Positions 1 through 64,000 of a DNA stretch of 64,000 nt are shown piece by piece. How positions within the stretch are numbered: the first letter of the stretch is position 1; every line of letters starts with the position of its first letter. Both the position numbers and the translations under genes were made by a program. The stretch spans positions 434,001 to 498,000 of the forward strand of contig JBPGPT010000001.1 in assembly GCA_051047955.1 (NCBI GenBank), in the 5' to 3' direction. This DNA is from Cystobasidiomycetes sp. EMM_F5. Taxonomy: Eukaryota. Under the pieces are notes generated by a model. The model made no database searches, was not told the origin of the DNA, and saw only the letters and a list, made by a program, of their open reading frames with translations.

Positions 1-1948
1 TGTCGTATTCTTGGCCGCCTGACTCGGCATAGAAGCAAGTCTTGTCGAGAATGACACCGAACGGCTTGCCTGAAGTGATGCCCTCTGTCGACTTGTGGAA
101 AGCTCGGCCTTCAAAAATGGCCTTTACCTTCGCAGAGATGTTATCCTTGCCGTACTTGGCGCCATCATCTGTTCTCGGTACATCGGGGTTCTTCTCCAGA
201 GCAGCAATGTCGTGCACGTCCAAACGAACAAGCTCTCCATCGGCCTTCTTTGCAATACCTTTGCTAGCCTCCTTACTAGCAGCCTGAGCAGCTTCAAACT
301 CCTTCTGATTGATCTTAAGCCCTTGCTCTTCTGCCATGATTTCGGTAAGATCAATGGGGAAGCCGAAAGTATCATATAATCGCCAGACATCTTTACCGCT
401 CAGCACCGACTCGCCTGCTGCTTTGGCTTTGCTGGCATATACATCGAAGAGTTTCTCGCCGCGATCCAAAGTCTTTGCGAACGCCTCCTCTTCTTCGTCA
501 AGCAGAGTCTTTACAACGTCCATATTCTTGCGCAACTCCGGGAAGAAATCGCCCTGGGAAAATCGTTAGGGTGCAATTTACTCCCAGTGGTCGTAATCAC
601 GTACAATCTGCTCAACGAGGGTGGGTAGGAGGGTTGAAAAGAAAGTACCAATGGGTACGCCAAACTTCTTGCGAACATATCGAGCACCTCTCCGCAGTAC
701 TCGCCGGAGCACGTACCCCTGTCCGATATTGCTCGGCACTCCCCCATCAGCAATAGCGAATGCAAGCGTGCGGACGTGGTCCGCTACCACTCTATAGGCT
801 GTATCTATCTCTCCAGCATCTTCTGCTCCAAATTTGCCGCCGTATGGACGCGCACCCGTCAACTCCTGGATCCGTCGCAACAAGGGTTCGAAAACGTCCG
901 TGTCATAATTGGACGGCTTGTCTTGCAGAACGGATACTAGACGCTCGAAACCCATGCCGGTATCGACGTGCTTGGCTGGCAGTTCCTTCAAGGCACCGTT
1001 GATTTCGCGATTGTATTGCATAAAGACAAGATTCCACACTTCGAGCACATTTGGGTCGTCTTGATTGACCAAGTGCGCAGCGTGTCGACCTCCAATACGG
1101 TCGTAGTGGATTTCTGAGCATGGTCCGCAAGGTCCGGACGCTCCCATTTCCCAGAAATTGTCTTTGGCGTTGCCTGGCAGAATGCGATCTTCTGGTAGAC
1201 CTAGGTCCAGCCATAATTGCTTACACTCCGAGTCGGGAGCTAGATTCTGCTTGGGGTCGCCTTCGAAGTACGTCACATATAGACGTTCTGGATCGATGCC
1301 GTACACCTTAGTGAGCAGGTCCCAGCCCATTTGCATAGCCTCTTTCTGTCAAAAAAGAAAGGTGATTCTGAGTAAGTCACTAGTTTGATGCTCATGAAAA
1401 AGAATGCCCGCCTTAAAATAGTCGCCGAAAGACCAGTTACCAAGCATTTCGAAGCTGCCGTATAAAGTCAAAGCGTGAGTAAGCCATGAACGGCATTTCG
1501 TTCGATGGGCGTACGAGGTGTGATGATAACTGTCCTTCCCGACGTCGTCCAAATCTATGGAATGCACTTGATCATCAGCATTCATTATGATATCGCGACA
1601 ATATTCCTACAGACCGTTATGCTTTCCGCCTGCTCGGATACATTTTTGACTGTTTGCTGCTCGTTTCAGCTTGCCAAACTCCGAGTTTGGGTCAGCGATG
1701 CCCAGAAAGATAGGTTTATACTGTCATTTGCGAGTGGATTAGCCGGTTCCAGACGAGTCTAGGTGTATGCTTGCTTATCGTACTTGGCACATCCCACTGT
1801 TCACAAACAGCAAGGTAGGGTCGGCCAGCGGGATGACGCTTGACGACGGAACGAACGTGTGTCCATTTTCCTTGACGAAAAAGTCGATGAAGGTGTTGCG
1901 AACGCGCGTAGCGGTCCAGTCTATCGGGGCGGACGAAGTTGATGCCAT
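1..1948 (-). CDS. ALA1: Alanyl-tRNA synthetase, 5' part (multi-exon; 3' end runs off the window)
   Basis: Spliced exons give [102 protein letters not shown] and [14 protein letters not shown] (MASTSS) at 1948. Confidence 0.97.
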
Positions 1949-2281
1949 CCTAGCGACAGATTTATGCGCGAAGCGTCTGATAAGCGCTGGTTGTAGCGAC
2001 GGCGACACCAAGCTGCGTGGAAGTCGGGTATATCCTGGCGTACGCAGCAGAACCTGGCAAGTCTTGGTCGCCAGAATTGTGTAGAAAGCGAGTCAGCAGT
2101 AGTCAACATGCGGTGGCAACGGTGTCGAGGCACAGGACCTTCAGCAACCAAACGCGCGAAAGAAAAGAGCTTCGTTGTAGTAGCAGAACTCTCGTCATGA
2201 TGCTTACACGGAGCTCTGATATATATTTCAGCAGAATCTCTGCAGACTTATTACGAAACAATCCCTATGAATGTGATGGAC

Positions 2282-4006
2282 TTATAACCTCCCAGTCTCC
2301 ACCTTCTCTGCATGCTTCGCCCACGTGTCTCTCATCTTCCGCAAACGACGGTCATCGCTGTTATAATCGTGCCCAAAGTGGATGCTCTTCAGCTTTCGGC
2401 CATGCTGGATGAGGGTGGGAACCAGACCGAGCATCGACACCCAAGTCGCGACTTCGTAGTCTGTATTCTTGTTGTTCAGTTCCACTACTTCTAGCTTACT
2501 GAGAGAAGCAAACAAAGTGCCGGGTTGCTTGACGGGCAAAGCACCTGGTTCGAGAGCAAGCGAGACCAGATGAACGCATGACGCCAAAGCGGCGTCAAAT
2601 TGAGCGCTGGATGTGTACGAGATAGAGTTGCGGTGGTTGCCTGATTCATATCTGTCGCGACCATCGTCGAAGTCGCTGAGAATATCTTCAAAGTCGTCAT
2701 CGCTTTCATCATCCAGCTGATTTCCCACTAGAACCAGATTGGTCAAGGTGCGACAGTGCTTGGACAAAACCTTGCAAAGGTCTCGAAGGTGCAGTGCGCC
2801 CAATTGGATCAGCGTGAGATGGGTGAGCGTGCCCGCAGCGCCTTGAAGCATGTGGGACAAATATCCAGCGAGTCGTACTTTTTCTAGTCGTACGTGAGTC
2901 AACGGACAGGATGCCTTCATTGTTGGACTACTGCGAGACGATGTCCTAGGCGACCAAATTTTCAGAGTTACTCTCGCAATCGTGATTTCCTTGAGCTTTG
3001 CCCAATCACCGAGAATGGCTCTTTCCCTATCTTGTCCAAACTGTGCTGTAGGAGGTCAGAGGAGGAACTTTGTGCATGCGGCTTAGTATAGTCGTACCTC
3101 AATCTCTTTCTGTATTATCCGCATTTTGTCAGCCAATGTCGAATGCTTAGACTTGCGAGACTTACTCCGTGCCATGCGTATCCTTTCGGATCGAGCACAA
3201 CCTTCTCTATACGATGTCTTACACTGTGCAAGATAATCTTGGTCGCGCCAAAGGTGGCCATCTACCGGACATTGACTGAGTCTTCAGCACCATCAGGCGT
3301 TCAAACGCACAACCTACGTTGGTAAATGATAATGTTTTGGCATCGGTGCACATGGTGAGCAATAATAACCACTGTATCGGGTTCGGTAGAGCATCACGCA
3401 AAGCGTGCTGCTTGGGGACTGAAGGATCATCTGGCTGGAAAGCGAAATTGATGGCTTTTACGACGGTACATAATGCTTTCCTTGAGTTGAGGAGCTCGAT
3501 GAGTCCTTCGCATCGCGCTTTTGAGCCGACTTGCATGTCGTTCACTGCAAAAGTGCGGGTATTCAGGCGTGAACGTAAGCTAGGTGAAGGCGGGGACTTA
3601 CAGTCCTTGAAGAGGATAGCCCGGACAGGTAACACCCAAGCTTTGCAGATGACTGAAAAAGATTTGAGGTTTGCCTTGTCAAAATCGTGTTGTGCCAGTA
3701 CTCGGCTAATGACCGCTGGTACCGCCATCGGGTGCGTGAGAGGATCCGGCTTGGCTGGTCGCTGTTCCAATTTCCGCTTGAGTCGCTTCACTTCCCTTTC
3801 CAAATGTTTGAGTCCCGTCGCTTTCTTCTCTTCTTCCTCTTTCGCTTTCCTGCGGACCGCAATAGTAGGATCAGCAAAGGTCTTGGCTCCGGAATGCGTA
3901 CGGATGCACTAACTTGTCGTCTATAGCCGAATCAAAGGCTTTACAAGCAGCTATATATTCGACTTGTCTGCGAGTCTCGAGTTCGTCGATGGCCTTTGTT
4001 GGACAT
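2282..4006 (-). CDS. F-box-like / leucine-rich-repeat hypothetical protein (multi-exon)
   Basis: ORFs 3219-3803 (VPAVISRVLAQ...LKSFSVICKAW, F-box-like) and 2282-2920 (LTHLTL, LTNLVL, LVSLAL, LEVVEL LRR-like strands), joined by plausible introns; start codon (MSNKGHRR, 4006) uncertain. Confidence 0.6.
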
Positions 4007-4807
4007 TGTTTTGTGAAATGTTACTCCAATTGGATGCGAAATAGCGAGCATTCCCATGAGAGCACCTTTGTTATTGCGACCTGCATTGAACCCAGACTCT
4101 TCATGGCCAGAGCTAGATCCGGCTGGACAAAACGTGTGCATCGTTCAACTTCGCCTATGTTGGGCATGGCAAAACAGCTCTCACCAGAGGGTTCTCAATT
4201 TTCTCCGGTGGTTTGGGGCGTTCAGGTTTCTTCTCATCAGGCATGATTCGCGCGCAGAACTGTCAGGTTGGTTTGCTGCGATGAAACCTGCAAATTGCCA
4301 GCAGGTCAGCCCGGTCAGCCGAGATGCGTCAATCAGAGACATCAGGTTCGCAACGGCTTGAGATTCGAAGAAGCTGCAGAACGCAGGGTTTTCTTTCAGA
4401 CGACAGCGAACGGATGGTAATGCCAACTACTGTGCGTGGAAGCATGAATGGGATGAATGGGCGGCCATGTGTGTAGATCCTCCAAGGGCCGACAGCTGCC
4501 CAGAGCTCTGGCCAGCTCTGGCTGGATTACATGGGACCTCGTCGCGTGCCAAGACAACGCGCAAATGTGCTCGCTGCTAGTGCTCACAACGTCGATATGT
4601 CAGCTGTGTCGGGAAGAGCTTCGGGCTTCGGGATATGCGTCCAAAAGTCGCTAACGCCGATGCAACCGGAGCGCGCGTCATCCCTGTGCAGCTCCTCACA
4701 AAAGGATTCTCAATGCACCGAATCTGGGTTACTCTTCTTCCTTCTCACCACCCTTGCCTGAAAATCGTGCACAGCATCGAAGACCTCATCGCAACCTATA
4801 AAACATC

Positions 4808-6429
4808 ATGGCATTGGCACCAGCACCAGAACCCAAGTCAGCACTTGGAAGGAAGCGCATTCTTTCCCCGACAGCTGCACTTCGTGTATCTCCACTATGT
4901 TTAGGAGCAATGTCGCTTGGAGGAGCCTGGGGAGGTGTGCATCGATGGACCATTTCGTGCCTCCGCCTTTAATATACTGATTTGCTCGACATCACTCACC
5001 ATTTTGCAGAAGGACTAGGGTACATAGAGTCTCAAGCGTTACCTTGCTTAGTCTGCTTACGCTAACGTCGCCCGTCATGTCATTCAGTCACATCACCAAG
5101 GAAGATGGATTCAAATTGTTGGATACATTCTATGATCTCGGCGGAAATTTCATTGGTGCGACTCTCGCAGCTTGTATTCACCCATGGAGCTGATCTTGCT
5201 CAACCACGTCAAGACACTGCAAACAATTACCACAACGGCGAGTCTGAGCAATGGATAGGCGAATGGATGGAGAGCAAGGGAAACCGTGACGAGATGGTCA
5301 TTGCTACAAAGTTCTCGTCCATGTACGATCCCAGCAAGTTTGATCGATCCAATCTGTATGCCTCTTCCAAGGCGATCATTTGGTCTCCGCTCACTCTCCG
5401 TCTCTGCAGAAACGGCAACTCGTACAAGAGCATGTTTGTATCTGTCGAAAACTCGCTCAAAAAGCTCAAAACCAGCTACATTGATCTGCTGTACATCCAC
5501 TGGTGGGACTGGACAACTTCTGTCCCGGAATTGATGCAAGGGTTGAATAACCTGGTCAAGGCAGGAAAAGTTCTGTACATCGGCGTATCGGGTATGTCTT
5601 GGATCGAATGATATCCAAAGGTGCTGACCACCATGTCCACAGACACACCTGCCTGGGTCGTGACGAAATGCAACCAGTACGCCCGAGACCACGGTCTTGC
5701 ACAATTTGTAGTATATCAAGGCAAATGGTCTATTGCCGAACGCGATTTCGAGCGCGACATTCTCGACATGGTCCGATCGGAAGGAATGGTACGTCTGAGA
5801 ATAACTATACCTATCAATTTCCTTTTAAACTCTGTTTAATGTCATGATTTTTCTCCAAAATGATTACGATTGTCCTCTACTCCACTCAACACATCCTTAG
5901 GGTCTAGCGCCATGGAACGCCATGGGCGGCGGTATGTTCCAAACCAAAAAACAGCTCGAAGAGCGCGAAAAGGCGGGCGAGAAACTCAGAGCTTTCTACG
6001 GCGGGAAGCAGTCTGAAACACACGAGAAGATCAGCGCAGCACTGGAGAAGGTTGCCGGCGAAGTGGGCGTATCTAGCATCACCGCCATAGCCCTTGCCTA
6101 CGTAATGAGCAAGGCACCATACGTTTTCCCCGTAAGCAGTACACATTTGCAGCTCTTGAAACATTCAGGCTGATCTGAAGACCATAATCTAACAGCTCGT
6201 TGGCGGCCGCAAGATCGAGCATTTGAAAGAAAACATTGAAGCACTCAATATCAAATTATCAAGCAAACAGATTGAAGAGCTGGAGGGCGTAGTGCCTTTC
6301 GATGTCGGCTTCCCGAAGTCAATGATTATGGCTGACCCACACCTTACGCAAGAGCTTGGCTGGCTGGCAAAGATGGGTGGTGCAGTGGACTTTGTGCAAG
6401 CTCCCGTCTCCTTGCATCACCAACCATGA
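4808..6429 (+). CDS. Aldo/keto reductase, aryl-alcohol dehydrogenase (AAD/NorA)-like
   Basis: [75 protein letters not shown] across GT-AG introns. Confidence 0.93.
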
Positions 6430-6802
6430 ATTTAGGCAGACACCGCGGCATGCGTACCTCGCCTGACCCGGCGTTCAGACTCATGTAGAGTGCACGGAAC
6501 TCCTCGACCTCCTCGACGTTGCGACCCGATGCCTCGGGCGCGTGCTATGGTAACATTCAATGGTTTGCCTAACTTTGTTGCAAGAAATACGTTGTTGCTC
6601 TGTCTCGCAATTACTGCAGACAACGACTATGCCAGAACACTACAACACGGAACCGTTATTGGCTTGACGTGCGGATTGCTGCTACTTCTTGTGAATCCTC
6701 CTGCTTCGAACTCACTGCTGTACGTTTTGCGATGTGCGATTCTGACGAGTTTGTAAAATGATCATGATGTGACAAATGACAACAGCTGGTATGAGGACTC
6801 TT

Positions 6803-8363
6803 CTAGTCGGCACGACCGTTCTTCCTCGCTGACATGAGCTTGTCGAACAACTGGAGCATGAAATAAGAATCGTTGCCTGCCAATACGTTCTCAGCGGAAG
6901 TTCCGGATCGTGAATATGGCGGGAACCGGAGACTAACCTGCATTGTACATTTTCTGCACTCGGATAGCCTCCTGCTCACAAGCGCGACTCAAGGTAATCT
7001 GTGCCTCATGAGGGTCTGCTGAGTACGCCGCATACAAACGCTGCGTATCTTGTATGATGACCGGATACTGTTTTGTTGTCGGCGAGATCTCATACAAATT
7101 CTGCGGAAAGGATGTCCTCCAAAGTCTAATGTCGAGTCGGTGCTTGACCATGTGCGCGATTTCTGGCTCGGCATCGTGCAAAAGGATGAGCATGGGGCAG
7201 AACTTTGCCATATCGCCGACGATGACGGCCAGACGCTGCCAGATTTCAGATTGGGATAACGTGACGCTGGTGCCAAAGCCGAATTTCTGTCCGAACGGAC
7301 AGTGAGCGGGGCAGACGGTTAAAGTCTCAAGTGATTCACCTCTCGATTGTCAGGCAATTGAATCCCGTTACGGTAACCTAAGCTTTCTTTAACGACTTGA
7401 GAATGCGGTCGGCCAGACTTCAGTCAGGAATGAGGAAGTTGTCAAAGCGAGGCAAACCTACTGTAATGCTCGCTCAGATCCTGCTCCAAAATTTGGCCTT
7501 GCTTGTCGCGCATGAAACGCCAGCCCGACCATCCGATATCCAGTACGATGCGTGCGTCTGTCTCAAACAGCTGCGTCTTGACTGCTAGTGCTGCACCTCC
7601 TTCCGAACGGATCTTTTCCCAGAAGAGCCGATTCTGAGCGAGTTCGAAGTTGAAAGTCTGTACTTGGGATGTATCGACGAGACTGCGCAAGCTGGCCACA
7701 TCCATTCTCTTGAGTACAGTAAGGCTGCCAGGCTCTGTCTTTCGAACATCAAGTCCGCGATCCGCAACTATAGCGAGGATATAAAATGATTAGGGTACAA
7801 ACGAGCTGACGTATGGTGAGGATATTACCTGGTTTAATGTCCGATTTCAGCATCTGAGGACACTGTTCTGCCAGCATATTGCAAAGCTCGTCGATGGCAT
7901 GACCACTGAAAAACATCGAAGTGTGTCCGGTCGCAGAGACTTCTGCCTGCCAAAATTCTTGCCCATGGCTCCAGTGCGAGTCGCTGCCGCCGTTCGGACT
8001 ACCGTTTGCCAGGTTCTCGAGCGAAAGGAATGACTTTACGCGCTTGTCGCCTATGCCTCGAGCGATGAGTTTTGCTGCCCATTCTTTCGTAATGTACGAA
8101 TACGGCCACAGCTTGGTGGGCGGAGGGTGACGGGCATCTGTTTTCCCAAGTCAATGTGTTGTGGAGACGCGGGCAAGTCAAGTTTGATTAGTCGTTAGAA
8201 TTACAGTGCTCATCGTAGGAGGCAGTCTGTTGCCAAACTGACAAACACCCGATTGCACCTCGTACGTGCGTTGACCGTGCTCGCCCTTGATGGTCATTCC
8301 TGGCATCAGGTCATCGTCTTCGTCGTCGTCGCTGTCTTCCTGGTAGGTCTTCTTTCGCGCCAT
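6803..8363 (-). CDS. Gfd2/YDR514C/QIP-like DEDDh RNase-H-fold domain protein, apparently catalytically degenerate
   Basis: Spliced translation gives ALAVKTQLFETD..IVLDIGWS, KFGFGTS, ILLHD, IQDTQRLYAA, ITLSRAC and C-terminal YNAGNDSYFML (family motif HNAGNDA). Confidence 0.6.
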
Positions 8364-8938
8364 GGTCGGATACCCAGATCTGGTAAACACTGCGAGGACC
8401 AGATGCTCCACAGGCTACGGGATGCAGCTGGGCGGACCCTTAGCCAGCTCCAGCACTCATTTCAGCTGCGTGGCCGTGTCAGACATGTCCGTGAATATCA
8501 GTCAACGGTTTCGGAGCTGCATGCAAACCAACCAATTCCGAGCCATGCAAGCGGTTGAAAGTCTGCGAAAGATGCGCCATGCCAATCTCGTTTGGACACG
8601 ACTGCTGCCTATGTCTGCGATACATAAGCTCTCTACCGCGTAAACAATGCCAACACTTCCCTCCGAGGCTTGCACAGCATTGTCCCCGTTCTGCTCGCTC
8701 TTTACGCGTCCAACCGGTTCTGCAACCCAAACAGCAAAACAATTTGCAGTCCGACAGTTTCGTCTAGTCAACTATCAACTGACTACGGCAGCGCCGTCGA
8801 CTACTAAAAGCGTGGTCACGAAGCTGACTCGTTCCTGCAACTGAGATCCTACCTCTTCAAGCAGTGTGCGCTTCTCCTTCTCAAGTTCCCGAGTGCGAAG
8901 TGGCTTTTCTCGTCACACACTCTCCATCCTCTGTCAGC

Positions 8939-11900
8939 ATGGGAGTAACAGTTCCCGTATCCACCGAGGAGGCTGCCCTCGCCTACCTCGGCTTGCGCGT
9001 CGTCCTAGCCACAATATTGGTCGCAACCCTCCTGCTCGTCAACTTCGTCTATACCCTGGGCAATTTTGGTGCATCCTTATCCGGTTTGGATATGCTCCTT
9101 GTCGACGACGAAGACGATGATATTCTTCGAGCCGCTGCGAAGAATAGCAAGAAGAAAAAAAGGTCTCCCAAGTTGGCCAATGGCAAAAACGTACGGGTGG
9201 AAAAACGACCACAGCGACTACATCTCCTCCTTCCGTTACTGCTTGCTGCATTCAGCTACTTGGCAGAGTGCGGCATCCTTGTTCTCGATGCCGTGTTGAA
9301 TTGCAAAGGCCTTGTTGACGACTGGGCTCTGTACCCGTCGCTTGGTTGTGCTTTCGCTTTTCTATGGGCCTCCCTGAGTCTAACCCATCGAAGAAAGCCT
9401 GAAGATACGGAAGCAATTCATTTACAGGTCTTTGCCCTCGCTCGTGAGTTGCGGCCTAGTCGGCTATATTTCTCGATCTGATGTGTTCGACTCCGCATCT
9501 TGCTTGAACAGCTATCCTCGTGCAAAGTTTCGTCATTCCGACGGAAGCCTTACTCCTTGCTCGAGCGGGATCTGTTGAAGCACTGGACATCGTACAAATC
9601 TCAATGGATGCCATTAGGATCATTATTTTCTCCGCAATATCGCTAGCTTACTTACCGCGCTTCTGCGAAGACCTCGACGCTAAATCTCTTGATGACGAGG
9701 TTAGCACACCCCTTCTTGCGCACGAGAATGGCAATGGGACAGCAAACGGCGATACGTCTAAAGCTAAGGAGGACGAAGATGATGACGAGGAAGAGGAGGA
9801 AGAGGATGACCGTAAAAAGATGCGAAACTACGATATTATTGCTGTTGTGCGCCGGATTCGCCGTTTACTTCCCTACATGGCCCCATTGCGCGATCGCAGT
9901 ATACAAGCATTAGTCGGTAAGAATGCTGGTTTGAATTGCGACGCTACTCTGCATTCTTACTGATGCCGCTCATAGTTGTCTGTATACTATGTGCTCTCAT
10001 CGGGAATCTCTGTGTTTTGCTATCGCCCCGTCAGCTCGGGATTATCGTCAGCGACCTCGTCGCCGGTAGATCGCCATACAAGAAGTCAGTCATTACAGTA
10101 GTACATATCTTCCGCGAGGATGCTACTGATGGGCTTTGACAGTATCATGATTTGGGTGGGATTACGATGTCTGACCGGATGGGGTGGTCTACTCAAGAGT
10201 GAGGGGCAAGCTCGGCTATTTCTGGTACACGCACAGGCTTACAGTACCATACAGCGATACATCTGCTGCTGTGGTATCCCGTCGAACAGCGAGCCTCGAG
10301 GGAAATGACCATCATGTCCTGTAGGTTGGCTCGCGCTCCCTTCGTTGAAGCATGCCGAAGTAATCTTGCACTGCACAGTCGAGCACATCTTGAATCTATC
10401 GTCAAGATATCATAATAATAAGAAGACTGGCGAGGTGACCAATGTCATCGCTCGGGCGGACAGCGTTTCCGACTTTCTCGAATTCGCTCTTTTCCATCTT
10501 TTCCCAGTCATTATCGACTTATGCGTCGGAAGCACCTATCTTACCGCAAAATACGGAAGCGGGGTCACGGTTGTTCTATTAGCGACATCGGCTGGCTATT
10601 TTTTCGCATTGGCGACGACCCGCACAAAACAAGCTCAGCTCCGCAGTGAGCGCATAGACCGAGGCGATGATCTCTCCGCGATTCGTACAGAATCACTGTC
10701 TCACATTGATCTCGTTAAGTATTTTGCCGCCGAAAGGTACGAAATCAAACGGTATAGAACAGCCTACTGTCAAGTACAGCGAGCGAATATGACGAGCACA
10801 CTACTGTCTCGCGCGACTGATGCGGGAGAAGACTTGATCACTGAGCTTGGTAAGTCGTGCTCGCAGCGCTACTGCCCTGACACTGCTAACAAGCCCATCG
10901 CCACACATGCTCAGGTGTCTTGTGCGGTGCATTGCTTGTTGCACGCAAGATCGTCTCCGGGCAGCTGGATATTGGAGCCTTTGTGACGTTTACATCCTAC
11001 ATGTCAAATGTCCTCAGCAATGGTAAGAACCGCGTCCCGTTTCTGTACATTCCAAACCAGCTAATGTACATTCTGCTCTTCAGTGCAGAATCTCAGTGAG
11101 CGATGATCGATATTTTTCCAGCTTGCTATGCTTATTCGATGAGCTAGATTGGATGGCAAGTTACACAAACACTCTCATGTCGAACACTGATAAATTGATG
11201 GACCTTCTCGACGAGAAAAACGAAGTTCTGGACAAGCCTGATGCCGAAGAGCTGTTTAAGTGCACCGGCCATATCGAATTCGACAACGGTGAGGATGAAG
11301 CGTGGACAGATGCGATGCTTAGAAACTGAACAGGCGCGTTGCGCAGTGTCCTTCTCGTACGCAGGACACAGCAAGGCCAAGGTGAAGAAGGAGCTCAAGA
11401 CAGCGCTAAAAAATGTGTCCTTCACCGTCAAGCCTGGTCAACACGTTGCTCTGGTCGGAGAAACGGGTAGTGGCAAAAGTACTCTCATCAGTAAGTCAAC
11501 GGATGCGCGATATACTATCAATCTCGGGCTGATGAGGATTGGCAGGATTGTTATTCCGCCTTTTTGACGTAACCGAGGGGGCTGTCAAAGGTAGATCGAC
11601 CACCTCCAATTTGAAAACCGTGTCTGACAAAGTCGATGTTGCAGTCGATGGCAAAGACGTGCGCGATTATACACAGCACTCTCTACGCAGGGCTTTTGGC
11701 GTAGTCCAGCAAGAACCCGCCTTGTTCCACGACACCATTATGGCCAACATCAAGTTCGGCGATGTTACAGCCTCTGACGCCAAGGCTCTCGAAGCTGCCA
11801 AAGCAGCTAGCATATACGACCGCGTCTTGGAGTGGCCAAAGAAATTCAAGACTGTCGTCGGAGACCGCGGTATCAAGCTATCGGGCGGCGAGAAGCAGAG

Positions 11901-12368
11901 AGGTAGGAGCATAATTCTGATCAAACATTGCCCAGGATACTAAACTTTGATTACAGTCAGCATCGCTCGCGCTCTGTTGAAGAATCCTGATGTTCTCCTT
12001 CTCGACGAGGCTACTTCTGCGCTCGATACGAAGACTGAGAAGGTAAGGCAATGGCTGACAGGTAAACAGTTCTACCCCGGCACTGCTGACAAGCTCGAGA
12101 ACAGGACATACAAGCACAGCTGCGCAAGCTGACAACGGAGAAGACTACGATTGCCATTGCTCATCGACTCTCAACCATTTCGCATGCAGATCTTATCATC
12201 GTGCTTTCCAAAGGTTCCATTGTCGAGCGAGGCACACACCAGGAGCTGCTGACCATCAAAGACGGTCACTACGCGAAGCTCTGGAGTGCGCAAATTAGCG
12301 GTGGTGCGTCCGCTGATGAGGAAGATGCGAGTATGGCTGGCGGATCCGCTATTCGCATAGATGAGTGA
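8939..12368 (+). CDS. Half-size ABCB transporter, HMT1/ABCB6-like (heavy-metal tolerance type) with N-terminal extra TM domain
   Basis: Walker [11 protein letters not shown]-loop, LSGGEKQR signature, Walker [13 protein letters not shown]-loop [17 protein letters not shown] motif; hydrophobic N-terminal region. Confidence 0.9.
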
Positions 12369-12508
12369 TGGATTTGGTCCTCGATCGATTATAGAGAATA
12401 CAACCAGCTGTTGTAAGGCCTTCACGTGCTGGAGAATGATTGCACAACACCTCAATAAGCAGGCTTTGGCAGGATTGTATCGAGCTGGACCTAAACAGAG
12501 AGGAGTAT

Positions 12509-13051
12509 TTATTTATTCTCGTCCTCAGAATATTCCTTGGGCATGCTGGAAGAGGATCCGTAGACCGAATTAGCGCAAGCCTTAGCTAAAGCTTGATAGC
12601 GAGGCGTACTTGAGGCCAACCCTCCGAGCGGAGAGTCGAGACCGTTCTTCCTGCGTCATGTCCAAGCCGCCATTGTACCGCTCCAGAAGGCCCTTTACAC
12701 CATGAAACGTATTAGATACACATAAAACGTGTCAGACAGCAGCATGCTGCAGCTGGTTACAACCTTGATCTCACCTGATGCAGCCGATTTGCTTTCATGA
12801 AAGCTGCCAATTCTGTCATTTCTCGTATGCTGCTGGCAGCCTGACCAGACTGCGAGCTTTCAAACGTCTTGCGAAGAGCTTGCAGCACATCACTGTTTGA
12901 GCGGTGGTCGCGGAATTTGTGTAGCGAGTCCTGCGATATATAACTGAGGTGAGCAAATGTCGCTGAAATACCAGGAGTTTGGCGGGCTTCGCACATTCAG
13001 GCGCAGCTCGCGCAGAGCATGTCGATACAGCGCTAGCGGCTGACGCGACAT
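12509..13051 (-). CDS. FMC1: Mitochondrial ATP synthase assembly factor Fmc1 (LYR family)
   Basis: MSRQPLALYRHALRELR (LYR motif) ... ALLERYNGGLDMTQEERSRLSARRVGL.MP, matching the Fmc1 C-terminal pattern. Confidence 0.8.
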
Positions 13052-13147
13052 AGCAGAGAACTCTTGTCCGAGTCGTCCCTGGTACTGACCAAAGAAGCGG
13101 TCTGATGGCAAACTGCTGCCAACAGCAACCTAACATACCTACGAATC

Positions 13148-15136
13148 ATGGCAGATAAATCCTCCATTGATGCCACGGCGCTGGCGATGACGCTGCAGCT
13201 GAGACTGCGTCTAGCATCACGGCCTACCGCCCTGCAAAGTCACGACAAGCAATTCTCCGAAGCTGATGCACGTCATCTGGCAGCACGTTTTTCGCGTACA
13301 GATCTACTGCAAACCGCTCCCACCGACCCGCAATGGCTCAACTTTGCGCAGCAACTAAGGAACTTGGATAAAGAGACTGACCGGTATGAAGATCCGCGTC
13401 TCCACGCAATGGCGTTGGATCTGATACCCTTCGAGGCGCTACATGACCGAGCCGACGCTATTCAAAAGAGCAGTAAGATGTGCTTACAGGCGTGCTGTCG
13501 GCAGCGTCTGATGACACAATCTACTCAGATCCGACTCTCGAGTTTCAAGATGCGCTCATTGACGCGCTCGTCGTATGGGCAAAAAGGGACTTCTTGCATT
13601 GGGTAGATCCGATAAAGTGTTCAATCTGTTCTCAAAAGTGCGAACCTGTCGGAGCCGATAACCCTACACTCGAAGAGCGCCGCAATGGAGGTGCAGGTCG
13701 TGTGGAGCTTCACGGCTGCCCAATCGGCCACATCCACCGCTTCCCTCGGTATTCACACCTCGACAAACTTTTACAGACCCGGACAGGACGCTGTGGAGAG
13801 TTTGCTGCAATCTTCATGCTCCTGCTTCGGGCATTGTCTATACGAGCTCGCTACATCTGGAACAGCGAAGACCACGTGTGGAATGAGTATTATTCTGATG
13901 CATTGAAACGCTGGGTGCACCTCGATAGTTGTGAAGGGGCTCGCGACAAGAATTTACTATACGATCGGGGGTGGGGAAAGAAAATGAAGGTGAATTGATG
14001 TGTGCTGCTGTCTTTGTTGTTTCGCTGATGTGCCCATAGTATTGCATAGCTTTCGGCATTGACGGTGCCAGAGATGTGACGCTATCTTACGTTTCGAACT
14101 GGGCAGAGACGCTCTCCCGGAGGAACAGCGGCTGGGAAATATTGCTGACAGATAGCCTTGCAAACATCACGCGAGATCGTCGCAGAGCTTTCGACGCTGA
14201 AGCCTCAACCCGTCTTGTAGAGGAAGACGCAGCGGAAACACATTGGCTAGCAGACATTAGAACACGACTTGAATGCGCAGAGAAGGAGGATCTGTCTGGT
14301 AGGACAAGCGGTACAGTGGAATGGCGACAACAACGACACGAGCTGGGCAAAGCAGGTCAAGCACAGCCTAAGCCAATGTCAAGTGAGCTGTGTATGCTTC
14401 CGTCCTTTGCCGTCTTTCTGATGACTTTGGTGTTATCCCAGAGGGCCGAAAGCTGGGGGACCAAACATCAGTAGGACTCACGCTGAATGGGTCCGCGTCA
14501 TTCGCAGACGGCGAAATCGTTCAATTAACAAAAAACAGGCCGGACCAAGTCGGCAGCGCGATGATGGCTTTGCCGGACGATGTCCGGTCAATGATCATCA
14601 CCTTCTCTTTTCGTATCACCGGCCACGGCGCCGACGGCATGGCCTGCGTTCTGCATTCGGCTGCGGCGGGCGTAAAAGCGTTGGGTACCGGTGGTTGTGA
14701 ACTCGGTTACGGCGGAATCCCACATTCGGTCGCGATTGAGATAGATACATACCGCACGCAAGATTTCTGCGATGATCCGCCTACCCCACACATATCTGTT
14801 CATACAGTGGGGGCCAGTCCGAACAGTGCGCACCACAAGCATAGTCTGTGGTGTTCTCCGCCCGGTTCAATGCCGCCCTTCAACGATGGTCAGGTATATA
14901 GCATCAAACTTGAGATTTCGGCAATTCGCAGCGTGTCGGTGTGGTTGACAGACTCCATATCCTCGTCCAGGGAAGACTGGGTATGCTTAACGCAGGATCC
15001 CATAGCTTTACCGGGTTTGGAGAACTTCCAATACATCGGCTGGACGGCGGCTACTGGCGGGCTGCATCAATCACACGAATTGATCTCGTTTGGTATATAC
15101 GAGGCCGATGAGCAGGACGATACCGTTCCGCAGTAG
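13148..15136 (+). CDS. PNG1: Peptide:N-glycanase (transglutaminase-like) with C-terminal legume-type (L-type) lectin domain
   Basis: RFPRY, TRTGRCGEFA (catalytic Cys), EDHVWNE (His), WVHLDSCE (Asp), GWGKKM; intron 14383-14441 joins in frame to LNGSA..GADGMACV..LGYGGIPHSVAIEIDTY..YIGWTAATGG. Confidence 0.92.
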
Positions 15137-16051
15137 CGGGGGAGCGTAAGAGGCCGGTCTGACAACCCGCTTTGGCCGTTGTAGCTGCAAGCGTGAAGCT
15201 TCCCGTGTGTATTCTCGTTGACGGAGGCGCCCATTCCCGAGCTTTATCTTTCGGATTACTGCACCGTATTCTTATGCCGGACCGGGTCTCTGCTCTTCCC
15301 GATTTTAAGCAACACAAGAGAGCTTTGGCAGCCTCGTTCCGATTAGTGAATGCAAGATCCGCTGCTGTGCATATCAGAAGGGCTGCACATTGCTATGGGA
15401 ACGGTCAGAGTAATCGAAACGCTACAAATACTCTGAATAAAGTCGAGGCGTGGCGTTGTGAGGAAGCGGGAGATAATTGGAGCTTGGAAGCCTTTACGAG
15501 ACTTGGAGTCTCCTCGCAACGTGTTCAATCTTGTACGTGCGAGGGATATTACTTCGCGCATGCTATCCAATCCTTCAGGTTTGGAGTGATACTGACAAAT
15601 CGCCGCATCCAAGGTTATTGCCTGCCAGAAGATATTCGCATTCGCCGTCGCATCTACGCCAGTCGCATTCGCGCTGACAGGTTTCAGCCGATTATGGAAA
15701 CACAGACAGGACCGAGAGCTGAGCGGCCGACGTCGGAGACCAGAAGACAAATTTCGTGCACATCAGCAGCACGATTCTGTGGTCAGAACGTGTGACCTGC
15801 CATCAGCGTAGATACGTCAGCCGGGATACTATTTGCTGTCGGTCTTGAGCTTTATGCCAGCAGGTCCTATAAGCGGCCGCGGGCAAAGCGAGAGAGAAAG
15901 ATGGGAACCAGAACCGCACAAAGAGAGGAGGCAGAATAGGGAAGCAAACACTCAAGAGGGCCATGGGTGCGACGGGAAGGAAGTGATGAGAACGTCGAGA
16001 GATTTGGGTGGAAACCATGTATGCGCTTGTCAGCCCCCCTCACATATCGAG

Positions 16052-16132
16052 GCATCAGTGGTTCAACGGTAGAATTGGTCGTTGCCATCCTGTTACATCG
16101 ACTAGACCAGGGTTCGACTCCCTGCTGATGCA
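16052..16132 (+). tRNA. tRNA-Gly (anticodon GCC) with ~10-nt intron (16088-16097)
   Basis: Acceptor stem GCATCAG/CTGATGC, D arm GTTC..GAAT, anticodon arm GGTCG-TTGCCA(T)-CGACT, T loop GGTTCGACTCC; followed by a T8 Pol III terminator. Confidence 0.95.
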
Positions 16133-16134
16133 AC

Positions 16135-16142
16135 TTTTTTTT
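16135..16142 (+). terminator. RNA polymerase III oligo-T terminator
   Basis: TTTTTTTT immediately after tRNA-Gly. Confidence 0.8.
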
Positions 16143-16373
16143 GATCTTTCGATACATTCTTGGCTGTGCCAGTCGCGAGTCTTTTTGCTGATTATTCTTG
16201 CACCTACTGTTCCGTCGAATGGCCAAATACTCAGCACAAGTTCATCGAAAACCCCACGTCCGCCGAGCCACTTGACGCAGCCCTTGCTGTGTATTCTATT
16301 CCCATAGACGATTATCGTGATACACCGAGGAAGCGCGCGACAAACGTGATCCATCCAAATAAACTAAACGACG

Positions 16374-17348
16374 ATGTCATTCGAGGAGCCGCCAACCTTA
16401 CGCAACGGCTATGGGCTGTTCAATTCGACGTGGCCGTCTAGTAGCGCGGCGGCTGCAGCTGCGAGAGCTAAAGCGATGAGAGATCCGATGGAGGACGACG
16501 AGTATTTGACCTTGGTCTGGCAGGGCGAAGAGTGCGGACAAGCTCCACGTATGCGTGTATACATTGGACTCATGACGTGTGCTCAGATACAAGATAAAGC
16601 TACCGAATCCCGAAGAACCGCTATCTGTCCTTAGGAAGGCGATTGATGAGCGGACCGGTGTTGCGCCAGAGCATCAGAAACTCTTAATGCGCGGCGTGAT
16701 GTTACGCAAAGGTGCGCTATGACTTCCTCAGCCCAGTAGCTCCCATCCAAGCTGAGTGATTGTCAAATAGATCTCCCCTTGAAAACATACGGCCTAGTTC
16801 GACCTTCTCAAGCTGACGAGTATGGACTGAAGGACGAATACGATGAAGATGGGCCGAGACCTCCCAACTCGTCGATTCAGAAAGTGCTGGGGAAGTGGGG
16901 CCTAGGCAATACACCCTTTGCGACAGGAAAGCGACCTCGGCAGCTCAAGCTTACGTTAATCGGCAGTCCGGCGACCAATGCAGTTGTGGTCGACCACTTG
17001 CATGCTTCAACTTCCTCGATACAGAAAGGGTCGCGGCCTGAACACAATTTACCAAACATGGCGCCGATGAGTCAGGTTGCATCGGAAGCTACTATCACTG
17101 CCCAGATCAAGCAGCTTCTCGACAAGGCCTCAGCAGACTCTCAAGCCCATATGGACTCTCTGTCTTCCGAAACACCGCAAAAGACACTACTCTATCTGTC
17201 TGAAATACTGTTGCAGACAATGCTCAAGCTAGACAGTCTAGACATTGATCCCTCATGGCAGGAAGCCCGCAAAGCACGCAAAGAAGGTATCAAGAGTATA
17301 CAAGCTCGACTAGATCAAGTAGACGCCGTCAAGGACGCCAAGCAGTAG
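16374..17348 (+). CDS. BAG-domain Hsp70 co-chaperone with N-terminal ubiquitin-like domain (BAG1-like)
   Basis: Ubl-like LSVLRKAIDERTGVAPEHQKLLMRG..L..DLPLKTYGL; BAG helix LSEILLQTMLKLDSLD...ARKARKEGIKSIQARLDQVD. Confidence 0.88.
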
Positions 17349-17711
17349 TCTCATGTATCCGTAGTCTCTTTCCAATCAGGGTATCTTATCACTGTTGTGT
17401 CCTGCTATACAATCGCCGACCCTACTTTGTAACGCACCATCGCGCTGCGGTCAAGCTTACGTTTATCGACTTTGTTGCAGGCAATTTGATCCGTAACGGA
17501 GCGCAGCATAGCCCGATTAAGCGTACAACACAGAATACGACTCCACCATAGATTCTGCCACCAGCACAACAAGATTGTCGCTTTCCGACGGAAGCGTCCG
17601 TACAACATAAGAGGACGAAATATCAAGAGCTGAGAGTGTACCATATCAAGCAGTGAAAGCAAGCTTTGGCAGCGGGGAAAACGGTCATGAGTTTCTGCCA
17701 AAAGACGCCAA

Positions 17712-18621
<910 letters not shown>

Positions 18622-19114
18622 GATGACTGGCTGCTAAGAGTAAGTGGTGCTTGGAGTTCGGCAGGCCTGTTTGTTGGGTATCTGTATCGTGCTGGTTCTG
18701 TTGTTTCGTCCAGCCGCAATATGGAACAATTGCCAATTGCAGACAGCCAGAAAAGAGCGTGGGCGAGCTGGCAGTAGCTGATAAGACAGCAGTACGTCCA
18801 GTAGCGCAGCTTGTCGACAGATTATCGCCCGCTGGGTCCAGTTTGCAACAAGCAGAGTGCCGCACGCGCCCCTTGCGCGCAAATGGGCTTTGATCATCTG
18901 AATGGGCCGACAGCATCAGAGTGCTGTTTCGCGATAATCTATGCTGGAACATAACAGCTACTTCAAGCAGACGCTCCTCATACGCTTACAACAACAGTCG
19001 ACTAACGCCCGGAAGGTCTGAAACTACCCTACTGAAAGCGAAACCTAGCTGAACCACCTTCTCCGCTGGGGAGCTGATACTCCTTCATGCTCAAACAGAC
19101 ACAGTCTGTCCAGG

Positions 19115-20572
19115 TCAACGACCCGCGAGAGACATTCCGGGCAGCTCCGCAAACACTGGTCGAGCTTTCGTTATAGCTTGCTTGATTCGTGAGATGTCGG
19201 CTGTCGATGAGCAAGTGAAAGGTGAGGCAGAGGCAATTCAGTCTTCTCATTAGGCTCATTGTCGAAGCCACTCACATATGTCTTGACTGTTGCTCACCAC
19301 TAGTATGTATGTTTTTGCGTTGAAAGTATCAAAGAGCAATGTGTACGTATGCTGATTGACTTCCATCGTTTGAAACTCCGCTTTCAATCGCCTGGGAATC
19401 CCTCTGTCAGATCCCTTAAGAAGCAAGCCGCTTGAGGACTCACTTGCAACCCAGTCTAAACAACTTGATAGCCTGCGCAATTTTCGCACAGCGGTCCTCT
19501 GGCCACTCGGACTCTGGCTCATCCGCTCTGTCGCCATTGAGCTTCTGCAACTGGTGCTGATCACTCAGAGCCTGCCCTTGCGCATCCCCATTTGTGATTG
19601 CTGCAGTATGCTTGGATCGACTCTGACTGACTACCAACAATGTCGTCCGCTCGAATAGCACCACTTCACTTGCCCCGATGACATCGGAGAAGCGACTCAA
19701 GTACTTGGAAAGTTGCGTGACGTGCGGATTGAGCGTAGATACAATTTCGGACCATGCCTGATTCGCAGCGTCAGTAGCTTTCGCACATCGTGGGAAGAGA
19801 TTGGTTCCATGCCCACCGTGTACAAAGTCTCGTTGTATATGCTCGTAGCGAAGATCTGCACCCTTTCGAAACCTGCAGCTTTGCATTTTGCTCTTGCTTC
19901 AACAGCCCTCTGCTCGTACACGTGTTGCCGCTCCCCAGACTCCACAAGGTCCATCTTGTGCAGTAAGATATGTACTCTTGGACCGCTCTCCCCCGATATG
20001 CTGTGTTCACCGTCACTATTCTCCTCGCTGCTATCTTCGTCATCCCGCTGTCGTTGTTTTGACCGTGAAGCGACTCCAATACCGGATCCAGCCTGTAAGG
20101 CGTCGAGTATATTGCCAAAGTATACCAGATCAGACGCGGTGGTCTTCTGTACGTCAAATATGTAAATCAGGGTGTGAACTTGGGCGAATATGGTGTTTCG
20201 CCGTCCATCGAGATATTGATCCATGAATGCTAGAGCAGATAGAATGAGCTGTTTCGACATCAGTTGGTGGGAATACTGAAGCTATGTACGCACACTGTTG
20301 TCCACCACAATCCCACAGGTCCAGCTGGAGGTCACCCCAAAACCGGACGGTGGAGTTATTGACATCGATAGTCGCGCCGAAAGTTGTCGTCTGGCGTGCA
20401 ACAACGTTGTCGAATATGATTGCCCTCATGCTCGTCTTGCCGGCGCCAGACCTGCCCATCAGCAGGACCTGTCGATAACGAGATCAGTACATTGGATTCC
20501 CAGACGATTGCAAACATATATCGGATAAGGTGCTGGCCGAGTCGACAGCTTCAGACTAACTTTGCGTTTCAT
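19115..20572 (-). CDS. GTR1: Rag GTPase RagA/Gtr1
   Basis: [73 protein letters not shown]. Confidence 0.92.
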
Positions 20573-20702
20573 GATGCTTGGATTTTGTCAGTGTTGGCGA
20601 TAGTGCATGCTTTCCGTGCCGTTGACGGCGTCACTAGCTTTGATCGAAACGACAGTACACGAGCTGATTGCAGACTCCGACGCTGCCTTGAGTTCAATCA
20701 TT

Positions 20703-22077
<1,375 letters not shown>

Positions 22078-22271
22078 CAAGACAATGCCCCTATGGCCCA
22101 GAGACACTTATGGCATTCCATAAAACACCACAATCATCGAGCAGCGTGAACAACGGAGTTGCTCAAGGTTTGGCTTATTTCTACATGGGTATGGAAAGTT
22201 TATTGCTTCTTTTCGAGGATTGGCTTCGCATTGCCTACCTGCAGACGGGATCATGCAGTGGTAGATCCTTT

Positions 22272-22860
22272 TCACTTGTGCAGGATATGCTTTGCCTTGT
22301 CGACAAGGCTTTCCTTGTGCTCTGCAAATCAAACAAAACAAACCTTTTTCAGCCAACTTTCCACATATGAGAAGCGGTCAATGTACGCACCTGCCCCTTT
22401 TGTATTGCCATCAGTGTGCGAAGTGCTACCAGCGTGACTGGGAGCAGCGGGTGTTGCGCCAGTCGCAGCTCCAGCGGGGGCTGCTGCCGAGGCGGCATCG
22501 TCGCTCTTGCCGTCGGTGTTGAGATGCTGCGTGACTCCCCAGTCCTTCTCTGGCTTCTTTGCGATCTCTGCGTCCAGCTGGTCCTTCAGATCCGAGTGGA
22601 TAGCACCTTCTTTCGGTCCCTTATTACCGAGGTGGGGAATGTCATCTTCCTTTTTGCTGTCAGACTGGTCGCCCTTCATGTTGGCGTGGTTGCTGGCACC
22701 TGCACCTGGACACATTCCCAGCATATAGCATGCGTGCGTTAGCTGTGACCGTTTGTAGCATCGCTAGCCAAGCTGCTGATGTCGACACACCTGCGGGAAG
22801 CTCGGGCTTCGGGGGAACCGCCGGGTCGGATTGCGCTTGCGGAGTATTGGAAGCTTGCAT
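22272..22860 (-). CDS. Small hydrophilic hypothetical protein (stress-protein-like composition)
   Basis: Three plausible exons MQASNTPQ.. / ..GAGASNHANMKGD.. / EHKESLVDKAKHILHK*; no recognised domain. Confidence 0.55.
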
Positions 22861-23371
22861 CGTCGTTGTTGTTCTACTACTTGTTGTGAGTGGAAGAGTA
22901 GATTGTAATTGGTCGCAGTATGGGTATGTCGAAAGATAGGAGGAGCCTGTCAGCGTCGCGTCATGGCATCCCAAAAATAGGGGCTTCGGCCGGACGACAC
23001 TTGCAGACAGCAGTCTTTAGATGCAAACTATGCTGTGCAATAATCACAATCACAATCGAATACACTCATACATTTATACATCTTCGTTGTGCAGTCGGGA
23101 GTAGCAGACTTTGGAGCATGATACTGTCCATCTTATCACTGTCTAGAAAGTCGTACTTTTGCGGAGACCGGATGGAAGCAAGACCGGAGGCTTGTCGCCG
23201 ACTGCGCAGGGCATGTTGTAGTCGGCGTGATTTACTGTGATGCACATTGGACCGCCGTTAGACCGCTGACGACGACACAATGAGTTGTTCTTACGTCTGG
23301 AAATGATTGTAAACGACGTCAAATCAGTTCGAGTACGCCATAAGGTCATGCTTCGACTCAGCCAGTGCGCA

Positions 23372-23911
23372 TCACAGCGTTCTACGCGCGACCAACGCGT
23401 AGGTAGGTTCTGGTCGCTGGCCTATCACTCCGGCATTCGGTCGTCGCGGAGATCTATTTCGCTCACTGACGGAGCCTGCTAGTAGCTTATTACTTGGCGG
23501 ACCGATAGCTCCCGGGACACGCCCCCACTTGGGAGGCAACTCTTCGCTCCCTTCTCGCAGCTGCTGTCGCATCTTTGCGCCAGGAGATAACGATCGATGA
23601 GTTGAGCCGGCCGCATTGCTGGAAGAGGCAGGCCGGAACGCTGGTACTGCTGGATTAAATCCGCTGAATGTAGCAGTACGAATAGGAGTGCGCGGGCGGG
23701 CCCCCTGAGGATTGGGAGGTTCAGTCATCCGACGTTGTAAGCTGTTTGTTTAGAACAAGGTTATCGAAGTCAGCAACAGCTTGGAACATATCAAAGACAC
23801 AGTAAACACTGCTTACGTTTTCTCGCCCGACATTCTACTGTGTAACGGAATAGACAGGGTCCTATTGTGACGCAGGTGAGTCAGTATGGCTAGTATATCA
23901 AGCCATATCAT
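23372..23911 (-). CDS. Orphan small-protein family, paralog 1 (PAM2-like motif, LQRR site)
   Basis: Exon ..TLSIPLHSRMSGEK(T), phase-2 intron, then LQRRMTEP..RTATFSGFNPAVPAFRP..LLAGS..RPNAGVIG..TYALVARRTL*; homologous to the two neighbours; 5' end uncertain. Confidence 0.65.
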
Positions 23912-24494
23912 ACGCCTCGCATGCCTAGGTAATTAGCAGGTAGGGATCATGGGTGGGCCTCCAGTGTTGTGTGGGCAAAAGAGCGAAGAGACAGGCTCTC
24001 CGTAGCATCGCCGTATGCATGTCAATGCAGATTCAGAGTACGATCAGTTGGTGCGGTGCTCGGCACAGAAAGTCGCACCAACTTGAGATTTGCGGACAGG
24101 ACCCGGTGCTGGATGCGCAACTCAGATTGCGGGAAAGGTGTGTGATGGATCAGAGTAGGAACAGGAAAGACTCACGAAATATACTGAACTAATCTGCAGC
24201 TATCCTAACATTGCAAGAGGTGAAATGGGACTAAACGAAATGTAATCAGATGAGCCCCGCTGGAGTCAAACACATGGCCGGCGTTCGCGAAGGTCACCTT
24301 GGCGTGTAATTCAGCTGAGGGTACGAGGACTGTTTGCTACCCACGTAATGGCAACCTGGGTCGATGACTCACTAAACTGAATTCACGACTTATGGATTCT
24401 CATGATACGGCGACTGGTACACACTTACTGCTTAGCTACCTCAACTCAGGTCGGCGGCCGGTATCGGGTCACGCTACGATTCAGTTAGGAGGAA

Positions 24495-25201
24495 TCACTG
24501 CGTGCTACGTGCTACCAATGCATAGTTGACAGATCGAGAGTTGCGCTTGTCGCCTATCACCCCAGCGTCGGGGCGTGGCGGCGAAGTCTCTCGAGTGGAA
24601 CCTGCTAACAATGCATTTCGCACTACGGCGCGAGGAGAAGGCGTTCGCGGCGGCCGAGCTTGTCCAGATTTTCCGGAAGCACCAGATGGCCAAAGTCGCC
24701 ATCCTTGCGCATTGCTAGAAGGGGTAGGTTGAATGGTTTGTGCAGCAGGATTCAGTCCGCCCTGCGTAGCAGTACGATTAGAATCGGTTGTCCCTCTAAC
24801 TTGGGTACTTGAGGGCTCGGTCGCGCGACGTTGTAAATCACTACTATTTTTTTAACGTCTCGATCGTCAGTGATAGCTTTAACATCATGCGAATTGTACT
24901 TACGGTGTCTGATTGGCGATACCCGCTAGTCGGACATTAAGCGCGCGAAGCCGATCCTGACTGCTGCTGACGCCAGCTTCAGCTGATGTTGTAATAGGAG
25001 AAATGTTAGACTAACGACATGGAGGAGTACGTTCGATGTTTCGTAATATGGCTTTGGCGCACTGGGATAGCGCGGCAACGTGTGAGTCATCGTGCCGAGG
25101 AAAACTACATCGCGTACCGGGTGTGTCAGTGTGATCAGCTGGCAGGCTCCTGTCAGGCGCAGGTTGGTTATCAACGTACAGCAGAGCAAATAGACCAGCA
25201 T
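24495..25201 (-). CDS. Orphan small secreted protein family, paralog 2
   Basis: Four exons: MLVYLLCFFLGTMTHTLPRYP (signal-peptide-like) / EAGVSSSQDRLRALNVRLAGIANQTP / SDLQRRATEP..RTATQGGLNPAAQTIQP..LLAGS..RPDAGVIG..NYALVARSTQ*; GT-AG introns. Confidence 0.7.
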
Positions 25202-25515
25202 GACAGCAATTCATAGTAATGCATAAAGACAAAGCAATACCGCCTTGAGATTTCCGGACGAAAAGTGGGTGGATTCGAGATTGTGTACAGGCTGTGCTTG
25301 CGAAGCGGCAGGACGGCGATGGGAATAACCCCATGTATGGTCGACAATATCAGGGTTGGAGACATTGTACGGGACGTGTATGTTAGTCATGTTAGTCAAG
25401 TTTTCAATCGTGAGAAATGTAGGGTACAATAAAGCGCAGAAGCTAGGCTGGAGACATCCAATCTTCGAATTTCGTACCAGGAACTCACAAGGCTTCATTG
25501 GACGGTAGCCAGATG

Positions 25516-26678
25516 CTACTTTTGTGCTATCTCTGCCCAGGTCGGCACGCGCCGCGGAGGTTGGGAGTGTGGACGACGCCCGCTCCCACTTTCGCTCATC
25601 GAGTTGCGTTGTCTTCGCCGATGAGAGTTCCAACCGTCATAGACCACTTGCCGTTGCGGTGGTACCGCTGTGCCCATATTGACTAGTGGAAGTAGGGCAC
25701 CGGTGTTGTGTCGTAGCTCTTCTCTGAGCCGAGACGGATCTTGAACTCGGGCAATCGCCCCTCCCGTTTTGTCACTGGACAGAGATCTGGGTAGTAAGGG
25801 GTCGGTGCCTTTCCTCAACTCTCGCATGAGAGGACTCGGTTCATGCCTACAGCAAGACGGGCAGGAATTTCAGCTCAAGACCTACGGGATATCAGACATC
25901 GCATACCCTAGATCCCGCATGATCCGCTCTTGGGAGCGTGATGACAGTCTAGTCTGATTGCCTTGTAGGGACGATGTGGGGTTTCGACCGCGAGGTGACG
26001 GCGTACTCGGTAGATTGTTCCACGGCTGAAAATCCGCAACTTCAGGCTTCCAGGGTGTAAATGAGGGAGCAGTAGGGTTGAGTCCCTTTATTCCGGTAGT
26101 CGCAGCTCTAGACAGTCGAGGCGTTGTGCTCCCGCTTGAGCTGCTTGCGCGTGGTGGTGCTCGAATAGGTTCTGTACTCCGACGAGGCAGGTTGGCCCTG
26201 AGAATGAGACCAAATGTAAGGCTCTAATATACAATGAGAAGTTCTGACGGAAGTAAGCACACTTACGCTTCCCATGCTGCGTCTTCCAAGGCCTGATTGA
26301 GAGCTGCGAGCCTGTTTCTGGAGAGGTTGCATGTTTCAGCTGGACAATGTCACACCAGCCAGGGAGGACGAGTGCTTACTCTGACATTGCGTGTGCAGAA
26401 TCTTCCCGAGTCTATTGGTGGTAGAGGTGTGATCAGACCTACATCTGCGCTACAGCATCACACAGAAATGGCATTTTATAGTCGACGTTGGGGATGGTTC
26501 CTTTGTACTTACACGGTACTGCTCTGACAAGAGCATGTAGGGCAGCGGCAGTGTAAGCTGTACAGACAAGGGATACCATGTATTGTTAGCGCGTCAATCC
26601 CGTCAATCTAAGGTCAGAGCCAGAGTCATAACGGAGCAAAGGCAAGCAGCAGGATTTGTTAGTAATGTGAGGCATCAT
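25516..26678 (-). CDS. Orphan small secreted protein family, paralog 3 (strong PAM2-like motif)
   Basis: Exons ..NRLAALNQALEDAAWEA / ANLPRRSTEP..IKGLNPTAPSFTPWKPEVADFQPW..MRDLG / HEPSPLMRELRKG..RRVPTWAEIAQK*; upstream exons MMPHITNKSCCLPLL / YTAAALHALVRAVP are signal-like, but 5' splicing is uncertain (alternative ATG 26387). Confidence 0.65.
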
Positions 26679-27169
26679 CGCAAGTCCTGAGAGAATAATC
26701 ATTCAGCGATGGACGCAATCCAAGCTGTTATCTGCATGAAATTCAGTGTGCCCCTCGAGCTCGATTGCTGTACCCCTATTTTGGATCTTGCGGTCCCGGC
26801 CGAACTGAGCTCGCATCCAGCTTTGTCCCAGACTAGGGCACAACATTACACCAGTCTGACTGCGACAAAGTGCAACATCATGAACGTCTAGCATCCTGCA
26901 CTGCGCCCCCCGACAACGGAGTGCGGCTGGCTCGCTTCAACCGGGGCTGGCTTTGAAATTAGGGGTGTATCCGATATTTTGTGAGGCTGCGGGCTGGTCG
27001 GACAACACTCACCAGCCAGGCAGCAAGCACGGCCGAGCTGCATTTGAGTCTGCTCTGGTTACTCTCCGGATATCCTCACTCTGTCCGACAAGCGACGAGC
27101 TCCCGTCTTATCGGCACTTCGCCCATCCCAACCTCTGTCACTATCACAACCCTTACCAACAACTCCAAC

Positions 27170-28255
27170 ATGCAAGTAGCCGCCCCAGCAATGCTGCCAT
27201 CGACAAGCAGAACCAGCTCCAGGAGTACCCCGTTATCTACTCCGGCCCTTTCGCCATCCTACACTGCCACCTCACTCGCCGAAGAGCACACATCCTACTT
27301 TTCATTCGGTCTGCTCCAGCCAGACGAGCTAGACGACCATTCTGAAGACGAGCAAGACAAAGCCAACAATGTGCCAGCAAAGTCTCCTGGTGGCTTCATG
27401 TCGGCTCTGCCGTCCTTTGCATCACTGCCGTCACTCCTCCGCAACGCAAAGAGCAGCAAGGGGTCAACGCTGTCTAGCAACACCGACACAACCCTCACAT
27501 CGTCAGACAACACCCACAACAGTATCAAAGTGAGCTCAGAGCCTGTCGGACAAATGAAACGTACATTGCTAACGTCTTTCGAGCAATCTCAGCCCACGTT
27601 GGACGACATGTCGTCATCACTCACCCACAACCGCAATCAGAAGTACATTCACCAAAACATCGACACTGGCGAACTGCCACACACAGACTACGATGCCATT
27701 GCACGATGGCTCGCTGCAAACACCCACGAACGCACAGACACAAACTCTGCCATCATTCACCCTCCTTATTCAGCAGTAGGCGCTTTCCGGCACATTGCCT
27801 ACCTCAACGACTGTGCTCCTCTTACTGCCAAAGAACTCGCTCATCATGACGACGAGAATGTAAGTTATGTTGGCAACAAACGGTACATTGGGGCGGAAGA
27901 GCGTGAAAAGGCTGTAAACCAAGGCGGCAGCCAATCGCGGAATCTAGGCAGCCTTCTCACTTCCTTCTTCTCCTCAAACCCATACTTTGTGCATAAGCGA
28001 GGCAACTCGGATGCCCGTTCAGCTTGCAGTGATATACCTAAGTCTGGCAGCGAAGTACCGCAATCTGCTGAAACTGCTCTTCGCAAGACTCTATCACGCA
28101 CAGAATCCTGTCGTCAGATCATGTCGACGTCGCAAATGCAAGAGTACAGTAGTGCCGGATCACCTCCGGAAACTTCTTACAGTACAGATTTGGTCAAGAA
28201 GCCATCGAAGCGCGTTCCCGTTACTGCAAAGGTTGCTGTACGCGGTCTCGAGTAG
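27170..28255 (+). CDS. Ser/Thr-rich, probably disordered hypothetical protein
   Basis: Long uninterrupted ORF (26981-28255), first ATG at 27170; no recognised domain. Confidence 0.7.
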   Translation: MQVAAPAMLPSTSRTSSRSTPLSTPALSPSYTATSLAEEHTSYFSFGLLQPDELDDHSEDEQDKANNVPAKSPGGFMSALPSFASLPSLLRNAKSSKGSTLSSNTDTTLTSSDNTHNSIKVSSEPVGQMKRTLLTSFEQSQPTLDDMSSSLTHNRNQKYIHQNIDTGELPHTDYDAIARWLAANTHERTDTNSAIIHPPYSAVGAFRHIAYLNDCAPLTAKELAHHDDENVSYVGNKRYIGAEEREKAVNQGGSQSRNLGSLLTSFFSSNPYFVHKRGNSDARSACSDIPKSGSEVPQSAETALRKTLSRTESCRQIMSTSQMQEYSSAGSPPETSYSTDLVKKPSKRVPVTAKVAVRGLE

Positions 28256-28963
28256 TCTATGTGCTTATTCATCCACAAGAGCAGTCCGTTCCTGCCTGTT
28301 CGCCATTAGACATTGACCGCTCATCTCAGGCACTTCGCCACCAATGTCGACATTTCACTCATTCGCCCTGGCAGTCTACGACTTTGGCTCGTAGAGTGTC
28401 CACCTTCCAGCGACGCCCTTGCTTTTCCGGACTGGCGTTTGCTCTGCCGTTCATCGCTTCCGCAACTTACTAGATTCGTGTTCGCTTTCCGCAAGGGTTA
28501 TTCTGCAAGCCGCAAACCGCAACCGCAAGTCGCAATTGCATTTCGTTTCTATCAGTTTCTACTAGTCTGTCGTTCTTTATAGCTACTCACGCTCGTTTAT
28601 ATAGTTGAATGCTTTCGTGCGAAGTTATCAAGTGGCATCCTAAACCTTAGGCCTGACGATCAGCTGCAGATTATGTTTGCACTTGTCTGCATGACCATCG
28701 AATTTGGGCAGAAGGACGGAAGCGAATGCCGTGTTTGTATTCAACTGAGACTGACAAGTACGGGTAGTATTCGCAATACTGGCGGGACTACGTTTGATAG
28801 GCGTCTCCGACCTCGACATATTTGCTCGCGTCTGCCTACCACAGTACACCATGACTACTAATGATTGGCTCAATTGACACCGACTAAGTCCAAGTTGATT
28901 TGTGCACGAGGCTACTGGGGCTTCTTGAGCTGCCGTCGCACTGCAAGGACTGCGGCTCTGCTT

Positions 28964-29962
28964 TTAAGCCGGCGTGACGAACGTATGTTTGGCTCGTGCG
29001 ACGTGCACAACGTTCGAGCTCGCATCCATGGCAAGCGAACTCGACATGCCTCCATCAGCAACGTCAGACAAGAACTCTAGGCCAGCGTAGGCGAAGGGCG
29101 CAGGTTCCGAATCAGTACCGAATTCGCGAGCGACCGCACAGGTCCCGGCGCATCGACAGTCATGGCGAGCATCAATAGGTTCCATCCGGTTGGCCAGATC
29201 AGCCAGTACATCTAGCAATGTCAATCCAGCAGGATTCGTTACTTCGCGCTCTTCGGGACCACCAACCTCGCTTGTGAGGACCATGCTCTGGCAATGATGC
29301 CTGCTAATGAGAGCGGACGATAGGATTGGATGCCCACCTAACGACTTGGGACCGAGCCCCCGATTGATGCCACCCAACCCCTGCGGTGCGGGAAGCATGG
29401 CCCAACGTTTAGGAATGATGATGCGATTTTGTGTATGAAGGCTGTCGCACAGCTTGAACAGCCGGCATTCGATTTCCTTGTCTGCATTCAGATCAGCCAG
29501 CACACTCAGAGTCGTTGAGTGTACTGCTTAGAGGTACGACAAATCAGCTTCATGAATTCGGAAAGACAGCTTGGAGCGGTTAACAACGAGCTTACTATGC
29601 GTGTATGATGACTCGTACTCCGCGCATGCTGGGCAATTCTTTACGTGCTTGGCGATACGGATGAAATGACGCCGCCAAGACAGGTGGCTGTAGGGATGTG
29701 TGTTGGGTTTTCCGATATCGAAGCGGCGCAGTAACGATTGAGTAGCGTCTTCCGTGCCGATTCTTGACCGCAGAGCTCTGCATGTCTGCGAGAGGGCTAC
29801 ATGGCTAGAAAAGTCCAAAAAGCGACCGAGGTATCCGAAGACGTCTCGGTTGACGAGAACAAAGTCTACCAGGTACGCAGTGGTTGGCCGCGTCATTACG
29901 GGGTTTCGTGCATGAGAGCTCTCCTCCTTGCTTGGCTGTCCATCGTGTCGTCTTGAAGTCAT
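28964..29962 (-). CDS. F-box-like hypothetical protein
   Basis: VNRDVFGYLGRFLDFSSHVALSQTCRALR F-box-like motif; second exon 28964-29503; ends approximate. Confidence 0.6.
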
Positions 29963-30222
29963 GTTAGCAAGTGACGCTTGATCTGACGTGCTCTTCGGCA
30001 ATGTGGCCTTCCTGTGAGGTTACGAAAGAAAAGGGCATCAGAATTCAACGACGACTGGATGAGACTGGTCACGAACCTCGTCACGGTCAGACTGACAGAT
30101 AGGTTGCACAATACCGGTCCAGTACACGTAAGTCGACCAAAGTGTACGGTAAAGCGGGTGCATGTCAGACATCAAGTCTTCACGGGCTAGAGTAGACCAG
30201 CTGCAGACAAGGATAGGGCGGA

Positions 30223-31026
30223 CTATCGTGATTGCCATTCAAAAGCTGTATTCCTTTCAGAAGAGCTCTTGATCTTCCATCCTTTGACAGCCACATTTTT
30301 CCAGCTGAGAGCCTTGCAGCTGATTGTAGCACTAAATTTCCGACAGTCGTTTCCGGCAAAGACAATGTAACCGTCGTCTGCAGACAGGATTTCTTCCGTG
30401 ACATCCGAAGGCGATCCATTCGACTCGTCTCGCTGCATCCTACTGGACTCAGTATTGTTGACGAAACCTTGCCATCGTAACCAGAACTTCGGGGACCGGA
30501 AGCTGTTTTTCGAGAACGTTGCGAAACGATCTGATGGTTTATCATCGCTGACCTTCGCCTCATCCTCGTCCTTGTCCTCGTCCTGTTCGTCATCACTGTC
30601 ATCATTGCCATGCTCTGCTTGATCGACACCTTCATTCACGTCCTGAGCGGCTGAGTCGTTGCCTTCAGAGTTCGTATCCAACCCGTCCTGCAGTGCTTCA
30701 ACGTTCTTCAACGCTTTTTGCATGGTCTTTCTGCTTGCTGCCAGTATGACGTTGCCTCGAAGAGCAGGCGACAAATCGATGTACGCTAACGCTGCAAGAC
30801 CATCTTCACTCAGTCGGAAGATGTCTAGAGTACCTTTGGAGGCATCGGCCGCCCTGCTGCCTTTGTGCAACTTCTGCAGGGCATTGCAAGATAATTCGTA
30901 CGTCCCGAATGTTTTTCTGACGTCAAAGGCGTTCTGCCCGTTACTCGAAGTCGAAGAGTTCTTGCCGCCTTTGGATCTGTTGTGGACGTGTCTTGAAGTC
31001 AAATACGCATCTTCAGTGTCCGACAT
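30223..31026 (-). CDS. Hypothetical protein with acidic central tract
   Basis: 267-aa single ORF with globular-looking N- and C-terminal parts (FSKNSFRSPKFWLRWQG, GYIVFAG) around a D/E-rich linker. Confidence 0.75.
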   Translation of the reverse strand: MSDTEDAYLTSRHVHNRSKGGKNSSTSSNGQNAFDVRKTFGTYELSCNALQKLHKGSRAADASKGTLDIFRLSEDGLAALAYIDLSPALRGNVILAASRKTMQKALKNVEALQDGLDTNSEGNDSAAQDVNEGVDQAEHGNDDSDDEQDEDKDEDEAKVSDDKPSDRFATFSKNSFRSPKFWLRWQGFVNNTESSRMQRDESNGSPSDVTEEILSADDGYIVFAGNDCRKFSATISCKALSWKNVAVKGWKIKSSSERNTAFEWQSR

Positions 31027-31357
31027 TGGTGGAGTTCACAAACTTTAGGCCGCTCTATACCAGTGATTTATAAAATTCTGGATTTGGCATATTTCCACTT
31101 CGAAGGCAGACTTGCAAGAAGCTTGTTCAGAAGAGTAGTCTTCATTGTAATATAGGAACGCATGGCTGAGTTCCATCTTGTTGATGTAATATTTCTCGGG
31201 TCTTCAGGGACCGGCTTCGTTGGCACCGGTGGTGCCGACAGTGCCCTTCTGACGCGCGACAATACAATAGCCCTTCTGCCAAAACAGCCTCATTACCATC
31301 TACAGCCTGCTCGCCTTCTTGTCGCTTACTCGGCAGCCTGCTCCACCCATTACGACC

Positions 31358-32516
31358 ATGTCTCCAGACTACCATGCTCCGGTCAACTCCCAGACTGTCT
31401 TTCGTAACGACATCTTCAAAGGCAAAGTGCTATTTTGCACTGGAGGTGAGTATATACACGACATCTCGAGTAGAGCTTTTGCTGAGTTGACTCTTGCTAG
31501 GCGCCAGTGGTATTTGCTATGGACAAACTGAGGCAATGATGCGACATGGGTGCTCGGCCGCCATTTTTGGACGACGGGCTGATCTCTCCAAGTCTTCCGC
31601 TGCCGCTTTGTCTAAAGCCACCGGACAGCGCTGTCTGGGTCTCAGCGGAGATGTCCGCAAGCCAGAGACTCTCAAGGCCGCCGTGGAGGAGACGCTCAAA
31701 GAGTTTGGAAGGATAGACTATGTCATCGCTGGAGCAGCCGGGAACTTTCTTGCACAGATTGAAAAGGCAAGCGAGAATGCGTTCAAGACGGTCGTCGAAA
31801 TAGATCTGGTGAGTCCCGCTGTTCAAGGCAACCCAGACGGGATACTGAGACATAATTGTAGCTTGGCACGTACAACACGCTCAAGGCTACACTAGGAGAA
31901 CTGAAGAAGACTAAAGGCAGCGTCATAGCTGTTTCTGCCACGTTGCACCGGGAAGGTAAGCCTTTAATCATAACGCAATTTCGAATCGATCTCAGCTGAA
32001 GTCTTCCGTTGTCTTGCACGCGCAGTCACCCTCCTGCAAGCTCACGCTTCTGCTGCCAAAGCTGGCGTCGATTCGCTGATTCGTACTACTGCTCTCGAGT
32101 ACGGGCCTTTTGGAGTTCGTGCAAACACAATTGCACCTGGTCCTATCGCAGGAACAGAGGGTATAGCGCGCTTATTGCCCAAGGATAGCCAAGCGACGGT
32201 CAAGAAGATTCCTCTACAAAGGATGGGGCACCTTCACGACATCGCTAATGCAACGGTATACCTGTTCTCCGATGCTGCCAGCTATGTAAGGACGGATGCA
32301 ATAGATCTACATCGTCACATACTGACTTCTACTTGCTCATAGGTAACGGGTGTAAACTTTATTGTCGATGGAGGAGAGGTTCGTATTCGTTTTCAAGGCG
32401 TTAGGTATTAGCTGAATTGCGGTCCTCACCATCAGCACTTCAATAAAATGCAAAACGCTATTGCACCCTATCCCGATACGCTTACCATGGACTTTAGACC
32501 AAAGGCCAAGATGTGA
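31358..32516 (+). CDS. SPS19: Peroxisomal 2,4-dienoyl-CoA reductase (SDR family)
   Basis: IFKGKVLFCTGGASGIC, IAGAAGNFLA, NAFKTVVEIDL.GTYN, SATLH, HASAAKAGVD, RANTIAPGPI.GTEG; C-terminal PTS1-like AKM*. Confidence 0.92.
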
Positions 32517-32653
32517 TGACAGCTACAGACACCGGTTTCAGTGATGGTCAATCTGGGTGCGGCAATTAGCTTGCAATGATGGCGCTATCGTGTATCATTT
32601 ACATTCAACAGTTTGATGATGTGCGGTAATACATTCTATGTTTCACAAGCGTA

Positions 32654-33598
32654 CTAGTAGGCCTTCTTCTTTTTCGACGCCGAACTAGCCGCTTGCTGCG
32701 TCTTACCCGCTACTTTAGCAAAGACGGCAATGATCCAGCGATACAGCAGATGGGCGCTCTCGCCCGACCACCCTCCAACCTGCTCTATATCGACCTTTTT
32801 CGCGCCCCCCAATTTCCACCCCTGCGTACTACCAGATCCGACACCGGCAGACGAACCAAAGATGTTGGTAAAGAACGACTGTCGCGCGTAGGGTGCGTCA
32901 GCAGACTTGTAGAATGCTGAAGCTTCTGGTGCAGTCGATTTTGGCCAGAATGACCCCGATGGGGGTATTTTGACTGAGAGATGCGTTGAGGGGGCTGTCA
33001 GACCGGACGAAGTAGCTGTGTTGGGAGGCTGATTGCTCAAAAGGTGATCTTCTAGTATTTGTAGATTTCGGAGATTCGACTTGAAGGCCAAGTCTACCAG
33101 GTCTCCGATAATGGGGATAATTCCGCTATGGGAAAGTGTTAATATCTCAGCTGTTGGACATCCAGCAAATTAATGAGCAGTCACTCAGACTTACACAAGC
33201 ACATCAATGATACAGTTTACGAGCATCTTCCATAAGCTCGCTGCGGGCAGACCAAACTGCATACAGAGGAGGACGACGTATAGACTGACAAAGAATCCGA
33301 TAATGTCGCCCGCAACAGGCAGCAGCGTTCCCAGCACAGCTTCTACGCCAAAACTGAATGGCAATTTATTCATGTAGGGCTGCAGGAACGGGATGGCAAT
33401 CATGTCGGATGCTGCATCTAGCCAGAAGCATAGTGTACGGATGTGAAAGTAGAGCCGTTGAGCCTCAGCGTCCGTGCGTGCTGCGGGTTGAAGGAGCAAG
33501 TTAGCTGCCTGACGGTATTCGAATTGGCATCGAAAACTGACGCTTTCTCGGCAGGGCAAAAGGCTGGGCGACGCTGCCTTTGATGGTGTCGACAGCAT
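32654..33598 (-). CDS. DUF4112-family membrane protein
   Basis: CFWLDAA..FGVEAVLGTLLPVAGDIIG..MLVNCIIDVLV.GIIPIIGDLVDLAFKSNLRNLQILEDHL; start approximate. Confidence 0.75.
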
Positions 33599-33805
33599 GC
33601 TTGACGTCGACTTTGGGTGTCTGAGGCATTGCGGCAGGTAATGCTTGCAAAATGTGTGTAGTGCAAAGTACGACTTGATGAAAGTGACGTACCGCCGGTG
33701 CCTGGCCTGCCACGACTGATGGAGCACTGATGGGCGTAATCGTTCGACGCTTGCCTGTCTTTTCACCCCAAGAACTCGCATATAACCTAGGGATACACTA
33801 ACAAA

Positions 33806-34795
33806 ATGGTCAAGATCGTAGCATTCGACATCTTCGGCACCTGCTTCGGTGAGTGAAATGCATTCTAGACAATGACCCAGCTGACAGTTGTCCGACAATG
33901 CCAGGTTTCTCAAATGTGGTCGATGCCCTGGAGCAACAGTTCGGCAGCGAGATCAAACAAGCTGGGACAACGCCCGCTCACGTCTTTATGGCTTGGCACG
34001 TCGAAAGATGATCCACTACAACATCTGCCGCTGATGTGACAGTTCTTCAGGTTCTATGCAGTGCAACGCGACTTCACCTATCTAAGCGCAATGGGCGAAT
34101 AGTGAGCAGCTTATACACAACGCGCAAGCTACTCCTCACACATGCCCTAATAGCACACCGATGCCCAAGGTCTGGGCCGCAACGCTCCCCCGCGCACTCG
34201 CAATTGCGTTAAACCCCGCTATTGATTACCCTTCAATGTCCCTCACATCTTCCTTCCCATCCGACAAACTCGCAAAAGTCGTTGAAGAAGTCAAGAATTT
34301 GCCTGCACGCCCAGGACTCGCAAATGCCTTCGATACCCTCTGGGAAGCAGGATATGAAATCTATGCAGTATCAAACGGAGCCAAAGAAGGGACAAAGAGG
34401 CTGCTCAGCAAGGTCGAAAGCAACCACAAAAAGGCCATCTTCACTGACGGCAGCTACGACAAATACATCATCAGCTGCGATGATGTACAGAATGCGAAAC
34501 CCTTCCTTGACATTGTAGGTTGACGCATAAGGAATGTCACTGCTCCCTTTGACGTGTCTCCTACTCTTACTAGTACCGCCAAACCCTGAAGCAAGCTGGA
34601 GCCGATGTCTCCAGCGACACCTGCTGGTTTGTAGCTGCGCACACATGGGATCTCGCGGCCGCGCGCAAAGCAGGCTTCAAGACTGCGTTCGTGACTTTTG
34701 AAGAAGTTGTGACTTGCGAGGAGATTTACGGCAAGCCAGACATTGTTGAAGATGGATTGGCAAAATTAGCAAAGGCAATTGTTGGCAGGATATAG
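33806..34795 (+). CDS. HAD-superfamily hydrolase (haloacid dehalogenase type II-like)
   Basis: Motif I VAFDIFGTCF, motif II AVSNG, motif III AKP, WFVAAHTWDLAAARKAGFKTAFV. Confidence 0.88.
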
Positions 34796-34821
34796 GCAAT
34801 ACAGGATATAATGTAACGGTT

Positions 34822-36655
34822 TCAAGACGTTGAACTCTCCGCGGTGTTGGAGCTACTCTGAGCTCGTTTGCGTTTTGTACCGTTGGTTTTCTGGCCACTC
34901 CCAAAGTGAGCCTAGATCGATGTACGAGCGGACGCGTAACGTAACCTACCAGCTTAGCACTCAACTCAGCATAAGATGAGACGTGCATTGCACCTTCGGC
35001 CACCTCACAAGCCGGCACATGCTGCATATCTACCAACACAATTGTCCTATCACAAACGAAAGGTACCGTGTAAGTGTCTCGATCTTACTGCCTGATACAG
35101 GATGTCTCACCATGTGGGTACACTCAGTTCTGGCTTTGTTGCTACGAGAGAGGCGGTGCATCCAAGTCCAGGCGGGTCGAATCTGACAGAGTGTGAGACC
35201 ATGTCAGTACATGATATGCTTGATAGAAGCGGGTGCATTACTCTGGTTTCTTCCAATTGCGACACATCAAGCGGATCGTAGATCTGCCCTGCCCTCCCAG
35301 GTTGTACAGGCGATGACCTTGCTGTTCAGACCATGTCTTTGCATACGTGATCAAGTCTTCTTCTGACGAGAAGATCATGCCAACAACCGGCTTAGGCAAT
35401 GGCTCTTGACGCTTCACCATTTCAATATGCTTTTGTGAGATATACTTTTGTGGGGAATTTTTCTGGGGAGACTGCTTCGGCGAAGTGGAGATCGCTGTTG
35501 AGGGGCGTCGGAGCTGTGCCAGACTGTTCATAACAGCCGTCTCTTCACCGTCGCTGGACTTTACTCAGCTGAAGGCATTTGATTCCGAGGGAGAAAAGCT
35601 TACTCTGTATCGTGATCATCGTCCTGGTCATCTTGCTCAGGAGCGGTGTCCTGCCATTTTGGTGGGTCATCCATGCTGACCGCCGCCTTGCTGCTCTGTA
35701 GCGTCTCCCTTTTCTCCCGCAATGATCGCTTGCCATTCTTGGATTCGTATTTTTTGCGGGGCCTGGTATCCTTTGAGCCTTTGGGACGGCCTCTGGGCCT
35801 TGGTGCTGCTGGCACATCGGGTTGCTCATTAGATGGGGTCGCGTTGGACGAGGCAGGCGTCATATCTCCGTGATCACTGTTCTGGGTCGAGTTGGATGAC
35901 CCTGGTAGCACGTCTGCTTGAACCGTTGGCGCGTTCCGCTTCAGTCGTTTCATTGTCCTGGAGCGTTCTTCTTTGTCCTTTGCGCCTTTGGGGCGACCTC
36001 GTTTACGCGGTGCGGAGTCTTCGGTATCTTCGGCCGTGACCGCAGGTGATGCATTGTCTCTGCTGCTCGGAGACCCATTGTCGTTCGACATGGTCTGATG
36101 TTCGATATGACCGGCGGCGCCTGGACCGTCATGAGAGACGTGCTGCATCGTCGAATTTGATCCGGCTACCAGATCGCTATTATTGATTTTCATGTTACTA
36201 AAAGGTGTGTTTTTTGACGGATACGAAACTGTCGCCCATGCTTGCGGTGTATTCGTCAAGACTGAAGGATTAAGGCTATTAGCCGTCGTGGGAAAGGACT
36301 GCTCAGCCTGAGTAAGATGACCATGATAAGGAAAAGGCGTGGGATTGAGAGCTTGCTTGACTGCTATCGGGACAGCATGATCTGGGAAAGCCGGTCGATG
36401 TTGCGAGGAAGCCGAAGGAAAGGGTTGGAGCGGAACAGGCGGGTAGTACTGCGTCTCTTGATGAGGCAGGGGGCCTAGCTGCTGATGTACGAACGGAAGC
36501 TGGGCGTATGAGTAGCCTGTACCGCCGGCGCTGGGCGGGTTTGCTTGCACAGGCGAGCTCGACATCTCGGACTGTCGCTGTTGATTCTGGACATTTTGCT
36601 GCTGGTGCTGTTGCTGTTGCTGTTGCCCACTGAACAAGGCAAACAGCGCATTCAT
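34822..36655 (-). CDS. Putative DNA-binding protein: Q/P-rich N-terminus, two AT-hooks, C-terminal FAR1/WRKY-GCM1-like Zn finger
   Basis: RKRGRPKG and RPRGRPKG AT-hooks; spliced C-terminus VGMIFSSEEDL..AKTWSEQQG..IRLMC..GCTASL..WTIVLVDMQHVPAC; 3' end approximate. Confidence 0.65.
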
Positions 36656-36779
36656 TGCTGCCAGCGCGTCACGCCAGTAACGGTAGAAAGCAAAAGTGTA
36701 ATAAACGTATTATGATAAAATCTAAGACGCGTGCTGAACTGCGGAGAGTGACCCTATCCGTACTCTTCCTGTGAATTTC

Positions 36780-37293
36780 TTGCCTTCTAGCATTTGCAGA
36801 CCGTTGAATAAGCTGGATGAGGCTGACAATTCTGTCTCCACTATAGCTCGTCTAGAGTTATACAACCTTTTTCAAAAGACGGCAGACGTACAAGACCACG
36901 TTCTTGACCCAAGACCGCCCACTACAGCAATCAAGCGTACGACGAGCGTGCGTCCGTATCTGTTGACTTGGCTTTACCAAAATTTAGACTCTATAGCCTG
37001 ACCGCCCGCAAGGGATATGCTGCCGGCTTGCTTTTGGATGCTCGAGCGTGTTCATTCACATTGCAGCTACAGGTTTGCTCGTTGATGAAGTCGCGTATCT
37101 TCGGCCAGTAGAAATCGCGCTGAATGAATTCGAAAGTCTTGACCTGTCCGGGATAAGCAGCCTCGACAAAATTGTACTGTAAGCCGACTGTATGGACTTT
37201 AACTTCTTCGCAATCGGGCATGCAGATGAGAGATCGGTACAAAAGAAGAAATCTTCGACTTGTCGAAGTTGTGGACTTGAAGTCCATCGTCAC
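36780..37293 (-). mobile_element. Degenerate Ty3/gypsy-type LTR-retrotransposon integrase fragment
   Basis: AYPGQVKTFEFIQRDFYWPKIRDFINEQTCSCNVNEHARASKSKP resembles the integrase Zn-binding region (HPG..KT..L.R.YYWP.M..DV..YV.SC..CQ..K) with lost ligands, followed by stop codons. Confidence 0.65.
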
Positions 37294-37674
37294 AACGATC
37301 TTGATGCGCCAGCGAAGTCGGTGAGATTTGAAATAAGGTCGGAAGTAGCTAGGTCGCCAGTCAGAGACGCTTTGAAATGATCCATAAGGTCGGAAAGTTG
37401 AGATTGAACAGTCGTAGAAAGCAACGTAGTTCGGACAGCGCTTTATGTTCGGCTTCCGATGCTCTACCCTCCGCCGCAGATTCGGGAGTAGCTAGACTAT
37501 GCTCCCCCCAGATAAGACCAACGTATTGTGAGAGCGAGGCTACGCCCCGTCTGCACGAGCACCATTTCCATGCCGAGGCTGATTGTCACTGATACTGACG
37601 AGATGAGCGCTCCAGCAACGGATACGTGAGGTTTGATCCGCTCAAGCCGGGATGAGGATACTCGTAGAATAAGC

Positions 37675-38076
37675 CTAGAAATTGCTCTCCTTCTTGACCT
37701 TCTTTTTCTTTTTCTTCGGCTGGTCAGCAACGCTCGTATGGTCGCCAGTCACATTGGAAGCTCCTTCAGGCAAATCAGAGATGTCGAGTCTACTAATTGG
37801 ATTGACAGCACTGTCGTCTGTAGCAGAAATAATCCACCCCTCCTTTTGCTGAGTCTCTGGCTTGACCTTTTTGCGCTTCTTGACGTTGACTATTTCTTGC
37901 TCAAGACCGGCTTGCAGACGTGTCAAGCTGGCTGTTGTCGTGTGATCCGCCAATGCACCTTCCGGTGCTGTCAGAAATGCTGTTATGTGTTCAAGAGCGG
38001 TAGCGTTGGATACCGGCTCGCAACGGTCTATGCGAATGTCGAGCGAAGCCCAGAGGAGCTGTGCGTTGCCAGACAT
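37675..38076 (-). CDS. Small Lys-rich nuclear protein, possibly RNA polymerase I subunit A14-like
   Basis: 133-aa ORF; N-terminal pattern I..C.PVS..TA..HI..FL...SL.RLQ..L and KKKKKK tail; the family call is tentative. Confidence 0.45.
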   Translation of the reverse strand: MSGNAQLLWASLDIRIDRCEPVSNATALEHITAFLTAPEGALADHTTTASLTRLQAGLEQEIVNVKKRKKVKPETQQKEGWIISATDDSAVNPISRLDISDLPEGASNVTGDHTSVADQPKKKKKKVKKESNF

Positions 38077-38251
38077 GATCCGTGATGATGTCACAAGATA
38101 ATAAGAAGAAGAGGCTGCTTGACGAGTTGGTGGATGGCTTGGGTGACGACCACTCGCAGTGCAAAATGGGAATCAGCCCACGTGACCTACGTAAACCTGA
38201 GCTTCAGGCTGCTCGTTAGCCTCTTCGCCTGCAAACGATGCTCGTATAGCC

Positions 38252-39885
38252 ATGTCAACTCCTTCCGGGCTGACTGATCTCCACAGTTCCTCGCTGATTC
38301 ACAACGATATCCACGAATACCCTCCACTAACGCCAACGAAGGTGGAGGAAGACGATACCGCCACTCTACGCGCGACATCTGCGCTACCGCCCCCAGACGA
38401 GGGCTTTGCTTGGATATACTTGGCGGCGTCTTTTACTTGTGGTTCGTCGTGCTCTGTGGCCATTTCAAGGGACATGATTTAACGATAACATCAAAGAAAC
38501 GTTATGTTGGGGCTTCCCATTCGCCATCGGAGTCTTCCACGAGTACTGGACATCCACGCTATTTCCAGATGCTAGCGCAACAACTATGCTAGCGCTGGCC
38601 GCTACGCTGCAGACGGGACTCATGTACATGTCTGCAGCAGTACTCGGCCCGCTCTTCGTCAAATACGCGGAGTATCGGGCTCGACTGCAGTACTTCGGGT
38701 TGTTGCTATCCGTCACGGGCGTGATCACCAGCGCATTCGTTACAGCACCGTGGCATCTCGTAATAACTGCAGGAGTCCTTTACCCCATCGGAGGCGGTAA
38801 GTGTCGACTAAACTTTAGGTTGTCGACTTTTTGACAATCATGGACAGGTCTATACTACCTACCCGCCGCAATACTCCTTTTTGAATGGTTTCAGCGGAGG
38901 CGCGGCCTTGCGGGTGGTATCATGTACAGCGGGACTGGTTGGTCCAATTGCCGAAAGTCCATTCCAGTGTGACTAATCTCGTAGTACAGGATTCGGTGGA
39001 GCCGTCTTCCCCTTTATAATGCAGGCTCTACTCTCACACTTCTCTTACCGAACGGCCATTATATCTCTCGGACTTGGATACGGCTCAATGGGCGCAATTG
39101 CGCTATATTTCATCCGCGAAAGGGTTCCCGTTCCAAGGCGAATCAAAGGCGATGTGCGACATTCTCGAGCTAGAATACCTACAAGCTTCTTCAAGAACAG
39201 TGCATTATACGCTTTCTCTGGAGCCATTCTCTTCACGAGCTTTGGCAATTTTTTACCGGCGGTGTACTTGCCCTCTTATGCTGCTGATATCGGCTTGTCG
39301 GTGTCGAACGGCACCTTCTTAGTTGCCATGATGAAGTCAGCCATCATGCTTACCTTGCGCGTTTGCATCCAGGCTGACTGCTGTGTCAGCGCATCCTCCA
39401 TTGTCGGTTTGTTGGTGTTGGGCCATCTGAGCGATCGCTGGCCCACAAGAGGAGTCGTAACTCTATCATGCATGGGAGCGTCGGTTTCATGCTTTTTATT
39501 ATGGGGCTTCGCTACCTCTCTTACCGTGCTCATAGTGTTCAGCCTAGCATTCGGCTTCTTCGCCCTCGGCTTCGCCTCAGTCTGGACAAAGCTGGCCACT
39601 ATCGTAGCGCAAGACGATCCTTTGGTGCCGCCTCTCGTATTCTCCGTCTTTGCCTTTTCCAGGGGCGTTGGCAACGTGTGCAGTGGCTTGATCGGAGATG
39701 CCTTGCTTAAGCACGGAGGGTTACGCAATGTTCGATACGCTTATGGAGTGGAGAATTATGTGAGCATTGTCTACCAAGCCTCTGCACAATCTGTTGACTC
39801 AGATGAGCAGGGTCCGCTCTTACTTTATGTCGGTTCCGTTATTGCACTGGGTAGTATAGCTGGAATATCGTATCGAGAAAAGTAG
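38252..39885 (+). CDS. MFS monocarboxylate-porter (MCT/Mch-like) transporter
   Basis: PPPDEGFAW, EWFQRRRGLA.GIMYSGTG.GG, FGNFLPAVYLPSYA, LGHLSDR; multiple TM segments. Confidence 0.88.
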
Positions 39886-40309
39886 ACCATAGTGGCACTA
39901 GAAAGGCTGCTGAGCTCACGCAACACATTGTCGTTTTGTTAGAATGTGGAATAAATCGATGACGCAGTCTCCGCATGCAAATAGAAATTGGTGGCGAGGG
40001 TCGGCTTGCCATACAAGCTTCGTTACGGCTGTAAATCTGTGCCATCAGGTTTAAGCGATAGAAAGTAACAAGATTCGTCCAGTGGAGCCTCTCGAATGGC
40101 TGTAAGTCTGACAAATTGGTCCAAAATCCTCTTCGGCCAGGAGCACGCTTGATTCCCCGGACTCTGCAATCACAGCTCAAGTTCTCACGAGAGCCGCGCT
40201 GATTGACATCTGCAAACAGGTCTTCGAGGTCGCACCAACACGCAGAGACTACCCGTCTGACCGGAGCTTGCGGAGCACTAGTATCAGCAGCCCAAGCGGG
40301 AAGGCCTCG

Positions 40310-42499
40310 ATGAGCTGGGATAAGAACGTCAAAGGTAAAGAAGTCTGACCGGGCGTGTACAGATGATACAGCAAAGACATCTGACCCTTCCACCGTTCCA
40401 CAGGAGCCTGCAAGAGCAAACATGCGCCTCCGAAAGCCAAGGTGCGACCACAGAGCGTTAGCTACGGGAAGATCCAGCCTGACGTTTAAACCGAAACCTC
40501 CAGTACATCGACCCGCTCGTACAAGGCACTTTTGAAAGCGAATACGTATGCTCCGATATTGCTCAAGCTATAGCGCCAAAGTTGCGCGACTCGAATAGTA
40601 CAGTCAGTGTCAATGCCCGGATGCGCGAGCTCGACCGATATAGACATTCGAAATCTGCAGGTCACCTTCAAAGCTCTCATTGTGGTGCATACTATACTTC
40701 GCAATGGCAGTACAAAAAACGTATACAATCTATGGGGAAAGCAGCCACAGCTGCTTAGTCTGAACAGCGTTTCATCTGGGCATGACACCGCACAAAACTT
40801 AAACCGATACGCCTACTATCTGCACACACGGCTGAAGACGTATGGGGAGCTCGGAAGGGATGCTGTGCGCGATAGAAGCGAACGCCGGGCAGAGGGTAGA
40901 GGAGACGGAGGAGAGAAGCTGCGTAGCTTGACCGTCGAAAAGGGCCTCCTGCGAGAGGTATCGACGTTACAGCGTCTGCTCGATACGCTGGTCGAGTGCC
41001 GCTTCTATCTGGAGGACAAGGAGGACGAAGTCACGATGTGCGCTTTACGCTTACTTGTCAAGGATCTACTCGTCCTATTTATGAGTGTCAACGAGGGTGT
41101 CATCAACGTCCTAGGTACGCAACATTTTGCTACATGACTGCTTAGAGGCTGAATGCAACCATAATTTCCAGAACACTACTTTGAAATGTCGCATGGCGAT
41201 GCTTCTACCGCGCTCAAAATATACAAGCAATTCTGCCGCCAGTGCGAAAAGGTTGTGACGTATCTCGGCGTCGCGAAGAAGATGCAAAACATTCTGAATG
41301 TACAAATACCCAACTTGAAACATGTACGTATCTGGGTCTTTCTGGCACAGAACTATTCTCACACGGGTTACAGGCTCCGGTTTCCTTAGCGGGCTCCCTC
41401 GAGGAATACATCAAAGATCCTAACTTTGAACAGAATCGCTTGGAATACAAATCGAATCGCGAGATTGCCGAGGGCAAGCAACCATCTAAGCGTACGTAAC
41501 AGCTATAGACGCGGCAAATCAGTATATCTGACTTGAATTCATAGCCGCTGCATCTGATAAAGCAGCTACAAAGACGCCAGCAGACGGCGAGACAGTCGAC
41601 GATGAAGACTCTCCTTCGACATCGAAATCTAAGCCTGCTGAAAGCGGAGGCAACAAGGCTCTTATTGATTTCTTCGAAGCGATAGAGTCGGAGCAAACAT
41701 CAATGTTTAATCCGCAGACCGGCTCGCCCGACATGAACTATTTCCAACAGCAAGCTACCTTTAATCCCTTCCTGCAGCAGACTGTAGCAAATCCGTTTGG
41801 AGGCCTGCAACCGCAAATGACTGGAGCCATGGCGTTTGGTGGCTTACAGCCGCAGATGACAGGCGCAATGGCATTTGGAGGCATGACTCCCTTCGGACAG
41901 AGCGCATTCGGGCAGCCGACAGCAGTAAATGCTTTCGGACATCCAGCTCCGGTGCTGGCGCCTCAGGCTACGGGCTTCATGACTACATCTGTACCGCAAG
42001 TAAATCCATTCAGGCAGAGTGTCGGAGGCGCAATGTCGCCTATCACAGCCAGCAATCCCTTCGGCTTGCCCCAGCGTCCAACGTCTGCTTCAGCTTTTGG
42101 GCAAGTCCAGCCTCAAATCCAGCAGCAAGTCCCGCAACAGGGTGCTGCTCAAGCCACACAGCCGCAATGGACTGGCATGCCAAATGCGTTCCAGCGGCCG
42201 GCGTCAGCCCCACTCGATCAACAACAGCAGCAAAGTCAGCAGGCTTTTGGTCAGCAACCGCCGTTTGGGCAGCAGCAGCAGCAGCAACCGCAGCAGCAGC
42301 AGCAGCACCAGTTACAACAGCATGGACAAGCTACTTCACCGCATCCGTTGGCTCCCCAGCCTACAGGATCCAAAAACCCTTTCGCACCGTCGCCTGCAGA
42401 AATGCAAGCGGCAGCGGCGGCAGCGAAACCTCCTCCGTCCAGTATCAATCAGCTGGCATTCCAAGCTTTCCAAAACTCTCAGCAGCAGCAGCAGATGCA

Positions 42500-42540
<41 letters not shown>

Positions 42541-43550
42541 GTCAGCCAACACAGCCAAGCATCAACACGTCCAACCAGTTCAATGCGTTCAATACACCAT
42601 TTGGCAATAACTCGCAGCAGGCATCCCCGACTAAACCGAGCATACCCCAGATCCAGACTTCCCCAGTCGGAGGTGGCGGCAGCACGATGGCCAGTCTGGC
42701 TTCTGATTTTGCATTCGGCAGGGGCGTGCCGTCAGCGAATGAGAGTGGTAACAACAATAACAATAGCAATATCAATAACAATGGCTTTGGTCAGAACAGC
42801 AATACTTTCCAGGGATCGCAGTCTCAACCACCAAGTGGTCTCCCTAGCAGTACGACGGGCACATTGCCATTTTCTGGCTTTTCATCCACGGTCACGTCAC
42901 CTTCTAATTCGTCTGCACCATCGTTTGGGTTCTCGGGCGCATCTAATAATGGTTCAACGGGAACCCAGAACACAGGCTCATCAGGCTTCGGCTCCATGTT
43001 TGGCGGTAACAACCAGCAGCAGTCTCTGCAGCCACAGCCTACGGGCTTTGGTGGATCAAGTATCAAACCATTCGTACCGAGTTCGAGTTTTGGATCGAAT
43101 CTGTATGCTGAACATGCCAAGTCGCCGTTGTCGCCAAGCTCGCAGCAACAGCAACAGCCCTTCTCGCAAATGAACCAGAATCAACCTCAGCAGATGAACA
43201 ATAATAATACCACCAACCAGACTGGAGATTTGATGGGCGGTGGATTTGGCGGCAACCAGTCTAATAACAATAATGGCATGCAAGGTTCCTCTTCGTTTGG
43301 AGGCAGTTCTTTTGGAGGTTCACAGCCACAGCAGCAGCAGCAGCAAAACCACAACAATATGATGCAATCTCCTGCCGGCGTTGCGAATCCATTCCGAATG
43401 CCGGGTAATGATGCAAATAGCAATTACGCCGGAGCGTTCGGCCAGTCTGCGTTCAGCAACAGCAGCAGTAGTAATGGCACAAACTTCTTTGGCGGCAGCG
43501 GTCAGCAGCAGCCTCAGCAGCCGGCCAGTCAATGGGGCAGTCTGATCTAA
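40310..43550 (+). CDS. ANTH-domain clathrin adaptor (AP180/CALM/Yap180-like) with NPF- and Q/N-rich tail
   Basis: K..K..H.PPKAKY, FKALIVVHTILRNG, LLVKDLL.LF..VNEGVINVLEHYFEMS; several NPF motifs and QPQxTG/APQxTG repeats. Confidence 0.9.
42480..42539 (+). repeat. (CAG)n microsatellite encoding polyglutamine
   Basis: Near-pure CAG run (QQQQQMQ...Q) inside the ANTH adaptor tail; shorter CAG runs near 42270-42306 and 43329-43343. Confidence 0.9.
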
Positions 43551-43872
43551 ACCCCGGCCAGGCACAGGTCCGATTCTCCAACCGTCGCCTCACCTCCAAC
43601 GACTGCCCATCTTTCCTGAAGCTCGAGTTTGGGGGTGAAATACTTGTTGTATAGCAGTCTGGTTGTATTGCGGATGTCTGCGTAATGGCCTTTTGCAGCC
43701 TGGTTCATTTGCCAATTTGATCGGGCATTCTCGAAGGGTCCCGGTGGCGACTGCTGACTGGTTATCGGGAATGGCTGGCTGGCTGGCTCTCTTTCCCGCC
43801 AACCGAGCGCAACCCAACACACTCAAGCATTTCCATATATAAGACACATACATCACCAAGCACACTACAGCC

Positions 43873-44958
<1,086 letters not shown>

Positions 44959-45648
44959 TGATGGGTCACTCCCGTCTCCTTCCGTCACTTCCGAATCACT
45001 ACACCGTTGTAACCACTAGTCTTTGTAGCTCCATCATCTCGCCGGCGATACCCTAGGGCATTTGCAAACACATAATGTGCTAAACTTGGCTGTCTTTCAA
45101 CTGCTACTTCATATTGCCCAATGTCTCCAATGCGATTTCTAATGGGGTCCATCCGCCGACGGGATTTGATCCTTGCCATTGTGCCCACAGCCTACGGAGC
45201 CAAAAGCCATGTTCGAGCCTTCATGAGCAGCTGCAGAAGTGGCACATTCTGCTTCTGCGGGCATACGGCTATTTCCGCGTTCTCAGCGAAACCCTCTCCC
45301 GCAATTGACCCGCTGCGCCAAGCTGCACCTTCAAATCAGTTGCACCGGAAGCAGGCACTGTACGCGCGAGGCCTGCAGTTGCTGCAAGGCCCAAGGGATA
45401 AGACCATGATTGTAATACAGCAGCTGATCGTTTCCCGGTGCGTGAGGGTTACCAGCTGACATTTGCAGCCGCTTCTCGGGGATAACCCACAGCTCTCGAA
45501 GAAAATGGCTTTCTGGTCGAGGTGTCGCTGAGCCAGCACTCGCTTTTCTTTCTTCTTTGCGCTGAGGATCCATCACGCTCACTCAGACTGATCCACCACA
45601 ACATCGCGCTGACATTCAGGGCTGACGTCCCACTGAGGCTTTGATACT

Positions 45649-48600
45649 ATGAGGCTGTCTCAGCTATACAAGCAGGTCCTCGGGATTACCCTCTTTGTTC
45701 TCTCGCATAACGCAGCACCAGCGCAAGCAAGCGATCTGTCGGTTGCGTGGACAAAAGTATGCTCGGCTCTGGAAATCTCCACAAAATGTGTCTCCCTCTT
45801 TCAATACCCAGACCAAATTGACACGGTCTACGGTTCGCTCACGCTATGGAAGGTTGGTTGTGTTGTGGAGCCTCTACCGCACACGTCTCTTAGCTAAATA
45901 CTGGTCGTCTTGCTCATTGCGGTGCACACAGTATAATCCGCACAAGGAGAAAATCAAAGTCGGCAATGTAATCCTCTCCATGTTTCCACGATTCTGAAGA
46001 TACTTCGTCTGCAGGGCTGCGTCCTCGGCGTATGCGGATGGACTTGGAAACCAGGTGATTTTCGCAGGGTTACGCTGATACCGCATTGGTGACGCTATTG
46101 ACCATCCCCTATCTTGGTGTACAACAGGATTCGACTCCTACATACAAAAGGTTCCGAAAGGCCTTACGGTTCGCTACAAGAGGTATTCCTCTTGCGATCT
46201 GCTCGGACGATTCTTGCCCAATTGGAAGGAAGCGAGCTCGAGGATCAGCGCCGCCTGCAAGTGTCTGCCTAAGGTCTGCTTCAATCCCTGCTACACTAGC
46301 TCTCACGTACAACGGCTCATACGAGACGTGTCATCAATCAGCTGTTCTCACTCATTGATAGCAAGACTGCCACCGCTTTTCTGGAAGGCGGCGGAAATAT
46401 CGGCCCGGGAAGCGCGGAGATCCTGCTCAAGTGGGGAGAGTACGAACAGGTAAGATCTAGCGGTACATTTCATTTCTGCGTCCGATGACTCAAGATCCAC
46501 AGTGCTCGCAAACGGCTGTGGGCGGAATTCAAAACAATGCGGGCGGCCTGACGACGGGCAGCGGCGCACTTGTATCGAGTCCGACAAGGAAGATCGTTGT
46601 GGCCGCTCAAGTTGGTAAGTGTATTCGGTAAGTAATACCGTGGCAATTACGGAATAACAAACTTGATCCTGTCAGATACTGCCCGGTATGCTGCACTGGG
46701 GGGAGCGATTGCGCCGTGCTTCGTCGGTGCTTGCTGCACCAATTGCATTGTGGCATGGCTACAGAAATATCTGGCCGACTCACAGGGTACGGATACAGTC
46801 TCTTTACTTCCTTTCAGCATTACAATAGTGATGAATTTAATATAGCGCTCATGGGAGGCCAGCTTAAAGCAATGATACAACCCTGGCTTAGTACTTTTAC
46901 AGCCATAAGCACCAGTTTCGATGCTGCCTCCTCCAATGCGAACAGTGCCGTAACAAAGATTCCTGCAATCAGAGACAAGGCAGTATTGGCATTGAGAAAC
47001 GTCTGTGCAAATGCATCTTGCGTGGAGATCGCTGCATCGAGCGCTATAGCAGACTTTCAAGCGCAATGTGAGTTATTGTCTTACGGCAGCGGTCTCAATT
47101 CTGCATGAACTGAACAGGTCGCGACAGTGACGAAGACTCTTGACGTTACTCAACAGCTCTCCGTCGTTACGCAGACTGTAGGAGCTCTCTCTAGCGATGT
47201 ACAGCAGCTCGTTTCGGCAATTTCTACGGCCTCAAAAGCCTTCGACGCTCTTGATGATTTGACTTATGCTGGCATATTAAAGATGGTCACCAATGGCGAA
47301 ATCAAGCAGCTATCGGATATCCCAAAGACCTTCCAGGGAATTACCGTCCTGCCGAAGCTCTTCCAGGACGTCGAAAGCAGAGTCCCCAAACTTACTACTG
47401 CATTGCAGCAGATCGTAGACAAGGGTCCGGTCGTCGTAACCAATTTCGAATCGCTGCTGTCAGACACATGGGTACGCAGCCTTAGTCTCGCCAACTGTCA
47501 GTCACAGCTTGCAATTCAGTCTGTGTTCATCGACATCCAAGAAGCGGTTTCGTCGACTATCCCTCAAATAGAGCTCTTCTCTACTGCGACTGCGCAACTT
47601 CAGGAAATGGTTGGACTGATCGCCAAAAGTTCCCTCGGATCGCTGCCCCAAATTGATGCTGGAGTGGCTAGCTACCAGAGGTGGTCTAAAGGGTCTTTTA
47701 CGAGTATCTGCTCCAAGATAACGCAGAAGACCATATCCAGATTTGGATTCAAGATCGATGTCTTCTATCCAGAGTTCTGGACCTGCCAACAGCCTTACTA
47801 TGTGCCGTGGCCGAATCACCACATTCCGTACTTGCGAATTCGCTTCCCGGCCAACTCGCTCTTCGCGGCACTGACACGACCATCAACAGCTAAAGGCACG
47901 ACTATCCGCTTCGCCAAGAGTGTGGTGTCGCGAACGTGTCAGGCGAACACAACTACCAGCGTCTCTCTACTGAGTACCACTTCGAGTGTCAACACGACGA
48001 CTACTACTGCTTCTCGCCTTTCAACATCGTCACAAAGTGTGACTGGCACTTCATTGTCATCGCAATCATCTAATTCTGCTGTAACAACATCGAGCTTTGT
48101 TACGTCCACTTCCAGTCGATCCTCAGTATTCTCCACGTCTACGACATCCATCTTTAGCTCCTCGTCTACCCAAGCCGGGACAAGTTCTCGCTCCACTTCT
48201 ACAGCGCGGCTGCGACCGCGACAGACGCTCCCTGCCACTGAATCAATCGAGACCACTTTGCCAGGCGCTATGCCTACCGTCCCAGCAGGCTATGTAACAG
48301 ATACGCGTGCTGTGAACCTCGCACAAAGTACGGGCATACCCGACTTTGAGTTCGAGACTACTGGGAGCAATGGGCAGATTGCAACGATAACATCTACTAT
48401 TCCGCCAACAGTGACTCTAAGCGTGACGGCAACCGAAACCATTGCCGCACCCCCTGTAACTGATATTCCGACAATTACCGAAGCTCCGCCGTATGCAGCG
48501 TACACCGAAGCCGCTGGCCTGCCGGAAGCTACGGCAGGGGAACTACAAGAAAATTGGGAGGCGGTCACCCCTGTAGCCGCGCCCGTCCCGACGGACATTC

Positions 48601-48815
48601 CTAACGGCACCGACTGCTCGTCGCAGAACCGCCCTGGTCAGGTTTATCTTGTGCCATTTGAGAACAGCTTAGAATCCGGAATCGACGTTTGCGGTATCAT
48701 TGCGGATAACCCTAGCATCAACGAAAGTTTGGCTGCATTCTCGACTAGTGCTCGCCGTTCTCGTCGCTTCATCGGATTTGCAAGACGTCGAAGAAAGGCA
48801 AAGACTGGCTTGTGA
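45649..48815 (+). CDS. Large secreted protein: Cys-rich N-terminus, helical middle, aromatic domain, Ser/Thr-rich mucin-like region, basic C-terminus
   Basis: Signal-peptide-like MRLSQLYKQVLGITLFVLSHNAAPAQA; several short Cys-containing exons; long terminal exon 47127-48815. Confidence 0.65.
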
Positions 48816-48927
48816 TTGAGCACGATTGCGCATCTTCAGCGGGTACCCTCAGCGATGTTGTATTTGCATTTGCAATGCATAAGCAGATATGAATAGTAAA
48901 GGCGCATTGGGCTCGGTGTTTACTTTA

Positions 48928-51589
48928 TCATCTTTTCCCGTTAGGACTTGTGGCGTCAATGGTCGGCGTCGATCCATAGTCATCCGAAATGAAGAGTCGT
49001 TCGTACGATGACAGGTTACCACCGCTCATTAGGCCAAAAAGTACATCGTCGCCCGATGCAGCGTCCACGTTATCAGGATTCGCCGACCACCCTTCTGGCA
49101 GCCAGATTGCCGGGGCGTGACCGATATTGTTTGTAAAGGAACGAGGATCCACAGCTGGTGCAAATGACGCAAAGAGAGCGTTCATATCAAATTGCTGTTG
49201 CGCAGAGATGTCATATTCGGATGACGTTGCTGGAATGGATATCGAACCGTGAGTCGCATTCTGCGAGGGCATCCCTACAGACATAGCAGGCGCATCAGAA
49301 CCTTGCTCAGGGGAAACATTCAATCTTTGCATAAGGGATAAGATGACTGCAAGAATACCCGATATCAGCGTGCAGCGACATAGGAATACCACACGATGTA
49401 AACATATGCTCACCAAGCTTGGCGCGTGAGACACCAGTATTCACGGTTTCCGTTTCGTTGAATATTTCCAGACAGAACTGAAGACGCCTGAAGGCTGGAG
49501 ATAGCGGGCCGAGCTGCGCGGCCACGCGCACATGGACAGTTGCAGCAATGTAGGCGCAGTAGCTGATCAAAAAGGGCGAGCGAAGAAAGCCCAAAGCGGC
49601 ACTGTGTACTTTTAGTAGTTCACTGATGGTGTCGGCGCCCTGAATACACCGCTGCCAGCTGTTTTCAGGAACGACTCCTTTCGCGTCTCGAATATGGCCC
49701 TGCGCCACGAAGGGTCTGTGTACGAGGATGATGATAGTATTCCACACGCAACTGTAGTTGGAATTATTAGCTACGTAACTTGCTTAATTCAGGTTCCCAG
49801 CCGAGAGTGGAACTTACTGCAAAGCTAACAAATTGGCAGGCACAGTCCGACCAGCGGACGTTTCACCCTCGATTTGCAAATGGCCAGGGAGGGTACTTTC
49901 AAAGTCACGAAGATCTGTCTCCAAGCGCCGTAGATTCTCCAGATGTCTTTCGGTGGAGAAATTGAAACTATCAACGCTGTATAGCCACGTTAAGGCGCGT
50001 CCCAGAATGAAACAGAGCTTGCACATAGCGCTGAACGCAGACACACTGCACACTGGCATCGGGTTTGCGGCGGGCGAGTCAGGAGTCAGAGTCGGAGGGC
50101 GCCACAACTCGCTCTCTTCGAAGGCATCGTTGAATACTAGAGGGACCCGGATATCGCCCTCTTGCAATGTAGGAGGCCGACCTTGATACAAGCTATGAAT
50201 CTTGTCGAAACAGAAGGAGCCGTACAAAACCCTCCTTCTTATCTCAACATCCTCACATGTCAGAGACTTGTCAAAAGCTGTGTTGTCGATGTGTAGGCCG
50301 AGATCGACCAGCATACGGAAAGCCAGCCCTGAATATATCCAGGACGACTCATGCTGTCCGAGCGCAAATAGTGAACTGGCGAGTAGTAAAAGCGCCTGTA
50401 TAGTCGGAATGCGAGAGCGGGTGATGGACTCGCCCATCAGCTCGTTGACACGCTTGAGGAATTGATAGCCAGCAGATCGTGGATCATTCGGTTGCGCGCG
50501 GAGTTCCGGTCGCCGACAGAATTTGGAAGCACCGAAGAATATGACGTTCAGCAGTCTGAACAAGAGTAAGTGCTCAGCTGATGATGATTGACGTTGAAAG
50601 GACGTGAGACGACAAGGACGTGACGACTTACAGTTTAGAGAAGTACTTGCCGCCTCCAGCAACGGCCATATCGCGCATAAATGCTGGCCGATAAGTCAAG
50701 AGCAGAGCATGATGCTGACGGTGCCAATGAATGTCAAGAAGCTCCATCGCTGTTTCTGCAGGCACGCCGTCGAAATCCAACCGACCGGCAGCAAGGTCGA
50801 ATATTTCTTGTCGTCGACCTCTTTCAGCGGCATCAACAAGAACAATTTCTGCCTTTTTCCTTTCTTCGGGCGTAGTATACGCCGGCAAGTGCGGTGTACT
50901 GGCTGCATTTCCTGCCCCGAAGGTGTCTGGATGATCGAAGATACTTGTGAGACCGTGAAAGGAGGATCTTCCATCGACCGCTATGTGCATTTGACGGACG
51001 GCAAAGTTGGCATCCAAGGGTGATGCATCGCTTGGCGACACGCTGGCATAGTGATTTGTCGGTTGCTTGTCTTGAGACGACACAGAAGCCGAAGCTGCTC
51101 TGGTCGTGCTTTTACCAGACCAGTTGGATAGGAGTATGTCCCTTTCGTCTGCCGAGGAGAGCTTGAGACGACGAACGAAGCTTTCGAGATCGTTCAGTTC
51201 TTGCTCGACGCTGTTCAAGAGTGCTCGGCTTGGACGAGGGCTGTTTCGTCGTGCAAGTATAGTCAGTTGTCCTATATCTCCACATCTTGGGGTCTCCAGT
51301 CTCCGCTCACCGGCTCGAGACTTCGCGCGTTGCATATTCACAATCGTTACCGCGCCTTTCGCAGTTGGCGCATGGCTGCTTGCCATCGCAGCGGATCTAC
51401 AGACATTGAACGACAGCGCACAGCGCGCGAATAGGATTGTCAGCGGGGCATTGGGGAGACTCCGTCTGGGTTCTGGTTCACTTTGCGGGTCCGACAGAAT
51501 TCGCAAGCTTTGACGACGTTGCTTGCGCTACCGCTATTGCTACGAGCTTGTGGACTTGCCGACCGTCTGCTGCTGGTGCCGCCGTCCAT
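48928..51589 (-). CDS. Zn(II)2Cys6 transcription factor with fungal-specific TF (middle homology) domain
   Basis: Spliced ACEFCRTRK|IRCDGKQPCANCERRGNDCEY; TIQALLLL..SWIYSGLAFRMLVDLGLH..EIRRRVLYGSFCFDKIHSLYQGRP; IILVHRPF. Confidence 0.93.
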
Positions 51590-51648
51590 AATCGTCTCTC
51601 GCTCCGTGGCTCCAGCGTCTGGACTGATTCCCTTCCGTTGCAGTAGTA

Positions 51649-51705
51649 CGGAGTCAAAATGCTCCGCCGCTCCGAAGGCCCGCCGGGCGGACTTCTAACA
51701 AGCCG
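51649..51705. promoter_or_regulatory. Two CGG-N12-CCG Zn2Cys6-type sites (51649-51666, 51688-51705) in the divergent TF/carrier promoter
   Basis: CGGagtcaaaatgctCCG and CGGacttctaacaagCCG, just upstream of TATATATA (51711). Confidence 0.7.
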
Positions 51706-51806
51706 GGTGCTATATATACGTAGACAGAAAGGTTCACATTGGAAACATTTTTACACCGTAAGACCTTTGCTTCTTGTGACACGCTGCCCCTACAAACACT
51801 CCCAAA

Positions 51807-52937
51807 ATGTCTTCCTCTTCGAGTACGAAAAAGCTGCAGCCATGGCAATCACTCACAGCAGGCCTCGTTGCAGGCGCAGTCGAAGGCTTCATTACCTGTA
51901 TGTAATAGCTTGCCCGCCGCATGGGCAGAGTTAACAGTATGACATCCCGCAGATCCTGCCGAAATGACAAAGACCGCTTGCCAGTTCTCAGCAAAGCAAG
52001 GCGCGCCGGTTTCGCCACTAGCTGTTGTCAAAACGACTTTCCAACAACGAGGTATCCGAGGCTTCTACAGCGGTTGCAGTGCACTCGTAGTCGGGAATTC
52101 TGCGAAAGCTGGTGTCCGCTTCTTCTGCTACGATGGCATCAAGGATCTCCTTAAAGATCAACATGTAAGCTGCTCTCCCTAGTGACGTTTCTGTCAGGAC
52201 ACTGACGAATCCTGCATCACAGACCGGAAAGTTGTCAACAGGAGGGAGCATTCTAGCCGGTGCTGCTGCCGGAGCATGTGAGGCCGTTATTGCAGTCACA
52301 CCCAGCGAAGTGAGCATAGTCATAGACAGGAGGAAGGGGGAGACGCGTGCTGACATTGCGATCCCGTCAGGCGATCAAGACGAAGCTTATCGACGATGCT
52401 AGGAGAGCGACGCCCCGCTTTCATGGGAGTGCTCATGGCCTTTCCATGATCGTCAGAGAAGAAGGTGTGACAGGCTTGTATCGTGGATTGACAGCAACAA
52501 TCCTCAAACAATCAGCAAATTCTGCCGTCCGTTTCACTTGTCAGTCAGATTCGATTGTGATACGTGGCACGCAAGCAGCCTAGCTAACATGCATTCTTGC
52601 CGTTTCAGCTTACAATGCCCTCGTATCTGGCATGCGTGCGCTGAGTGGACAACAATCAGGACCCCTTCCAAGTGTGCAAGTCTTTGCATGTGGAGCGGGT
52701 GCTGGTATCATTACAGTCTATGCAACCATGCCGTTTGACGTTGTCAAGACGCGCATGCAAGGTCTGGAAGCTGCAGCCTATGCCAACTCCTTCGACTGTG
52801 CACGCAAAGTCATCCAACAGGACGGGGTGGCAGCTTTGTGGGGAGGTAGCACAGCGCGGCTATCTCGGCTCATGTTCTCGGGAGCCATCGTCTTTACTGT
52901 ATATGAAAAGATGGCTGTTCTCTTGAAGCAGTGGTAG
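51807..52937 (+). CDS. Mitochondrial carrier, citrate/tricarboxylate transporter (Ctp1/Mtt1-like)
   Basis: Three carrier repeats YPAEMTKT, TPSEAIKTKL, MPFDVVKTRMQ; tricarboxylate-type contacts GNSAKAGVRF, KQSANSAVRF, ARLSRL. Confidence 0.9.
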
Positions 52938-53764
52938 AGTTGCTTGTCGGCTAGGGGGATCATCTGTAGCGTAGTCTGACTAAGAGAAATATTGTTGTGC
53001 ATTGTAGAAGTCATCATTTCGCTGGAAAACATAAACAGGATCGTGGCCGTTTGGATTCTGAGGTGCTATGCTAGTCTTCAGTCGGTGTTCATAGTAGTTT
53101 GTACCACGCCTCGTCAGATAGAAAGACGTGTTAGCCAGGCACTGATGCACGAAATGAGCGATGTTGGAAGCTGTGGGAGCCCTTGATTTATTCAATGATG
53201 CAATCTTGCAGCTGGAACATCCAGGACATGGAAACCGCGACAAGCCGAACTCGTTTGCCTGCAGTCGTACTGAGTTGAGTCATATGGCTGCTGTTGGAGT
53301 GCGTTAGGATTCAAGACGTCAGATCTATTTCAGTCCTCCAAATAGAATTCGGCTGCTGCTTCTGCGCTTGCTTGCCGAGGACTCAGCGCCCACATGCTCC
53401 CACTTTTGCACTTTCCGCGTACACGAGCAACCACTACGCATCGAGCAGCGTGCTGCCTGACTTCGCTGCGACCACCAGAGCACACTCGCATCAGTCCCGC
53501 ACCGCTGTATCGAGCATACTGTCGACAGCTCACCGTGAGTGCTGGTATGACGGCGAACCGAAGCTGATCGGCTCAAGCTGATCCAGCTCCCTCCAATCCA
53601 GACGAAACTTCTGGCGTAAAGCGAGACTCGTAACCCCTCTCTGTATCCTCGTACTCTGCACAAGCATACTTGTCCACCCACACTGGGCCTTCTCAGCGAG
53701 TTTTAGACTCGACCCTCTCTATTACTAAGCGCCACCCCATACATCACTCCGCTACCCCGGACCC

Positions 53765-54181
53765 ATGACCGCAGGCTGGATCATCGCTACAGCAGTCGTC
53801 GGCACACTTTGCGTCGTTGGATTTGTCGGCATCTGGATATGGTTCCCTCGTACCTTTGCTAGGGGTTTCAAAGAAGAGATGAAGGCCGTCGACGAAGAAC
53901 TTGCTGCAAAGGGCGCCTCTCCGGAGGAGGTTGCGCAAGCAAGAGCAGCGCGTAATGCAATGTCCAAGGGCATCGTCGAGCGGGCTATCGCACGTGAGCA
54001 AGCCCTCAAGCGTGGCGAAAGGCCGTCGGACGAGGCCGTCGTCCCGAGGGAGTACTACGAACGCAACCCTCACTTGGGCTTCACGGCACTGCCAGTCGTC
54101 TCTGAAGCGTCTGAACGCCATGCTACTAATGCGCCGCCAAACTACAAACCTACGGAGGCCAGTGCACCCCCGCAATACTAG
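53765..54181 (+). CDS. Small single-pass membrane protein
   Basis: 138-aa ORF, N-terminal TM helix, charged tail ending in PPNY/PPQY (PPxY-like) motifs. Confidence 0.7.
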   Translation: MTAGWIIATAVVGTLCVVGFVGIWIWFPRTFARGFKEEMKAVDEELAAKGASPEEVAQARAARNAMSKGIVERAIAREQALKRGERPSDEAVVPREYYERNPHLGFTALPVVSEASERHATNAPPNYKPTEASAPPQY

Positions 54182-54725
54182 GCCTGCGACTCGCTGGCTC
54201 AAGCAGCCCTAAATGTCTCATCAGTGAACATCAGCGACGGAAACGGAGAGTGTGATAGGCAAGGCGAAGGTCACTGGCTGCGCATTAATGTAATTCCGGA
54301 AAGAACATGCGGGCACGACGAATGATGTATCCCTAGTCGCAAACCTGTTCCATGTGTGTACGCGGAATACATCTGACAGATAATCTCCTCCTGCTAATCA
54401 GCCTGTCTGGCCATTTGAGCGAAGTCGATGTCCAAAAGCTAATTTAACGGCTGATAGTATCTTCTTTACATAGTCATTCGTATCGGGAACCCTTTGGAAT
54501 CAAACAGGAAGCACAGCTGATATTGCCCACTTTTGACGAACAGATGCTCAGACACAATGCCTTGCAGGCTGCAAGGAAAGACCACGGTGTTGTGGCTCGG
54601 TCCTAGCTGTGTTGTGCTGATGTTGGCTGAGTTCGTGTTACAGTATTCGTTCTCATAAGCTTCAACTTTTGTAGGTCGACATGCCAACCGACGATGTCGA
54701 CGGGGGGACGCAGTGCCAAGCAAGA

Positions 54726-54876
54726 CGGCTTCAGGAGACTCCGTCGACTGCCTCAGTGGTCTCGTCTCGAAAATGCTGCTTCACTCGCATAACCGGGAGA
54801 CTCGGATTCCGCTTTGGCTTGGCAGGGTCGATCGCCACCAGTCGCACCCCCAGGTCGCCGACTTTCTTTCGTTCCG
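54726..54876. promoter_or_regulatory. CGG-N12-CCG sites (54726-54743, 54794-54811; near-match CGA-N12-CCG 54859-54876) upstream of MFS copy 1
   Basis: CGGcttcaggagactCCG and CGGgagactcggattCCG; TATATAAA at about 54920. Confidence 0.7.
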
Positions 54877-55027
54877 GGTTTTTGTGACTGCGACGGAGCA
54901 ACGGAGCGCCATACACCTCTATATAAATGTTCCTCCAGTTCGCACCCCGCTTCTCCCTCCTTCCTTCCATCAAAGGCTTCTTGCATACTCCTCTCAGCCC
55001 TCATCCTGACAAAACCTCGTACACATC

Positions 55028-57066
55028 ATGGGCAAGGTCAACCTTCACAAAGTCGAGCCATATGAGCTGGTCAGTCTGTGCTTTCGTAACTTACTTCAGC
55101 TTGTGCTAAGTTGCTTTTCAGCCGACGCCGAAAGCCGTCTTTAATATCAAGGTTTACCTCGTAGCGCTTATGAGCACGGCCGCAGCGCTCGATTATGGAT
55201 ACGATCTCGGTTTTATCGGAACCACGCAGACTCTTGCAGCTTATCAGTCGTATATGGGAACAGCTGGGGCTGCGAAAGCGGCTTTCAGAGCTGAGTACAA
55301 TTCGAACGTTGTCGGTGAGTAAATTAAGTTCTCCGAACGCCAAGCACTCATCTAAACACTCCAAACAGCTCTCTTTCAGGCAGGCGCCATCGTGGGGTCC
55401 CTAGCTCCCGCAGCTCTGACATCTAGATTTGGCCGTCGACCTGTCAATATCGCCCTGGCTGTCCTTTTTATCGTAGGAAGCATAGTTCAGTCAGTTGCTG
55501 GCATGGGAGGTACAAATCCCAACGCTATGATGCTTGCTGGCCGCTTCATCAATGGTATTTCTGTCGGCGGAAGTAATTCGGTGGCTCCTTTCCTCGTTTC
55601 CGAGATGTCTCCGCCCTCAATCAGAGGAAGATTGGTCGGCATGTACGAAATTGGTGTGCAGATGGTGAGCTCCGTAGTATCAGCCTGCATCAGGAGCTAT
55701 CTAATGTGCTTCCTTCCCCGCTTTTTTTTTGTTCCTGGTTTTTTTCTCCTATCTTTTTCTCCCTTTGGTTTTTTTCTCTCCTACGTGCAGGGAACACTCT
55801 TAGGATTCTGGATATGCTACGGGCTTGTGCGAAATCACGCAGCGGACGAAATGCAATGGAGAATCCCCTTCATTCTCCAGCTCATTTTTGGTGGCCTCTA
55901 CTTGTTTGGCGCGATCTTCACGGTTCGTTGCGAAGCACTAGCTTGGAAGGCTAGCACCTGACGAAACACATTTCAGCCTGAATCTCCACGTTACTTAGCC
56001 AAATTTGGACGCGAGCGAGTATCGCGCGCTATGGCATACATTCGCAATCTTCCCGAAAGCGACGCATGGCTCAACATCGAAGTCGATGAGATCTGTGCTC
56101 AGTACGAGGCGGAGAAGGGAATGGTTGGAGTTCGCGGATTCTTCCAGGAGCTTAAACAGAAGAGCATTCGCAATCGCTTCATCATGATCACCATTCTCAT
56201 GATATTCTTCCAGTTCTCAGGCACGAATTCGGTCAACTGTAAGCTTGCATCTCCGTTACAAGTGCCGAGGTATACAATTCTAACGCATAAAACAGACTAC
56301 TCCCCGCAAATCTTCGCCAAGCTTGGTATTACCGGGCAGACCGTCTCTTTCCTTGCGACCGGTATCTACGGTGTCATCCGTTTCTCATGCGTGGTTGTCG
56401 CAATGTTCTACCTGGTCGACCGATTCGGCCGTCGTGTCAACCTTCTTACTGGCGCCGCTGTCATGGCCCTGTGCATGTGGATCATTGGTGCACTCGTCAA
56501 AACCTCTACTGGTGGCATTGCTGCTCCCTTGACTCTCATCTACATCTACGCCGCTGCCTTCGTGTGCAGCTATGCAGGCATCCCGTACATCATCAACACC
56601 GAGATCTGGCCTTCTCGTCTGCGCCCAATTGGAATAAGCTGGGGGGTTTTCGTTCATTGGGTGTTCAACCTGGTCATCGGCAAGTCTACTCCGGTGAGTT
56701 GTTGGCTCTTGCAGGCCAGAACGGATGTAGCTTACGCCGTCGGACCGATAGTACATGGTAGAGTCACTTGACTACGGCTTCTTCTGGCTCTACGCTGGCT
56801 TCCTTTCCGTCTCATGCTTCTTCATCTACTTCGTGAGTAGTTGCAGCAAGTGCAACAGCTAGATCATCTACTAAAGCACGATATCCGCCATCCTACAGTT
56901 CGTTCCAGAAACTCGGAACATCTCGCTCGAGCGGATGGAGGAAGTCTTTGGCGGCTCTGCGGCTTCCACCCATGTTCAGAGATCGGAGCTGGATGGTTCG
57001 CATTCAGAAAGCGAAGCTGCATCTCAAAAGGGCGAGGAAATGCCTATTGAACATTACAGGAAGTAG
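55028..57066 (+). CDS. MFS sugar-porter family transporter, quinate-permease-like, copy 1
   Basis: YGYDLGFIG, RFGRR, GRFINGI.VG, SEMSPPSIRGRLVG.YE, QWRIPF, PESPR, FQFSGTNSVNYYSP, DRFGRR, TEIWP..LR, VPETR. Confidence 0.92.
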
Positions 57067-57536
57067 ATGGGCACATCCCTCTTCAGCAGAACTATGCCTG
57101 TCTCGACGGCGTATACTACAGGTTCAGACCGTTGGGGAAGAGCGGCGCAGGGACGACAGACGATGTGGTATAAGTAGTGCTGTTGTTGCTTAGTATGTAG
57201 CAGAAATTCTATGATAGTACGTTAACCTTCTCACTCTTTTGCAGCCATTTTCAGCGAAAGACCATGTCCACCATTCCATTACCTGATTCAATTACGCGAA
57301 TGTCAACAGGTAAAGGTTGATAGCCGCCTGACTACGGTCACTTACTCACAATTGGCACATACTAAAGAGAGTATGGCAATGCCAAAACGTTACATTCTCC
57401 GGTAGCCGTAGGTAATGATTTCTGACGGATTGTTATGAGTACAACACCTCAGAGCTTGTTGGCTACACTATGTGCACGACGGCGCTATGGCTCGCATCTG
57501 TATCCCATAAGTTCAGCATCGGTCGCATCCCTGCAG

Positions 57537-59620
57537 CTAAGCCTTCGTTGTTTCCACTCGAGTCTCCTCATCACCTTTGCCGACCACGCTTGATCTGGGT
57601 GAGCGCTCGTCATGCGGGTACACGTGTGTCGATGCTGCTGAGCCTCCGAAGATCTCCTCCATTCTTTCGAGCGGAACATGACGGGTCTCAGGCACGAACT
57701 GCAATAACGTGTGTGTTAGTCGTGAAACACGAGACATCATTAGAAAACTCACGAAGAAGATAAATGCAACAGAAACAGTAAGGAAACCCGCATACAGCCA
57801 GAAGAAGCCGTAGTCTAATGAAGAAACCATGTACTATCGGTCGACGGCGTAAGCTCACATCGGTTCTGACCTGCAAGAGCTGACAACTCACCGGAGTAGA
57901 CTTGCCGATGACCAGGTTGAACACCCAATGAACGAAAACCCCCCAGCTTATTCCAATTGGGCGCAGACGAGAAGGCCAGATCTCGGTGTTGATGATGAAC
58001 GGTATACCAGCGAAGCTGCACACGAAAGCAGCGGCGTAGATGTAGATGAGAGTCAAGGGAGCAGCAATGCCACCAGTAGAAGTCTTGACGAGGGCGCCAA
58101 TTATCCACATGCAGATTGCCATTACTGACGCGCCCCAAAGCAGGTTGAAGCGTCGTCCGAACCGGTCGACCAGGAACAGCATAGCAATAATCACGCAAAC
58201 GAAACGGATGACACCGTATATGCCGGTGGCGAGGAAAGAGACTGTCTGTCCAGTGATACCAAGCTTGGCGAAGATTTGCGGGGAGTAGTCTGTTTTATGC
58301 GTTAGAATTGCATACCTCGGCACATGTAGCGGAGATGCAAGCTTACAGTTGACCGAATTCGTGCCAGAGAACTGGAAGAATATCATGAGGAACGTGATCA
58401 TCAGGAAGCGGTTTCGAATGCTCTTCTGCCTCAATTCCCGGAAGAAGCCACCAACGCCGACCATTCCCTTCTCGGCTTCGTATTGAGCATGAACCTCGTC
58501 GGCTTCGATATTGAGCCAGGGGTCATTCTCAGGGAGGTTTCGGATGTACGATAATGCTCTCGAGACACGCTCGCGACCATACTTTGCGAGGTATCGAGGA
58601 GATTCGGGCTAGCACAGACTTAGCTAGTAGTCAGGGGGTGTATTGCGACACGGACTTACGCAGAGGAGCGCGCAGCCAAGATAGAGGCCACCAAAAATGA
58701 GCTGGAGAATGAAGGGGATTCTCCACTGCATTTCGTCCGCTGCGTGGTTGCGCACAAGCCCGTAGCATATCCAGAATCCTAAGAGTGTTCCCTGCGCGTA
58801 GGAGAGAAAAAAACCAAAGGGAGAAAAAGATAGGAGAAAAAAACCAGGAACAAAAAAAAAGCGGGGAAAGAAGCACATTAGATAGCTCTTGATGCAGGCT
58901 GACATTAAGGAGCTCACCCCTTGCACGCCGATTTCGTACATGCCGACCAATCTCCCTCGGATTGACGGTGGCGACATTTCGGAGACCAGGAAAGGAGCGA
59001 CGGAATTGCTTCCACCAACGGAAAGGCCATTGATGAAGCGACCAGCGAGCATCATGGCATTGGGATTTGTGCCTCCGAGGCCAGCACACGATTGTACGAT
59101 GCTTCCAACGATATACAAAACAGCGAGACCAATATTGACTGGCTTCCGACCGAATTTGGCGGTTAAAACAGCCGGAGAAAGCGCTCCAATAATGGCGCCT
59201 GCTTGAAAAAGGGCTGTAGAACAGATCTAGTGAGTTCAGGACACTCTAGGGCACTTTCTTTACGCACCGACAACGTTTGAATTGAACGACGCCTGGAACG
59301 CGGCGTTAGCGGCTCCGGCCGTTCCCATGTATTTCTGGTATGGAGCTAGAGTCTGTGTAGTGCCGATGAAGCCTGCGTAGCACTGTCAGTTCTCATATTT
59401 CGCGGTTGAGGTTGTTTCTTTGCGGACCCAGATCGTAACCATAGTTCATCGCGGCAGCCGTGCCCATAAGGGCGACGAGATAGACTTTCAAATTGTACAC
59501 AGCTTTCGGTGTGGGCTACAAGTGTACTCATACGTAAACATCTTGCTTGTTTGCCCAATTATATTAATTACTTACGATTTCATAAGGCTCCACCTTAGCC
59601 AAGTTCAGTTTTCCGCCCAT
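57537..59620 (-). CDS. MFS sugar-porter family transporter, quinate-permease-like, copy 2 (inverted paralog)
   Basis: Same motifs and intron positions as copy 1; ATG MGGKLNLAKVEPY at 59620. Confidence 0.92.
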
Positions 59621-59902
59621 TTTGAAGATCGCAAAGTTGGCAGCTGGATGTAGAGTTTACTCGTTAGAGATGGGGAACGGTAGTTGAAGGGGAAAGACAA
59701 GAAGCAAGCTGGCTTTGCATGAAGTATTTGAGCCTCACGGGCGAGGAGGCCCCGACAATCATCCCCAGTCCGCCAGTCCGTCGCTAATTCGGTCCTCCAT
59801 GGTCGGCAATGGGCATTCCAGTGTCGCATTCGTCAGAGTTGGATGTTCGGCAAAGGCGAGACTAATTTTAGAAAATCTACGGATGGAGTCTGCCACCGAA
59901 AC

Positions 59903-59985
59903 CCTCGGAATCTCACTTCCGAGGACGGAACTTGGCCACTCCGTTTGGCCTGTCGTGCCTGGCGGCACGGCTTTCTACTAACCCG
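59903..59985. promoter_or_regulatory. CGG-N12-CCG sites (59926-59943, 59968-59985) and an 8-bp-arm palindrome CCTCGGAA-N6-TTCCGAGG (59903-59924) in the divergent MFS2/PrpF promoter
   Basis: CGGaacttggccactCCG and CGGctttctactaacCCG read directly from the sequence. Confidence 0.7.
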
Positions 59986-60141
59986 CCAATATGGGGACGG
60001 AACCGGAGATTGGGGTCAGCTAAGCAGAGAGCTTTCGCGCCTTCGGTGCGCATGGAGCAATTGAATGTCTTTACCGTATCCCATCTGTCTGCTTATCTCT
60101 GCCAAAATTTCGTCAGCTGAATTGTCTGCAATTATTGCATC

Positions 60142-61680
60142 ATGAACGGACACAATACGACACGTCTTTCCAGGCACACGCTGCCAGCGGTATTCATGCG
60201 CGCTGGAACGGTGAGGGAGACGCTCAGTCTTCAAGAATGCCAAAATGAAGGGCTGAAATGCGGCTTCCCCACGCAGAGTAAAGGCTTATTCATCAAAGCA
60301 AGCGACCTGCCGGAAGATAGAGAACTATGGCACGAGATACTTCTTGGTGCAATGGGTTCACCAGACCCAGTGAGCTTTACTTTATATTTGGAAGCACGCG
60401 CAGTGAATGACATCCCCTCATCGTACCGCAGTTTGGTCGACAGCTGAATGGAGTAGGTAGCGGTACTCCGACTACGTCAAAGATTGCGGTCATTGGTCCG
60501 AGCCCTCTCGAGGACGTCGACGTCGACTACACTTTTGTTGCTGTTCCAATTGGAGGAGACCGCTTGGATTTCTCGGTAACTCCATGCTGCGGAAAAAGAG
60601 CGTCGGCGCGTATATTGACAGACATTCGGTACAGGGGAACTGCGGCAACATGGCTAGCGGCGTCGCTCCGTTCGCTATTGAAGCTGGGCTCGTCAATCTG
60701 AAGAAGCCGAGCGGTGAAGTTTCTGTAAAGATCCGAAACACGAACACTGGCGTGATTATGCGATCTACCCTTGAAGTGCGCGATGGAATTCCTCTGGAAG
60801 CTGGTTCCTGCATACTCGTGAGTAGAGTACAGATATGCGCGCAAAAATAATCTGAATTACCGCTGCATAGGATGGAGTGCCTGAATCTGGAGCGCCAATC
60901 AAGCTGGATTTCCTCAATCCATCTGGAGCCATGACGGGCAAGTTGCTGCCGAGCGGGAACAGCATCGATGAAGTTCAGCTCGAAAGCAAGCCCAACGGAT
61001 TCAGCTCTTTCCAAGTTTCATTGATCGACGCCGCCAATCCTTTCGTATATGTACGAGCTGCCGACCTTGGTCTGACTGGCAATGAGGCTCCCGCTGCGCT
61101 CATCAAGCATATTGACACCCTAATGGCGATAAGATGCGCAGCCGCTGTCAAGATGGGTCTCGCTCCGGATGTCGCGACTGCTGCGTTGACTGCAGGAACT
61201 CCGAAGATTGCAATAGTCGGCCCTCCTGCAGCATACGTGACTCCAGCAGGGAGACAGCTCAAAGATACGGACATGAATCTTACTATTCGCTCGTTTGGTA
61301 TGGGTGCACCTCATCCGACTCTACAAATGACTGGCGCAGTTTGCCTAGCAGCTGCCTGCGCTGTACCTGGCAGTATACCCAATCAGATCGTGACTGCCGG
61401 CAGCAAGAAGCTGAGTTCTCCACTACGCGTAGCTCATGCCAGCGGTATACTCGAGATCGAGTCCGATTTGGAGATCAATGGAGCAGGTACTGTCATAGTT
61501 CATAGCGGTTCTGTCTATCGGACTGCACGCCGGCTCTTTGAAGGCAACGTTGCCTATCTGGCAAAGGAGGTCGTGTCGGCGCCTATCGCAAAAAGCAATG
61601 GTGTTGCAGCGCATCATGTCAAGCATGCAGTGTTGGAGAATGGACACGTCACCATGCCACGCATGACGGAGGTAGCGTGA
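60142..61680 (+). CDS. PrpF-family isomerase (aconitate delta-isomerase / 2-methylaconitate isomerase-like)
   Basis: PAVFMRAGTSKGLF, MGSPDP.GRQLNGVG.G..TTSK, GNCGNMASGV (catalytic Cys), IRNTNT, IKLDFLNP.GAMTGKLLPSG, SLIDAANP, H.TLQMTGAVCL, RTARRLFEG. Confidence 0.92.
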
Positions 61681-61839
61681 CCAATTGCTGTCAGTATCTG
61701 GTATATGCGAAGTAGATCTCTAAGGTGTATCGGAATCGATCCATGCTGTAGCTGTCAATGTAAGAATATTTGAAAGCAGTAGTACATTGAATTATAGGCT
61801 CAATTCATCGCGATTCTGAAGTAAAGTGCGAAAGCAGAT

Positions 61840-63725
61840 CTAATCGACCCAGACTTCTAACTTCCCATCTTGACGGCCGTTAGGGCAATGTTCCCGAGCG
61901 GCATCAACAGCAGACTCCCAATCTGTCTCATCGATAATCGAGATGAATACGCCATCCTCGTCCTTGTACTTGAGATGCATCTCGTCCAGGTCGAATTTAT
62001 CCCGTAAGCGAGAAACAAATTCGGCATAGGCTGTGCTGGAGTCAATAGACTAAAGATAGGTAGTGAGTTCAAAGGTTTGGAAGACAGCGAAGACCAGAGA
62101 CGGACCATTCCTCGGATATCGCCATCGTAGTGTACTTTCAATCGGAAAGAGACCATCTCCAACGATCTTCCTGACGCAGCAGAGCGCTGACCCGACGAAG
62201 ATACCGTTGCCTGCCTGCGCACAGACCCCTTTTCTCCGCCAACGCCAGTAGGAATGGCCAAGCGCGGCAGATCGGATCGGGACAATTTGGTGGCATGCGA
62301 AGCTGAAGTCTGACTGGCTGCCCATTCTGCCACCCGGTCATCTGTCCTACTGGCGCTATTGGACACGGCACTATAGCTTCCTAGCAACTCTTCCAGCTCG
62401 TCTCGCTCGGGTTTGGCGAATGCGAGGCTACCAGCGGCTGATGCAGGCTTCTGTGCTTGGGCTCTTGTACGCTGACTACCGATACCAGCTATACCTGCGA
62501 GTCCCTTCTCGCTGAGTGGAGAGGATGCAGGAGTGGGAAGTCGAACATTCTGTGACACTGGCTGAGGAGCTGGGGTGCTTGTCTCGCCAGAGAATCCCCC
62601 GTACGGCGATTCCCCGACAGTGTAAACTGAGTCGGTTTGCGCCAATGAGAAAACGTTACGATTGTCGTCCTTCCGTTGACGCTGCATAATGAGACCGATA
62701 CCAGCGGCAGTACTTTCGCTGCTACTTCTTACTCGTTGCGGACTATTTTGGGATGGTACACTCGGAGGTCGCAGGGCAACGGTCGCATCCGAAGGTCGCC
62801 GCGTAGACACCAAGCGTCGCGGGATCGAAGTATCAGTTGGGAGCATTTTCTGTTTGACCGGCGGGGACGGGCGACTCGTTGGTGTCGTTATCGTATCATT
62901 CTGGTCACTCTTCACTGACGACGAACGTTTCTTGCTAGGTCCTAGACCACTAAAGCCAATAAATGCGTCCGCTGGATCAGTGGCCGCTACGAGTTTGGCT
63001 GTGCCCAGATAATTCTTGGCCTTTAGATTCTTGAGCTTGATGGCAGCTGGCCGAAACAACACGCCAACAGGAACAGAAAAGACTGTAAAGTTGCGGCCTT
63101 GCTCGTTGTACGCTTCATCAATCACACTATGTTCGTCTGTTTGCTTCTCGCGCCTGGCGGTGTCCAGCAGTTTCATACCAGCTTGCTGCTGTCCCTGTCG
63201 TATCATCGATAAACCTTGATTGAACAGGATTTCCGCAGAGTACAACCTGAACCGCAGACCAAGCTGCTCGTAGCTTATTCAGTAGATAAATGCATGAAAA
63301 GCGTCAAAAATCAATCGTAGCGTAGCGAGTGATACAAAGGCAAGCGTACAGCACTTTGTGTCAGTAGAGATTTTCGTGAAGTCACAATAACGTCATATTA
63401 CTCACTCAATAATCTGATTCTCACGCATGTGAAGGAAAGCATTTTCGAAATCTTGGTGAGCGCGGGGGAAATCCTGCAAGAGAAAGTACGATACGCCCGA
63501 CTGGAAGAAAGAGACTGCGAGGTACTGATCGAGGAGGTGTGCTTGGGCGTAGTACTGAACTGCCTGCTCGTGATGTGCAAGCGTAGCATGAATCAAGCCA
63601 ATATTGAACAAGACTTTTGAAGAATCTGCAATGTAGTCGAAATTCGAAAGAGCACTCGACATATCGCCGGCATCATAGGCGTCTAGTGCCGCTGCCCATC
63701 GTTCAAGTTCTGCCTGCAATGTCAT
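61840..63725 (-). CDS. noxR: NADPH oxidase regulator NoxR (p67phox-like; TPR plus C-terminal PB1)
   Basis: MTLQAELERWAAAL..YD, SSKVLFNIGLI, DQYLAVSFFQSG, YEQLGLRFRLYSAEILFNQGL, FSVPVGVLFRP; PB1 KVHY..DIRG..LKYKDEDG. Confidence 0.93.
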
Positions 63726-64000
63726 AGAGATTGTTCAGAGAATGCCTTGGCCCGATATAGTCATACGTACTTTGAGTGACATGCTGGGATTGGGTTGAAT
63801 GCAGCGTGTATGGACTGCGATTCAATTGTGACCAATTCGGTGAGGATAGCGCTAATGTAAGAAGGTATCAGATAAGCTCAGACCAGCTGAGATGCATAGG
63901 CAAGGGCCCGAGATCCAGCTCGGTGGAGAAAGCAGAAGGGAATTGTATGGACAGGCGGATATGGGTAGGAAGCAGAGCGAAGGACGCTGACAGGCAATTA

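Follow-up and report, generated by a model that had tools for sequence, protein, structure and literature searches.

PAM2- and LARP4 CR2-like blocks in a tandem family of predicted disordered proteins from a Cystobasidiomycetes yeast

Introduction

The locus described here raises the question of whether an orphan fungal protein family imitates ligands of the translation machinery. Within a 64,000-nt stretch of the Cystobasidiomycetes sp. EMM_F5 genome (the window; contig JBPGPT010000001.1, positions 434,001 to 498,000), the initial annotation singled out three related genes. Their products carry segments resembling PAM2, the peptide that binds the MLLE domain of poly(A)-binding protein (PABP), and the RACK1-binding region of LARP4 (CR2). 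It proposed that these apparently secreted proteins are delivered into another cell, where they would bridge or block PABP and the 40S subunit.

Gene models and genome setting

The window is fungal, as indicated by a Fungal_trans domain, polyubiquitin, ALAD, and AlaRS, together with short GT-AG introns. Three genes are arranged in tandem on the minus strand, with 3' ends at positions 23372 (copy 1), 24495 (copy 2), and 25516 (copy 3). Their models were built by hand from GT-AG sites, the conserved intron phase, and the collinearity of the paralogues, so the exon structures given here are those suggested by the sequence. Copy 1 (23372..23911, minus strand) is predicted to encode 154 aa in two exons (23817-23911 and 23372-23741), and copy 2 (24495..25201, minus strand) 180 aa in four (25118-25201, 25031-25061, 24904-24982, and 24495-24843). 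For copy 3 (25516..26702, minus strand), a protein of 269 or 276 aa is predicted from five putative exons (26633-26702, 26513-26557, 26267-26339, 25886/25907-26197, and 25516-25846). All three models yield intact open reading frames with GT-AG introns, and in each of them a phase 2 intron directly precedes the exon carrying the LxRR sequence. The upstream exons are less certain than the rest of the models: in an all-frame comparison, their pairwise scores of 30–35 lie at the noise level set by a background of 28–37.

The 3' part of copy 3 depends on a single splicing event. An in-frame intron containing two stop codons (25847..25906, minus strand) has its acceptor at 25847 and its donor at either 25885 (39 nt) or 25906 (60 nt), and the PAM2-like exon and the C-terminus share one product only when splicing removes 25847-25885 or 25847-25906. 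The exon translations of copy 3 are identical to the NCBI entry for hypothetical protein EMMF5_000168 of Cystobasidiomycetes sp. EMM_F5. That model uses the 39-nt intron and then a second intron with a GTCCTC donor, which shifts the frame so that the protein ends in ...PVPYFH; at the other end it begins with MSE... and lacks the hydrophobic N-terminus. After the in-frame intron, a continuous frame of 109 codons terminates with the C-terminal block of the family. We prefer this frame to the NCBI ending because its end, SGRRPHSQPPRRVPTWAEIAQK, is collinear with that of copy 1, RSPRRPNAGVIGQRPEPTYALVARRTL. The NCBI model for copy 3 probably misses both ends of the protein. Among the proteins retrieved, copy 3 is the only one of the three with a gene model at NCBI, and models for copies 1 and 2 seem to be absent. 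The locus is poorly annotated.

One DNA sequencing run yielded only a 242-nt contig identical to positions 25468-25709, together with two short pieces over the ALAD gene, and Rfam gave no match within 22500-29000. The neighbouring gene, EMMF5_000169, lies on the plus strand at 27170-28255. The C-terminal block occurs a fourth time as a stray copy, PTWAEIARKTLA, which lies antisense to this gene on the minus strand at 27567..27602, where it overlaps the 3' end of an EMMF5_000169 intron and the following exon.

Divergence, constraint, and conserved blocks

Similarity among the copies has almost disappeared at the DNA level; the best stretch, found between copies 1 and 2, reaches 72% over 74 nt. 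The proteins of these two copies share 47% identity. Over 110 codons, the proportion of synonymous differences is 0.658, close to saturation, and that of non-synonymous differences is 0.356; the reading frames of the copies are preserved despite multiple indels. Since synonymous sites are almost saturated at a pN of 0.356 and the proteins can still be aligned, these genes are old duplicates under coding constraint. The three copies are thus anciently duplicated tandem genes, with coding constraint acting on copies 1 and 2.

The searches for relatives returned little beyond the locus itself. Among 63 candidates of similar length, a homologous-protein search with copy 1 recovered only the ORF of the window, and none of 969 longer candidates was a homologue. 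A profile of the paralogues compared with 1.84 billion representative proteins gave four matches at E ≤ 0.001, two of which are the locus itself. The other two, long bacterial-type repeat proteins aligned only around YTFSGW.P.V, were judged to be chance matches. Pattern searches of JGI metagenome contigs gave 599 and 312 matches, none of them confirmed by tblastn, and the ESM Atlas contained no usable match to the family. A homologue search with EMMF5_000169 likewise finds only that protein. As the neighbour is equally alone, the database appears to lack close relatives of this yeast, and the missing homologues say little; the absence of relatives reflects poor lineage sampling as much as novelty.

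These data also bear on the possibility that the three copies are ORFs in decay or without function, or genes that have been mis-modelled, and that their likeness to known motifs is pure chance. The single NCBI model, the two in-frame stops of copy 3 that require splicing, and the lack of homologues in the protein, profile, and metagenome searches speak for this possibility. However, non-synonymous divergence over the 110 codons is about half the synonymous value, and the frames have been kept through indels. Furthermore, the stops of copy 3 fall within a frame-preserving GT-AG intron, beyond which the 109-codon frame remains open up to the family C-terminal block. We consider decay or mis-modelling very unlikely.

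Conservation is concentrated in four blocks common to the copies: LxRRxTEP, the PAM2-like G[LF]NPx[AV]xx[FI]xP, SxRRP, and the C-terminal PT[YW]A[LE][VI]A[RQ][RK]. In sliding windows of 10 columns, a measure that covers the three paralogues only, LxRRxTEP scores highest (2.97), followed by the PAM2-like block (2.80), SxRRP (2.03), and the C-terminal block (1.70), while spacer windows reach 1.4 at most. Within the limits of this three-paralogue comparison, both motif-bearing blocks highlighted by the initial annotation are therefore more conserved than their flanks, contrary to the condition that it had set for its own refutation.

The proteins encoded by the three copies are small (about 154, 180, and 270 aa), Cys-free, and extremely basic, and are predicted to be intrinsically disordered. 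None of them contains a Cys residue, the pI values range from 11.5 to 12.0, and 71–82% of the residues are disorder-promoting by composition. AF2 modelling of copy 1 with its paralogues gave a mean pLDDT of 54.9 and a pTM of 0.11 with no secondary structure. For exon B of copy 3 the mean pLDDT was 58.1, and the only better-scored stretch comprises the last ~19 residues (pLDDT 71–76). A Pfam scan of the copies detected no domain above the cut-off, and the models predict no fold. Three further patterns were rejected: a DLNxxP EAR motif had the wrong spacing, and both the eIF4E-binding YxxxxL-phi motif and a C-terminal PTS1 were absent.

The PAM2-like block

The peptides on which the initial annotation was based are all present in the minus-strand translation where it had placed them, and its statements on PAM2 and eRF3 agree with the relevant passages of PMC7356810. 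These give the PAM2 consensus as LNxxAxEFxP and describe two overlapping PAM2 motifs in eRF3. According to the same passages, Phe10 is the main determinant, with Trp also tolerated there; Leu3, for which Phe can substitute, occupies a second pocket; Asn4 stabilizes the turn; and at position 7, steric clash makes any side chain larger than Ala highly unfavourable (PMC7356810).

The PAM2-like region of copy 3, IKGLNPTAPSFTPWKPEVADFQPW, spans 26020-26091 on the minus strand and contains two units. In unit 1 (LNPTAPSFTP, 26053..26082), L3, N4, A7, F10, and P12 are all present, and Glu9 is absent. Unit 2 (KPEVADFQPW, 26020..26049), described initially as a second partial unit, is seen in a by-eye alignment to be an in-register internal repeat of unit 1 with the pattern xPx[AV]xxFxPW, and Lys4 and Val7 break its PAM2 core. 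The core is also broken in the other copies, by Val7 in copy 1 (FNPAVPAFRP, 23630-23659, minus strand) and by Ile10 in copy 2 (LNPAAQTIQP, 24726-24755, minus strand). The residues that are invariant in the block, Gly(-1), Asn4, Pro5, and Pro12, do not include the main MLLE determinants.

A Pfam scan for PAM2 (PF07145), one of the checks proposed initially, does not strengthen the assignment. Copy 3 reaches 12.6 bits (E = 0.12), below the cut-off of 20 bits, and copies 1 and 2 have no match. As a control, 150 of the 202 window ORFs of at least 95 aa were scanned, the remaining 52 having already been scanned or lying beyond position 55006. PAM2 was obtained in one of the 150, namely copy 3, and 35 had some family as their best match at an E-value of 0.01–0.5. 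Since comparable E-values are this frequent in the control, the Pfam match of copy 3 by itself is at the noise level. All six frames of the window together (127,996 residues) contain the strict core [LF]NxxAxxFxP a single time, at copy 3, and the loose form [LF]Nxx[AV]xx[FIWY]xP occurs four times, in the three copies and at one unrelated site. Among 20,000 shuffles per protein, the strict core arose in a fraction of 0 to 1e-4 and an ELM-style PAM2 expression in 0.26–0.43%, figures that concern a pattern picked after the window had been read. A PDB sequence search with the motif region returned 13 weak matches (best E-value 1.3), none of which was a PAM2 peptide.

The PAM2-like region is predicted to be disordered, both by composition and by AF2 (pLDDT 54.9). 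As the only complete PAM2 core at the locus, unit 1 of copy 3 is a plausible candidate for docking on an MLLE domain; in our estimate, a function in any setting is unlikely. A precedent for PAM2 usage in basidiomycetes is found in passages of a study on Ustilago maydis, in which the endogenous adaptors Upa1 and Upa2 bind the MLLE domain of Pab1 through PAM2 (bioRxiv 10.1101/2024.03.22.586338). Because these proteins use PAM2 endogenously, a role within the producing cell would be the more economical form of the PAM2 idea.

The C-terminal block

The copies end in PTYALVARRTL (copy 1, 23375-23407), NYALVARSTQ (copy 2, 24498-24527), and PTWAEIAQK (copy 3, 25519-25545; 25516..25545 with the stop), each on the minus strand and directly followed by the stop codon. 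The RACK1-binding region that the initial annotation had named for the LARP4 family is indeed of the SYAE type. In the sections of PMC11565960 that deal with it, LARP4 residues 615-625, with a central SYAEVC, bind blades 5-6 of RACK1, and YAEVC is modelled as a helical turn inside a hydrophobic cavity. There, the Y619E and C623E substitutions each largely impair RACK1 binding, and CR2 is described as having emerged in the vertebrate LARP4/4B lineages (PMC11565960).

The TYALVA, NYALVA, and TWAEIA sequences retain the aromatic residue, the Ala, and the Val/Ile of CR2, and the CR2 Cys is replaced by Ala in all three copies. A single-sequence AF2 model places a helical turn on WAEIA of copy 3 (residues 103-107, pLDDT 71–76), and Pfam detects neither a La nor an RRM domain in the copies. 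Since CR2 belongs to a vertebrate lineage and this genome is fungal, the likeness is convergent and cannot reflect homology. From the sequence, the CR2 likeness is best treated as a lead, not as membership. Taken together with the PAM2-like units, the resemblance noted at the outset is real, but the family as a whole has not retained the determinants, given Val7, Ile10, and Lys4 in the former and the exchange of Cys for Ala in the latter. Judged by these residues, the family does not conserve its resemblance to PAM2 and CR2.

The LxRRxTEP block, the N-terminus, and the likely cellular route

The most conserved block reads LQRRMTEP in copy 1 (23717-23740), LQRRATEP in copy 2 (24813-24836), and LPRRSTEP in copy 3 (26167..26190), all on the minus strand. 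The initial annotation had not drawn on this block. By its residues, it fits two kinds of site equally well, a Kex2 cleavage site and a 14-3-3 mode I site. Excerpts of bioRxiv 10.1101/2020.05.27.120113 give the Kex2 preference as Leu at P4, Lys/Arg at P2, and Arg at P1 within the first half of a pre-pro protein, and report that an in silico screen of 120 fungal effectors found the pattern in 33. The corresponding L-x-R-R is present in all three copies (LQRR, LQRR, and LPRR). The 14-3-3 mode I site is stated as RSXpSXP in a passage of PMC8093981, and RRMTEP, RRATEP, and RRSTEP all fit this sequence pattern. The two readings have different companions at the locus: the hydrophobic N-terminus and the clustering of orphan paralogues suit the Kex2 reading, and the remaining cytosol-type motifs and the strongly basic composition suit the 14-3-3 reading. 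Through its Leu at -5 and Arg at -3, the block also matches the L-x-R-x-x-S/T preference of basophilic kinases.

All three hand-built models begin with Met followed by 9–10 hydrophobic residues, a start shared by only 32 of the 1135 ATG-started open peptides in the window. The putative signal stretch has no basic n-region, Arg, Lys, or His follow it, and that of copy 1 contains an Asp. A P450-type membrane anchor was considered and rejected, the hydrophobic stretch being just 9–10 residues long in copies 1 and 3. The succession of a hydrophobic N-terminus and LxRR would fit a Kex2-processed pre-pro protein, and we tentatively favour a secretory route over a cytosolic one.

The cytosolic reading takes the proteins as endogenous adaptors, in which RRxTEP would be a kinase or 14-3-3 site, the PAM2-like block would bind the Pab1 MLLE domain, and the C-terminal turn would bind Asc1/RACK1. 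Such an adaptor would connect poly(A)/PABP with the 40S subunit in the manner of LARP4, without a La module. Its appeal lies in the full PAM2 core of copy 3 unit 1 within a region of no predicted fold, in the aromatic residue, Ala, variable position, and Val/Ile that the C-terminal block shares with YAEVC on a predicted helical turn, and in the NCBI model of copy 3, which has no signal-like start. Very basic disordered proteins are also common among RNA- or ribosome-associated factors. The fit of RR[MAS]TEP to RSXpSXP (PMC8093981, in the passage noted above) and the binding of Pab1 MLLE by the basidiomycete proteins Upa1 and Upa2 through PAM2 (bioRxiv 10.1101/2024.03.22.586338, likewise) point in the same direction. 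However, three of the four PAM2-like units have broken determinants, every CR2-like block has Ala in place of Cys, the Pfam PAM2 score is below threshold, and the conserved hydrophobic N-terminus is left unexplained. Furthermore, the CR2-like pattern was defined post hoc, and known motif classes number roughly 300, so that some match to blocks of 8–11 residues is expected. We therefore regard the endogenous adaptor as unlikely.

The reading put forward in the initial annotation shares its first step with the secretory route. The protein would be secreted, would enter another cell, whether a host, a partner, or a competitor, and would bridge or block PABP and RACK1 there. The hydrophobic N-terminus with LxRR after it matches the layout of a pre-pro secreted protein, tandem clusters of fast-diverging orphan paralogues are typical of basidiomycete effector clusters, and cytosol-type motifs on a secreted protein would call for an explanation of this kind. 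In contrast, the paralogues do not conserve the motif determinants, and the other readings account for the same facts more simply. In the titles and abstract openings covered by a literature search, no secreted effector with a PAM2 motif was found, so the idea would be new. Mimicry by secretion and action in another cell is possible but unsupported, and we assign it only a slight chance.

Discussion

The initial interpretation of the locus is partly supported. We propose, with a probability of about 55%, that the three genes form a lineage-restricted tandem family of disordered, block-based proteins in which the PAM2- and CR2-like features are not conserved, with a lean toward secretion. Each protein would consist of a short hydrophobic N-terminus followed by four short conserved blocks strung in a fast-evolving spacer, and the blocks most likely act as processing or docking sites. 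The hydrophobic stretch would serve as a signal peptide, and a Kex2-type protease may cut after L-x-R-R, with Leu at P4 and Arg at P2 and P1. Such cleavage would set free a basic, disordered chain, much as happens in effectors with a Kex2-processed pro-domain.

Several observations stand against parts of this proposal. Unit 1 of copy 3 keeps all five PAM2 determinants and has a tandem duplicate, an arrangement also seen in eRF3, and both the PAM2-like and the C-terminal block exceed their flanks in conservation. The AF2 turn on WAEIA recalls the turn predicted for YAEVC in CR2. The features of the putative signal stretch described above, the noise-level similarity of the upstream exons, and the MSE... 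start of the NCBI model weigh against the lean toward secretion, and a pI near 12 is also typical of nucleic-acid-binding proteins. A bolder reading takes copy 3 as a minimal, convergent analogue of LARP4 without a La module, a disordered protein that would pair a true PAM2 with a CR2-like turn. In that case, copy 3 would act on the 40S subunit and on the mRNA end that carries poly(A)/PABP, tying the two together or blocking them, in the cytoplasm of the yeast itself. Alternatively, it would be secreted and processed by Kex2, and then act as a motif-mimicking effector in the cytoplasm of another cell. We consider it quite improbable that copy 3 is such an analogue.

If copy 3 truly binds both PABP and RACK1, it would provide the first pairing of PAM2- and CR2-type elements outside LARP4, and it might also be the first known case of a secreted fungal protein that imitates translation-machinery ligands. 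A short linear motif match in one paralogue is weak evidence when the others lose the determinant residues, and on present evidence, what the locus holds is a lineage-restricted cluster of the typical kind, with disordered proteins that evolve fast.

The proposed family can be set beside several known systems. With the Kex2-processed (K2PP) effectors and the clustered orphan effector paralogues of basidiomycetes it shares the short hydrophobic N-terminus, and with effector clusters it shares tandem, fast-diverging paralogues that have no homologues elsewhere. In the study cited above, the K2PP effectors described are mostly folded and Cys-rich, whereas the mature part of these proteins would be Cys-free and unfolded, with a pI near 12. 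Compared with 14-3-3 mode I and basophilic kinase sites, all three copies have Arg at -3, Thr at 0, Pro at +2, and Leu at -5, but they carry Arg at -2, where mode I has Ser.

In relation to the PAM2 proteins Paip1/2, eRF3, ataxin-2, LARP4/4B, and Upa1/Upa2, unit 1 of copy 3 displays the same core in a disordered context, and the second unit placed right after it is reminiscent of the two overlapping motifs of eRF3. The family departs from these proteins in its lack of Glu9, its sub-cut-off Pfam score, and the Val7, Ile10, and Lys4 of the paralogous units. The carrier here, moreover, is an orphan protein with a hydrophobic N-terminus. The C-terminal block reproduces the aromatic-Ala-Glu/Leu-Val/Ile-small pattern of LARP4/4B CR2 with basic residues after it. 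In LARP4, PAM2 lies N-terminal to CR2, an order that the family repeats, and a helical turn is predicted in copy 3. In LARP4/4B, however, CR2 is internal, requires its Cys, and is accompanied by a La module and an RRM, whereas in the family the corresponding block occupies the extreme C-terminus, contains Ala instead, and occurs in proteins with neither domain.

Gene models of copy 3 and its neighbor

The third of the three tandem paralogous genes (copy 3, 25516–26702, minus strand) is represented by an NCBI model, P0002 (EMMF5_000168), that encodes 140 residues, starts at the ATG at 26387, and skips the exon at 26267–26339. After HEP, an intron with a GTCCTC donor takes this model out of the long open frame. 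P0002 therefore contains neither the hydrophobic N-terminus nor the WAEIAQK C-terminus of our hand-built model. No NCBI models of copies 1 and 2 were present among the profile-search matches. Copy 3 carries its motif unit twice in tandem, as NPTAPSFTPW and KPEVADFQPW (26020–26082, minus strand). Four of the 10 residues are the same in both units, and their DNA agrees at approximately 53% of positions by eye; the pair is thus an old internal repeat.

The plus-strand gene EMMF5_000169 (27170–28255) is transcribed divergently from copy 3 and encodes a Ser/Thr-rich product of 340 residues, for which neither a Pfam domain nor a homologue in the searched protein database was found. Its 63-nt intron (27530–27592) is in frame and stop-free, and therefore the unspliced frame, counted from the ATG, runs for 361 codons without a stop.

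Stray and conserved sequence blocks

A fourth copy of the family C-terminal block, PTWAEIARKTLA, lies on the minus strand at 27567–27602, antisense to EMMF5_000169, where it overlaps the 3' end of the intron, with its branch point and acceptor, as well as the next exon. It is identical to copy 3 at 21 of 27 nucleotides, with five of the six differences being synonymous in the minus frame, and it shares the ...AR[RK]TL sequence with copy 1. The other family blocks were not found upstream of it. This stray block may be the remnant of a former fourth copy or may have another origin. Elsewhere in the window, a minus-strand ORF with an integrase zinc-binding domain (36994–37491; Integrase_H2C2, E = 3.5e-06) is probably a retrotransposon remnant.

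The most highly conserved of the family blocks is L-x-R-R-x-T-E-P, located on the minus strand at 23717–23740, 24813–24836, and 26167–26190. A six-frame translation of the window contains four matches to the pattern RR.[ST][ED]P, three of which are the family copies. In its residue pattern, the block fits both a Kex2 dibasic site with Leu at P4 and a 14-3-3 mode I/basophilic-kinase site.

Follow-up and report, generated by a model that had tools for sequence, protein, structure and literature searches.

We analyzed a 64,000-nucleotide stretch of the Cystobasidiomycetes sp. EMM_F5 genome (GCA_051047955.1, JBPGPT010000001.1:434001-498000), here called the window, in which positions are counted from the first nucleotide. 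Five intron-bearing genes lie between positions 48928 and 61680, encoding a Zn2Cys6 transcription factor (TF), a CTP-family mitochondrial carrier, two sugar-porter MFS permeases (MFS1 and MFS2), and a PrpF-family isomerase. Among 20 stop-to-stop open reading frame (ORF) pieces tested, 12 had Pfam matches: Fungal_trans at 49814-50695 (minus strand), Mito_carr on three pieces at 51943-52937 (plus strand), Sugar_tr on four pieces from both MFS genes, PrpF on three pieces at 60121-61680 (plus strand), and TPR in the downstream flank. Gene models were spliced by hand, using solely GT..AG introns of 51 to 126 nt.

The TF gene (48928-51589, minus strand; 765 aa, 5 introns) has exons at 51589-51482, 51396-51311, 51240-50632, 50555-49818, 49751-49414, and 49346-48928. 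It is divergent from the carrier gene (51807-52937, plus strand; 295 aa, 4 introns), with exons at 51807-51897, 51953-52164, 52223-52309, 52371-52539, and 52609-52937; the promoter between the two start codons spans 217 bp (51590-51806). MFS1 (55028-57066, plus strand; 523 aa, 8 exons, 7 introns) and its inverted paralogue MFS2 (57537-59620, minus strand; 522 aa, 9 exons, 8 introns) converge tail to tail and are 83.6% identical across 518 aa. A second divergent promoter of 521 bp (59621-60141) separates the start codons of MFS2 and the PrpF gene (60142-61680, plus strand; 432 aa, 4 introns; exons at 60142-60210, 60277-60369, 60432-60575, 60635-60817, and 60871-61680). The MFS1 and PrpF models are identical to the annotated proteins EMMF5_000180 (523/523 residues) and EMMF5_000182 (432/432 residues), and residues 32 to 522 of the MFS2 model correspond to the whole of EMMF5_000181 (491/491 identical). 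The Pfam matches, spliced models, and three annotated proteins bear out the gene content, coordinates, and orientations proposed in a first-pass annotation of this DNA, including the two divergent pairs with MFS1 between them.

The isomerase matches the Pfam PrpF profile (PF04303) nearly end to end (348.9 bits against a cutoff of 27; profile positions 4-368 of 371), and the catalytic residues of the family, a Lys (residue 17 of exon 3) and a Cys (residue 3 of exon 4), are present, which confirms the family named in the first-pass annotation. In the alignments, their counterparts in Mii are residues 62 and 96, which we take to be its catalytic K62 and C96. Judged from the alignment ranges, the Lys and Cys fall at residues 73 and 107 of structure 2pvz; the catalytic residues of SoPrpF are K73 and C107 (PMC5690661). 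The protein scored below the cutoffs of both NCBIfam equivalogs compared, the oxalomesaconate tautomerase GalD (NF033377; 289.9 bits, cutoff 440) and, over the full-length protein, PrpF proper, the 2-methylaconitate isomerase (TIGR02334; 261.5 bits, cutoff 440.55), and its substrate can therefore not be read from family membership. In a tree built with 39 bacterial relatives, the protein fell within a clade of 14 fungal sequences (SH-aLRT, 100) that stood apart from the bacterial ones, and the AcnD-linked PrpF proteins formed a clade of their own. The nearest bacterial relatives occupy varied polycarboxylate loci: in the 34 loci examined, 9 PrpF genes adjoin citrate synthase and/or aconitase genes (AcnD-PrpF type), 11 have an FAD_binding_2 flavoprotein and/or ICL/PEP-mutase nearby (in some cases together with GntR, MmgE/PrpD, or TctC), and 4 lie with an acyl-CoA dehydrogenase. 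The fungal gene shares its Pfam family and the catalytic Lys and Cys with the AcnD-PrpF branch of the bacterial 2-methylcitrate cycle (PMC5690661). Unlike that branch, it belongs to a separate clade, scores below the TIGR02334 cutoff, and has no Citrate_synt (methylcitrate synthase) or Aconitase (AcnD) neighbor among 114 window ORFs scanned.

The carrier had been called a Ctp1/Mtt1-like tricarboxylate carrier, and the family held up. Besides its three Mito_carr pieces, the protein is 43 to 50% identical, over its full length, to proteins that their sources annotate as tricarboxylate transporters, and in a tree it was placed inside a 38-sequence CTP group (SH-aLRT, 91) from which the outgroup carriers were excluded. 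Its best PDB matches are ADP/ATP carriers and UCP. Carriers linked to such clusters in different fungi did not form one clade. By sequence, the protein thus belongs to the tricarboxylate (CTP/SLC25A1) group, and cis-aconitate is a candidate for its cargo.

Both permeases were described in the first-pass annotation as resembling sugar porters or quinate permeases. MFS1 matches the full Sugar_tr profile (357.1 bits; positions 3-452 of 452) and falls in the sugar porter family (Sugar_tr, TIGR00879). The description is borne out by this match and by the names of relatives, the quinate label coming from names alone: the nearest named relatives are quinate transporters (36 to 39% identity), and the nearest Atlas cluster to MFS1 was automatically named "Quinate transporter" (score, 0.99). 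Closer relatives were 78 to 81% identical to the spliced models over 226 aa, and a 183-aa fragment was 69% identical over 29% of the read-through query; all of these lie on contigs equal in size and source to those carrying PrpF relatives. To our knowledge, the characterized fungal members of this sugar-porter/quinate-type family are importers, and the type of the two permeases therefore suggests import. The organic acid exporters MfsA and CexA are of the drug/H+ antiporter type.

The direction of transport bears on whether the locus might instead make an acid. The carrier could export mitochondrial cis-aconitate, as would parallel Mtt1 and MttA, PrpF could convert it to the trans form, and the MFS proteins could secrete trans-aconitate as an inhibitor or antifeedant. 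Mitochondrial carriers do work as reversible antiporters, and comparable sets of parts exist: Aspergillus niger was engineered with MttA, an aconitate isomerase (TbrA or Adi1), and the MFS exporter AexA to make trans-aconitate (PMC13755589), and tbrA/tbrB of Bacillus thuringiensis are a natural pair of isomerase and exporter (PMC11495376). The locus resembles these modules in combining a carrier, an isomerase, and a putative plasma membrane MFS. They export, however, whereas the MFS type here suggests import, and the present set occurs naturally, is conserved, and includes a regulator. For the Ustilago maydis isomerase Adi1, the equilibrium lies at 88:12 toward trans (88% trans; PMC4720413), a position that permits assimilation but favors production equally. 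The sugar-porter type of the MFS proteins differs from the drug/H+ antiporter type given there for the exporter Itp1 (EmrD-like), and no nitrogen limitation or secondary metabolism context is visible. We regard production as quite unlikely.

The regulator has the six-cysteine cluster and the Fungal_trans middle region (105.3 bits) of Zn2Cys6 factors; the cysteine pattern straddles the junction of exons 1 and 2 and was read in the spliced translation. It is 37.6% identical over 702 aa to EHS25_001038 of Saitozyma podzolica (E = 1e-135), and the orthologue P0250 carries Zn_clus and Fungal_trans domains. CGG-N12-CCG sites occur in pairs in three promoter regions: between the TF and carrier genes (51649-51666 and 51688-51705), upstream of MFS1 (54726-54743 and 54794-54811, spanning 54726-54811, 217 to 302 bp before its start codon), and between MFS2 and PrpF (59926-59943 and 59968-59985). 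These six of the 18 sites in the whole window fall within 1,466 bp, where 0.41 would be expected (Poisson, 4.8e-6, for a motif picked post hoc from 48 motif classes tried). The enrichment was not seen in related loci, apart from one metagenome locus (L006) where two sites lie in the gap separating PrpF from TF.

Parts of the set are linked in other fungi as well, with the gene order rearranged. In a metagenome-assembled genome (MAG) of Cyphobasidiales, the carrier CYPHOPRED_000577 (69% identity over 275 aa) shares a 44,836-bp contig with the PrpF gene CYPHOPRED_000579, two locus tags away. The TF orthologue of S. podzolica adjoins PrpF by locus tag, and in Saitozyma sp. JCM 24511 the TF and PrpF are fused in one gene model. 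PrpF and MFS relatives were paired twice on contigs of equal size and source (lengths of 5803 from ENA with 5488 from Logan, and of 9479 from Logan). A metagenome survey retained 80 loci from 513 relatives, and tblastn with the cluster proteins of the window found at least two of them in 4 of the 80: MFS, PrpF, and TF in L001, PrpF, TF, and carrier in L003 and L004 (all three fungal contigs), and PrpF and TF in L006. In L002 and L003, Pfam placed a Sugar_tr gene beside PrpF, this gene being a distant relative of the MFS genes in the window. Zn2Cys6 factors and MFS genes are abundant in fungal genomes, and the five genes might be mere neighbors without a common function. That orthologous parts are linked in several lineages and two basidiomycete subphyla despite rearrangement, and that three promoters share an enriched motif, makes this very improbable. 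Because the linkage recurs in related fungi, the grouping is not due to chance, and the genomic comparison indicates a real gene cluster conserved in other fungi.

The flanks offered no further enzyme. No Lyase_1 (Tad1-type), MmgE/PrpD (CadA-type), or aconitase domain was found by Pfam in the 114 window ORFs, a set from which short exons may escape, made up of 95 ORFs upstream of 48900 (out of 98 that reach 110 aa), 18 from 52900-55100 (out of 22 that reach 50 aa), and 1 downstream. Nor did the flanks of L001 to L004 hold a Tad1- or CadA-type domain, and the first-pass reading that no such gene is visible thus stands. Its placement of NoxR in one flank fits the TPR and PB1 domains downstream; the upstream flank holds an S/T-rich ORF (47109-48812) with no Pfam match. 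Among the related loci, L001 ends in an esterase and L003 has an aldo-keto reductase about 3 kb past the carrier.

The cluster had also been likened to the itaconate cluster of U. maydis, which comprises tad1, itp1, adi1, mtt1, ria1, cyp3, and rdo1 (PMC4720413). The likeness holds for the isomerase and carrier families: that basidiomycete cluster likewise sets a cytosolic PrpF-family isomerase by a CTP-family carrier, with an MFS and a regulator, and Adi1 and the PrpF protein here both have oxalomesaconate tautomerase as their best characterized match. It fails for the regulator, which is a Zn2Cys6 protein with Fungal_trans here and a bHLH protein (Ria1) there, and for the MFS, a Sugar_tr sugar porter here and the EmrD-like Itp1 there (Table 1 of PMC4720413); the window cluster also lacks Tad1, Cyp3, and Rdo1. 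A split itaconate pathway, with Tad1 or CadA encoded elsewhere in the genome, would agree with the host being a basidiomycete yeast and with the pairing of PrpF and CTP carrier, as in adi1 adjoining mtt1. Given the unlike regulator and MFS families, the missing Tad1- and CadA-type domains in the ORFs and flanks scanned, and the lack of Ustilaginomycotina proteins among the best 120 PrpF matches, we consider it extremely improbable.

PrpF is the sole enzyme kept in the cluster, no other enzyme family recurring between related flanks. This fits a substrate that a single isomerization would bring into central metabolism. The TarR/TarA/TarB system of Bacillus velezensis is such a case: a regulator, an MFS importer, and one PrpF-superfamily aconitate isomerase are enough for trans-aconitate to enter the TCA cycle (PMC11495376). 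By its description, that system appears to share the logic of a regulator, an MFS, and a lone PrpF-type isomerase; the present cluster differs in being eukaryotic and in having an extra mitochondrial carrier, another regulator family, and duplicated sugar-porter MFS genes. The same parts could also serve the assimilation or internal salvage of another unsaturated di- or tricarboxylate, such as 2- or 4-methylaconitate, itaconate, citraconate, mesaconate, or oxalomesaconate-like products of ring cleavage, with PrpF supplying an isomerization that housekeeping enzymes lack. Several observations point this way: the best NCBIfam match is the oxalomesaconate tautomerase, with PrpF a close second; of the proteins with solved structures, 3-methylitaconate isomerase and YbhH most resemble the N-terminal PrpF exons; the loci of bacterial relatives contain MmgE/PrpD, ICL-like lyases, FAD flavoproteins, and TctA/TctC; and the MFS relatives bear quinate transporter names. 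Such pathways, however, need additional dedicated enzymes (hydratase, lyase, or CoA-transferase), none of which is kept in the fungal clusters seen, and the fungal PrpF clade is distinct from the AcnD-linked one. We hold another substrate to be somewhat unlikely.

Our preferred reading, to which we give a tentative probability of about 0.45, is that the cluster handles an unsaturated tricarboxylate from outside the cell, with trans-aconitate the likeliest, by uptake, cytosolic isomerization, and mitochondrial import. We infer its substrate, direction of flux, protein localization, and regulation as follows. The two sugar-porter-type MFS proteins would import the acid across the plasma membrane. 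A cytosolic PrpF-family Delta-isomerase would turn it into cis-aconitate, as is suggested by its family, by the conserved Lys/Cys pair, and by the logic of a lone enzyme. The CTP-family carrier would then bring cis-aconitate into the mitochondria by exchange, to supply the TCA cycle. Through the CGG-N12-CCG sites of the three promoter regions, the Zn2Cys6 factor may activate the other four genes, as the motif enrichment hints. PrpF-family aconitate isomerases include Adi1 (PMC4720413) and TarA and TbrA (PMC11495376), and SoPrpF was crystallized with trans-aconitate (PMC5690661). EMM_F5 is a phyllosphere (leaf surface) yeast (PMC12697161), a source whose supply of plant organic acids we counted in favor of trans-aconitate uptake. 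The leaves in question are those of Magnolia, a possible source of trans-aconitate.

In the literature searched, we found no description of a fungal cluster of such makeup, as the first-pass annotation had supposed. That related yeasts keep the set together suggests a one-enzyme route for an unsaturated tricarboxylic acid, e.g., trans-aconitate. More speculatively, and with considerable doubt, the locus might represent the first eukaryotic pathway of trans-aconitate assimilation, an ancient module of basidiomycetes in which an aconitate isomerase and a sugar-porter importer are joined by a CTP-type carrier and a Zn2Cys6 factor, and which is possibly ancestral to the Ustilago itaconate cluster. 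If so, the latter would have arisen by the gain of Tad1, a swap of the regulator and the plasma membrane transporter, and a reversal of flux.

We built spliced models by hand for all five cluster genes, each of which contains short GT..AG introns. The Zn2Cys6 factor (48928-51589, minus strand, 765 aa) is divergent from the mitochondrial carrier (51807-52937, plus strand, 295 aa), with start codons 217 bp apart. MFS1 (55028-57066, plus strand, 523 aa) and MFS2 (57537-59620, minus strand, 522 aa) lie tail to tail and are 83.6% identical over 518 aa; MFS2 is in turn divergent from the gene for the PrpF-family protein (60142-61680, plus strand, 432 aa), the two start codons being 521 bp apart. Pfam matches were obtained for 12 of 20 stop-to-stop ORF pieces, namely, Fungal_trans, Mito_carr (three pieces), Sugar_tr (four), PrpF (three), and a TPR match in the flank. 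Public gene models agree with three of ours: EMMF5_000180 is identical to MFS1 (523/523 residues), EMMF5_000182 is identical to the PrpF model (432/432 residues), and the whole of EMMF5_000181 (491 aa) is identical to residues 32 to 522 of MFS2. These matches place the window in the basidiomycete yeast Cystobasidiomycetes sp. EMM_F5 or an identical strain and rule out an ascomycete source, which GC content and intron size had first suggested. EMMF5_000181 starts 31 residues later than our MFS2 model, which was patterned on the MFS1 structure, and probably lacks its first exon (59428-59620). MFS2 also has an extra 55-nt intron (59373-59427) in a region that is a single exon in MFS1.

The remainder of the window carries housekeeping-type genes (e.g., alanyl-tRNA synthetase, ALAD, RagA/Gtr1, and polyubiquitin). 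The first-pass annotation had seen neither a Tad1- nor a CadA-like gene near the cluster and had named NoxR as a flanking gene. Both points held: no Lyase_1, MmgE/PrpD, or aconitase domain was found among the 114 window ORFs scanned with Pfam, and the downstream neighbor has the TPR and PB1 domains expected of NoxR. The carrier and MFS1 are separated by 2.1 kb, in which lies a 150-aa ORF (53729-54181, plus strand) with one hydrophobic helix and no Pfam match. An ORF piece on the minus strand (36994-37491), located some 11 kb before the cluster on its upstream side, matches Integrase_H2C2 (E = 3.5e-6) and is probably a retrotransposon remnant.

The grouping of these five genes is more than chance, as several independent lines of recurring linkage show. 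Synteny in other fungi had been proposed as a check on the cluster, and parts of the set do stay together in a Cyphobasidiales metagenome-assembled genome (MAG), in Saitozyma, and in metagenome loci. In the Cyphobasidiales MAG, a PrpF protein (CYPHOPRED_000579; 61% identity to the window PrpF over 413 aa) and a carrier (CYPHOPRED_000577; 69% identity to the window carrier over 275 aa) share a 44836-bp contig, their locus tags differing by two. In Saitozyma podzolica, a PrpF relative (EHS25_001039; 53% identical) adjoins a Zn2Cys6 protein (EHS25_001038) that is 37.6% identical to the window factor over 702 aa (E = 1e-135), with 42% identity in the middle region (E = 2e-57). The PrpF protein of Saitozyma sp. 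JCM 24511 and its neighboring Zn2Cys6 factor are fused in one 1138-aa model (P0249), which looks like a problem of the public gene model. The fetched Cyphobasidiales MAG protein P0240 has a 17-residue insert found in no other alignment row, and its first intron appears to have been read through.

Two further pairs give indirect evidence of co-location between PrpF and MFS genes, read from equal contig size and source. In the first, a PrpF 90% cluster (63% in the last exon) and an MFS cluster come from contigs that match in both respects (5803 bp, ENA; 5488 bp, Logan), the MFS relatives being 78 to 81% identical to our spliced MFS models. The second pair shares a 9479-bp Logan contig, with PrpF at 54% and a 183-aa MFS fragment that covers 29% of the query at 69% identity.

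We also scanned JGI metagenome contigs with the fungal PrpF protein alignment; of 513 relatives, the top 80 were retained. Local tblastn with the five spliced proteins found at least two cluster proteins in 4 of the 80 kept loci. Combining tblastn with Pfam (136 ORFs of loci L001 to L004) gave the following gene orders: Sugar_tr MFS, PrpF, and Fungal_trans factor in L001; Sugar_tr MFS and PrpF, followed by the contig end, in L002; Sugar_tr MFS, PrpF, factor, a non-CTP Mito_carr protein, and a CTP-like Mito_carr protein in L003; and PrpF, factor, and the same two carriers in L004. In a further fungal locus, L006, PrpF is followed by the factor. The PrpF proteins of L002, L003, and L004 are nearly identical and were counted as one lineage. 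Membership is thus retained in related loci, although the gene order differs from that of the window. Pfam found no Tad1-type, PrpD-type, or aconitase domain in the flanks of L001 to L004. The second, non-CTP mitochondrial carrier of these tremellomycete-like clusters (L003, 8011-8554; L004, 4219-5018; both minus strand) is divergent from the CTP-like one. In L003 its best BLAST matches among the fetched proteins are weak (32 to 37% identity) and bear uninformative names, the Atlas gives Mito_carr only, and the ORF scan revealed no counterpart in the window.

The full-length isomerase matches Pfam PrpF with 348.9 bits over nearly the whole profile. K73 and C107 are the Lys and Cys residues named for Shewanella PrpF (PMC5690661). 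The window protein retains both, one encoded in exon 3 (Lys) and the other in exon 4 (Cys). In the printed alignments their counterparts in 3-methylitaconate isomerase are residues 62 and 96, and the reported ranges place them at 73 and 107 of 2pvz. Scores fell below the NCBIfam equivalog cutoffs for both oxalomesaconate tautomerase (289.9 versus 440) and PrpF (261.5 versus 440.55), so, strictly speaking, the protein is neither of these enzymes.

A quick maximum-likelihood tree of 53 PrpF rows (14 fungal and 39 bacterial), built from tblastn match ranges with SH-aLRT support only, placed the 14 fungal rows in one clade (SH-aLRT 100). The bacterial relatives L017 and L022 were left out for their stop codons. 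Of the phylogeny proposed in the first-pass annotation, this covers one part: the fungal clade stands apart from all 39 bacterial rows, including the AcnD-linked ones. All bacterial rows of the AcnD-PrpF type, which have aconitase and citrate synthase as neighbors, group in a clade of their own (SH-aLRT 99). Within the fungal clade, one subgroup joins the window, the organism of the 5803-bp contig, and Cyphobasidiales (SH-aLRT 96), another holds three Microbotryomycetes (SH-aLRT 99), and the third holds Tremellomycetes with L001 to L004 (SH-aLRT 100). Since these subgroups roughly follow taxonomy, the tree points to old, vertical inheritance of the gene within basidiomycetes. The named fungi among the best 120 of 1477 last-exon matches are Saitozyma, Kockovaella, Cryptotrichosporon, and three Microbotryomycetes. 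Because no Ustilaginomycotina protein is among those best 120 of 1477, Adi1 of the Ustilago maydis itaconate cluster probably lies outside this tight clade. Two Adi1 paralogues in U. maydis are mentioned in PMC4720413.

Relatives of the carrier were collected by an exhaustive representative search and by cluster look-ups, with protein names taken from the sources' own annotations. A search among longer proteins was patchier, with 62 matches, none of them from Cyphobasidiales or the window's species. Among 398 fetched proteins, the best full-length match was from Exobasidium rhododendri (50%), and proteins named tricarboxylate transporters by their sources (e.g., from Pyricularia oryzae and Martensiomyces) were 43 to 49% identical. 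A PDB search gave no information on carrier subfamily, for want of a solved tricarboxylate-carrier structure. In a quick 42-row tree (SH-aLRT support only), the carrier pairs with that of the Cyphobasidiales cluster (SH-aLRT 100), inside a group (91) separate from the outgroup carriers, and falls outside a Rhodosporidiobolus and Pseudohyphozyma pair (SH-aLRT 99) of its own subphylum. These placements hint, without proof, that the cluster carrier may be a dedicated paralogue. The L003 and L004 carriers form a separate clade. We considered a single clade for all cluster-linked carriers and found it unsupported; the 42-row tree has no resolved backbone.

The MFS proteins match Sugar_tr over their full length (357 bits). 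Beyond close cystobasidiomycetes, their nearest named relatives are annotated as "quinate transporter/permease" (36 to 39% identity), and their nearest Atlas cluster is automatically named "Quinate transporter," in line with the sugar-porter/quinate-permease type first assigned to them. The L001 MFS belongs to the same subgroup (44% in a C-terminal piece). The MFS proteins of L002 and L003 are no more than distant Sugar_tr relatives. Identity between MFS1 and MFS2 is mosaic, at 90 to 95% in introns 3, 5, and 6, only 57 to 88% in most exons, and 42 to 63% in the other introns. The pattern looks like two gene-conversion tracts between the inverted copies (one covering intron 3 and exon 4, the other running from intron 5 across exon 6 into intron 6), or it may reflect conserved elements in the introns, notably the 126-nt T-rich intron.

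Zn2Cys6 factors usually bind paired CGG triplets. Of 48 motif classes pairing CGG with CCG, CGG-N12-CCG stands out, with 18 sites in the 64-kb window versus 10.96 expected from shuffles. Six of the 18 lie in the 1466 bp that make up the three promoter regions, two per region, versus 0.41 expected (Poisson P = 4.8e-6, a post hoc value that is still small when multiplied by 48). Exact k-mers common to the three promoters amounted to one 8-mer and none longer. The tremellomycete-like loci do not conserve the candidate motif; the exception is L006, where two sites lie between PrpF and the factor.

To see what surrounds bacterial PrpF relatives, we listed two ORFs on either side of PrpF in 34 bacterial loci and scanned 112 of the 129 (17 were dropped). 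Citrate synthase and/or aconitase lies upstream in 9 loci, 4 have an acyl-CoA dehydrogenase, and 10 have other neighbors. In the remaining 11 (L008, L015, L018, L028, L032, L040, L046, L056, L061, L065, and L066), the neighbors include a PEP-mutase/ICL-type lyase and/or an FAD_binding_2 flavoprotein (about 490 aa), in some cases with GntR (GntR/FCD), MmgE/PrpD, or TctC as well; this set looks like an uncharacterized polycarboxylate catabolic route. L014 holds two MmgE/PrpD genes, an ABC importer, GntR, TctC, and TctA and is near Ferrovibrio-type proteins, which are the best bacterial matches to the window PrpF. These neighborhoods suggest that PrpF relatives act on polycarboxylates in uptake-linked loci, without thereby fixing the substrate.

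The acid trans-aconitate, which inhibits aconitase, is abundant in plants and soil, and how bacteria use it was worked out only in 2024. One isomerase beside a regulator, plasma-membrane transporters, and mitochondrial carriers fits a compound that is one isomerization away from central metabolism. As described in PMC11495376, a regulator (TarR), an MFS importer (TarB), and a PrpF-superfamily isomerase (TarA) suffice for trans-aconitate in Bacillus velezensis, and the window cluster likewise combines a regulator, MFS proteins, and a single PrpF-superfamily isomerase. By this analogy, trans-aconitate would be taken up through the plasma-membrane MFS proteins and isomerized in the cytosol by the PrpF-family protein, and the tricarboxylate-type carrier would bring cis-aconitate to mitochondrial aconitase, a step needed in a eukaryote. 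The same parts could run outward: in PMC4720413 and PMC13755589, Mtt1 or MttA, combined with an exporter and an aconitate isomerase, produces trans-aconitate or feeds itaconate synthesis, and the isomerase equilibrium favors trans. The sugar-porter type of the MFS proteins argues for import, without being proof of it. The main alternative is that the substrate is another unsaturated polycarboxylate. The cluster is real and conserved; for its function, we infer uptake, cytosolic isomerization, and mitochondrial import of trans-aconitate, favored because of the Tar precedent and the need for a carrier in a eukaryote and held tentatively, at a probability of about 0.45.

The literature searched yielded the itaconate cluster of Ustilago, the Tar and Tbr systems of bacteria, and engineered strains, with no fungal cluster of this makeup, as the first-pass annotation had supposed, and no fungal pathway of trans-aconitate assimilation. 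Because EMM_F5 is a culturable leaf-surface isolate (PMC12697161), the hypothesis is directly testable. If it holds, the engineered carrier-isomerase-exporter designs for making aconitate and itaconate would gain a natural counterpart, along with new parts for such work (a clade of isomerases, importers, a carrier, and an inducible promoter with its regulator). The hypothesis would also explain how phyllosphere, lichen-associated, and soil yeasts use or detoxify trans-aconitate, and the cluster suggests a concrete hypothesis of how the Ustilago itaconate cluster arose.

Follow-up and report, generated by a model that had tools for sequence, protein, structure and literature searches.

Paired CGG-N12-CCG palindromes in three promoters of a fungal gene cluster, candidate sites of its own Zn2Cys6 factor

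RESULTS

A five-gene cluster in the window (the 64-kb stretch of contig JBPGPT010000001.1 from Cystobasidiomycetes sp. EMM_F5 that was analysed here) carries two exact CGG-N12-CCG sites, palindromes of 18 bases, in each of its three intergenic regions, all of them with exact inverted CGG triplets (6/6). Because the six copies far exceed chance, we regard the motif as very probably the switch by which the cluster is turned on, and the pairs are probably a real, functional cis-element. Judging from the sequence, we give a roughly even probability to the palindromes being upstream activating elements that are read by a homodimeric Zn2Cys6 activator, for which the cluster's own factor is the likeliest candidate.

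Gene content of the cluster

The cluster consists of a Zn2Cys6 factor (TF), a mitochondrial carrier, two Sugar_tr MFS paralogues and a PrpF-family isomerase, as assigned with Pfam. The genes of the locus are:

48928..51589, minus strand: Zn2Cys6 transcription factor gene, model of 765 aa with 5 introns
51808..52937, plus strand: mitochondrial carrier family gene (PF00153)
53765..54181, plus strand: small single-pass membrane protein of 138 aa without a family match, covered by RNA-like contigs
55029..57190, plus strand: MFS#1, Sugar_tr family, 3' end approximate
57430..59621, minus strand: MFS#2, paralogue of MFS#1 (87% aa identity), 3' end approximate
60143..61680, plus strand: PrpF-family isomerase gene (PF04303)

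Spliced, identical RNA-like contigs lie over MFS#1, MFS#2, the PrpF gene and the small gene at 53765, and three introns of MFS#2 are confirmed by spliced contigs. The PrpF gene covers positions 13-368 of the PF04303 profile, spread over four exons; its nearest relatives of known structure are 3-methylitaconate and 2-methylaconitate isomerases (PDB, E about 1e-28). The carrier is putatively of the tricarboxylate subtype. We propose that the cluster may take in an unsaturated tricarboxylate of the aconitate type, for example trans-aconitate, isomerise it and hand it on to the mitochondria.

The TF has a canonical zinc cluster (C-X2-C-X6-C-X5-C-X2-C-X6-C), followed by a linker, a heptad-like stretch (judged by eye) and a Fungal_trans domain; the linker from the zinc cluster to RPS measures 11 residues. 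The TF gene is transcribed divergently from the carrier gene, with a 218-bp promoter in common. Relatives of the TF are patchy in distribution and reach no more than 49% identity across the compared region. Its adjacency to PrpF is found again in a syntenic metagenome locus (L001), in fused gene models of Paramyrothecium and Cylindrodendrum, in which the two are joined, and in two Microbotryomycetes genomes, where the two genes have consecutive locus tags.

Two N12 sites in every cluster promoter

After gene modelling, the three intergenic regions are:

51590-51807, 218 bp: IG1
54182-55028, 847 bp: IG2
59622-60142, 521 bp: IG3

The initial annotation had listed six exact N12 sites and one with a single mismatch, all of which were recovered (no strand is assigned to the sites):

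51649..51666: site A, CGGAGT...GCTCCG, with the TF ATG at 60 bp and the carrier ATG at 142 bp
51688..51705: site B, its end 6 bp ahead of the TATATATA element at 51711
54726..54743: site C, CGGCTT...ACTCCG, with the MFS#1 ATG 286 bp downstream
54794..54811: site D, with the MFS#1 ATG 218 bp downstream
54859..54876: weak one-mismatch site, CGA...CCG, CGA replacing CGG
59926..59943: site E, CGGAAC...ACTCCG, with the MFS#2 ATG at 305 bp and the PrpF ATG at 200 bp
59968..59985: site F, CGGCTT..., with CCAAT directly after it, at 59986

The two sites of a pair are spaced 39, 68 and 42 bp apart in the three promoters. Five start codons are found at distances of 60-347 bp from the sites, which in IG1 and IG2 are upstream of TATA elements. 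An exact-site search also agrees with the earlier observation that the gene at 53765 lacks an N12 site upstream. Two further exact sites, absent from the initial annotation, lie at 56722 within a predicted MFS#1 intron and at 50867 within a TF coding exon. One-mismatch sites showed no clear enrichment in the intergenic regions (11 vs 6.5 expected).

We scanned the three regions for CGG triplets in inverted, everted and direct arrangement with spacers of 0-25 bp. Inverted N12 occurred 2/2/2 times across the regions, and all other inverted or everted spacers each totalled at most 3; direct N13 occurred 3/2/0 times with both strands counted. In 5000 dinucleotide shuffles of the regions the N12 total averaged 0.36 with a maximum of 3, a count of 6 was never reached at any inverted or everted spacer, and at least two sites in every region at any of the 78 configurations were seen once. 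As a second control we drew 20000 random length-matched triplets of real window sequence: none had 6 sites at N12, two had 6 at any inverted or everted spacer, and 17 had at least two in each region at any configuration. Given the CGG/CCG triplets that are present, N12 accounts for 6 of the 15 inverted pairs with spacers of 0-25 bp, other spacers for at most one each (binomial x26 = 3e-4). In an unbiased scan of about 43,008 trinucleotide dyads CGG-N12-CCG ranked first (P = 1.1e-6), a value that barely survives Bonferroni correction (about 0.05).

A coincidence of composition, in which N12 would have no function, draws on this borderline corrected value, on the choice of the spacer after the fact, on a density of CGG and CCG in the regions about 1.3 times the window average, and on the lack of the pattern in L001. 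Both controls, in which neither shuffles nor real-sequence draws reached the observed N12 count, and the conditional test on the triplets already present make such a coincidence very improbable.

Over the whole window there are 18 exact N12 sites, against a mean of 10.96 in 100 dinucleotide shuffles, three of which had at least 18. The 12 sites outside the cluster are inside the range of other spacers and so not over-represented. The cluster sites differ from these 12 in the flanks of their half-sites: T at +3 is found in 9/12 cluster half-sites vs 8/24 control half-sites, and T at -1 or +1 in 0/12 cluster half-sites. Apart from matches of at most 14 nt, the three promoters cannot be aligned with one another, and the sites are therefore not repeat copies. 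The genes for MFS#1 and MFS#2 still share 82% identity at the DNA level; their promoters can no longer be aligned, yet each promoter has kept two N12 sites.

The same genes with another element in L001

Conservation in orthologous promoters had been proposed as a check on the motif. Our comparison covered one syntenic cluster, L001, from a distant relative whose TF is 40% identical; N12 was found in 0/3 of its promoter regions, which have no preferred CGG spacing at all. The element enriched there is TCCGYGG, with 7 of the 10 copies of the locus in promoter regions (0.96 expected). Counted by eye, the TF linker has 11 residues in our cluster vs 9 in L001 and six homologues (P0010, P0014, P0019, P0025, P0026 and P0033).

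We offer tentatively, as an unlikely interpretation, that these loci represent an uncharacterised module, shared across fungi, for the assimilation of aconitate-type acids (plasma-membrane importer, cytosolic PrpF isomerase, mitochondrial carrier and dedicated Zn2Cys6 regulator), whose cis-code was rewired between lineages, with the compact TCCGYGG in L001 and the paired N12 here, a shift that coincides with the two-residue longer linker. If true, nature would here offer a case in which the length of the linker has reset the geometry of the half-sites inside one orthologous regulator family.

Candidate readers of the sites

The proposal that the N12 sites define the regulon of the cluster TF was upheld in part. 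The sites are real and non-random, their inverted CGG triplets are what a Zn2Cys6 dimer would be expected to recognise, and the divergent cluster gene encodes a canonical factor of this class; against the proposal stand the L001 promoters and the earlier publication of CGG-N12-CCG as the consensus of Aspergillus fumigatus AtrR, itself a global Zn2Cys6 regulator, on the basis of EMSA and DNase footprinting (PMC6414702). From the motif by itself the sites thus cannot be attributed to the cluster factor, and AtrR is a real rival reader. An AtrR orthologue binding here would tie the transporter and TF genes into a wider membrane and drug-response regulon. The AtrR response elements (ATREs) resemble our sites in their triplets, inverted orientation, 12-bp spacer and tandem pairs tens of bp apart, those of abcG1 being about 51 bp apart (PMC6414702, Table 2), and in the A after CGG, which is found at +1 in 7/12 cluster half-sites and, by our own count, likewise in 7/12 half-sites of the six full-consensus sites of that table. 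Plasma membrane and sequence-specific DNA binding are among the GO terms enriched in the AtrR targets, and a CBC site adjoins the ATRE of cyp51A as the CCAAT box adjoins site F (PMC6414702). Published accounts call the AtrR family broadly conserved among filamentous fungi or filamentous ascomycetes, and AtrR itself has hundreds of targets, among which sterol, ABC-transporter and iron genes are named (PMC6414702, PMC10294635, PMC12505884). AtrR is global, whereas the cluster sites are concentrated in one five-gene cluster, and paired sites in three neighbouring promoters around a dedicated regulator are typical of a pathway-specific factor. The cluster genes (MFS, mitochondrial carrier, PrpF and TF by Pfam) include no sterol or ABC-type targets, and N12 is not over-represented elsewhere in the window. 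The SrbA element TCANNCCA, a frequent companion of ATREs, is not enriched in the three regions (1 vs 0.99 expected), and the T at +3 of the cluster half-sites is lacking as a preference in the published ATREs (3/12, our own count; PMC6414702). On balance we consider AtrR an unlikely reader.

The cluster factor might instead read a single CGG half-site, ACGGAR (= YTCCGT), related to the TCCGYGG of L001, with N12 pairing secondary or only partly relevant. The three regions hold 7 of the 36 window copies of ACGGAG (0.88 expected); YTCCGT stands at 11/72 vs 1.76 expected in the window and at 6/16 vs 1.53 expected in L001, and by these counts it is the sole element enriched in both clusters. No N12 pair includes the tandem ACGGAGC ACGGAGC at 54893-54908 or the CTCCGTGG at 51602. 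ACGGAR, the core common to both clusters, is found in only 4/12 of the N12 half-sites, which counts against the half-site and equally against a dyad read by the cluster's own TF. A monomer site leaves the strict N12 spacing among the inverted pairs unexplained and the half-site motifs were picked after seeing the data, so that we rate this reading as quite unlikely.

Were the cluster's own factor to bind, as we favour, each zinc cluster of the dimer would contact one CGG, the linker and coiled coil would fix the 12-bp spacing, and the two sites per promoter would allow cooperative, co-ordinated induction of the genes for the carrier, both MFS transporters and PrpF. The TF gene would also be induced, via the promoter that it has in common with the carrier; as one site pair lies in this divergent promoter, autoregulation is possible. 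The sites, their non-random occurrence and promoter positions, the gene families and the recurrent TF-PrpF pairing are observed; what we infer in this scheme is the binder, activation as opposed to repression, autoregulation and the substrate.

DISCUSSION

The N12 spacing itself is not new. Since it is the AtrR consensus, motif-based regulon calls in filamentous fungi cannot pin an N12 dyad on a neighbouring regulator without binding data. If the cluster factor binds the sites, they would give a handle on an unstudied fungal organic-acid module through a reporter, an inducer screen or a regulon search. If upheld, the contrast with L001 (same genes, other enriched element) would usefully illustrate the turnover of cis-regulatory elements. 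The module itself may correspond, in eukaryotes, to bacterial trans-aconitate assimilation and be related to the itaconate cluster of Ustilago.

Zn2Cys6 factors recognise upstream activating sequences with spacers of N11 (Gal4), N10 (Put3) and N6 (Ppr1). The cluster sites resemble such classical elements in having inverted CGG triplets with a fixed, factor-specific spacer, in occurring in several copies per promoter, and in lying in the divergent promoters of a pathway cluster that contains targets of the regulator, here putative; they differ in the spacer of 12. The NirA site is CTCCGHGG and the yeast PDRE is TCCGYGGA. The TCCGYGG of L001, often TCCGTGGA, matches these consensus sequences, and one exact CTCCGTGG is the copy at 51602 noted above, whereas the dominant pattern in the window is the N12 dyad and not the compact element.

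The itaconate cluster of Ustilago maydis (adi1, mtt1, itp1, tad1 and ria1) likewise groups a PrpF-family isomerase, a mitochondrial carrier, an MFS transporter and a pathway-specific regulator (PMC4720413). Its regulator is the bHLH protein Ria1, whereas ours combines Zn2Cys6 and Fungal_trans domains (PMC4720413). A Pfam search of six-frame ORFs in the window (at least 90 aa in 40-64 kb, at least 120 aa elsewhere) found no Tad1-like (CMLE-type) decarboxylase, lyase, P450 or dioxygenase. The MFS genes here differ from those of the itaconate cluster in being of the Sugar_tr type, which suggests uptake and not export. The bacterial tarR-tarBA system follows the same logic, in which a regulator, an importer in the membrane and an aconitate isomerase of the PrpF type deliver cis-aconitate into central metabolism (PMC11495376); to this scheme the putative eukaryotic version described here adds a mitochondrial carrier and a Zn2Cys6 regulator.

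Paired CGG-N12-CCG sites in the promoters of a six-gene cluster

We built gene models from Pfam matches on six-frame ORFs and a reading of the sequence, which gave the following features.

Genes of the cluster and its right-hand neighbour
ATG 51589, minus strand: Zn2Cys6 + Fungal_trans regulator (cluster TF), model of 765 aa with five introns
ATG 51808, divergent from the regulator: mitochondrial carrier gene
53765-54181, plus strand: single-pass membrane protein of 138 aa, no known family
ATG 55029, plus strand: MFS#1, Sugar_tr-type
ATG 59621, minus strand: MFS#2, Sugar_tr-type
ATG 60143, divergent from MFS#2: PrpF-family isomerase
61860-63734, minus strand: right-hand neighbour, TPR+PB1, NoxR/p67phox-like (Pfam and atlas look-up)

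MFS#1 and MFS#2 form a tail-to-tail inverted duplication (55029-59621) in which the proteins are 87% identical and the DNA, across 1642 nt, is 82% identical; an atlas look-up for MFS#1 returned nothing substrate-specific. The right-hand neighbour, which looks like a TPR+PB1 (NoxR-like) gene, lies outside the cluster and marks its boundary, and to the left Pfam on six-frame ORFs placed a 568-aa ORF and polyubiquitin. With these flanking genes placed outside, the cluster consists of six genes, five of which have an N12 site (CGG-N12-CCG) upstream; the exception is the small gene at 53765, as the initial annotation had claimed. Elsewhere in the window, an ORF at 36994-37491 matches an integrase zinc-binding (H2C2) domain and is probably a retroelement remnant.

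A pattern search recovered the six exact N12 sites of the initial annotation at 51649, 51688, 54726, 54794, 59926 and 59968 (sites A to F), and the one-mismatch site that it had placed at 54859 is also present. The six sites lie 60-347 bp from start codons in three intergenic regions of 218, 847 and 521 bp (IG1, 51590-51807; IG2, 54182-55028; IG3, 59622-60142), and those in IG1 and IG2 are upstream of clear TATA elements. A CCAAT box (59986-59990) directly adjoins site F, which recalls the ATRE/CBC arrangement of Aspergillus fumigatus cyp51A, where, according to PMC6414702, the response element of the global Zn2Cys6 regulator AtrR (ATRE) adjoins a CCAAT-complex site. Immediately upstream of the MFS#1 TATATAAA there is a tandem direct repeat, ACGGAGC ACGGAGC (54893-54908), which carries the half-site core common to three N12 sites, yet lies outside any N12 pair.

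The whole 64-kb window contains 18 exact N12 sites, compared with a mean of 10.96 in 100 shuffles, at least 18 being reached in 3 of these. Close to the cluster, two exact sites were missing from the initial list, one at 50867 within a TF coding exon and one at 56722-56739, the seventh within the span of sites A to F, in an MFS#1 intron of 68 nt predicted towards the 3' end of that gene. This intron was predicted by paralogy with an RNA-supported MFS#2 intron (57699-57752, confirmed by a spliced contig), which has no N12 site. Another exact site (20522-20539) is at the edge of the very short stretch separating two divergent genes, one for Gtr1/RagA and one for delta-aminolevulinate dehydratase (haem synthesis); it could serve AtrR or another global factor that reads N12, or be due to chance.

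We also compared the cluster with two public sequencing runs, neither on record as RNA, each of which holds a small share of it. Their short contigs, some of them spliced, are identical to the window at 53785-54222, 56065-58431, 59288-59631 and 61398-61639, and spliced contigs confirmed three MFS#2 introns (57699-57752, 59372-59426 and 59516-59575). These contigs show transcription, somewhere, of MFS#1, MFS#2, PrpF and the small gene, and hence the presence of the organism and of cluster transcripts in public samples. The contig cover does not include the TF gene, its gaps are uninformative, and it gives neither promoter variation nor transcription starts.

Chance is a very unlikely source of the N12 pattern

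When spacers of 0-25 were scanned in inverted, everted and direct orientation, two sites in each of the three regions (2/2/2) occurred at inverted N12 only, and all other inverted or everted spacers had totals of at most 3. When the three regions were shuffled 5000 times with dinucleotides preserved, the N12 total had a mean of 0.36 and a maximum of 3; no inverted or everted spacer came to 6 in any shuffle, and one shuffle had at least 2 per region at some one of the 78 configurations. Of 20000 triplets of equal lengths drawn at random from real window sequence, none had 6 sites at N12, 2 had 6 at some inverted or everted spacer and 17 had at least 2 per region at some configuration. Given the CGG/CCG triplets present, N12 accounts for 6 of the 15 inverted pairs (3e-4, corrected for 26 spacers). 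In a hypothesis-free scan of ~43,000 trinucleotide dyads, CGG-N12-CCG ranked first (P = 1.1e-6, Bonferroni ~0.05), several of the runners-up being shifted copies of it. One-mismatch N12 sites showed no clear enrichment in the three regions (11 versus 6.5 expected). With four controls in agreement, we take the N12 pattern to be real, and we consider it very improbable that chance or base composition explains it.

We found no repeat longer than 14 nt common to the three regions. The MFS#1 and MFS#2 promoters have a global alignment score of 85, equal to the shuffle maximum (mean 56.9, sd 13.3), and are not convincingly alignable. Together these results indicate that the sites are not copies of a dispersed element. 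Among the half-sites of the cluster, 9 of 12 have T at +3 of the CGG flank, compared with 8 of 24 for the half-sites of the window's other 12 N12 sites, and none has T at -1 or +1.

A syntenic locus with a different promoter architecture

A metagenome scan gave three loci from 318 pattern matches. One of them, L001, is a fungal contig with a carrier gene and a Zn2Cys6 regulator in divergent orientation, after which come PrpF and a gene of the MFS_1 type, with identities to the window of 46% (carrier), 40% (TF) and 41% (PrpF). A 72%-identical tblastn segment between the two TFs lies mid-protein, not in the DNA-binding domain. L002 matches a portion of L001 at 98% identity and so adds nothing, and L003 is bacterial. 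PrpF has closer relatives in three other homologues (P0058, P0059 and P0060; 60-64% identical), on contigs of up to 44.8 kb. TF and PrpF are also paired in Paramyrothecium and Cylindrodendrum, where their gene models are fused, and in two genomes of Microbotryomycetes, where their locus tags are consecutive; with L001, these pairings indicate that regulator and isomerase travel together across Ascomycota and Basidiomycota.

The initial annotation had named conservation in orthologous promoters as a check on the N12 sites, and in this one distant relative the expectation failed: the three intergenic regions of L001 (5280-5667, 8851-9460 and 10739-11726) contain 0 N12 sites, and no preferred CGG spacing was found in them. 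They hold 7 of the 10 L001 copies of TCCGYGG (often TCCGTGGA), with 0.96 expected, and among the copies is a perfect inverted repeat whose 10-nt arms are 8 nt apart (11310-11319/11328-11337), upstream of the MFS gene. As the intergenic DNA of L001 is AT-rich, AT-rich dyads prevailed in a dyad scan of this locus, which was uninformative save for CCG-N2-GAA at 2/2/2.

Candidate readers of the N12 sites

One element alone, the half-site YTCCGT (ACGGAR), is enriched in both clusters: 11 of 72 copies lie in the three regions of the window (1.76 expected) and 6 of 16 in those of L001 (1.53 expected), for a motif chosen after seeing the data. We regard it as quite doubtful that this half-site, in another geometry, is the true determinant. 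In the linker region of the window TF (51310-51250), 11 residues separate the last zinc-cluster cysteine from the conserved RP(S/T) motif preceding a heptad-like stretch, and this gap is 9, counted by eye, in L001 and in the homologues P0010, P0014, P0019, P0025, P0026 and P0033; speculatively, the 11- versus 9-residue linker could lie behind a different site geometry.

In the literature searched, exact CGG-N12-CCG strings occur in two papers, both on AtrR of A. fumigatus. The AtrR papers (PMC6414702, PMC10294635, PMC12505884) report that CGG-N12-CCG is sufficient as an ATRE, by EMSA and DNase footprinting, that abcG1 has two ATREs ~51 bp apart, and that AtrR targets are enriched for plasma-membrane and DNA-binding proteins; they describe the AtrR family as widely conserved in filamentous fungi. 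The N12 spacer was therefore already known, and AtrR is a second candidate for the role of reader. However, we think it unlikely that an AtrR orthologue, rather than the cluster factor, reads these sites: the SrbA element, often found with ATREs, is not enriched in the three regions (1 versus 0.99 expected), N12 is not over-represented outside the cluster (12 window sites, a count in line with those of other spacers), and published ATREs do not show the T preference at +3 (3 of 12, our own count from PMC6414702). Moreover, paired sites concentrated around a dedicated regulator are typical of pathway-specific factors. The cluster TF is not AtrR-like, judged by the distribution of its relatives, the best of which are at most 49% identical over the compared region and scattered across classes. 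We give the cluster's own factor about an even chance of being the reader; in the most likely mechanism, a Zn2Cys6 dimer would read the paired N12 dyads and so co-induce the cluster.

Putative function and comparison with known systems

The closest solved relatives of PrpF are 3-methylitaconate and 2-methylaconitate isomerases. The uptake-type MFS genes and the carrier, putatively of a tricarboxylate subtype, suggest a three-step route in which the putative substrate, an aconitate-like tricarboxylate, would be imported by an uptake-type MFS protein, isomerised in the cytosol and handed over to mitochondria. Our literature search found no description of a fungal Zn2Cys6-regulated trans-aconitate cluster. 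The N12 dyad is a known kind of element, here in a new instance attached to an apparently undescribed fungal organic-acid module. The gene set resembles part of the Ustilago itaconate cluster, which, according to PMC4720413, comprises the PrpF-type Adi1, the mitochondrial Mtt1, the MFS protein Itp1 and a pathway regulator; unlike that cluster, the one described here has no decarboxylase among the Pfam matches on six-frame ORFs, and its regulator is from a different family. Its logic is that of the bacterial tar system, in which regulator, importer and aconitate isomerase come together (PMC11495376).
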